Assembly (NCBI GenBank): GCA_965214705.1
Contig: CBDCCI010000002.1
Location: 2,048,001 to 2,112,000, forward strand
Source of the DNA: Alphaproteobacteria bacterium
GTDB lineage: Bacteria; Pseudomonadota; Alphaproteobacteria; UBA828
DNA length: 64,000 nucleotides
Direction: 5' to 3'
Shown here: positions 1-64,000 of the stretch, piece by piece
Layout: each line of letters opens with the position of its first letter
Numbering within the stretch: position 1 is the first letter of the stretch
Notes under the pieces: model-generated
What the model was told of the DNA's origin: nothing
Seen by the model: only the letters and a program-made list of their open reading frames with translations
The model's database searches: none
Position numbers and translations under genes: made by a program

Positions 1-2
1 TG

Positions 3-494
3 TTCGTCAAGGTGCGCTGGTACGAGGCGATTCTGCTGGCCGCCGCCTGCTTCATGCTGTTCCGCCCCGGCTTCTTCATGGATCATATCGCGCCGCCCTT
101 TGAGCCGGTCGCGTTCCAGTCTTTCGTCTCCAGCACATTCACCCCGGAGCCTGGCCGCCAGGTCCGCCTGCACGTGACGCGGGAGACCGACTACGGCGAG
201 CGCTACAAGCTATTCGTGCTGGAGACTCCGGTGGAGCAGGCAACGACGCCGGCGGAGACCTTCGGCGTCGGGCTCGAGCAGGAAGAGGACGGCCGCTACG
301 CCGTGGTCGACCTCGCCTGGAACGGGATGGCGGAGCAGGCCGGTATCGACTGGGGCGATTACGTCACGGGCGTGGACGTGGAGCAGACCGACCTGCCGCC
401 CAAGGAACTGATCTATCCCGCCGGCCTCGCGTTGCTGGGCCTGGTCTTCCTGTCGCAACTCGTGCGTGGGAGGCGTGCCGCCCGCGCGTCATAG
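3..494 (+). CDS. C-terminal part of TRAP transporter fused permease (DUF3394-like domain); 5' end lies outside the window
   Basis: Open frame from the window edge; WYE..LL..ACF.LFRPG and PPKELIY.P motifs typical of 4TM/12TM fusion C-termini. Confidence 0.7.
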   Translation, partial: FVKVRWYEAILLAAACFMLFRPGFFMDHIAPPFEPVAFQSFVSSTFTPEPGRQVRLHVTRETDYGERYKLFVLETPVEQATTPAETFGVGLEQEEDGRYAVVDLAWNGMAEQAGIDWGDYVTGVDVEQTDLPPKELIYPAGLALLGLVFLSQLVRGRRAARAS

Positions 495-534
495 TGACGG
501 GCGCGGTCGGCACGGCTGCGCCCTACCCCACCCT

Positions 535-2583
535 CTACAACGTCCGGCAGAGGCGGAAGGCGTCGAGCACGGCGGCATAGATGTTGCGGCTGGAGACCGC
601 GTCGCCAACGCGAAAGAGCCGGAAGCCTCCGTCCGCAGCCCCCGGCTGCGGCGCGCCCGCGAGCAGGGCCTTCTGATCCACCACGCCGCGGTTGGACGCG
701 TGATCTGCCAGCCCGTGAAAGAGCGCGTCGGCGGGGCGCGTCCCGTGCTCGACCACGATCCGCCCGGTCTCGTGTTCCTCCGCTTGGTCGGTGAGCTCGT
801 TGCGGAATGTCACGCGCAGCCGGTTGCCGTCGCGTTGGACGCGCTCCAGGCGTCGGTCGAGCCGGGGCTCGATGCCGAGCTCATAGGTGCGCCGGCGCCA
901 GATGACCTGCTCCGCGTAGGACATCTCCATCGCGAGATGGCCATCGAGGCCGAAGAAAGCGACCTCACCGCCGGCTTGCCTGATCGCCTCCGCCGCCGTG
1001 AGCGCCGCATGGCGGCCGGTCCCGTCATAGACGATCGAGTCCTCGGCGGCGTTTGCCGCGCCCGAGAGAATGTCCCGGACGCTGGTGCAGTGCTCCGCGC
1101 CCTCGATCCAGTCGAGGTCGGGAACGCCGCCGGTCGCCACGATGACGACGTCGGCATCGTCCAGGGCAATCGTGCTCGGCTCGATGGGTGAGTTGAGGCG
1201 CACCGCGACACCGAGCCGTTCCAGTTCGCGGGCTCGCCACTCGACGATACCCGTGAGTTCGCCGCGCCAGCTTGCCTGCGCCGCCAGCAGCACCTGTCCG
1301 CCGAGCCGCCCTGCTGCCTCGCAAAGCCGTACGTCGTGGCCGCGCTCAGCGCACACCCTGGCGGCCTCCAGCCCGGCCGGCCCTCCGCCCGCGACCAGTA
1401 CGCGGCGCTTCGTCGTCGCTCGATCGATCGCGTGCGGCAACGCAGACTCGTGGCCGGTGGAGGGATTGTGAATGCAGGTCGGCCGCAGCGGGCTCATGCA
1501 ATGGGTCGCGCCCACACAGGGGCGCACGCGCGTCTCCTCGCCGCGCGCGAGCTTGGCCACCAGCTCGGGGTCCGCAATGTGCGCGCGGGTCATCGCCACC
1601 ATGTTGAGCAGCCCGTCGCGGATCGCGTGCCGCGCCATCTCCAGCGAGGTGATGCGCGTGGCATGAAAGACCGGAAGCCCCACCGCCTGCTTGAAGGCGC
1701 CGGCGCGGGCCAGGAACGGCGCCTCGGGCGAGGCCATACCCGGCATGCAGTCTGCCGCGAGCTTGAACTCCGTGTCGATGCGGCCGTAGATCGCGTTGAA
1801 GAAGTCGATGGTACCCGACGCCTCGAAGATGGCGGCGATTTTCAGGCCGTCCTCGAACGTGAGGTGGTTCGGGCCTGCCTCGTCGATCACGAAGCGGATG
1901 CCGACGACGAAGTCGTCGCCGACGCGTTTGCGGATCGTCTCGTGCACCATCAGCCCGAAGCGGCAGCGGTTTTCGACAGAGCCGCCGAACTTGTCGGTGC
2001 GCTGATTGGTAGCGGGCGAGAGGAACTGGCCGATCAGGTGCGCGCCGGCGAATGTCTCGATGCCGTCGAGCCCACCCTCCTTGCACCGCGCCGCCGCCTC
2101 GGCGAAGTCGGCCACCACGCGCGCGATGTCGTGCTCGTCCATCTCCCTGGCGAAGGCCCGGTGCAGGGTCTCGCGCACGGGCGACGGGCCGATGGGCGCA
2201 AGCGCCGCCCCGGCGTAGGACTCGCCCCGCCCGCCGACATGACTCACCTGGCACATCAGAGCTGCGCCGTGGGCGTGGATGCGCCGCGAGAACCGCTGAA
2301 AATGCTCGACCACGCGCTCGTCGTACAGGTTGATTTGCGGTAGCTGCCACGCGGACTCGGGCGATACGTTCGACGAGCCGCCGAACATGGTGAGCGCCAG
2401 CCCGCCTCTCGCCTTCGCCTCGTGGTAGCGCTGGTATCGCTCGCTCGGCATGCCATCCTCGACCAGCCCGCACGCGTGGCTGGTGCTCATGATGCGGTTC
2501 TTGAGAGTGAGGTGCTTCAGTCTGAAGGGCTGCAGCAGCGGATCGCTTGTAGCGTCATGAGATACCGGCGCCGTTTCGGTCAT
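535..2583 (-). CDS. NADH:flavin oxidoreductase, Old Yellow Enzyme family with C-terminal FAD domain (N-methylproline demethylase-like)
   Basis: DPLLQPF.LKHLTLKNRIMSTSH, FLSPATNQRTD.FGGS.ENR, RPCVGATHC/CIHNP Fe-S motif, GGGPAGLEAA. Confidence 0.85.
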   Translation of the reverse strand: MTETAPVSHDATSDPLLQPFRLKHLTLKNRIMSTSHACGLVEDGMPSERYQRYHEAKARGGLALTMFGGSSNVSPESAWQLPQINLYDERVVEHFQRFSRRIHAHGAALMCQVSHVGGRGESYAGAALAPIGPSPVRETLHRAFAREMDEHDIARVVADFAEAAARCKEGGLDGIETFAGAHLIGQFLSPATNQRTDKFGGSVENRCRFGLMVHETIRKRVGDDFVVGIRFVIDEAGPNHLTFEDGLKIAAIFEASGTIDFFNAIYGRIDTEFKLAADCMPGMASPEAPFLARAGAFKQAVGLPVFHATRITSLEMARHAIRDGLLNMVAMTRAHIADPELVAKLARGEETRVRPCVGATHCMSPLRPTCIHNPSTGHESALPHAIDRATTKRRVLVAGGGPAGLEAARVCAERGHDVRLCEAAGRLGGQVLLAAQASWRGELTGIVEWRARELERLGVAVRLNSPIEPSTIALDDADVVIVATGGVPDLDWIEGAEHCTSVRDILSGAANAAEDSIVYDGTGRHAALTAAEAIRQAGGEVAFFGLDGHLAMEMSYAEQVIWRRRTYELGIEPRLDRRLERVQRDGNRLRVTFRNELTDQAEEHETGRIVVEHGTRPADALFHGLADHASNRGVVDQKALLAGAPQPGAADGGFRLFRVGDAVSSRNIYAAVLDAFRLCRTL

Positions 2584-3063
2584 GTTCCTGCTCTCCACTA
2601 CAAGGCGCGCACCTGTCGTCTATCGGCGCGTGCAGGATAGCCGCGCCGGGTTCCGGCAGCGACCGTGGGCCTCCGGAATCAGGTTGCGCACTTTCGATAA
2701 CCCTGCGCCAAATGCGCCGCCTCCTCTCCTGAGCCTGACGCATGGAACGGTATCTCGGGCGCCTGGGCGCCGCCGCCTTCGAGGACGTGCCGCACTTCGG
2801 GCACTACGACGTGGTGGTCGTCGGCGGCGGGCCGGCCGGGATCGCCGCGTCCACCACCGCTGCCGTACTGGGCCACAAGACACTCCTGATCGAGCGCAGG
2901 GCGAATTTGTCCAAGCCTGATTTTTGAGTTCTGCGCTACGAGTTGACCTTGGGTCTGGTCAGCGCGCGCCAACCCTGCTATGGATTGAGGCGACTGGATT
3001 CGCGGTGTTCTGCTGCGGATCGGCTTCGAGCAGGGGGACGGTTTCTACGGTGGATCTTTCCGA

Positions 3064-5159
3064 CCCATCTTTGCCACTTTTCGGTCCCGAAGGCCTGATT
3101 TTGGGTAGCCTTTGGGATCTAAGGCACTGATTTTGTTGGATTGTGTTTTGGGAAGTCCATTGTAGTGCCATAATCTTTGGTCTGTGGGCCGGCGCTCCTT
3201 GACAGTCCGCAAACTGTCCGTGACCCTGCCGCCATGTTCATTCGCAAAACCCTCACCGGTCGCGGAGACGGTGGCGAGCGCTATGCCACCTACCGCCTCG
3301 TGCGCAGCGAACGCATCGGCGGAAGGGTGCGCCAGGTCACGCTCCTCAATCTCGGCGCCGACTTCGGTGTGCCCGAGGAGCAATGGCGCGAATTGGCGCT
3401 TCTGATCGAAACCCTTCTCGCCGGCAGCGAGCCGCTGCTGGAGCCGGATGCCGCCTTGCGCCCCGTCGCCGAGGACGTCGTACGGCGGCTTCACGCCCGC
3501 GATCTCGGCGCGTCGCGGCCCGGGGACGAGAGCGACCTGGCCACGGTCCGTCTCGATAGCCTCTCCCACGAACAGGTCCGCTCGGTGGGCTGCGAGCGCC
3601 TGGCTCTCGCCGCGCTTGACGACCTTCGCTTCATCGAGACGCTGGAGAGGCTGGGCGCAAGTGAGCGCGACGCACGCATCGCGGCGGCACTGGTGGTCGC
3701 GCGCATGATCCATCCCTCCAGCGAGCGCGAGGCCTTCCGCTGGCTGAGCGCGAACAGCGCGACCCTGGAGTTGCTCGATGTCGACAGCGGCAAGTCGCTC
3801 ACGCTCAGCAAGCTCTACCGCATCGGCGACCTCTTGTGGCGTCACCGCGCGGCGCTTGAAGAGGCGCTGTGCGCCCGGGAGCGCGATCTCTTCGGCATCC
3901 CCGACACCATCGTCTTCTTCGACCTGACCAACACCCATATGACCGGACGGCCCAGCTCCGCGCTGGCCCGCTTCGGGCGCTCGAAGCAGAGGCGTGACGA
4001 TTGTCCGATCGTGACCCTGGCCCTGTCGCTGAACCAGGCCGGCTTTCCGCAGCACAGCGAGATCCTGCCCGGCAACATCTCCGAGCCGGCCACTCTCGCC
4101 GACGCCATCGGGCGGCTGGAATGCCAAGCGCGCGGCAGCAACGCCCCCAGGCCCACGGTCATCATGGACGCCGGCATCTCCACCGAGGCCAACCTCGCCT
4201 GGCTGCGGGCGGGCGGCTATCACTGGATCACCGTTCGCCGCGGCGTCTCGGCGCCGCCCGGGCGCGAAGCCGATGCCGCCTTCGAAACCCGGGCCGGCCA
4301 CGATGCCCGCGCCTGGCGTCTCGCGGCAGGGGACGACGAAGCGCACCTGTGCGTCTGGAGCCATGAGCGCCAGCAGAAGGACGAGGCCGTGCTCGCCCGT
4401 CAGCGTCACAACTTCGAGGACGCCCTGCGCGCCCTGCATGGCGGGCTGTCGAAGAAGAACCACATCAAGCAGTTCACCAAGGTGATGGAGAAGCTGGGCC
4501 GGCTGAAGGAAAGGTACAGGCGCGTCCACCGTCAGTACGACATCGAGGTCGAGCCCGGAGAGAAGGGGCGGGCCAGTGCGGTCCGCTGGAGGCGCAACGC
4601 TCTCCATGCCGAGCGCGACCGCCAAGCGGGCATCTATGTGCTGCGCACCAGCCACGTCGAGTGGGATCTTGAAACCGTGGTCCGAACCTACTGGAAGCTC
4701 ACAGAGCTCGAGGCCACCTTCCGCAGCCTGAAATCCGAAATCGGCCTGCGCCCGGTCTGGCACTCCAAGACCTCGCGCATCGCCGCCCACCTGTTCATCG
4801 CCGTCCTCGCCTACCACGCGGTTCATCTGCTGCGAACCCGTCTGGCGGCGCACGGCTTGCATGACCGCTGGAGTACGATCCGCGACAAGCTCGCGGGCTG
4901 GGTGCGTCTCACCTCCACCATCCGGGAGGTGGACGGAAACCGCATCGTCATCCGCCAGGATGCTCAACCCGACGCCGAGGCGCGCGTCATCGCGCAGGCG
5001 GCGGGCCTCACGGTGGATCCCCACAGGCGCCGGGCGGTGCTCCCGGGAGTGTCGCGATGAGCGCACAAACGTAGTGCCATAATCCCAGATGGGCCAGAAA
5101 ATCAGCCCATCATCGCAACTACTTAGGTCGCAGGCGCGCGCCAAAATGGCAAAGATGGG
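3064..5159 (+). mobile_element. IS1634-like IS (type A)
   Basis: Ends CCCATCTTTGCCA / TGGCAAAGATGGG, 4-bp TSD CCGA (3060-63, 5160-63); removal restores VDLSEVDVAAVRPEDEARF. Confidence 0.85.
3234..5060 (+). CDS. IS1634-like DDE transposase
   Basis: FFDLTNT, FGRSKQRRDDCP, VIMDAGI, ELEATFRSLKSEIGLRPVWH. Confidence 0.85.
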   Translation: MFIRKTLTGRGDGGERYATYRLVRSERIGGRVRQVTLLNLGADFGVPEEQWRELALLIETLLAGSEPLLEPDAALRPVAEDVVRRLHARDLGASRPGDESDLATVRLDSLSHEQVRSVGCERLALAALDDLRFIETLERLGASERDARIAAALVVARMIHPSSEREAFRWLSANSATLELLDVDSGKSLTLSKLYRIGDLLWRHRAALEEALCARERDLFGIPDTIVFFDLTNTHMTGRPSSALARFGRSKQRRDDCPIVTLALSLNQAGFPQHSEILPGNISEPATLADAIGRLECQARGSNAPRPTVIMDAGISTEANLAWLRAGGYHWITVRRGVSAPPGREADAAFETRAGHDARAWRLAAGDDEAHLCVWSHERQQKDEAVLARQRHNFEDALRALHGGLSKKNHIKQFTKVMEKLGRLKERYRRVHRQYDIEVEPGEKGRASAVRWRRNALHAERDRQAGIYVLRTSHVEWDLETVVRTYWKLTELEATFRSLKSEIGLRPVWHSKTSRIAAHLFIAVLAYHAVHLLRTRLAAHGLHDRWSTIRDKLAGWVRLTSTIREVDGNRIVIRQDAQPDAEARVIAQAAGLTVDPHRRRAVLPGVSR

Positions 5160-5163
5160 CCGA

Positions 5164-6942
5164 GGTCGATGTCGCTGCTGTCCGGCCGGAGGACGAGGCC
5201 CGGTTCCGCGCGCTGATGGAGGGGCATCACTACCTGGGTGCGTCTGCGAAGGTGGGGGCGACGGCGTGGTACGTCGCCCATCGGCGCGGCGAGTGGCTGG
5301 CGCTGGCCGTGTTTTCGGCTGCGGCGCGCAAGTGCCGGGCGCGGGACGAGTGGATCGGCTGGGACTTCCGCACGCAGCACGGGCGGCTGCATCTGATCGC
5401 GAACAACGCGCGCTTCCTGATCCTGCCGGGACGGGGTGTTCCGAACCTCGGCTCGCGGGTGCTGGGGCTTTGCGCGCGGCGCTTGGCGCGCGACTGGCCG
5501 GCCCGCTTCGGCCACCCCGTGCTGATGCTGGAAACATTCGTGGACGCGGCGAGGTTCCGGGGCACGGTCTACCGGGCGGCTGGATGGCTGGCGGTCGGCC
5601 AGACCCGCGGCTTCCGGCGCCACCGCTCGGGCTATGTCGCCGGCTCGACGCCGAAGCTTGTGCTGCTGCGCCCCCTGGTTCCCGACGCCTGCCGCCGGCT
5701 GTCCGCTGCCGGGCTGGATCGGGAGTTGTGGAAGAAAGGAGTTCCGAGAACCATGATCAGCGCCGCTCAGCAAGAGTCGCTCTACGCCTACTTCAAGGAC
5801 ATCGACGACCCCCGCACGCGCAAGGGACGGCGGCATTCGCTGCCCAGCGTGCTCGCGCTTGCGAGTGGCGCGACGCTCTGCGGCATGCGAGGCTGGAAGG
5901 CCATGTCCGAGTGGGTCGACGATCTCGGCGAGAAGGCGCTGGCCCGCTTCGGCGTGCGGCTGCGCGACGGGGTGCGCCGGCCGCCTTCGATGTCGACCAT
6001 CCGCAATGTGGTGATCCGGGTGGACCCGGACCAGTTGGACGAGGCGTTGCGCAAGTGGCAGGAGGCCCACGGCTCAGGCGACGCGGCGCTTGCCATCGAC
6101 GGCAAGACCCTGAGGGGGGCCATCGACGAGGACGGGACCCAGGCTCATGTCATGAGCGCGGTCGGGCACGAGACCAAGGCCACGCTCGCCCAAAAAAACT
6201 TCTCCTGAAAGTCGGGGCCGACGAGGAGACAAAGCGCACCAACGAGATCGGCACCGTGACGGCGCTGGTGGACCTGATCCCGAACATCGCGGGCAAGACG
6301 GTCACGACGGACGCGCTGCTAACCCAGCGCAAGTTCGCCCGCTACCTGCTCGACCGGGGCGCGCACTTCATGTTCATCGTGAAAGGGAACCAGAAGACCA
6401 TGCGGGACGATGTGACGCTGCTCTTCGAAGAGGCGCCGGAGCGTGAGCCCGACTTCGAGGAGGAGGCTGCGCTGTCGCACGGACGCATCGAGCAGCGGGC
6501 AATCTGGACGAGCACGGAGTTGAACGGCTTTCTCGACTTCCCGGGCGTCGGCCAGGTCTTCATGATCGAGCGCTCCCGCCAGGACAAGAAGACCGGCGAG
6601 ACCGGCACCGAGACCGCCTACGGGATCTCCAGCCACACGCCCGGCACGGCCAACGCGCAGAGCCTGCTCGCCCTCAACCGCGGCCACTGGTGCATCGAGA
6701 ACAGCTCGCACCACTGCCTCGACTGGACCTGGGACGAGGACCGCAGCCGCATACGCACAGGCTTCGGCCCCGAGAACATGACCCGCCTGCGGCGCTTCGC
6801 CATCGGCCTGATCAAGGGCCGGGGGCTCGAGGTCGCCTCGACCGTGCGCAGGCTCGCCCGCAACGTCCGCGCCGTCCTCGACTTCCTGAAAATGACCGGG
6901 AACACCCAGCCGAGGACCGCAAAGCGCGCCGCGCCGGCCTGA
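5164..6942 (+). CDS. DUF4338(DruA-like)-ISAs1 transposase fusion; 5' end cut by the nested IS, and a -1 frameshift near 6190
   Basis: HHYLG, IANNARFLIL, LETFVD..RFRGTVYRAAGW, then DDPR..GRRH, AIDGKTLRG; second frame has NEI, TDALLTQ, RGHWCIEN. Confidence 0.8.
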   Translation, partial: GRCRCCPAGGRGPVPRADGGASLPGCVCEGGGDGVVRRPSARRVAGAGRVFGCGAQVPGAGRVDRLGLPHAARAAASDREQRALPDPAGTGCSEPRLAGAGALRAALGARLAGPLRPPRADAGNIRGRGEVPGHGLPGGWMAGGRPDPRLPAPPLGLCRRLDAEACAAAPPGSRRLPPAVRCRAGSGVVEERSSENHDQRRSARVALRLLQGHRRPPHAQGTAAFAAQRARACEWRDALRHARLEGHVRVGRRSRREGAGPLRRAAARRGAPAAFDVDHPQCGDPGGPGPVGRGVAQVAGGPRLRRRGACHRRQDPEGGHRRGRDPGSCHERGRARDQGHARPKKLLLKVGADEETKRTNEIGTVTALVDLIPNIAGKTVTTDALLTQRKFARYLLDRGAHFMFIVKGNQKTMRDDVTLLFEEAPEREPDFEEEAALSHGRIEQRAIWTSTELNGFLDFPGVGQVFMIERSRQDKKTGETGTETAYGISSHTPGTANAQSLLALNRGHWCIENSSHHCLDWTWDEDRSRIRTGFGPENMTRLRRFAIGLIKGRGLEVASTVRRLARNVRAVLDFLKMTGNTQPRTAKRAAPA

Positions 6943-8456
6943 ACCCCGGCGCCCGGCAAGCCGGGCGCAAAGATCGTACCTGCCCTCGCTCCCGACCACG
7001 CCGGTGGCGCGATCCATCATGTCGGGGCACCGCCAAATCGCGACGGCACCGCCCGCACCGCCCACACGGTAATGCCAGAACCGTCTGACCGAACCGGATG
7101 CTCGGCCAGACCCCGCCGCAAACCCCGTAACAAAGCCGATCCGCACAACCCGTGGCCAGAACTCAACCGCCTACCAGCCGCTTGGACAAATTTGCCCTGG
7201 ATCGAGCGTCTGGGCTATTGCGGGGGCGCGGCGGTCTCCGGCATGTCGGGCACCGTTTGCGGGCTCTACATGACGGTGGACGAGCCGCGCATGGCGCAGC
7301 CGCAGCAGGTCATCTTCGGCTTCGCCGAGCGTTTTCGCGCGGCGCTCGAGGCCGAGGGCGGCGTCACCCGGCCGCAGATTTACGGCAAGACCTGGGTCGT
7401 CACGCACGACTGCGCCACGTACAAGCGCGTCGCCACCGATCTCGTGCGCGGTGCCGGCGTGGATGCCCTCTATCACACCCAGATGATCGACGTGATCGTC
7501 GAGGACGACGCCCTCGCCGGCCTCGTCCTCCACACCAAGTCCGGTTACACCAGAGTGAGCGCCGAGCGGGTCATCGACGCCAGCGGCGATGCCGATGCCG
7601 TCTTCAAGATGGGTTTGCACACGACCAAGGGCAACAACGGTGTCATCCAAAATCCAACGATGATGTTCAAGATCGGCAATGTCGATGTCGAGCGCTATCT
7701 CGACTATTGGGGGGAGGATACTATTTCGCCGCCCAAGGTCATTTCGATGCTGGAAGCGCGCGATGAACTCGTGCGCAAGAAAGTTTGGTTGTTTCCCACC
7801 GTCAATCCGCGCGAACTCTTGGTCAACGCGACCAAGATTACCGGCTTCGATGGGCGCGCGCTCGATGTGACAGATCCGGTGGATCATACCGAGGCTGAGC
7901 AGTTTTCCATCTATCAAGCACGAGCCTTTTTCGATTTTCTCAAAAAGCACGTTCCCGGCTGCGAAGACGCCTATTTCATCGATTACGGTGCGGAAGTCGG
8001 CGTGCGTCAGACCCGCTCCATCGACGGCATGGCGCGCCTCATGAACAGCGATGTGGTGGGCACGAGCAAGAGGGCCGACGCCATCGCCCGCTCCAGCTGG
8101 CCGATCGAGCTTCACTACGGCGCCAAGCCGAAGACGGAATGGCTGGTCGACGACTACTACGAGGTGCCCTTTGGCACCCTGGTGCCCAAGGAAGGCCGTA
8201 ACGTCATCGTCGCCGGCCGCTGCCTCAGCGCCGAGCATGAAGCGCTGGCGAGCTGCCGCGTCACGGCGCAATGCTTCGAGTACGGCCGCGCTGCTGCGAT
8301 CGCCGCCGACATGTCCATCAGGGACGACTTGGCATTTCAAGAGATCGACGGCATAGCGGTCGCCGGGCGAATGAAGGCCGGAACATTTGTATAGAAATAA
8401 AATTCATTTTTAAGTGATGATTACGTGAATTTCTTCACTTGGTGAGATAGCATCCC

Positions 8457-9581
8457 ATGACCCCTGTAATCGTCGAACGAATCGAGTTGCTGGCGATCGG
8501 GCCCGACAGCGAAAGGGTGACGTGGTCGTCGCTCCTCGGGCCCATGTACGAGGCGCTGATCGTCGCGCGGCTCTTCCTCTCCAATGGCGTGGAGGCGATT
8601 GCCGGGACCACGACTTATACCGAGCACGAGTTCGACAGGGCGACGTTTCACGCCGCAGCCCTGATGGCGCCGTTCGTGCTGGGACGCGATGCGTTCGACA
8701 CTAGGGCCGCCTACGCGGATATGAGAAAGCGTTACGTCCCTCTCGGGCATACGGCGACGTCGCTCCTCGACATCGCGCTGCATGACGGTACGGCCAAGTC
8801 GGAAGAGCTGCCGCTATACCGAATGCTCGGCGCCGCACGGCACGCAATTCCCGCCTATGCGTCGAGCCCATTACTGCCGACGGATCAGGCCTATATCGAC
8901 TATTGTCGAGACATGCGGGCGCTTGGGTATCGGACGGTCAAAATCCATCCCTATTGCGTGTTCGACGATGACATGCGTTTGGTCAGATTACTCGTGGAGG
9001 AATTCGCTGAACGGAACATTAAGATGAGCCTGGATGTGGATGGAACGTACTCGTTCGATCAGGCACTCCGTATGGGGGAAATTTTGGACGCTGCCGGTTG
9101 GGAATTCTTCGAGGCGCCGCTCCCCGACACAGATTTGTCCGGCTACAAGAAGCTCGCCGATGCACTCGATCTCGACGTGATCTGCGGTGGAAACAGCCTT
9201 CCCCATCCACAGCTCATCGAGTTCGCGTTGGAGATGGGCGCGTGGGACCGCAGCCGCTTCGACGTGACCGGTATCGGCGGGTTCACCGGCGCCGGCGAGG
9301 TGGCAGAGGTCACGCGCGCTCACGGCAAGGCGTGCGAAGTGCAAAGCTGGGGGTACACGCTCACGCAAGCGGCGAACCTGCACTTCATGCTTGCTCATCC
9401 GCACTGCACCCATTTCGAACAAGCGGCGCCGTTCGAGAAATACGAGTTCGGTGCGGGGCAGGTCATTCGCCCGGACGCGGACGGCTTCGTCCGACCGAGT
9501 GATCTGCCCGGACTGGGAGTCGGGATGGACTGGGACCAGATCAGGCCGTTCGTCTATGCCCGGCGCGTGTTCTCGACGTGA
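8457..9581 (+). CDS. Mandelate racemase/muconate lactonizing enzyme family protein
   Basis: LDIALHD, KIH, acidic metal ligands, C-terminal PGLG. Confidence 0.8.
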   Translation: MTPVIVERIELLAIGPDSERVTWSSLLGPMYEALIVARLFLSNGVEAIAGTTTYTEHEFDRATFHAAALMAPFVLGRDAFDTRAAYADMRKRYVPLGHTATSLLDIALHDGTAKSEELPLYRMLGAARHAIPAYASSPLLPTDQAYIDYCRDMRALGYRTVKIHPYCVFDDDMRLVRLLVEEFAERNIKMSLDVDGTYSFDQALRMGEILDAAGWEFFEAPLPDTDLSGYKKLADALDLDVICGGNSLPHPQLIEFALEMGAWDRSRFDVTGIGGFTGAGEVAEVTRAHGKACEVQSWGYTLTQAANLHFMLAHPHCTHFEQAAPFEKYEFGAGQVIRPDADGFVRPSDLPGLGVGMDWDQIRPFVYARRVFST

Positions 9582-10735
9582 CTGTGACGATCGAACGTAT
9601 CGAGGTCCTCTGCCTGCAGGACCCGCAAGCCTCCTATTATCGCTTCGAGGGCAGCTATCGGAACGTCGTCGTGCTCGCGCATGGCGACAACGGGCTTGTG
9701 GGCATCGGCGAGAGCGATGCGCCGCCCGAGATCGTCAAGTCCCTGATCGAGATGCCGCCCTACAACCAGCGGTCCGAGGGACTGGCCGACATCGTCACCG
9801 GGCTGGCGGTGGACGACCCGCGCCGCCTCTGGGACGAGATGTACGCGCGCACGCAGTGGCACGGCCGTCGCGGCGCCGCGATGCACGCGATCAGTGCGCT
9901 CGATATCGCCATCTGGGACCTCTTCGCCCAGTCGCAGGGCATTCCGGTCTGCGAGGCGCTTGGCGGCTCCCATCACGACCGCCTCCACGCCTACGCGACC
10001 ATCTATCCCCTCGAAGACACACCCGCACGCATCGAGGCGCAGGTCGTGCCGTTGCTGGAACGGGGCTTCCGCCACCTCAAGGCTTGCGTCGAGCCGTGGT
10101 GGAACGAGCCGGACCGGGTGCGCCGAAACCTGACTCACTTGCGCGATTTGGTGGGGCCGGAGCGAAGCCTGATGCTCGATGTCGCGCAGGAGTACACCCG
10201 CTTCGAGCAGCTTGAACCTTTCCTCGACCTGCTGGCCGATTTGGACTTCGGCTGGATCGAAGCGCCCTTCTCCCTCGACAATGTGGCCGACCACGCGCGG
10301 CTGCGTACCGCCACACACATCCCCGTCGGCGTCGGCGATCTGGCCCTCACCACTTGCAGGGAGTTCGAGCCCTTCCTCGCGGCCGACGCGTTCGATATTG
10401 CGCAGCCGGACCTCACCAACTTCGGCGGGTTCACCGAAGCGCAGCGACTCGCGCAGATGCTGGACGGCACCGGCCGGCGCATCGTTCCCCACGCCTACAA
10501 CACCGACATCACCATCGCGGCCAACCTGCAATTCCTGGCCGCGCAGTCGGAACCCGAACTTGTCGAGTATTCGACGAGTCCATCGCGCCTGCGCCAAAGC
10601 CTGGTGCGAGGCCTCGAACCGATCGACGCCGATGGGATGATCCCGATCCCTACCCGCCCCGGCCTCGGCGTGATGTTGAATCCCGACGCGGTCGCGGAAC
10701 TCGCGGTCAGTCGCGCCGCTGAAGCATCCCGTTGA
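9578..10735 (+). CDS. Mandelate racemase/muconate lactonizing enzyme family protein
   Basis: AISALDIAIWDL, LMLD, WIEAP, QPD, PH, PGLG; GTGA overlap with the upstream gene. Confidence 0.85.
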   Translation: MTVTIERIEVLCLQDPQASYYRFEGSYRNVVVLAHGDNGLVGIGESDAPPEIVKSLIEMPPYNQRSEGLADIVTGLAVDDPRRLWDEMYARTQWHGRRGAAMHAISALDIAIWDLFAQSQGIPVCEALGGSHHDRLHAYATIYPLEDTPARIEAQVVPLLERGFRHLKACVEPWWNEPDRVRRNLTHLRDLVGPERSLMLDVAQEYTRFEQLEPFLDLLADLDFGWIEAPFSLDNVADHARLRTATHIPVGVGDLALTTCREFEPFLAADAFDIAQPDLTNFGGFTEAQRLAQMLDGTGRRIVPHAYNTDITIAANLQFLAAQSEPELVEYSTSPSRLRQSLVRGLEPIDADGMIPIPTRPGLGVMLNPDAVAELAVSRAAEASR

Positions 10736-11504
10736 TGGTGAGCCCGACCGCCAAAATGATTCCGCCCAGCACCACCGTGATGAGCCCGACCGCCGGCACC
10801 ATGGGCGTATAGCCGCCGATCATCTTGCCGTATAGCCATTCGGGCACGGTGACATCGGCCCCGCTGGTGAAATAGGCGAGCGGGAAGTTGCCCCAGGAGA
10901 GCAACACCGCGAACAGGAACCCGGCGAAGATTCCGGGCCCGAGCAAGGGCAACGTGATGGTTCGGAAAATCTGCCAGCGGGAAGCGCCGAGGTCATAGGC
11001 CGCCTCCTCCACCGCCGAATCGTAGCCATAGGCCTGGATCGCGATCACCAGCGTCACGATGGGAACGATCCAGACGAGCTGAGCGAACACCGTCGACTGC
11101 CAGGACATCTGGATGCCGATGGAGTTGAACCAGAGCTGCAGCGCGAGCCCGAGCACCGCCTGGGGAAAGAAGATCGGGATCAGGAGCACCTGCTGGAAGA
11201 GCTTGCGTCCGCGCCAGTCGTAGCGGGCATAGGCTAGCGCACCGAAGAAGGCCAGGATCACCGAGATCAGCGCCACACAGACGGCGATCGTCAGCGACGT
11301 GAGGAAGCTCTCGTGCACCTGCAGCGAGTCCCACGTCATCTCGTACCATTTCGACGAGGTTCGCTTCATCGGGAACAGGAAGAAGCGCGACTTGGAGATC
11401 GACGCCAGCCCGACGATCACCATCGGGATGTACATGATCACCAGGATGACGGCGATATAGGCGGCCAGCAGTCGGCGGGTGAGCAGCCTGTCGATAGTGC
11501 CCAC
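10707..11504 (-). CDS. ABC transporter permease (PotC-like)
   Basis: Hydrophobic; EEAAYDLGA EAA motif; 3' end overlaps the convergent gene. Confidence 0.85.
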   Translation of the reverse strand: MGTIDRLLTRRLLAAYIAVILVIMYIPMVIVGLASISKSRFFLFPMKRTSSKWYEMTWDSLQVHESFLTSLTIAVCVALISVILAFFGALAYARYDWRGRKLFQQVLLIPIFFPQAVLGLALQLWFNSIGIQMSWQSTVFAQLVWIVPIVTLVIAIQAYGYDSAVEEAAYDLGASRWQIFRTITLPLLGPGIFAGFLFAVLLSWGNFPLAYFTSGADVTVPEWLYGKMIGGYTPMVPAVGLITVVLGGIILAVGLTINGMLQRRD

Positions 11505-11507
11505 GGC

Positions 11508-12416
11508 CTAGCGTCTTCCCAGCATTCGATCGAGGTTCACCCGTCGCATCGCGAGCCACACGGCGGACCCCGCCAGCACGATCATCAGCACCGACAGCGC
11601 GGAGCCGCGCGGCCAGTTCTGCCCGAAGGTGAAGGCGGATTCGATGTCCTGCGCGACGGTGACGATCACGCCCTTGCCGAGGAACTTGGCCTCGTTGAAG
11701 GCGCCGAGCGAGATCACGAAGCAGAGCAGCGAGCCGATCAGGATTCCGGGCATCGCCAGCGGCAGCTCGATGTCCCGAAAAACCCGCCAGCGCGATCCGC
11801 CCAGGTCGTAGGCCGCTTCGCGCGCCTCCCTGGGTACGTTGCCGAGCCCCAGCAGGATCGGGAACAGCATGAACGGCAAGTAGATGTAGCAAATGCCGAA
11901 GACGATCGCCGGCACGTTGTTGACCAGGCTTCCGGTCTCCAGCCCCGTCACCACCTCGAGCGCACCGTCGAGGAAGCCGCCCTTGTCGAAGAAGAGCACC
12001 CAGCCTTGCAGCCGGATGTTCTCGGCGACGAAGAGCGGCGCCACGATCAGCAAAGTCAGCAGATGGGCCCGGCGCCCCTTGATCCGCCTCAGCGCGACCG
12101 CCAGCGGATAGCAGACGATGAGCAGGATCACGACGCTGATGAAGGCGAGGAAGAGCGACCAGGCGAAGGAGATGTAAAAGTCCTGCTCGACGATATCGAC
12201 GTAGTTCTCCAGTGACGGTGACCCCGGAATGGAGAAGCTGCCGCGTGGCATGAAGCTGTAGATCAGCACCAGCGCCATCGGTCCGATGAAACCGATGAAC
12301 AGGAGGATGATGATCGGCAGCGCCGCGACGAAGCCTTCGGACACCTTCCACGGCAATAGCCTTAGCCGCGGGCGCTCCGGCTCCTCTGTCAGGGTCTCAA
12401 TCGCCGCCTCGGTCAT
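11508..12416 (-). CDS. ABC transporter permease (PotB-like)
   Basis: YLPFM, EAAYDLGG, NWPRGSALS; start placed at MTEAA overlapping the ATPase stop. Confidence 0.85.
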   Translation of the reverse strand: MTEAAIETLTEEPERPRLRLLPWKVSEGFVAALPIIILLFIGFIGPMALVLIYSFMPRGSFSIPGSPSLENYVDIVEQDFYISFAWSLFLAFISVVILLIVCYPLAVALRRIKGRRAHLLTLLIVAPLFVAENIRLQGWVLFFDKGGFLDGALEVVTGLETGSLVNNVPAIVFGICYIYLPFMLFPILLGLGNVPREAREAAYDLGGSRWRVFRDIELPLAMPGILIGSLLCFVISLGAFNEAKFLGKGVIVTVAQDIESAFTFGQNWPRGSALSVLMIVLAGSAVWLAMRRVNLDRMLGRR

Positions 12417-13489
12417 TCCGGGAAGACCATCGAGTCGCCCGGTTGCCACGAGAGCGTCACCTCGGCACCCGGCAGGCGGGCGACGGCATCGGCACGCAGT
12501 TCCTCGATGAGGAAGACCATCGCGCCGGTTCTCACCTGGTACTGGATGCGCGAGCCGAGCAGGTACTCGTTGAAGAGCTCGCCCCGAATCAGGTTCCCGC
12601 CCGCAGCCGGCGCGGCGTCGTCCGAGATCGCGACGTTTTCCGGCCGCACGATCAGCACACCCCGGCTGAAGCCCGGCGGCATTCCGGCGGGCGGCTCGAA
12701 GCTGGCGTCGAGCGCCTCGCAGTGGAGCCTCCCGTCTTCGGCAAGCTGCACGGGAAGCGAGTTCACCTCGCCCATGAACTCGGTGACGAAGCGGTTCTCC
12801 GGTTGAGTGTAGATCGTCGCCGGACTGCCGACCTGGGAGAGCTTGCCTTCGCGCATGACGCCGATGCGGTCGGACATCACCATCGCCTCCTCGAGGCTGT
12901 GGGTGATGTAGACGAAGGTCTTGCCTGTCTCCCGCTGGATGTCCTTGAGCTCCTTCTCCAGCGTCTTGCGGAGGCGGTAATCGATGGCGGACAGAGGCTC
13001 GTCGAAGAACAGGATCTCGGGGTTGAAGGCCAACGCGCGGGCCAAGGCGACCCGCTGCCGTTCGCCGCCCGAGCACTGCGTCACCGGCTTGTCGTAGTAA
13101 CTCTGCGGCAGGTGGGAGAGCTTCAGGCACTCGGCGGCGCGCTGCCGCCGCTCCTTCTTGCCGATGCCCTTGCACTTGGCCGAGTACTCGACGTTCTCGC
13201 CAACGCTCATGTGCGGGAACAGCGCCAGCGATTGGAACACCATGCAGGTCGGGCGCTTGTTGGCGGGCACGTCGTTGATCCGCTTGCCCCTGAGCAAGAT
13301 GTCGCCGGCGGTCGGCTTGTCCATGCCCACCAGCATGCGGATGAGCGTCGTCTTGCCGGAGCCCGAGGGGCCGACGATGGTGAAGAGCTCGCCCTCCACG
13401 ATGTCGAGGCTCACGCCGTCGACCGCATTCAGGCTGCCGAAGCTCTTGACGATGTTCCTGAGTTGCAAGATGGGCGGGGCTGCGGCCAT
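12413..13489 (-). CDS. ABC transporter ATP-binding protein (PotA-like)
   Basis: GPSGSGKT, SGGERQRVALARAL, DEPLS, ITH. Confidence 0.92.
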   Translation of the reverse strand: MAAAPPILQLRNIVKSFGSLNAVDGVSLDIVEGELFTIVGPSGSGKTTLIRMLVGMDKPTAGDILLRGKRINDVPANKRPTCMVFQSLALFPHMSVGENVEYSAKCKGIGKKERRQRAAECLKLSHLPQSYYDKPVTQCSGGERQRVALARALAFNPEILFFDEPLSAIDYRLRKTLEKELKDIQRETGKTFVYITHSLEEAMVMSDRIGVMREGKLSQVGSPATIYTQPENRFVTEFMGEVNSLPVQLAEDGRLHCEALDASFEPPAGMPPGFSRGVLIVRPENVAISDDAAPAAGGNLIRGELFNEYLLGSRIQYQVRTGAMVFLIEELRADAVARLPGAEVTLSWQPGDSMVFPE

Positions 13490-13559
13490 CGCGCACTGAG
13501 CTCCCGGTATGCACGGGTGCCGGTGCGGGCAGCGGACCGCCCGCACCGACAGGTAGCGA

Positions 13560-14849
13560 TCAGGCGCCGCGTGCGCGCTTCGCCTGGGTGTAAAGGTCGT
13601 GCATCGCGTCGTAATCGGGGTTGATGTCGAAGTCGATGCAGCGATCGACCAGCGAGGCCAGCCAGCTGCCCTCCTCGCCCCAATGCACGGCCTCGAGCTC
13701 GTCCTGGGAGAACTGGCTCAACACCTCCGGCGCGCCCATCTGCACCACCGGGTTCAGCGTGCCCGGCGCCTTGGCGGCCACCTTGTAGGCGGCCTCGGGC
13801 GTGTGACAGTAAATCAGGAACGCCTCGGCCAGCGGCGTCGGGTTGGGGTTGTTGACCAGCGAGGTGATCTCGATCCAGACGATGCCGCCCTGGCCGTTTG
13901 GCCGCTCGGCGGTCTTGGTCTCCTCCGGACCTTCGGCCGGTACAACGTTCACGAGTTGGGTCTCGCCCTCGAGCCTGGCGGCCGAGACGGTGTAGACCGA
14001 GCCGGGATAGGTCCCGATGATCTCGCCGGTGATCATGTCGCGGGCCAGCGCCGCCTGGTCGTCGGACACCTTCTTGGCGTTCTCGAAGAGCTTGAAGATG
14101 TTCTCCTCGAAGGCGGCCATTTCGTCGGCGGTGTGCTCGCGGAAGGGGATGAAGCCCGACGCGATGCAGGTGTGCATGATCACCCAATTCTCGTAGTCGA
14201 GGATGCCGTACTGGCCTTTGGCGCCCTCGATCATCTCCATGTAGCCACCGCTCTCCATGGTCTGCGGATCGACGGCGTCGGTACTGACCGCCAGGCCCGC
14301 GGGACCATAGCGCTGGAGCATGCCGAGCAGGTGCTCGCCGCTGTCGTCGAGCGCCCAGTGATAGGGCCACTCGAAGCCCCCCACGTTCATGTCGTAGAGC
14401 GGCGCGAACTTGTCCTTGTCGAGTGGCGTGATCAGCCCCTCAGGGAACAGCTGATTGCGCTGCCAGGAGTTGTTGAGGTTGATCACGTCCCAGGTCGAGG
14501 TGCCGCCGCCGCGCAGGTTATTCACGGCCGCGGGGTCGGAGATCAGCATCTGCGGGTTGACGTTCGCCCCGGTCTGGCGGCTGAAGGGATCGAGCACCGG
14601 CTCTTCGGTATAGCCCTCCCATGAGTGCAGGTTGAGGTCCATGCGGATATCGCTCATGCCGGCGAGATCGGCCTTGGTCTTTTCCCAGAGCTCGTCCGCA
14701 TAGGCCGCGCCCGTCGCCGCGTTGGCGCCGCCCCCGCCTGCGCTAAGCGCCGCCGGCGCCACGCCGACCGCCGCAGCCAGCGCCGCCGACTGCTTGAGGA
14801 ACTGCCGGCGCGAAGAGCTGAAGTTCCTGAAGATGTTTCCGCTGTTCAT
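13560..14849 (-). CDS. Periplasmic substrate-binding protein (PotD/PotF-like) with Tat signal
   Basis: SRRQFLK twin-arginine signal; SWEGY motif; operon position. Confidence 0.8.
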   Translation of the reverse strand: MNSGNIFRNFSSSRRQFLKQSAALAAAVGVAPAALSAGGGGANAATGAAYADELWEKTKADLAGMSDIRMDLNLHSWEGYTEEPVLDPFSRQTGANVNPQMLISDPAAVNNLRGGGTSTWDVINLNNSWQRNQLFPEGLITPLDKDKFAPLYDMNVGGFEWPYHWALDDSGEHLLGMLQRYGPAGLAVSTDAVDPQTMESGGYMEMIEGAKGQYGILDYENWVIMHTCIASGFIPFREHTADEMAAFEENIFKLFENAKKVSDDQAALARDMITGEIIGTYPGSVYTVSAARLEGETQLVNVVPAEGPEETKTAERPNGQGGIVWIEITSLVNNPNPTPLAEAFLIYCHTPEAAYKVAAKAPGTLNPVVQMGAPEVLSQFSQDELEAVHWGEEGSWLASLVDRCIDFDINPDYDAMHDLYTQAKRARGA

Positions 14850-14961
14850 GTCTTCCTCCCAGTTTGCCATTCTGTTTCACGCAGCGTAGTTAGCCTCGAA
14901 TGCTAATTGATGCTCGGGCCTGTCTCTAGCCCGCATTTCTCACCACGGTCATGGTCTGCGC

Positions 14962-15055
14962 GGCGCTGTCCGGCCGACAGGGTAGGAACGGCGCGCAGCT
15001 CGATGCGGGGACATCGGGCAAGGGCCGTGACGCACCCTGTCGGCCGGACGGCGCC
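14962..15055. repeat. Intergenic inverted repeat (22-bp arms, REP-like)
   Basis: GGCGCTGTCCGGCCGACAGGGT ... ACCCTGTCGGCCGGACGGCGCC. Confidence 0.5.
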
Positions 15056-15366
15056 GCCCTTCGGGTCGTGCCCGGGCGCCCGCCCGCGTCGTCGCGGGCC
15101 TCAACCGTATTCCCTGATACGCTTTTCGGTCCGCTCCTGGCGGATCGAACGCCTGGGCGCGACGCAGGCCGTGACCCTGATGAGAAACAACAGTCAATCG
15201 TGTTCCACCCTATTCCCATGAGATTTCTGGAGTTCCTCGATTCTGTCTAATACAATGACATGGAGGAGATTTTAGCACTCCGTGGACCTGGTGAGCACTC
15301 CTGGAATACACTTCGCGTGTTGTGGAAGGTGTTGATTTTGAGGACAAGCCATGTCATCATGCCTCC

Positions 15367-16638
15367 ATGAGACACTCACCCGGGAAACGCGTCGCACGCG
15401 TCAAGATCACCATCGCAAAGCGCGCCATCGACAGCCTGAAGCCCGACGATAAACCTTGGATCGCATGGGACGACAAGCTGACCGGCTTTGGCGTCCAGGT
15501 CCACCCCTCGGGCATCAAGTCTTACATCGTCAACTACCGCCTCGGTGAAGGAGGCAGGGCGGCGCCCAACAAACGCCTTGTCATCGGACGGTGCGACAGG
15601 ATGGCCCCCGAGCAGGCCCGCCGCGAGGCACACAGGCTGCTCGGCATGGTCGCCGTCGGCGAGGACCCCGCTGCCGAACGCGCCAAGGGCCGCCGCATGC
15701 CGCCGCTCGGGAAGGCCTTCGAGCAGTACATGAAGGCCAACCCCAAGCGCAAGGACAGCACCAACGCGTCCTACCGCGACCGCTTCGAGCGGCCTCTCGG
15801 TGACTGGCTTGGCCGATCGCTGGACACCATCAGCCGCAGCGACGTGGAGGAGCGCTTCAACCGCATCACCGAGCAGCACGGCTGGGCGGTCGCCAACCAG
15901 TGCATGTCTCTGCTGCGCTCGGTCTATCGTCGGCCCTGCGTGGACTTTCGAGGGCTGGATAATCCTGTTGATCTCTGGCTCGCAGGCGGCGGCAAGTTCC
16001 ATCCCAAGCCGCGCCGCAAGATCCCGCCGCCGGCGGAGGTCCTGCCGCGCTGGCGGAAGGGCATCGAGGCGGTGGTGAGCAACCCCGCCCTTCGGGATGT
16101 GTTCTGGTTCGGAATGTACACGGGCATGCGGCTTGGCGAGGTGCTGCCGCTGCGGTGGGAGCGTGTGAACAGGGAGGCAATGGTCTTCCGCGTGGAGGAG
16201 ACAAAGACGGGCGCGCCGCTGGAGTTGCCCATCACGCGGCAGTTGGCGGCCATTCTCGACCGGCGGTGGGCCGAGAGCGGGAGTTTGCCGGACGGCTGGG
16301 TGTTTCCGTCGGCCACCAGCCGCACGGGCTACTTCGTGAAGCTGACCTATTTTCACCGCCGCATCAGCGATGCCGGTGGCGCGAAGTTCTGGTTCCACGG
16401 CTTGCGCAACTGCTTCATCACGGTGGCAGAGCGAGAGTTGATGCTGCCGCACGCGCTGACCAAGCGGCTGGTGAACCACGCGCCGCCCAACGACGTGACC
16501 GAGGGGTATGCCGCCGCCTGGACGATCGGACAGTTGCGCGAGCCGGCTCAACGCATCGCGGATCGCATCGAGGACTTGATGGGAGAAGAACCCGACCACC
16601 TCAGCGGGGGAACAGCGGCGATGGCCGTCACTACCTGA
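15367..16638 (+). CDS. Tyrosine integrase with N-terminal arm-binding domain
   Basis: WDDKLTGFGV, YTGMRLGE, HGLRN, LVNH...VTEGY. Confidence 0.9.
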   Translation: MRHSPGKRVARVKITIAKRAIDSLKPDDKPWIAWDDKLTGFGVQVHPSGIKSYIVNYRLGEGGRAAPNKRLVIGRCDRMAPEQARREAHRLLGMVAVGEDPAAERAKGRRMPPLGKAFEQYMKANPKRKDSTNASYRDRFERPLGDWLGRSLDTISRSDVEERFNRITEQHGWAVANQCMSLLRSVYRRPCVDFRGLDNPVDLWLAGGGKFHPKPRRKIPPPAEVLPRWRKGIEAVVSNPALRDVFWFGMYTGMRLGEVLPLRWERVNREAMVFRVEETKTGAPLELPITRQLAAILDRRWAESGSLPDGWVFPSATSRTGYFVKLTYFHRRISDAGGAKFWFHGLRNCFITVAERELMLPHALTKRLVNHAPPNDVTEGYAAAWTIGQLREPAQRIADRIEDLMGEEPDHLSGGTAAMAVTT

Positions 16639-16830
16639 AGGTTGTAGGTTCAAGTCCTGATCCGCTAATCGCCGAGACCGATATTTTCGGCGAGGGGTGT
16701 GTCGGTTTCGTTATCCCTGCCGGTCCCCGCCGTCCACCGGATGATTGTACCCAGTTCGCCATGAAGCGTCGTGTTCAGCCGGCCCCATAACAGGCCAGGA
16801 GTGAGCACGATTCGCTCGACTGGTTCCTCC
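16628..16830. other. Degenerate tRNA-fMet 3' fragment (att relic, 16628-16670) plus C-terminal relic of a serine recombinase on the minus strand
   Basis: CCTGAAGGTTGTAGGTTCAAGTCC resembles the initiator tRNA variable/T arm; minus frame has RIVLTPG...TLHGELGTI. Confidence 0.5.
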
Positions 16831-17035
16831 TGTCGCCGGCATCCGTAGCGACCTAGGCATGGAACCACTTCGTGATCGCGCTTTCTGGTTGCAGATTCAG
16901 CCAGCGCCAAGCCATCTGGGTCATGTGCTTCATAAAGCGCAAGAGGCCGCAGGCCGGCCTTGCTGATGGCGAGATCGTGATCGATATCTCCGCTCGCCCA
17001 AGGTACCGACGTCAACCCGGCCCAGCTGTATAACG

Positions 17036-17085
17036 CGTAGCGCGTCGATCTGGATGAGAGCCCGCATCCAGATCGACGCGCTACG
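17036..17085. terminator. Perfect 21-bp hairpin abutting the terminal CRISPR repeat
   Basis: CGTAGCGCGTCGATCTGGATG-N8-CATCCAGATCGACGCGCTACG; terminator role is inferred. Confidence 0.45.
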
Positions 17086-18128
17086 GGCTATCCCCGCGCG
17101 AGCGGGGGAACCTGACCGGCCTGATAGTCGCCCCGGTCAAACTGGGGGCTATCCCCGCGCGGGCGGGGGAACTACGGAGGGTTGGTGATGCAACAGTGCA
17201 CGCTGTTGTCCGGCAGCGTCCGCAACTGCTCGCGAGCATCGCCGACGAGGATTTTGGCAGCCACCAGCGCGTCATCCGCTCGATGCAGAGGGCGAGCATC
17301 TGGTCGTAGATGTGCTGGCGCACGCCGACGGCCACGTCGGGAATGATCGCCTCCACGCCGCCGCCGATGCCGACATCACGCTGGGCGATAAAGCCCTCAA
17401 CCAACTCGTGCACCGGGTCGATATCGTCCCTAAGCGCACTATGAAGGAAGACGAGTTGCGTCTCCTGATGCTCAAGCTCGTCAATCCACAGCGGCTTGTC
17501 GGCCGCGATCAGGCAGGGATTGATGACCTCGGCGTCGATCTCGGCCTCGTGCGGCCCGGCAAGGGCGAGACGCACGCTCGCCATCCCCAGCAACAGGATC
17601 AGCAGCGCGACGACGCACGCCTGCGCCCAGCCAGCCGGCCTGGTCAGTCCTGCGATCATGTCGCCTCCTATTTCGGCACGACCAGCGTACACCCTCCGCC
17701 GGCGTCGCGCTTGGTTGCGTGCGTGATCAGGTAGGGGCTATCCCCGCGCGGGCGGGGGAGCCACCCGCCGGTCTCGGCCCCGGAGCCCGTGCCAGGGGCT
17801 ATCCCCGCGCGGGCGGGGGAGCCGAATCCGAGCAGGTAGGTGAGAGACACCCAGCGGGGCTATCCCCGCGCGGGCGGGGGAGCCCCGGCGGAGAGTACCG
17901 TGCAGCCGGTTATCGGGGGGCTATCCCCGCGCGGGCGGGGGAGCCGTCGTTGCGTTCCATGTCTGAGTCCCTTCATTGGGGCTATCCCCGCGCGGGCGGG
18001 GGAGCCGAGCGGCGCCGGCCTTGCCCGTTCGATGGCCCGGGGCTATCCCCGCGCGGGCGGGGGAGCCTTGAGCCGTACCTCACCCGTCCAGACCGGCCCG
18101 GGGCTATCCCCGCGCGGGCGGGGGAGCC
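17084..18128 (-). CRISPR. Orphan type I-E-like CRISPR array: 9 repeats of 29 nt, seven 32-nt spacers and one 560-nt insert
   Basis: GGGGCTATCCCCGCGCGGGCGGGGGAGCC at 17084, 17145, 17734, 17795, 17856, 17917, 17978, 18039, 18100; left two repeats degenerate; no cas genes in the window; orientation inferred from I-E repeat polarity. Confidence 0.95.
17174..17659 (-). CDS. Hypothetical signal-peptide ORF inside the oversized spacer, overlapped by a truncated DNA methyltransferase start (17264-17174)
   Basis: GGAGG RBS before ATG 17659, hydrophobic N-terminus; alternative frame VAAKILVGDAREQLRTLPDNSVHCCITNPP. Confidence 0.55.
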
Positions 18129-18420
18129 CAAGCCGGCCAAGGCATCACCTCGAACGTCCAGTTCGTGCCGACCTCGCAGCTCGCGGTCTACCGGCCGGAG
18201 CACCGGCTGGAGGACACGATCCTGGGCGAATACACCCAGGCGGGCGGCTTCGACGCCGCCGTCGGATAGGGCAGTAGCCCATGGGAACTCTGCGGGACCT
18301 CGCCGACGCGGCGATGGTCGTCGAAAATGCGGTGGAGGGAGTGGGCGATATCTCCCTCCGCTTCCCCACCTCCGTTCAGCGCCGCGATCTGCTGGCCCGC
18401 CTGAAGCGGGTCAAGCTCAA

Positions 18421-19572
18421 CCCAAGTTGGCAGTGCGCCGTGGAAAGGCGCTCTCTTTCAGCGGGTGCGAATCCCGCCCAACAACTGTCGCTCCGGTTGG
18501 TAGCAGCCAGGGCGGTTCATGGAGGTGACGACATGGGCTGAAGCACCTTGGTGGAAAAGGGCCACCGTTGGGTGGCTCAGCGACCGTGCGGGCCGGAACG
18601 TGAGTGAACGCTGAGCAGGCCTCGAAACGGGTAATGCGAGTGTCGACCCTCCTGCCAAAAGGGGAAGACCGTCGCCGATCGGGAAGAGAGCGACATGCGC
18701 ACCGATCGCGGCTCGCCGGGGTAGTGGCGCCGGCACGCACGGAAGAGGAAGAGAGCAGCAACACGGGAAGCCCTGACGGTGGTGCGCGCACATCAACCGG
18801 AAGCCCGCGAGGGACAGGCCGGGCCGTCAGGGTGGCGGAGAGGCCCGTAAGACTGAGGACGCCGGGTAATGCCGGCCGAGGAAAGGGGCCTCAGGTGTGG
18901 AGGGGTGCCTTGAAGGGAGAAGGGCCAGGGAGTGGCTAAGCCTGTAACCCCGAGAATGGCCGGAGATCCCGGCGGCATCACATGCAAATGGAAGCGAAGG
19001 GGCCGCCCGGAGCAAATCTGCGCGGTACCGCCGGGGCATCGACAGGCCCGGCGGTCAAGGCGGACGACGAATGGACCGCGATGGTTGAGGGGATGCGCAC
19101 CCTTGCGACCGGATCGGAGGTTCCGATCACGTGCGCCATCGTCGCGAGCTTTGCCTGTGTGCGAGATGCATGATCCCACTGGAGAGCTCGGTGCTCGAAA
19201 TGGGCACGCCGGGTTCGGAGAGCGGGGACCGGAAACGCGGCCAAGGGAGCCGGATTGAGGCCCGCAGCGAAAGCGGCGGAATTGCCACCGGACCCTACAG
19301 CAGGCGCGCCAGTCCTCGACTCTACCTTTTTCCGACCGGCCGAGCCTGATCGAGCCGGTTTTGCGGCGCTGAATCACTAGATGTTGGGGTTGGAAGACCC
19401 CTGACCCCCACATTTGCGATCTGTGGTCCTGGAGGTCGATTGTGGGGCCAGGACTTTGGGGTTGAGTCGATATCCCTCTTGCCAGACGCCGCGCCCGCCG
19501 TGTATGCGAAACAGGCATCGCAGAAACGGCGCCGCCATGTACATCAAGGCAACCAGGACGCACACCGACAAG
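18421..19572 (+). mobile_element. 5' remnant of an IS1634-like IS (type B) with an intron in its IR
   Basis: CCCAAGTTGGCA^CTTTTTCCGACC equals the end at 31625-31648; encodes MYIKATRTHTDK, then homology ends. Confidence 0.85.
18433..19325 (+). ncRNA. ORF-less group II intron (893 nt)
   Basis: 5' GTGCG, domain V GAGCTCGGTGCTCGAAATGGGCACGCCGGGTTC, 3' CTCTAC; EBS1 TGCCAA (18653-58) pairs with exon TTGGCA. Confidence 0.85.
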
Positions 19573-19693
19573 CGCACCTTCGGTGCTAATGTACTGACAT
19601 AGCGTTGCTTTTTCCTCCTGTTCTTGGCCGACAAGGGCGAATTCGTTCGCCGTTTTCGCCCCGGCTGCAACAGGAAGTGCAGGAGGAGAATCT

Positions 19694-20815
19694 ATGGCAA
19701 CGCTTCGTCTCCACCAAGGCCGCGTCGATGCGCTCAAGCCTCGTAAGTCTGCATACGACATCCGAGACCGGGAACTCAAGGGCTTCGGCGTCAGGGTTCT
19801 GCCCTCGGGCGCCAAGCGCTACTTCATCCATAGCCAGCACGATGGCCGGCGGGTCTGGAAGATGCTCGGCAAGGGCGAGGCCATCGGCGTGGACGAGGCC
19901 CGCGAACGGGCCCAGGCCATACTGGCCTCAATACGGGCTGGAAACGACGACGAGACTGCGGCGGTGCCTGACACCCCGTTCGAGACAGTCGCCGACGAAG
20001 TCTTCCGCCGCTACGCCCGGAACTGGAAGCCGTCGACGCTCAAGGTCAACCAGGGCTACTACCGCAAGCAGATACTGCCTTGGTTCGAGGGACGTCCGAT
20101 CACCGGCATCACCGCCCGCGACGTTCAGCAGTGGTTCGCATCTCTCCACGAGACCCCCGTAGCGGCGGACCGCTCGGCCCCCGTCCTGTCCGTCATCATG
20201 CACCAGGCCGAGGTCTACGGCTACCGGCCCGAGGGGACAAACCCTTGCGCCGGCATCAAGCGCTACCGGCGCCAGGGGCGCGAGCGCTTCCTGTCGACGG
20301 CCGAAGTCAGCCGGCTAGGCTCGGTGTTGGCGAGCCATGAGGCGGGCCACCCGCAGGCTGTGGCGATCATTCGGCTGCTGCTGCTCACCGGATGCCGCAA
20401 GGGCGAGATCATATCCTTGAAGTGGCGCTACTACCGCGAGGGCAAGCTCTTCCTCCCCGATAGCAAGGTCGGGCCGCGCACGGTCTGGCTCTCCTCCCCC
20501 GCGCGCGCCATCCTCGACGGCCTGCCTCGCACTGCCGTCTGGGTCTTCCCCTCGCCAAGGAACGGCCTCCTGCATGCAGCGTCGGTTGGCAGCGTCTGGC
20601 ATCGTGTAAGGGAAGAAGCTGACCTGCACGATGTCCGCCTTCACGATCTCCGACATACGCATGCCAGCATGGCCCTGGCGCAGGGCGAGACGGTGCTGAC
20701 CATCGGCCGGCTTCTCGGACACCGCAATCCGGCGACGACGCTGAAGTACATCCACCTGTCCGACGCCATGGTGCGCGAGGCGGTGGACGTTGTCGGCGCA
20801 GCCCTCGAGGGTTGA
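19694..20815 (+). CDS. Tyrosine integrase (arm-type)
   Basis: LTGCRKGE, HDLRHT, LLGH...TTLKY. Confidence 0.9.
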   Translation: MATLRLHQGRVDALKPRKSAYDIRDRELKGFGVRVLPSGAKRYFIHSQHDGRRVWKMLGKGEAIGVDEARERAQAILASIRAGNDDETAAVPDTPFETVADEVFRRYARNWKPSTLKVNQGYYRKQILPWFEGRPITGITARDVQQWFASLHETPVAADRSAPVLSVIMHQAEVYGYRPEGTNPCAGIKRYRRQGRERFLSTAEVSRLGSVLASHEAGHPQAVAIIRLLLLTGCRKGEIISLKWRYYREGKLFLPDSKVGPRTVWLSSPARAILDGLPRTAVWVFPSPRNGLLHAASVGSVWHRVREEADLHDVRLHDLRHTHASMALAQGETVLTIGRLLGHRNPATTLKYIHLSDAMVREAVDVVGAALEG

Positions 20816-21975
20816 TCCGTGGCCGTGAGGAGGAGGCGTCTGACTGACGCAAGTGTCGCGAAGCTGGTACCGGCGGCCCGCGAGTATACCGTTTGGGACA
20901 CGCGCCATGCGGGTCTCGGCATTCGGGTGCGGCCGTCGGGGCACCGGAGCTTCATATACTGGCGGAAGGGCGAGGACAGTGCGCGCAGGATCACGCTCGG
21001 GCCTGCGTCGTTGATGAAGATCGAGGAGGCGCGCAGCCAGTGCGTCTCCATCGAGAGCGGCGCACGATCCGGCCAGGCACGGCGCGACAAGGTGCCCACC
21101 TTCGAGGAATTTGTCGCGGGTCCGGGGCGGACGTGTTTCGAGCGGGGCAAGCCGTCGACGCGGAAAGTCTTTGCCAGGGTCGTCTCCGTGCGACTGCTGC
21201 CCGCCTTCGGCTCGTTGCCGCTGGACCGGATCACCCGCGCCGACGTGACCCGCTGGTTCGACGAATGCAGCCGGACCACGCCGGGCGCGGCCAACAAGGC
21301 GTTGAACCTGCTCAGCCGGGTTCTCAATCATGCGATCGTCTGCGGCCATATCCAGGCGAACCCCGCGCGTGGCATCCAGTGGAACCCCGGTGCCAAGCTC
21401 ACCCGCTTCTTGTCGCGCGAGGAAGTCCGCCGACTTCATCACGCCCTGGATCGCCACAATCACGCGCGACCGTCGCGCGCGCGACAGGCGGACGTCATCC
21501 GTCTTCTCTTGCTCACCGGCTGCCGGAAGAGCGAAATCCTGACTCTGCGCTGGCAGGACGGGGACGGGGACACGCTTAATCTAATCGATGCGAAGACTGG
21601 ACCGAGGCGGGTCTTTCTGAATGCGCCGGCCCGCGCCATCCTTGAGAGGCAGCCGCGCTCGGGGAGCACCTACGTCTTCCCTGCGCCGTCGAATCCCGGT
21701 CGACCGCTTTCGCATCACCTGCCCCTCTGGCGTTCGGTACGCAGGGAAGCCGGGATCGAAGACGTGCGCATCCACGACCTCAGACACACGCACGCCAGCC
21801 ACGCCGTTCTGCAAGGCGTCCCGCTTCCGGTGATCTTTCGTTCATTGTGCCACTCCATTGCAGGTCATTGTAATTGCGAGACTTTTGTGTTCGGACTTGC
21901 CGCGACACGGAGATTTTCCCGTCCGGGGAGCCCGAGAATGCCGATGCTGTGCGTAGCCGCATGATCGGCGTTTCC

Positions 21976-24033
21976 CTAACTCGCTGTAAACATTGAGAGC
22001 TGCCCGTCTTCAGCGGCGCGACACGGACGCCTGCGGCGCTGGCACGCCTCAAGCACCTTCGGGTCTTCGATAGCCGCCGCACGGATCCGCCACGGCGCCT
22101 GTGGCACCGCCTGTTCGGCGGCCAGAACGCCGTCCTTGATCAGGCGGCGGATCACGTGGCTGGTCACGCCGAGCTTCGCGGCGGCCTGTGACATCGTCAG
22201 CCAAGCCTCCTGCATCTTGTCGGAGCGCGCGCCGCGAATGCGGTGATGAATCCGAACATTCTTGACAATGGATCCGGTCCAGGTGTTACCCATGCCGCTC
22301 CGCATCCCCATGCGATTGAGCGTGGCGGCGATCTCGGCGTCCGACCACGGCCCGGCCATGCTGCGGATCACCTTGAGCGCATCTTCGGGCGTGCGACGGA
22401 AAGTTCCGCCGCGTGCCTGTTTGCGAACGCGAAGCTGTGAGTGTCGGCCACCCCGCCAGCGGATCACCAGAACCACCTCGCGTGCGGCTTCATCCACGTC
22501 GGCGACGATGTCCTCGATGACGCCGCGCAGCAGTTGCTGGCGGGCGCGCATCGTGGTCCCCGGCGCCTCCCACGCGGCTTCGAGATCGTCGGCGAGGGAG
22601 GTGAAGTCGGGAACCTCGCCGCAGCCCTCCGGCGGCTCGCTCAGGCGCGCCTCGAACGCCGCCACACGCTGCAGCGCGGCCTCCCAGGTCTTTTCCAACT
22701 GCGCCGCAATCAAGCGATTGTCGGGATCGCAGGCCGCGTAGCGGCGTTCCGCCAGTGACGCATCGTAGCGGGCTTGCTCCAACTCCAATTCCATCAGCCG
22801 CCGGCCTTCGCTGCGCTCCTCCATACGCCTCCTCTCTGCCTCAAGGGCTGCCTCGACCGCGAGCGGCGACACCGCCCGAAGGACCTCGCCGACAACCGCC
22901 TTCTCGACACGGCGCCCGCCGAAGCTCAGACAACGCTTGTGGCCCTCGTTCTGCCGACTGCGGCAGCCATAGTAGGGTGCAGGCGTCCTGCTGCCGTAGG
23001 ACACCACCAAGCGGTTCCCGCAGCGCGCGCAGGTCAGCAGCCCTGCCAGCAAGGCCGACCCACCGCGCCCCGACTTGACGCCGTCACTGCGTGCGTAGTT
23101 GTTGGCCCGAAGCTGCTCGCGGTTTCGCTTGAACTCCTTCCAGTCGATGAAGCTCGGGTGATGATCTTCAATCACGACTTCCCAGTCTTCAAGCGGTTTG
23201 GCGCAGCCATAGATCTTCCGCAGGCGGCCGTCGACCACGGTCGTGCGCGTGCCGCTCTTGCCGTAGACGTAGGTCCCGGCATAGAACGGGTTCGTCAAGG
23301 TCGACAGGACGTTGTAGTAGCGGATCGGGCGCCAGTCGAAGCCCGTCCCGCCACGCTTGTCGGACGGCTTCGGGAAGTGGAACCTGTCTTCCTTCATCGA
23401 GAGCAGCACTTGGCGTGCGCTGCCGAGTCGGCGGAAGCGCTCGAAAATCTCCCGGATCGTCGCCTGAAGCCGCTCGTCCGGATCGAGGGCGAGCCCGGTC
23501 TCGCGGTCCCAGATGTAGCCCGGCGGCACTGGTATGCGCAGCTCGCCGCGCCGCGCCTTGCCGCGCGCCGCCTCGGACATGCGGGCGCGCAGCTGGCTGA
23601 GCTCGAAGGTCGAGATGCTGCCCTTCATCCCCAGCAGAAGCCTGTCATTGGGCAGGTTCGGGTCGTAGACCCCATCGAGATCGATGATCCGTCCGCCGAC
23701 GAAGCCGCAGACCTCGAGGAGATGCTCCCAGTCCCGGCCGTTGCGCGCCAGCCTGGTGGCATCGAGGCAAAGCACGGCACCGACCATGTTCTCGTACATC
23801 AATGCCAGCAGCCGCTCGAAGCCCGGCCGCTCTGCCATGCCGCTGGCCGTGCGGCCGAGGTCGTCGTCGATCGCCTCGACATCGCGGAACCCGTGATGGC
23901 GGGCGGCTTCGACGAGTTCATACTGACGCCGCCGGCTTTCAGGGTTGTTGATTATCTGCCCGGGCTTGGACTGGCGGATGTAAACGACCGCCTTGCGCTT
24001 CAACAGCACGGCCGGGAGATCAGCGCTCCTCAT
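21976..24033 (-). CDS. Large serine recombinase (resolvase + recombinase + Zn ribbon + HTH)
   Basis: AVVYIRQS, RLARN, NPFYAGTY, CARCG. Confidence 0.9.
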   Translation of the reverse strand: MRSADLPAVLLKRKAVVYIRQSKPGQIINNPESRRRQYELVEAARHHGFRDVEAIDDDLGRTASGMAERPGFERLLALMYENMVGAVLCLDATRLARNGRDWEHLLEVCGFVGGRIIDLDGVYDPNLPNDRLLLGMKGSISTFELSQLRARMSEAARGKARRGELRIPVPPGYIWDRETGLALDPDERLQATIREIFERFRRLGSARQVLLSMKEDRFHFPKPSDKRGGTGFDWRPIRYYNVLSTLTNPFYAGTYVYGKSGTRTTVVDGRLRKIYGCAKPLEDWEVVIEDHHPSFIDWKEFKRNREQLRANNYARSDGVKSGRGGSALLAGLLTCARCGNRLVVSYGSRTPAPYYGCRSRQNEGHKRCLSFGGRRVEKAVVGEVLRAVSPLAVEAALEAERRRMEERSEGRRLMELELEQARYDASLAERRYAACDPDNRLIAAQLEKTWEAALQRVAAFEARLSEPPEGCGEVPDFTSLADDLEAAWEAPGTTMRARQQLLRGVIEDIVADVDEAAREVVLVIRWRGGRHSQLRVRKQARGGTFRRTPEDALKVIRSMAGPWSDAEIAATLNRMGMRSGMGNTWTGSIVKNVRIHHRIRGARSDKMQEAWLTMSQAAAKLGVTSHVIRRLIKDGVLAAEQAVPQAPWRIRAAAIEDPKVLEACQRRRRPCRAAEDGQLSMFTAS

Positions 24034-24500
24034 TGCTGTCCTCCTGCATCGCAGGTTCGGCCGCTTGTGTCAGAAGAGTGGCCAACCGTTCCGTCACGAT
24101 CATGCGTTCGGCCAGGCTCAGCCCCTGAAGCTCGGTCGATTCGAACGCCAGTGCGATCTGGCGCGGGGATGGTGGAAGAACTTTCAAGGCGGACGTCATC
24201 GGTCTCCCCTCGGGAAAGATTCGTAGCTTCCCGAGAGTCCTGCCTGACGCCGGTGTCGATCAACAGACTGTGGAGTTCTGCCAATGCAGAAAGAGAGATC
24301 TCCGGTTCGCCCAACTCCATTCCCGCGCAGGCCGCTGCATCGAGCATCCAGCTCGGGATCAGGGTCAACTCGCCGGAGGGGGCCTCGACCCGAACCGCAG
24401 GATCGGAAGCGCGCTGCTCACGCTGGACTACGCGAACCGAAAGCCCGTGAAAGCGGTGCCAAGGATAATGGACCTCCGCAATCTGCCCGATATGGGCAGA
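24030..24500 (-). CDS. Small Y4bD-like accessory ORF; 5' end uncertain or disrupted by a MITE
   Basis: VHYPWHRFHG...LIPSWMLDAAAC; ATGA overlap with the recombinase. Confidence 0.5.
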   Translation of the reverse strand, partial: SAHIGQIAEVHYPWHRFHGLSVRVVQREQRASDPAVRVEAPSGELTLIPSWMLDAAACAGMELGEPEISLSALAELHSLLIDTGVRQDSREATNLSRGETDDVRLESSSTIPAPDRTGVRIDRASGAEPGRTHDRDGTVGHSSDTSGRTCDAGGQQ

Positions 24501-24667
24501 AAGGCTTATCCCCTTACATCCGGCTTCTCCATATGTGGGGTGCCGGATCGCTGGGCACTTTACGGGCAACCCATTGAGACACGGAAGGAACTGCGACCGT
24601 GTCGGATACCGCCGCCGAGGTGGCCGGTACAACATGTTGGGGAACCGGAGCCAGAGGGATAAGCCTT
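24501..24667. mobile_element. 167-bp MITE (IS1595-like ends), copy 1
   Basis: IR AAGGCTTATCCC/GGGATAAGCCTT, 8-bp TSD TGGGCAGA; inverted copy at 50771. Confidence 0.9.
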
Positions 24668-24849
24668 TGGGCAGAATGTAAGGAAGACGGTCGTCTCCCG
24701 GCTGCTTGGCCACTCCAATTCGCGCATGACGCTCCGCTATGTTCATGTCGGCGACCGCGAGATCGAGGCGGCGGCAGAACGCATCGGTGTAGCCATCAGG
24801 GCGGCATTGGACGCTGGTACCACAAACTCGGGCGACTAACCTAGTGTTG

Positions 24850-26936
24850 CAGGACCATTTCTTAGTCCGGGCTGAGACCACGAGATGAGGAAGAGCGCGT
24901 CCGGTGGAGGGGATTTGGGGCATTCCCGAGCTCGGCTCGGCCGATTCAATGGACGCTGTCGAAGCTGCCGAACGGCGTTCTCGGGCTCTTCGGGCGTGAT
25001 TATCCGGCGTCGGCAGCGGACGCGCCGCGACCCACGTGCTTCTGTGGTGGCGCCTGCGGGATCAGGCGCCGGGCGTGCTCAGGATGACGGCGAGGGCGTC
25101 CTGCGCGCGGGCGGCATAGTGGCGGTTGGCCTCGGGCAGATAGCGGAAGCGGCCGTCGCTGCGCACGATGGCGATGGCCGCGTTGGTCAGGCAGGCGAGA
25201 TTGCGGGGCATGTGGCGCACGTACGCCCGGCAGCGGTCTTCGTCGTAGGTGAAGTCGCGCACGTAGTGCAGCCTGTTTTCGATGTGCCAGTGGTTGCGGA
25301 CCAGGGTCAGCAGCTCCTCGGGCCCGGCGCGGTCTGCGCTGAGCGAGGTGAGGCTGTAGGCCACCTCGATGCTGCGCTTGCCGGTCTTGAGGATCTCGCG
25401 CTCGCGTTCGATGCGCACCGCCTGGCGGCGACCATGGAGATTGGCGTAGCCGTCCCACTCGGCGCCGGAGAGGTCGACGACGGCACAGCGTCGGCGCTCG
25501 ATGCGGCCATGTCCCTTGTCGACGGTTTCGTGCCAGGGCGCGTCGCTGAAGTCGATCGCCTTGAGGTCTTCGAGGATGGTCTCCTGATTGTCCTTGATGG
25601 CGCTGACCACATAGTCGGCGCGGCGTCCGAGCAGGCAGCGCGCGGTTTCCTGCTGGGCGTGCATCGCGTCCATGGTGACGATGCGCTCGGTCAGGTCGAG
25701 GCTGCTGGAGAGCTCGCGCACGGCCGGGATTTCGTTGCTCTTGCTGTCGACCTCGACCTGTCCGAGGACCAGACCGCTGTCGTGCTCCACCGCCGCGACC
25801 ATCATCCGGCGTCCGTTCTCGGTCTGCGCAGACGCGCCGCGCAGGTCCTTTCCGTCCAAGGCGATCGGCGCATGCGAGGTGCTTTGCTGGGCGGTCCACT
25901 GGCCGATGGCATTGTCCAGGGTCTCGGGAGGCAGGGCTGCGAGGATTTTGTGGAAGGTGGTGATCGAAGGCGCGGTATAGCACTTCCTGGAAGGGCTCCA
26001 GAACGCGCCCACCGCCTCGAGCTGGTCCTGGCTGAGCAGGGCGGCGAACTGGGCGAACGCGGTCACGCCGCGATAGCCGGCAAGCCGGGCCGCGACGGCG
26101 AGCGCGAGCACGGTGCTCAAGGGGTAGCGCTTGCCCCGCGCGAAGCGGCACTCGGGTACCTCGCCCAGGCACTCGAACAGACTGCGCAGCCCAGGCGCGG
26201 CCATCGGCTCGGTGTGTTGCTCAGCGTTCCAGTGCGCCGGCATCTCGGTCCGGCTCAGCGCCTCGGCGGCGCCTTCGCTCAGTTCGAACACGAAGACCTC
26301 CTTGGGCTGGCCGTGGTGGCGCCAGCGCGGCGCAGCCCCGGGGTCGCGGGCAAAGCCGCGCGTCATCCCCAGCGAGCGCCAGTTCGACGCGCGGTAGCAG
26401 GTGCCGGCGAACCTCGAAGGGTCCACGAAAGTCTCGGCCAGGAGCACCGGGTAGCCGTGCACCGCCTGCATGTCCGCAGACAGCCGTCTCAGGCTCAGCC
26501 CCAGCACCCGCGAGGCCAGGTTGGGCACCCGGTGCGGCGTCAGGATGACGAAACGCGAGTTGTTGGCGATCAGATGCAGGCGCCGGAACTGCTGCTCCGT
26601 CGACCAACCGATCCAGCCGTCGCGCGCGGCCAGCTTGAACGCGCCCGGCTGCCAGCCGATCAGAGCAACCCAGCTCTCGCCGTGTACCGCGACATGGCGC
26701 AGGCCTTTGCCGATGACGCCGTGAAACGCCAGGTAGTGATGCTCCGACACCAGCCGGTCCCAGCGCCGGTGTTCCCGCGCGCCCCAGGTCGGACGCACCG
26801 TGACCGCGCGCAGATCAATGGACCAATCCTCGACCAGCAGCGGCGCCATCAACGGCACACTGCCACGCCGAGAACGAAATGACCAGCCCGGAGTTCAGAT
26901 CACGACGCCCGCGGGGCGAACAAAAAACTAGCCCTG
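24850..26936 (-). mobile_element. ISAs1-family IS (copy 2) inserted in the IS630 left IR
   Basis: CAGG.../...CCCTG ends, 10-bp TSD CCTAGTGTTG. Confidence 0.85.
25062..26858 (-). CDS. In-frame DUF4338(DruA-like)-ISAs1 transposase fusion, 598 aa
   Basis: HHYL, LAETFVD..RFAGTCYRASNW; ALDGKDLRG, KSNEIP, MDAMHAQ, RNHWHIEN. Confidence 0.88.
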   Translation of the reverse strand: MPLMAPLLVEDWSIDLRAVTVRPTWGAREHRRWDRLVSEHHYLAFHGVIGKGLRHVAVHGESWVALIGWQPGAFKLAARDGWIGWSTEQQFRRLHLIANNSRFVILTPHRVPNLASRVLGLSLRRLSADMQAVHGYPVLLAETFVDPSRFAGTCYRASNWRSLGMTRGFARDPGAAPRWRHHGQPKEVFVFELSEGAAEALSRTEMPAHWNAEQHTEPMAAPGLRSLFECLGEVPECRFARGKRYPLSTVLALAVAARLAGYRGVTAFAQFAALLSQDQLEAVGAFWSPSRKCYTAPSITTFHKILAALPPETLDNAIGQWTAQQSTSHAPIALDGKDLRGASAQTENGRRMMVAAVEHDSGLVLGQVEVDSKSNEIPAVRELSSSLDLTERIVTMDAMHAQQETARCLLGRRADYVVSAIKDNQETILEDLKAIDFSDAPWHETVDKGHGRIERRRCAVVDLSGAEWDGYANLHGRRQAVRIEREREILKTGKRSIEVAYSLTSLSADRAGPEELLTLVRNHWHIENRLHYVRDFTYDEDRCRAYVRHMPRNLACLTNAAIAIVRSDGRFRYLPEANRHYAARAQDALAVILSTPGA

Positions 26937-26985
26937 CCTAGTGTTGTGTCCCTCAAATACGAGCAATATAATGATGCCCTCTCAA

Positions 26986-28928
26986 CCCATCTTCGTCATT
27001 TTGGTCCGAGCGCGAGGGCTAAGTTGTTGAAAGGGCGGCGTTAAATAATTCTCGGCCCTGGATTATGGCACTACGTTTGTGTCCTCACCACCGTTCTCGG
27101 CTGACACCGCGCAGCGTCAGCGAGGTCGGTACTTGGCTTGAAGGATGTGACTCAGCGCACCTTTCCGCCGACGCGTTCGCTGCGCAAGAGGCGCCAGTGT
27201 CATACCTGCCTCTGCCGTCCCTGCGACCGGTGGAAGCGCTGAGGATCAACATGGCAGCAGGGTTCCGCATTACATGCGGCCAGTCAAGCCGCCATGGGGC
27301 CGACGGACGCGATTATGGCGCTACTTTCGATTTCCTAAATAACAATCCAATAAAATCAGTGCTTTAGGCTCTCTCGACTACCCGAAATCAGCCAATCCGG
27401 CCCGAAAAGTGGCAAAGATGGGAGCCACTTGCAAAACTCCCAGGCGCGGTCTGCTTTTCCCGAGAGCCCGGCGTGAGGACATTGACGGTCGGAACGTAAC
27501 ATGAACTTCGGGACGAGCGGACGTCGCTGGCTGCCGCCGGGGCGCCGATTCGCCGCAAACCGATGCCCATGCGGGCGCATTTTGGACCCGCCGTCGCGAT
27601 GCGGACATGGCTTTTTGCGCCTCCGCGGAGGGAGGCGTGCCGGCGTGACAGCGACGGAGGCGCCGCTCAGGCCAGGAGGCGCATCAGCTGGTCGACCGTC
27701 AGCACCAGGATGCCGAACATCAGGTGGCAATGAACCTTGGCATGGCCGCACACGCGGACATGGCGGCCCCCGCAGTTGTCCTTCAGCCCACCGTTGATGC
27801 GCTCGATGTTCGAGCGCTCGTTGTAGCGCTCGTCCGCCGGGTGGCGGTGACCGACGCCTCTCTGCGCCCTGGCCTCGCGCGCCAGCTCCTCCTTGTACTC
27901 CTTGTCGCGAGGGTTGACGTCGATGATCGGGACGTGGCCCAGCAGGTAGCTGTGCCAGCCGATCTCGGGCGCGTCATAGGCTGAGTCCATGAGGTCGTAC
28001 AGATTGGTGACGCGGTCGGCGGTCATACTCGCCAGCGGGATCGCGGCCTGGCTGTCGTGCAGCGAGGCGGACGTCAGGATGCAACTGATCGGAATGCCGC
28101 CATCGGCGGCGTCGATGTGCAGCTTGTAACCGATCCACGATGTGGTATGGCCCCTGGCGTTGCGCTTGGTGCCGACGTCGCAGGCTTTCGGCAGGTCGTC
28201 GAGCATCTGGGGCAAGCTCATCGTGAGCTGGCGTTTCACGCGGCGCTCCTCCTTGGGCCGCTCCTCGCCCTTGCGCGGGCGGCCGCGCTTGCGCTTCGGC
28301 TTCTCCGCCTTGGGCTTGGGCTGAGGCTTCTCGCGCGCCTCGATCGCCGTCGAGTCGCGCGAGACGTGCCCGACCAGATGGTCTCCGAGGGTCTGCTTGA
28401 TCAGCGCCTCATGCACGCGAGCGGGCAACGCACTCTCGGAGAACTCCGCAAACGCCCGCGAAAACGTCGCCTCGCTCGGGATCTCTGCGGCATAGGTCCA
28501 GCCGCAGAGACGGCGTAGCGTCTTGTCGTTCTCAAGGCGCTCGATCAGGGCGCGCGTCGTGGGTACGTCGAACACCGCCTTGGCGATGAAGGCGCGGGCC
28601 AAGGCCGCCCGATCCTCGACCGGCCGACCGGGCAGGCCATGGAAATGGGGAAGGAAGCTCTCGACCCGCGCAAGCTCAAGCACGGTGACGAAGCGCCGGT
28701 ACCTCTCGCCGAGCGGCCCGAGCTCCTCCTCAAGCCACGGGAAAAGATCCGCTTGAATGTGATGCCAGAATCCGGATAGTGTCTGTCCCAGCGACATGGG
28801 GCCGCCCTCTCCGTCGACGTTGTCCGAAACCCGACAGGAACAGAGAGCGGTCCCGATTTCCAGGACAATCTGACCGCCACGGCGGCAAAATCCCGCTCAA
28901 ATGCGGAATTTTGCAAGTGGCTCATGGG
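26986..28928 (-). mobile_element. About 437-bp non-autonomous derivative (MITE) of IS1634-like type A, with an IS inserted in its IR
   Basis: Ends resemble 3064-3175 and 5060-5159 in inverted orientation; TSD TCAA 26982-85 / 28929-32. Confidence 0.8.
27422..28923 (-). mobile_element. IS5/IS1182-like IS copy 1 (transposase 27667-28797)
   Basis: IR GAGCCACTTGCAAAA / TTTTGCAAGTGGCTC, TSD ATGG; RDST, GYKLH, MDSAYD, R..IER. Confidence 0.8.
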
Positions 28929-29488
28929 TCAAGCGCCAGGAGGTCGTCATGCCGCGCGGACGCCCACTCCCCCCACTGGTTCTCACTGACGATCAACGCG
29001 ATCAGTTGGTGGCCGTTTCCCGATCGACCTCGATGCCGCACGGCCTGGTCCAGCGGGCCCGCATGATCCTGGCCTGTGCGGAGGGCTTGACCAACACCGC
29101 GGTGGCCGAACGACTGGACGTCTCGCTGTCGGCGGTCGGCAAATGGCGCCGCCGGTTCCTGGATCGGGGGGTTCAGGGGTTGCATGACGAACTTCGCCCG
29201 GGACGCCCCCGCAGCTATGGCGACGAGAAGGTGGCCGGACTGATCACCCGCGCCCTGCACAACAAGCCCGACAACGCCGACGCCTGGAGCGTCCGCTTGA
29301 TGGCGGAAGCAGAGGGTGTGTCAAAGAGCACCGTGCAACGCTGGTTCTCGCTGTTCGGGGTCAAGCCGCACCGGAGCGACACCTTCAAGCTGTCCAGCGA
29401 TCCGTTCTTTGTCGAGAAGGTTCGGGACCTGACCGGTCTGTACCTGAACCCGCCGGATCACGCGATGGGTGCTGTGCGTCGATGAAAA

Positions 29489-53527: not shown

Positions 53528-54322
53528 TCAGTCGTCCCCGGTGTCCTGCGGGTCGCCGGATCGCCGGCGCCCTTTCTCCTGGCGCCGGCGGCGGCGCTCT
53601 GTGCTGCGCTGCTTCTGGCGCTCCTCGGCCTCCTTGCGGCGGTATGAATCGCCGTCGATGGCGATGATCTCGGCGTTGTGGACGAGGCGGTCGACCAGGG
53701 CCACGACGCAGGCGGCGTTGGGGAAGGCCTCGCCCCACTCGGCGAACGGCCGGTTGGTCGTGATAATCGTGGAGTTCTGCTGGGTGCGGCTTGAGACGAT
53801 GCTGAACAGCAGGTCGGCGTGGCGGTTGCTGTAGGAGAGGTATCCCACCTCGTCGATCACCAGCAGTTGCTGGCGGGCGTAGAAGCGCAGCTTTCGCTGG
53901 AGCAGGGTGTCGGAGTCGATGGCGGCGAGCTCGCCGAGCATGCTGGCAGCGGTGGCGAAGCGCACGGTATGGCCCTCGAGGACGGCGCGGTGGGCGATAT
54001 TGGCGGCGATCGTCGATTTGCCGACGCCGTTGGGGCCGACCAGGACGACGTTGGCGGCCTCCTTGAGGAAGTCGAGGCCCATGAGGTCCTCGACGGCCAT
54101 GCGGTCGCAGCGGCGGGGCCAGTCCCAGTTGAAGTCGGCGAGCGGCTTGAAGTCACCGAGCCGGGCATCGGCGAGGCGGCGCTTGAGGCTTCGGGCGCGT
54201 CTCTCGTCTTCTTCCCAGGCGATGAGCGTGGTCAGCCAGTCGCACTCGCCGACCTCGTCCCAGTGTGCGATGAGGCCGTGCAGGCCGAGGGCACGGGCCC
54301 GGTCCTTGAGGGTGTCGGTCAT
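53528..54322 (-). CDS. istB: IS21 helper ATPase IstB
   Basis: [31 protein letters not shown]. Confidence 0.93.
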
Positions 54323-55824
54323 TCTTCGCTGTCCTCCTCCTCGCCCTCGCCCGCCAGCCCGTCGTAATCCGTCAGGTCGTGGTCGCGGACGGCGATGTCG
54401 CGGACCTTCGGATCGTCGGGCAGATCGACCGGGATGGGCGGCGGCTTGTCCTGCTGTTCGCGGCGCCTCGTCAGGCTCAGGCGCACGGCGTTGGGATGGG
54501 GGACGCCGCGCTTGAGCGCCTCGTCGATGCCGGCCTCGAGCTCGGCGGCGCCATACTCGTCGAGGAGGCGCAAGAGGGCGGCGACGATGGAGCCGAGATG
54601 GCCGCCGCGTTTGGCGGCCTCGTCGAGCAGGCGCTCGCTGTTCGGCGCAGCCTTGATCAGACGATCCTGCCCGCGAAGGCGCCGGGCGTGACGCTTTTTC
54701 TTGGCCAACTCGGCGATGTGCTCGGGGATCTCGATGCAGGCGCCCTTGTCGAAGCTGCGCGGATGGGTGGCAATGACGTCCGTGCCGTCGAGGATGCGGA
54801 CCTCGTCCAGCGTCGCGATCACGACAAGGGTGTGCCGCGCATGGGTGTGGGGGACGCTGTAGTCGTTGAGATCGAACCGGGCGTAAGGCGTCTTGCCGAT
54901 GACGACCTCGACCCGTTCGTCGACGGGGAAGCGGTCGCCGGGCAAGGCCATGAGAGAGCTGCGTTCCTTCTCGAAGGCCTCGCGCACGGTGATGGAGCGA
55001 TCCTCGGGCCAGGGGCGGTCGGCGGCGATGCCCTCGCACCAGGCCTCGGCCTGGGCGTTGAGGTCGTCGATGTCGCGCCACTCCCGGGCGGCGAAGAAGC
55101 TGGCGCGTACATAGCGTATGGCCCGCTCGACGCGCCCTTTTTCGTTGCCGCGCGCGATCGCGACAGGCCGTGCCAGCACGCGGTAGTGGGCGGCGAAGTC
55201 GAGGTACCGGGGATTGAAGTGGACAGCGCTCCCGCGGCGCTCGAGCACGACGCTCTTCAGGTTGTCGCACCAGATCTCGCGCGGCACCCCCTGCCAGGCC
55301 TCGAAGGCGTCGATATGGCCGCGCAGGAAGTTGTTCATCCCTGCGCCCAGGTAGAAGCGCAGGAAGATGCGGCGCGAGTAGCTGAGCACCATCACGAAGC
55401 CCATCAACGGGCGCTCCGCGCGCCCGATCCTGACCTTGCCGAAGTGGGCCCAATCGACCTGGGCCTGCTCGCCGGGAAGGGTCTTCAGCCGCAGATAGGC
55501 CTCGGCTTCAGGCTTCGGCCGCAGGGAGGCGATCACACGACGGAAGTGGCTCTGGCTCCCCCGGTAGCCGCGCCCGCACACCATCTCGTAGAGCCGGCTG
55601 GCCGGCAGCGTCGGGTATTTCTTCAGTGTCTGGCGGATGAAGGGGATGAAGGGATCGAGCTTCGAGGGCCGCGGCTTGTGCTGCCGAGGCTCCTCGGCGT
55701 CCCTGATCGCGCGCCGCACGGTGCCGTGATGGACGCCGAGCTGACGCGCGATCGTGCCGATCTTCCACTTCTCGGCGTGATACAGCCGCAGGATCTCCGC
55801 TCTCGTCTCCTTGTCTGTGGTCAT
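54319..55824 (-). CDS. istA: IS21 transposase IstA
   Basis: PGEQAQVDW, DNLKS, EKGRVER. Confidence 0.93.
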   Translation of the reverse strand: MTTDKETRAEILRLYHAEKWKIGTIARQLGVHHGTVRRAIRDAEEPRQHKPRPSKLDPFIPFIRQTLKKYPTLPASRLYEMVCGRGYRGSQSHFRRVIASLRPKPEAEAYLRLKTLPGEQAQVDWAHFGKVRIGRAERPLMGFVMVLSYSRRIFLRFYLGAGMNNFLRGHIDAFEAWQGVPREIWCDNLKSVVLERRGSAVHFNPRYLDFAAHYRVLARPVAIARGNEKGRVERAIRYVRASFFAAREWRDIDDLNAQAEAWCEGIAADRPWPEDRSITVREAFEKERSSLMALPGDRFPVDERVEVVIGKTPYARFDLNDYSVPHTHARHTLVVIATLDEVRILDGTDVIATHPRSFDKGACIEIPEHIAELAKKKRHARRLRGQDRLIKAAPNSERLLDEAAKRGGHLGSIVAALLRLLDEYGAAELEAGIDEALKRGVPHPNAVRLSLTRRREQQDKPPPIPVDLPDDPKVRDIAVRDHDLTDYDGLAGEGEEEDSEE

Positions 55825-55825
55825 C

Positions 55826-56287
55826 TCACCCCTCTCGTGCCGGGTGGCGCACCGTGCGCAGGCCCGGATGAACGAACACCGCGCAGAAGCGGCCGCAGAT
55901 GCTGCAGCGGAAGCCCCCGGCGGGCTCCTCGTCCCCGAAGGGGCGTGTTCCGCGGCGCGTCCCTGGCGTCCGTGGCACGACAACACGGCGGTGCGCGCGC
56001 GTCGAAGGGTGATGCGTCACTTTCCGCCCGCAGCCCTCATCCTGAAGCGCCCTGCAGCGCTGCCGGTCCCGATAGCGTCTCTGGCGCTCCGCGTGCTTGC
56101 GGCGCCCCGGGCGCCCGTCCTGGTAGCGCCGCCCGGCGAGACGCTGCGACTCTCGGCGCGCGCTCTCGCTGCACTCCCTGGAGCAGTAGTGATTGCCGCG
56201 GTCGCAGCGGGGGCAGAGAACAACCTGCCGATGACACTGCGGGCAGTTGAAGATGCGGCCGAAGTTCCTCATCGCGGCGGTCGATGA
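55826..56287 (-). CDS. Small Cys-rich Zn-finger ORF upstream of istA (start uncertain)
   Basis: CPQC..CPRCDRG..YCS..C, C-terminal CSICGRFC. Confidence 0.55.
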   Translation of the reverse strand, partial: SSTAAMRNFGRIFNCPQCHRQVVLCPRCDRGNHYCSRECSESARRESQRLAGRRYQDGRPGRRKHAERQRRYRDRQRCRALQDEGCGRKVTHHPSTRAHRRVVVPRTPGTRRGTRPFGDEEPAGGFRCSICGRFCAVFVHPGLRTVRHPAREG

Positions 56288-57300
56288 GAACGGGCTCGAC
56301 CCCCGCAGAATCCAGCACAATACTGTGCATCTGGGCCGTGTCTGGCATGGCTCGGGGGTGCGGCGTCGGCTGTTGCGATCAGGCAAACGGGGCCGGCGCC
56401 GCATCGTTCTCAGCGGCCCGAGTCTACCCCCGGCGATCTCGATGTCAGGTGCGCAACGCTGCCGACGGCAAGCCCGCCGGACCTCAAAATCGGCAGGTCG
56501 CCTGGCCCAGCTTCCACACGACCGGCCGAAGGCCTGTGGACAAGTGGACAGCCGCTCCGCGCCTGACCACTTCCCCACAGGCCCAACAGCAACAAGCGCT
56601 CAAATCAGTGCGGACAAAAAACCCGTCAACTACATCGCCACCAAAATCACGCGCCCTAAATGAGCGAATACGCGCGGGTCTAGACGGTCACCAACACCAT
56701 GGTCGTCAACCCGCTCCGGCGGGCCTACGACAAGGCAATCCGCAGCGCCGAACGCCGGCTCGCCCGCCTGCGCAACCGGATCGCCGGCGCGGCCAGGAAA
56801 AAGAGGCCGACGGCGCAGCTCAGGAGCGAGGTCAGGGACCTCGAGGGCGCCCTCGAGATCGCCAAGGCCAGCCGCAGGAACGTGCCGAAGCACTGTCGAG
56901 CCGGCGACCTCGACGAAGACCGACAGCTCGATGCCCTGCCCTCACGCGACCGTCTCCTCCTCGACGTCATCCGCATGATCGCCTACCGCGCCGAAACCCG
57001 CATGATGCTCCCCGTCATGCAGGGACAAGGCAAGAAGCCTCATCCCCGGAAACTGCTTCAGGCTCTCATGGCCGCCGATGCCGACGTCCTGCCGGACCCC
57101 GCCAACGGCGTTCTCCGGGTCCATATTCTCGGCCTCGCAAATGACGCCTGCGACCGCCAGATCGATGCCCTCCTGAACGAGCTCAACGCCACCGAAACCG
57201 TCTTCCCCGGGACCGAACTGCGCATGGTCTACGAGGTCGCCGCAGCTCCGGAATCCACGTAAACCGCGTCACCCCAAATCAGCAGAGGTCAGGAAGTCTG

Positions 57301-59209
57301 GTGCGCCAGGCAAACTGGTGGAATGTCGCCGGGTGGAAGTCCCGGCAGAAAGAGAGGTGAACCGACCACTTTCTCCGCGACCCATGCGCCGGTCGTCGCG
57401 AGGCGGCAGGCGAAGCGTTGGGAAGCGGCAGGCACGGGCCGGGCTATTGAGCCACGAAACCTGATTCAACCGGGGTGCCGAGGCTGTCAGATTAGCCGAA
57501 GGCAACACCCTGTGAGCCGTTTTGGTGAGGCGAGCAGGGGCTCTGCGGGGTCTAAGAACCATGGCACGTGCCGAAGCAGTCCACCGGGACCTGGGAGGTC
57601 TTCGAACTGCCCCGCGGTCGTGCGGGGCCGCTAAGGAAAGGAGCTATACCGCAACCCAATGATGTACGGTTCGAAGAAATCAGATTCGCCCATAGTAGCA
57701 ATGAAGCCGGCGAACAACGGCCCCTCGGGGCCGGCGGAGCCGGGGGAGCGAAGGGGCGGACCCAAGGGCAATCCGAAAGGCCAAAGCTCGCGCCGCGCGC
57801 AGAAGCGGGGAAGCGAGTCACAGGCGGCCGACCGGATACGACAGGCTGCAAAGAGGAACCCGGATGAGTGTCTCGTGGCGCTCCTCCACCATGTGACGGT
57901 TGACTGCCTGCGCGACGCGTACCATTCGCTGAGAAAGGACGCGGCAGCGGGGGTGGACGGCGTCACGTGGGAGGCATACGCCGACGGGCTGGAAGATCGC
58001 TTGGTCGACCTGCACGGGCGTGTGCACAGGGGGGCGTATCGGGCGCCGCCGTCGCGGCGGGTCTACATACCCAAAGAGGACGGGGGACAACGACCGCTCG
58101 GCATCGCCTCGCTGGAGGACAAGATACTCCAGCGGGCGGTGACGGATACGATTCTGGTGCCGATCTACGAGACGGAGTTCCTCGGCTTCAGCTACGGCTT
58201 CCGGCCGGGGCGGGGGACGCATAACGCGCTCGACGCCGTGGCGGTTGGAATGGAACGGCGGAAGGTCAACTGGGTCGTTGACGCCGACATCCGCGGGTTC
58301 TTCGACAATCTCGGGCGGGACCACCTGGTCGGGATGCTCGAAAGGCGCATCGGAGACACGCGGGTCATGCGGCTGATCGTCAAGTGGCTGAACGCCGGCG
58401 TCATGGAAGGGACCGACTGGACGGACACCGGCAGGGGCGTTCCGCAGGGTGGGATAATCTCACCCTGCCTCGCCAACGTTTACCTTACGTGCTCGACGAC
58501 TGGTTCCACAACACATGGCGCAAACGGACGGCAGGAGGCGACACAATCATCGTGCGATACGCCGATGATTTTGTGTGCGGCTTCCAGCACGAGGGCGACG
58601 CGAAGCGTTTCCTCCGGGACCTCGGCGAGAGGCTGGCCCAGTACGGACTGGAACTGCATCCGGGCAAGACCCGGCTCATCGAATTCGGCCGCTACGCGAA
58701 AGCGAACCGCCGGACACGGGGGCAGGGCAAGCCGGAGACGTTCGACTTCCTTGGCATGACGCACTTCTGCGACCAGTCGAGGAAGGGACGGTTCAGGGTC
58801 GGCCGCAGGCCATCCCGGAAACGGGTCAACCGCACTCTGCGGGGGATCGCGGAAAGGCTGCGCAAGCGCTGGCACGACAACCGGCACGAGACAGCGAAGT
58901 GGCTGGGAAGGGTCATCGACGGCTGGCTCAACTACTACGGCGTACCCGGGAGCGGCCGCTATCTGGTGCGGTTCGTGCACCAATGCAAACGGCTGCTCAT
59001 GCGTGCCCTGCGGCGAAGGTCCCAACGGGACCGCACCGCGTGGGAGGATATCAATCCCCTCACTGCTGCCCACTGGCCCAAGGCCAGCATCCGTCATCCG
59101 TGGCCGAACCAGCGGCTTGTCGTCAGGACCTGAGGGAGGAGCCGGATGCGAACAGCGCCCGTCCGGATCTGTGCGGGGGGACCGGGGCAACCCGGTTCCC
59201 TACCGCGAT
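57301..59209 (+). mobile_element. Group II intron A, copy 2
   Basis: 5' GTGCG, domain V GAGCCGGATGCG..CGCCCGTCCGGATC, 3' CGAT; EBS1 CAGATT (57488-93) pairs with exon AGTCTG. Confidence 0.92.
57659..59133 (+). pseudogene. ltrA: Intron A2 RT/maturase frameshifted by a 4-nt deletion near 58485
   Basis: TACCTTACG versus TACCTGCATTACG in copy 1. Confidence 0.85.
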
Positions 59210-59797
59210 AAGTTCAGCATCGCGCCCGGCGTTCGCGACCACCCTTGGGGATGATGGCTCTCCATCATCTCCCGCCACAAGCACTTGTCTGCAGAATCGC
59301 CGACCGGCTGCAGCGTCATCTCCTGTGGCGCAAGCAAGTGAAGCACAACCCACCGAAATCACTCAATACATTTCGGGCCAGACAATTAGAAGCCGGCAGC
59401 CCTTCTGAAGTGCATTTTGACGAGGTCCGGGCCCGATTGACCCGCTGTCTTTTCCGTATTAGCAGTAGGAACTCCTTTCCACCACCGTGGAAAGGTGAGA
59501 CGCGGCGAAACGTACAAGGGAATACACTATGCAAAGACCGGCCGCACGTCATGTTGCAACTTTCGCGGCGAACCTCGCAAAATTTGCCAGAGCGGTCGTC
59601 ATCGTCTCGCTAGCCGTCAGCACTTTCCCGAGCTTGCCGAATGCGGAAGGGGTGCCAATAGGGATGTACCCTTGCGAGGGTTCGTGCCCTCCCTAAACAG
59701 GATACAGTGTCGAGGCCTCCCGGACAGAGAGCAACTGAGAAAGCTCCAGTAGGTCCGCAAAGCTGCCGCTGTCGTAAACATCGTCAAGATCTCCATA

Positions 59798-61299
59798 GAG
59801 CCACTTGCAAAACTCCCAGGCGCGGTCTGCTTTTCCCGAGAGCCCGTCGTGAAGACATTGACGGCCGGAACGTAACATGAACATCGGGACGAGCGGACGT
59901 CGCTGGCTGCCGCCGGGTCGCCGATTCGCCGCAAACCGATGCCCATGCGGGCGCATTTTGGACCCGCCGTCGCGATGCGGACGTGGCTTTTTGCGCCTCC
60001 GCCGAGGGAGGCGTGCCGGCGTGACAGGGACGGAGGCGCCGCTCAGGCCAGGAGGCGCATCAGCTGGTCGACCGTCAGCACCAGGATGCCGAACATCAGG
60101 TGGCAATGAACCTTGGCATGGCCGCGCACGCGGACATGGCGGCCCCCGCAGTTGTCCTTCAGCCCACCGTTGATGCGCTCGATGTTCGAGCGCTCGTTGT
60201 AGCGCTCGTCCGCCGGGTGGCGGTGACCGACGCCTCTCTGCGCCCTGGCCTCGCGCGCCAGCTCCTCCTTGTACTCCTTATCGCGAGGGTTGATGTCGAT
60301 GATCGGGACGTGGCCCAGCAGGTAGCTGTGCCAGCCGATCTCGGGCGCGTCATAGGCTGAGTCCATGAGGTCGTACAGATTGGTGACGCGGTCGGCGGTC
60401 ATACTCGCCAGCGGGATCGCGGCCTGGCTGTCGTGCAGCGAGGCGGACGTCAGGATGCAACTGATCGGGATGCCGCCATCGGCGGCGTCGATGTGCAGCT
60501 TGTAACCGATCCACGATGTGGTATGGCCCTTGGCGTTCCGCTTGGTGCCGACGTCGCAGGCTTTCGGCAGGTCGTCGAGCATCTGGGGCAAGCTCATCGT
60601 GAGCTGGCGTTTCACGCGGCGCTCCTCCTTGGGCCGCTCCTCGCCCTTGCGCGGGCGGCCGCGCTTGCGCTTCGGCTTCTCCGCCTTGGGCCTGGGCTGA
60701 GGCTTCTCGCGCGCCTCGATCGCCGTCGAGTCGCGCGAGACGTGCCCGACCAGATGGTCTCCGAGGGTCTGCTTGATCAGCGCCTCATGCACCCGTTCGG
60801 GCAACGCCCCCTCGGAGAACTCCGCGAAGGCCCGCGAGAAGGTCGCCTCGCTCGGGATCTCCCCGCGCCAGGTCCAGCCGCACAGATGCCGCAACGTCTT
60901 GTCGGCCTCAAGGCGCTCGATCAGGGCGCGCGTCGTCGGAACGTCGAACACCGCCTTGGCGATGAAGGCGCGGGCCAAGGCCGCCCGATCCTCGACCGGC
61001 CGACCGGGCAGGCCATGGAAATGGGGAAGGAAGCTCTCGACCCGCGCAAGCTCAAGCACGGTGACGAAGCGCCGGTACCTCTCGCCGAGCGGCCCGAGCT
61101 CCTCCTCAAGCCACGGGAAAAGATCCGCTTGAATGCGATGCCAGAATCCGGATAGTGTCTTTCCCAGCGACATGGGGCCGCCCTCTCCGTCGACGTTGTC
61201 CGAAACCCGACAGGAACAGAGAGCGGTCCCGATTTCCAGGACAATCTGACCGCCACGGCGGCAAAATCCCGCTCAAATGCGGAATTCTGCAAGTGGCTC
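59798..61299 (-). mobile_element. IS5/IS1182-like IS copy 2 (transposase 60043-61173)
   Basis: Same IRs as copy 1, TSD CATA; protein slightly diverged. Confidence 0.85.
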
Positions 61300-61319
61300 C
61301 ATAGTGAAGGAATTCCACG

Positions 61320-63674
61320 ATGACAAACATCGACTGGGTGCAACGAGTCGAGGACGCGTTAAAGCATCTGGGCGAGGAATTCGAAATGAATGAGCTAGCT
61401 TACTTAGCGCTAACTCTTGAGTAACTTCTCTCTAAGCCGTTGACATAGAGGCATTTGTGTTTTTGTTGTCGTCGTCGATCTCGACCAGTTGGAAGCCGAG
61501 CTTCTTGGCCTGTCGACGGAGCGAAGAGAACTTTCGGTCCAGGCGTCGGCTCTCGTAGACCTCCATCCCCTTCTCGGCATATTGCTGGCCGCGGGTCACC
61601 ATCAGGTAGATCAGGCAGGCGAGTTCTCGGGCGGTGGCGACAACGGCTACGCTGGTGTCCATCCGGGCGAGGCGGCTGCGGTGCTTGGCGCCGATGAAGG
61701 TTTGGCTGGTGCGAGCGGTCATGGCCGCCATGCGCAGTGCCTGGCCAACGCGGTTGACCACCTTGGGCCCCCGGCCCGGCAACGGTTTGCCGCCGCTGAT
61801 CCTGGTCCCAGGCGCCAGCCCCAGCCAGGAACTGAAGTGCTGTGCGGAGGGAAAGGCGGAGAAGTCAGGACCGATCTCGGCGGCGATCACCAGGGCAGTG
61901 TTGACGCCGACGGTGGGGATTGCGGTGAGATCGACCCCCATCATCTTATGCAGCGCCATAGCCATGGCCTTATCCTGCCCGCGGAGCGCCCTGCCGCTGC
62001 TGCTTGGGGTCTCGTTCGACGCCGTGCCCGATGATCCGACACTGGGAGTGTCCTCGGGCGTACCCTCATCCGTCGGATCGTCCGGCGGGGTCAGGTGCTC
62101 AACCTCCGCCATGATCCGCGCCTCGCAGTCCGCGATCTGCTGCTCCAGAAAGTCGTAGCGCTGCATCGCCTGCTCAAGCGCGAACAGGTGCTCCTCGCGC
62201 CAAGTGCCCTCCAGGCTCGCGGCAATCGTGTCGGCGCTGGCCTTGATCCGCCTGTCGCGAAGCGACGCCAGCCGCCCGGGGTCGCGCTCGCCGGCGATGA
62301 TCGCCCGCAGGATGCGCTCACCCGTCTTCCCCATGATATCGCTGATCACCGAGTCCAGACGCACGTTCATCTGGGTCAGCGCCTTCTGCATATGCAGCAC
62401 GCAGCGAGAGCGGTCCTCGATCAACTGCTTCGCCTGGCGCATGAAGGAGCGCAACGGGCAGATCGCGTCGCCCGGCCGGAAGGCGCCGCGCAGAAGGCCG
62501 TAGGACATCAGCTGCCAGATCCACTGGCAGTCCAGCACATCGCTCTTGCGCCCGCCGATCTGCTTCGTCATCCGGGGCGGCACAAGCATCACCTCGAAGC
62601 CGGCTCGATCCAGGACCTCGTAAACCGGGATCCAGTAGACCGAGGTCGACTCCATCGCCACCTTCGTCACACCGCACGACTTCAGCCACTCGGCCATCGC
62701 ATCCAGGTCGCGCGTGAACGCGCCGAACTCCCTCACCGGTTCCTCGGCTCGCTCCGGATCCACCGCCACGAAGTGCCGGTCCTTGCCGATGTCGATCCCG
62801 GCGCAATTCGGGTGCACTACCTTGAGGCGCTGCCTCCTTCTCCGCTTGCGCGCCATCGAGAGCCCTCCCAAACTCCGTTGACGTTGCGGGTGGGGAGGAA
62901 CCGCGGCGAAGTCTCAATCTCTTGAACGAGGTCACGGGCGAACCCGCGCCATCAGTGACAGAAGCCGATCACGGTTCGGGCCAAGCTTCCAAACGGGTGC
63001 CCTCGCACGCCACTGAAGGGACGGCCTCGTCTGCCCTACCCGCTACCACTTCACGCTTCAACCGTCGAAGACTCAACCCCAGTCGAAGACTCTACCCCCA
63101 GTTACTTCAGCGACTGAGCCGCTGCGCCGCAGTGGTGGTGGCTTCCAAGGCAGAGAAGCAGGTAATCGACCGCTTGGCATTCAGGCTCCATCGAGAATGC
63201 GGCAACGACCACATTGCCATAGCGCGAGAGTTTACCGTTCGAAAGAAGATACAACGCGTGGATCTTGCAATTGTTGAAAACAAGATGCCTCGCTTGTTCT
63301 TGGAAGCAAAAGCTATGCAGAGCTTCAATGTGAACTTGCCCGAGGAGGGGCGAGGGTATCCCGCGGCTATACGGGAAGATAAAGCAAAGCTAAAAGCGTA
63401 TAAGCCGCCAAGAGATCACACGAACCTCGACAAAGTCGTACTTCACCTAACCACTCACACTTCAAGTAAACCCGCCAAAAAATGGGATGGAGTTGTCAAG
63501 TATGCTGCACGCATTAGGAACTACAGACCCCAAAGTATTGACGAGCTAAAGAATAAACTAGATCAACAGCTGCCCAAGAAAACATTTCCCGTCTGCGCCT
63601 CTGGAGATATCCGAGGGGGTTGTGCATTCAGCATGAACGTGACCATTCATTTTCGCCTCTTCGGTCCCTACTGA
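61320..63674 (+). pseudogene. Low-GC PD-(D/E)xK-like nuclease gene split by IS110
   Basis: MTNIDW...ELAYLALT | SKAEKQVIDRLAF...RVDLAI...LEAK rejoin in frame. Confidence 0.7.
61416..63143 (-). mobile_element. IS110-family element (recombinase 61432-62856; 5' non-coding end 62857-63143)
   Basis: AGIDIGK, MESTSVYW, KSDVLD, SGGK; 2-bp core (CT on + strand) at both junctions, no TSD. Confidence 0.92.
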
Positions 63675-63920
63675 CTGTTGGCATGCGCTGTTGGCACGCA
63701 CTCAGAACTTGCCACCAACGAGGTACTAAACGGTCATGTCTAGTAACTGCCCAGGTTGTCTGATTTGTTATTTTGGGCAGTGAGTTGAGGGGCGGTTCGC
63801 TCGGAATTGGCGCGAAGGGCTTGACGGGAATTTCGGGAAATGATTCAACAACGACATGAGCAATCCCGAGTCGCCACACGGCCCTTCACCGGGGGCATCG
63901 CCCGAAACGCCCGTGCAAAA

Positions 63921-63982
63921 TCTGGCCGCATTTGACCGTAGTTCTGGCGACATCTGACCGCGATTCCGGCGGCACTTGACCG
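63921..63982. repeat. Three 18-bp direct repeats with a 22-bp period
   Basis: TCTGGCCGCATTTGACCG / TCTGGCGACATCTGACCG / TCCGGCGGCACTTGACCG. Confidence 0.6.
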
Positions 63983-64000
63983 TCGGAAGCCGGGTCTCGG

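Follow-up and report, generated by a model that had tools for sequence, protein, structure and literature searches.

A gene-sized over-long 'spacer' in an orphan type I-E CRISPR array, more likely a recombination scar than a working gene cassette

The orphan array and its surroundings

The window analysed here (a whole stretch of 64,000 nucleotides from an alphaproteobacterial genome) holds an orphan CRISPR array of nine 29-nt type I-E repeats, R1 to R9, that were located with a repeat finder and a script of our own and are given in + strand coordinates. The array lies ~650 kb from the cas operon. Seven of its nine repeats are identical to 29 of the 30 repeats of a second array adjacent to the cas genes, which identifies them as type I-E; its sense, assigned from this cas-adjacent array and its leader (conserved in a sister species), runs along the minus strand. 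The features of the locus are as follows.

15322-16638, plus strand: tyrosine integrase, trailer side (Pfam PF00589, PF13356)
16812-17028, minus strand: terminal fragment of an IS110-like element (genome self-matches)
17035-17085, no strand assigned: near-perfect hairpin with a stem of ~21-22 bp and an 8-nt loop (palindromic self-match)
17084-17112, minus strand: R1, terminal and degenerate, with three differences from the consensus
17113-17144, minus strand: spacer 1 (S1), 32 nt
17145-17173, minus strand: R2, a variant repeat, off consensus at sense positions 1 and 3
17174-17733, minus strand: insert in spacer position, 560 nt
17174-17659, minus strand: secreted-looking ORF (GGAGG at 17668-17664, ATG at 17659)
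17175-17264, minus strand: PF01555-type DNA methyltransferase, first 30 codons (GTG at 17264), cut inside the (S/N)PPY motif
17671-17733, minus strand: tail of an upstream ORF, last 21 codons, with stop TAG at 17670-17668 and cut at the R3 border; GC3 0.81
17734-17762, minus strand: R3, consensus
17734-18128, minus strand: R3 to R9 with six 32-nt spacers, all seven repeats consensus
18129-18269, plus strand: tail of an unannotated ORF, last 46 codons and stop; GC3 0.91
18281-18419, plus strand: small ORF, first 46 codons, interrupted by the next element
18420-19330, plus strand: group II intron copy lacking an ORF (Rfam RF02003, RF00029)
19694-21964, plus strand: tyrosine integrases, two in tandem, on the opposite side of the array (Pfam)
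21976-24033, minus strand: serine recombinase following the tandem integrases (Pfam)

R4 to R9 follow in 61-nt steps, the last occupying 18100-18128. Seven of the eight intervals between repeats are 32 nt long, the exact length of all 35 spacers of both arrays other than the insert, and the interval between R2 and R3 (17174-17733) is 560 nt, confirming the observation with which an earlier, sequence-only reading of the locus had begun. The repeats on the two sides of this long interval are not of one kind. When variants were counted among the genome's 39 repeats, the T at position 3 of R2 was found in common only with R1, the R1-R2 variant being absent from the remaining 37; 2 of 29 positions separate R2 from R3, and later mutation is possible. 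This switch of repeat variant at the insert suggests that the distal module R2-S1-R1 either descends from another array than R3-R9 does, or dates from a far earlier stage in the growth of one and the same array. Spacer 1 was without match elsewhere in the genome by genome search. The hairpins of R2 and R3 are both intact, and the larger hairpin at 17035-17085 adjoins R1 on the trailer side, its right arm overlapping the first 2 nt of that repeat.

At the opposite end of the array no leader is present beyond R9: the sequence there has no similarity to the leader conserved in a sister species, and in the leader's place the ORF tail at 18129-18269 begins exactly at the leader-side border of R9, a joint carried by contigs spanning 18100/18101-18445 in the short-read runs X1, X2 and X5. 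A promoter-like site for the window array was looked for, and none was found. Around the array lie three tyrosine integrases, a serine recombinase, elements of IS4/IS5, IS66, IS91 and IS110 type, and group II introns. Over its 911 nt the intron at 18420-19330 matches a second copy, next to the cas-adjacent array, at 100% identity; for the IS110-like fragment 23 other matches are listed, mostly at ~85% identity, of which 17 cover the full 217 nt.

The 560-nt insert

The junctions of the insert are not an assembly error. Short-read contigs with zero differences cover 16856-17761 (X1), 17052-17761 (X2), 17071-17348 (X4) and 17642-17761 (X5). Those of X1 and X2 begin in unique flanking sequence, cross R1, S1 and R2 together with the full insert and reach into R3, whilst that of X4 covers R1-S1-R2 into the insert and that of X5, from another study, the joint between insert and R3. 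The R2-insert joint is therefore covered in three runs and the insert-R3 joint likewise in three, with four runs from two studies overall, among which X1 is possibly the source sample. The contigs end inside the consensus R3, and the spacers beyond it are shown only by the three-contig assembly, in which the insert is single-copy.

Three reading frames in the insert run along the sense strand of the array, bearing out the co-orientation proposed in the sequence-only reading. Together they form one colinear piece (the end of an ORF, a ribosome-binding site, an ORF and the start of a methyltransferase) whose two ends both lie mid-gene and flush with repeat borders, and GC content by codon position supports coding in the named frames up to both borders. 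The minus-strand GGAGG-ATG start of the central ORF, already described in that reading, can be read directly; the N-terminus that follows (one Arg, ~16 hydrophobic residues, A-L-A) is signal-peptide-like as judged by eye. The ORF has no native stop and continues via R2-S1-R1 to a stop at 17081-17083, appearing as a protein of 192 aa in a public gene set. Its only relative found is a 159-aa ORF at the trailer junction of the cas-adjacent array (35% identity), which terminates 12 residues past the last motif common to both proteins. The AlphaFold model of the secreted-looking ORF has a mean pLDDT of 44. Pfam searches gave no match for any ORF of the insert, the 30-aa methyltransferase fragment included, or for the flank ORFs, and PHROGs gave none better than E=0.15 for the secreted-looking and flank ORFs.

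The GTG at 17264 (minus strand) starts the frame VAAKILVGDAREQLRTLPDNSVHCCITNPP; at 21 of 30 positions it agrees with residues 1-30 of P0003, a PF01555 protein of 381 aa in which the Y of SPPY comes next. The fragment also matches phrog_67 (E=8.6e-7) and phrog_6025 (E=6e-5), and 15 of 400 further genomes in the class have long open frames whose N-terminal ends it matches, so that its earlier recognition as the N-terminus of a DNA methyltransferase is upheld. Relative to PF01555, the N-terminal region up to (D/S/N)PPY is present and the complete catalytic and SAM-binding domain is absent: the frame stops after PP at the repeat, and a matching remainder was sought across the genome and not found. 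The cut lies at the repeat border or 1 nt inside it. The TAG that ends the frame is made up of T17174 from the insert and A17173 and G17172 from R2; the first base of R2 is A, not G, and could derive from the Tyr codon of the methyltransferase, which would place the joint 1 nt within the repeat. The frame is thus cut at the repeat, as had been claimed, with the exactness of that cut in doubt by one nucleotide.

The insert has a GC content of 64.6%, compared with 66.8% for the genome. Comparison of its ends revealed neither terminal inverted repeats nor direct repeats indicative of target duplication, and Pfam no transposase, confirming that the features by which an IS element or transposon would be recognised are absent. 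With no transposon ends, and the rest of the methyltransferase nowhere in the genome, the locus is not an interrupted resident gene. Nor does the insert resemble an ordinary spacer, differing in its length (560 versus 32 nt) and in that the flanking repeats are not copies of each other. It is a contiguous piece of foreign coding DNA, i.e. an operon fragment, at spacer position, and to this extent the sequence-only reading was correct. The further description of this DNA as phage-like holds in part, in that the methyltransferase resembles phage and cellular enzymes alike, but the secreted-looking ORF is without phage relative.

Two checks akin to those put forward with that reading gave no support: blastn of the 560 nt against a phage collection returned no match, and comparison of 16 sister-species spacers with the insert and captured flanks gave nothing above shuffle background. 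Among 60 relatives the insert produced only chance-level matches of 23-61 nt, in 7 of the 60. For the secreted-looking ORF, tblastn against phages and plasmids found no match, no related loci were detected in genome, viral or metagenome contigs, a word-based search of 5.8 billion proteins returned the self-match only, and a two-row profile built with the paralogue had 0 matches among 43 genomes from the family; with the 14-residue peptide LPDNSVHCCITNPP written as a degenerate pattern, three contig collections gave 0 matches, and the neighbourhoods of 11 related methyltransferase loci contained no relative of this ORF. Protospacers for both arrays, and with them a PAM, were sought in the phage collection and none was found, and a 20-nt pattern common to two spacers had no match in viral contigs. 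The genome's 35 spacers showed no convincing self-target in the rest of the genome, and their best match to the captured pieces (insert and flanks) was 22/32, equal to the best obtained after shuffling.

Origin of the insert

The cas-adjacent array adjoins cas3, cse2, cas7, cas6e, cas1 and cas2, so that the genome has the I-E adaptation module (cas1, cas2) in full; this array has 30 repeats, and all 28 of its regular spacers are 32 nt long. Truncated ORFs abut repeat borders exactly at two further array ends, i.e. the leader side of R9 and the trailer of the cas-adjacent array, where the last repeat (C3 1416558-1416586, perfect consensus) meets codon 65 of another ORF. At both of these junctions there is a repeat on one side only. 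We estimate roughly that a random breakpoint would coincide with a repeat border ~1 time in 20, and four exact junctions therefore call for a border-specific process; the four junction flanks share no common end motif, which argues against a site-specific element. The paralogues of 35% identity in the insert and beside the cas-adjacent trailer junction indicate that both pieces come from related elements, as would be expected of invaders that the arrays target.

Other arrangements of these junctions were considered and set aside. A single inversion through one spacer-protospacer pair is ruled out by the 32 nt at the two junctions, which differ. In the window and on C3 alike, the ORF half adjoins the 5' end of an intron copy; the two copies are identical and lie in direct orientation, and no single inversion by homologous recombination that would make the two flanks one split piece fits this intron orientation. 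Full-length relatives of the two halves were not found, the three matches in the class (E ~0.005 per genome) being at chance level, and an assignment of the flank ORFs to a phage tail module, which had drawn only on size, order and charge, was dropped. In the sister species G020, the trailer flank of the array consists of repeated elements.

The insert is most likely a dead fragment of a mobile element, a phage or similar, between two type I-E repeats, and is most likely inert today. For its arrival we tentatively propose recombination between array spacers and the matching protospacers of an invading element, a route that we regard as plausible while stopping short of calling it probable. The array would formerly have carried two ordinary spacers acquired from one element, ~0.5 kb apart, and homologous recombination between these spacers and their protospacers would have replaced the intervening array by the contiguous DNA of the element, through a double crossover or gene conversion and possibly via a phage-array hybrid molecule of the CRISPR-transducing kind. 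Recombination between a targeting spacer and a phage genome is described as enhancing transduction of the CRISPR locus (10.1101/2020.10.09.333658, citing Varble 2019). Since spacers by definition end where the repeats begin, such a route would cut the foreign genes exactly at the borders. Several points count against it: the source element was found in none of the collections searched; 32 bp is short for RecA-type recombination; a joint possibly 1 nt inside R2 is not predicted by simple spacer homology; the one-sided junctions at R9 and the cas-adjacent trailer need further rearrangements; and in no run were the joints those of an ancestral array with 32-nt spacers where the insert now stands, nor does any spacer match the captured pieces above shuffle background.

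Alternatively, Cas1-Cas2 may have integrated a long, untrimmed fragment as a 'giant spacer', its 3' ends attacking the borders of the repeat that was then leader-proximal; an untrimmed prespacer and a double crossover were the two origins put forward in the sequence-only reading. This would account for exact borders with a repeat on each side and for an insert that looks like a random internal fragment of foreign DNA, the necessary I-E cas1 and cas2 being present, and an imprecise second step of integration would be in keeping with a 1-nt slip at the border of R2. We nevertheless consider it unlikely. With ~33 bp from one active site to the other, the I-E Cas1-Cas2 complex would be ill suited to a substrate of 560 bp, and the 35 other spacers, all of exactly 32 nt, suggest that the integrase ruler is strict; R2 and R3, which a fresh Cas1-Cas2 duplication should have left identical, differ at two positions, with the variant switching exactly at the insert. 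Both the apparently strict ruler and the non-identical repeats favour the recombination route. The two junctions with a repeat on one side only also do not fit integration of this kind.

A similarly low probability attaches to ordinary mobile-element rearrangement, in which an element entered or landed beside array fragments through a site-specific recombinase, end joining or transposition, and subsequent deletions left the 560 nt between two array pieces that had been separate. The integrases, recombinase, IS elements and group II introns surrounding the array are consistent with such a history, as is the difference between repeats 1-2 and repeats 3-9, and precedents exist in phages for which a CRISPR repeat serves as the attachment site (10.1101/2020.10.09.333658), in Tn7-like elements targeting repeats (PMC11837452) and in the orphan I-E arrays reported within Pseudomonas aeruginosa prophages (PMC13142298). 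However, random deletions would not end flush at repeat borders four times, and the flanks are mid-gene cuts rather than element ends, with no end motif in common and with inverted repeats and target duplication absent. The IS insertion in the cas-adjacent array also looks unlike the insert, since it sits inside a spacer of which remnants persist on both sides.

A broader and decidedly improbable reading is that the CRISPR machinery of this lineage repeatedly sets kilobase-scale foreign DNA at repeat borders, whether by Cas1-Cas2 or by spacer-guided recombination. The flanks at 18129-18419 and C3 1416587-1417930 might then be the two parts of another 'giant spacer', ~1.6 kb long, by which both arrays were formerly connected before it was split, and the arrays might serve to capture DNA, with Cas6e releasing the inserts as mRNA-like RNAs.

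The sequence-only reading had gone on to suggest that the array serves as a gene-capture cassette; in its working form, Cas6e would release an RNA of ~590 nt from which the secreted protein is made. The secreted-looking ORF does run along the array sense strand with a GGAGG-ATG start, the R2 and R3 hairpins are intact, and the structure is unchanged in contigs of the four runs from two studies. Against these stand the lack of a leader or promoter-like site, an ORF deprived of its stop that extends into residues encoded by the repeats (whereas the paralogue ends 12 residues past the last common motif) and a methyltransferase reduced to a 30-codon stump, so that this proposal is unsupported and a working cassette appears very unlikely. 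Least credible is a wrong joining of the insert to array repeats, for which one might cite the short-read contigs that stop inside R3, leaving the consensus repeats unbridged, and the 8.7% 'contamination' given in the genome record, but which is at odds with the zero-difference contigs of X1, X2, X4 and X5 and with a single-copy insert in a three-contig assembly.

Significance and comparison with known systems

The arrays found in nature are generally taken as orderly records of 32-nt memories. In this genome, foreign genes meet repeats at exact borders in four places, one of them in the form of a gene-sized 'spacer' without transposon features, which is most likely to be better described as a recombination scar than as a working gene cassette. 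If these are true recombination scars, they would provide field evidence, in type I-E, for the process described for transduction of CRISPR systems, a process said to move DNA between invaders and arrays and to be able to import repeat-spacer units; if the integrase made the insert, then in nature its ruler can be off by a factor of more than ten. In practical terms, array-calling software will split or mis-annotate loci of this kind, and gene callers already output a chimeric protein of 192 aa that is in part a translation of repeats.

Long 'spacers' of at least 100 nt have been catalogued in arrays of E. coli, P. aeruginosa and S. thermophilus, most of them transposon-like (Kupczok et al. 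2015, PMC4524480). As in the window array, that catalogue concerns over-long intervals between the regular repeats of otherwise regular arrays; the mostly transposon-like sequences it describes differ from the present insert, which is flush with the repeats and has no transposon features.

In recombination of the type attributed to Varble 2019 (as summarised in 10.1101/2020.10.09.333658), homology between spacer and protospacer joins phage DNA to the array exactly at repeat borders. Spacer-protospacer recombination would explain both the flush mid-gene cuts and the import of foreign repeat-spacer units. The work of Varble et al. in 2019 was reportedly done in staphylococci, going by its title. 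The process as summarised concerns transduction of a whole CRISPR system, whereas the insert would be a scar fixed in the chromosome, within an array of type I-E, and the route to it is a proposed one. Phage phiAP1.1 of Streptococcus pyogenes, described in the same source (10.1101/2020.10.09.333658), likewise places foreign DNA between repeats, and errors in its excision move repeat-spacer units. There, however, an 8-bp attP identical to the repeat serves a whole prophage with its integrase; the 560 nt described here consist of mid-gene fragments, with neither whole prophage nor integrase and no att-like core.

A parallel in setting is found in the orphan arrays of P. aeruginosa, relocated by mobile elements (PMC13142298), which also lie far from cas, among mobile-element genes, and carry the same repeat as the cas-adjacent array. 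The isolated arrays that this source describes (type I-F) retain a leader nearly identical to the cas-adjacent one, whereas in the window array a truncated ORF has replaced the leader and a gene-sized insert occupies the position of a spacer.

The 560-nt interval of the window array

The window array of this 7.9-Mb genome (G000, assembled in three contigs, C1 to C3) comprises nine copies of a 29-nt repeat, GGGGCTATCCCCGCGCGGGCGGGGGAGCC in its plus-strand form. Seven of its eight intervals measure 32 nt whilst that between R2 and R3 spans 560 nt, confirming the one gene-sized interval of the sequence-only reading. Positions without a contig name are those of the window, which is C3 2048001-2112000.

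17084-17112: repeat R1
17145-17173: repeat R2
17174-17733: insert
17734-17762: repeat R3
up to 18100-18128: repeats R4-R9, in 61-nt steps
17733-17668, minus (sense): 21 codons and TAG, first after R3
overlapping that TAG, minus (sense): GGAGG
from ATG 17659, minus (sense): "secreted ORF", with one Arg, a hydrophobic run and A-L-A
from GTG 17264, minus (sense): methyltransferase start, 30 codons in a different frame, reading VAAKILVGDAREQLRTLPDNSVHCCITNPP

The insert is single-copy, with a GC content of 64.6% against 66.8% for the genome. Neither terminal inverted repeats nor flanking direct repeats were found at it, nor any Pfam family within it, in keeping with the earlier statement that it has no inverted repeats, target-site duplication or transposase. 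Codon-position GC agrees with the named frames up to both borders. The N-terminus of the secreted ORF is signal-peptide-like, as judged by eye; lacking its own stop, this frame continues across R2, the spacer between R1 and R2 (S1) and R1 to 17081, and the read-through product appears as a 192-aa protein in a public gene set.

That the 30-residue stump begins a DNA methyltransferase, as first proposed, was borne out: it is identical at 21 of 30 positions to the first 30 residues of a 381-aa PF01555 methyltransferase, in which the Y of SPPY comes next, and it also matches phrog_67 (E=8.6e-7) and phrog_6025. Among 400 other genomes of the class, 15 have open frames (131-747 aa, most >300 aa) with a matching N-terminus. 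The genome lacks the rest of the enzyme, none of its 10 PF01555 matches being the continuation; one N-terminally short match was rejected as the missing remainder, being a complete different enzyme. The stump's stop is formed by T17174 and the first two bases of R2. The cut therefore coincides with the repeat border, unless the unusual first base of R2, an A, is the middle base of the missing Tyr codon, in which case it falls 1 nt within the repeat. Only R1 and R2 have T at sense position 3, the genome's other 37 repeats lacking it, and R2 differs additionally at sense position 1; this switch of repeat variant coincides with the insert.

Junctions at array borders and their surroundings

A second array, built of 30 copies of the window array's repeat, lies on C3 as well, some 650 kb off and beside a complete type I-E cas operon (genes including cas3, cse2, cas7, cas6e, cas1 and cas2), and all 28 of its regular spacers are 32 nt. 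There the cas genes and the repeats share the plus strand with a short AT-rich leader that follows cas2, and we therefore take the minus strand as the sense of the window array, which makes R9 its leader-proximal and R1 its terminal repeat. One 2009-nt interval of the cas-adjacent array (G000:C3:1414061-1416069) is an ordinary IS of about 1975-1981 nt with a DDE-type transposase (DDE_Tnp_1) and four other genomic copies (three near-full, one a 1.5-kb partial); it sits inside one spacer, with remnants on both sides, and cuts the array into 21 and 9 repeats. The sister species G020 (locus L045, G020:C4:445001-453000) has a perfectly regular 17-repeat array, its repeat 1 nt different, and its leader/cas2 side is 94% identical over 1.9 kb; one of its spacers resembles a cas-adjacent spacer of G000. 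Spacer 17946-17977 and two cas-adjacent spacers of G000 (near C3 1413540-1413571 and 1412869-1412900) are versions of the same target, a ribosome-binding site and start codon on the sense strand, for which no protospacer was found in phage or viral collections. It seems that the arrays took spacers from related invaders repeatedly.

The final 46 codons of an unannotated ORF (18129-18269, GC3 0.91) abut R9; next comes a small ORF, cut short after 46 codons by a group II intron that itself lacks an ORF (Rfam RF02003 and RF00029). The cas-adjacent array likewise ends (G000:C3:1416558-1417930; locus L019 2658-4030) in a perfect repeat (C3 1416558-1416586), without a degenerate terminal repeat, to which the first 65 codons of another unannotated ORF are joined immediately, in antisense. 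Upstream of the latter are a 159-aa secreted-looking ORF and two small ORFs, followed by a second, 100% identical intron copy and then an IS. Apart from this 159-aa ORF (35% identity across the alignment; one Cys pair in common), no relative of the insert's secreted ORF was found. At four junctions in this genome, truncated ORFs that are otherwise absent from it thus meet a repeat exactly at the repeat border, and their number would require a border-specific process.

The window array, itself an orphan, lacks a leader, and no sigma-70-like site was found in 16900-18700. To its left lie an integrase and an IS110-like end fragment (16812-17028; 23 other matches, 17 of them the full 217 nt, mostly at about 85% identity), which stops by a strong hairpin (17035-17085, 21-22-bp stem) touching R1; such palindromes are frequent targets of IS110-family elements. 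To its right are two integrases and a serine recombinase and, further on, IS4/5, IS66 and IS91 transposases and a group II intron reverse transcriptase. In ORF 25062-26858 (minus) the N-terminal region resembles Druantia DruA (PF14236, E=5.8e-22), and the same ORF carries a DDE transposase domain. An IS91-type (Y2) transposase paired with a tyrosine recombinase (37073-39361, minus; the Pfam scan covered this first pair only) is matched about 6 kb off by an inverted ORF pair of identical lengths and codon composition (45103-47391, plus), the two flanking the reverse transcriptase (41602-43092) and a DDE transposase. Matches to the ORF-less intron are as follows.

Full copies: window 18420-19330; C3 1417931-1418841; C1 1330413-1331321
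Shorter, C3: 382840-383376; 604054-604468
Shorter, C1: 620547-620738; 287705-287964; 28069-28191
Shorter, C2: 673767-673885; 26834-26994

Two copies are identical over 911 nt and the third is 99.6% identical; a fixed ACCCAAGTTGGCA precedes GTGCG at their start, and similar sequence follows two of the three full copies, the IS coming next at the C3 copy.

Origin of the insert

Recombination between spacers and phage genomes reportedly enhances transduction of CRISPR systems, the work cited being Varble 2019. Of the two origins first proposed, an untrimmed prespacer and a double crossover, both remain candidates, and we tentatively favour recombination between spacers and their protospacers. Two spacers from the same invader, about 0.5 kb apart, would by double crossover yield a colinear insert, flush with the repeats by construction because the incoming ends are themselves spacers; identical flanking repeats would not be needed, and with a phage-array hybrid as partner, repeat-spacer units of a different array could be brought in. 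That the two captured ORFs are paralogues is consistent with repeated contact with a single invader family. Against this, no source element was found among phages, plasmids, relatives or genome, viral and metagenome contigs; no protospacer from which to define a PAM was found in phage/viral collections; no ancestral allele was seen among the runs' contigs; and none of the surviving spacers (35 of G000, 16 of G020) matched the captured DNA above background. In its account of the process, 10.1101/2020.10.09.333658 attributes such recombination to promiscuous phage recombinases.

Joining of a long fragment by Cas1-Cas2 agrees with the exact borders and the possible 1-nt slip, but we consider it unlikely: all 35 other spacers are exactly 32 nt, R2 differs from R3, and the one-sided junctions fit poorly. 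Other rearrangements are equally doubtful, since random breakage or deletion would land on a border about once in 20 per junction (our rough estimate), yet there are four such junctions. All four flanks are mid-gene, have no motif in common and show no ends, which makes a site-specific element unlikely.

An assembly artefact is highly improbable. Logan contigs with zero differences to the window come from runs X1 (16856-17761; possibly the source sample itself), X2 (17052-17761), X4 (17071-17348) and X5 (17642-17761; another study and organism label), so that three runs span the R2/insert joint and three the insert/R3 joint; k-mer contigs necessarily end within the consensus R3, and its link to the following spacers is that of the assembly alone.

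Present function and comparison with known cases

The suggestion of a gene-capture cassette was not supported, and a working one is very improbable: the insert, with a mere stump of a methyltransferase, a secreted ORF that runs on into residues encoded by the repeats, and no leader to the array, is probably inert today. If outside transcription crossed the array, the predicted Cas6e product would be an RNA of about 590 nt; the hairpins of R2 and R3 are both intact.

Long "spacers" are already catalogued and, as PMC4524480 outlines them, are mostly transposon-like, unlike the insert described here. Phage integration at repeats (as sketched in 10.1101/2020.10.09.333658) and repeat-targeting Tn7-like elements (as sketched in PMC11837452) leave whole elements, whereas this insert is a flush mid-gene fragment. 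For Pseudomonas aeruginosa, PMC13142298 describes orphan arrays of type I-E located in prophages. The present case pairs a gene-sized insert of non-transposon type, standing in the place of a spacer, with sister junctions in the same genome.
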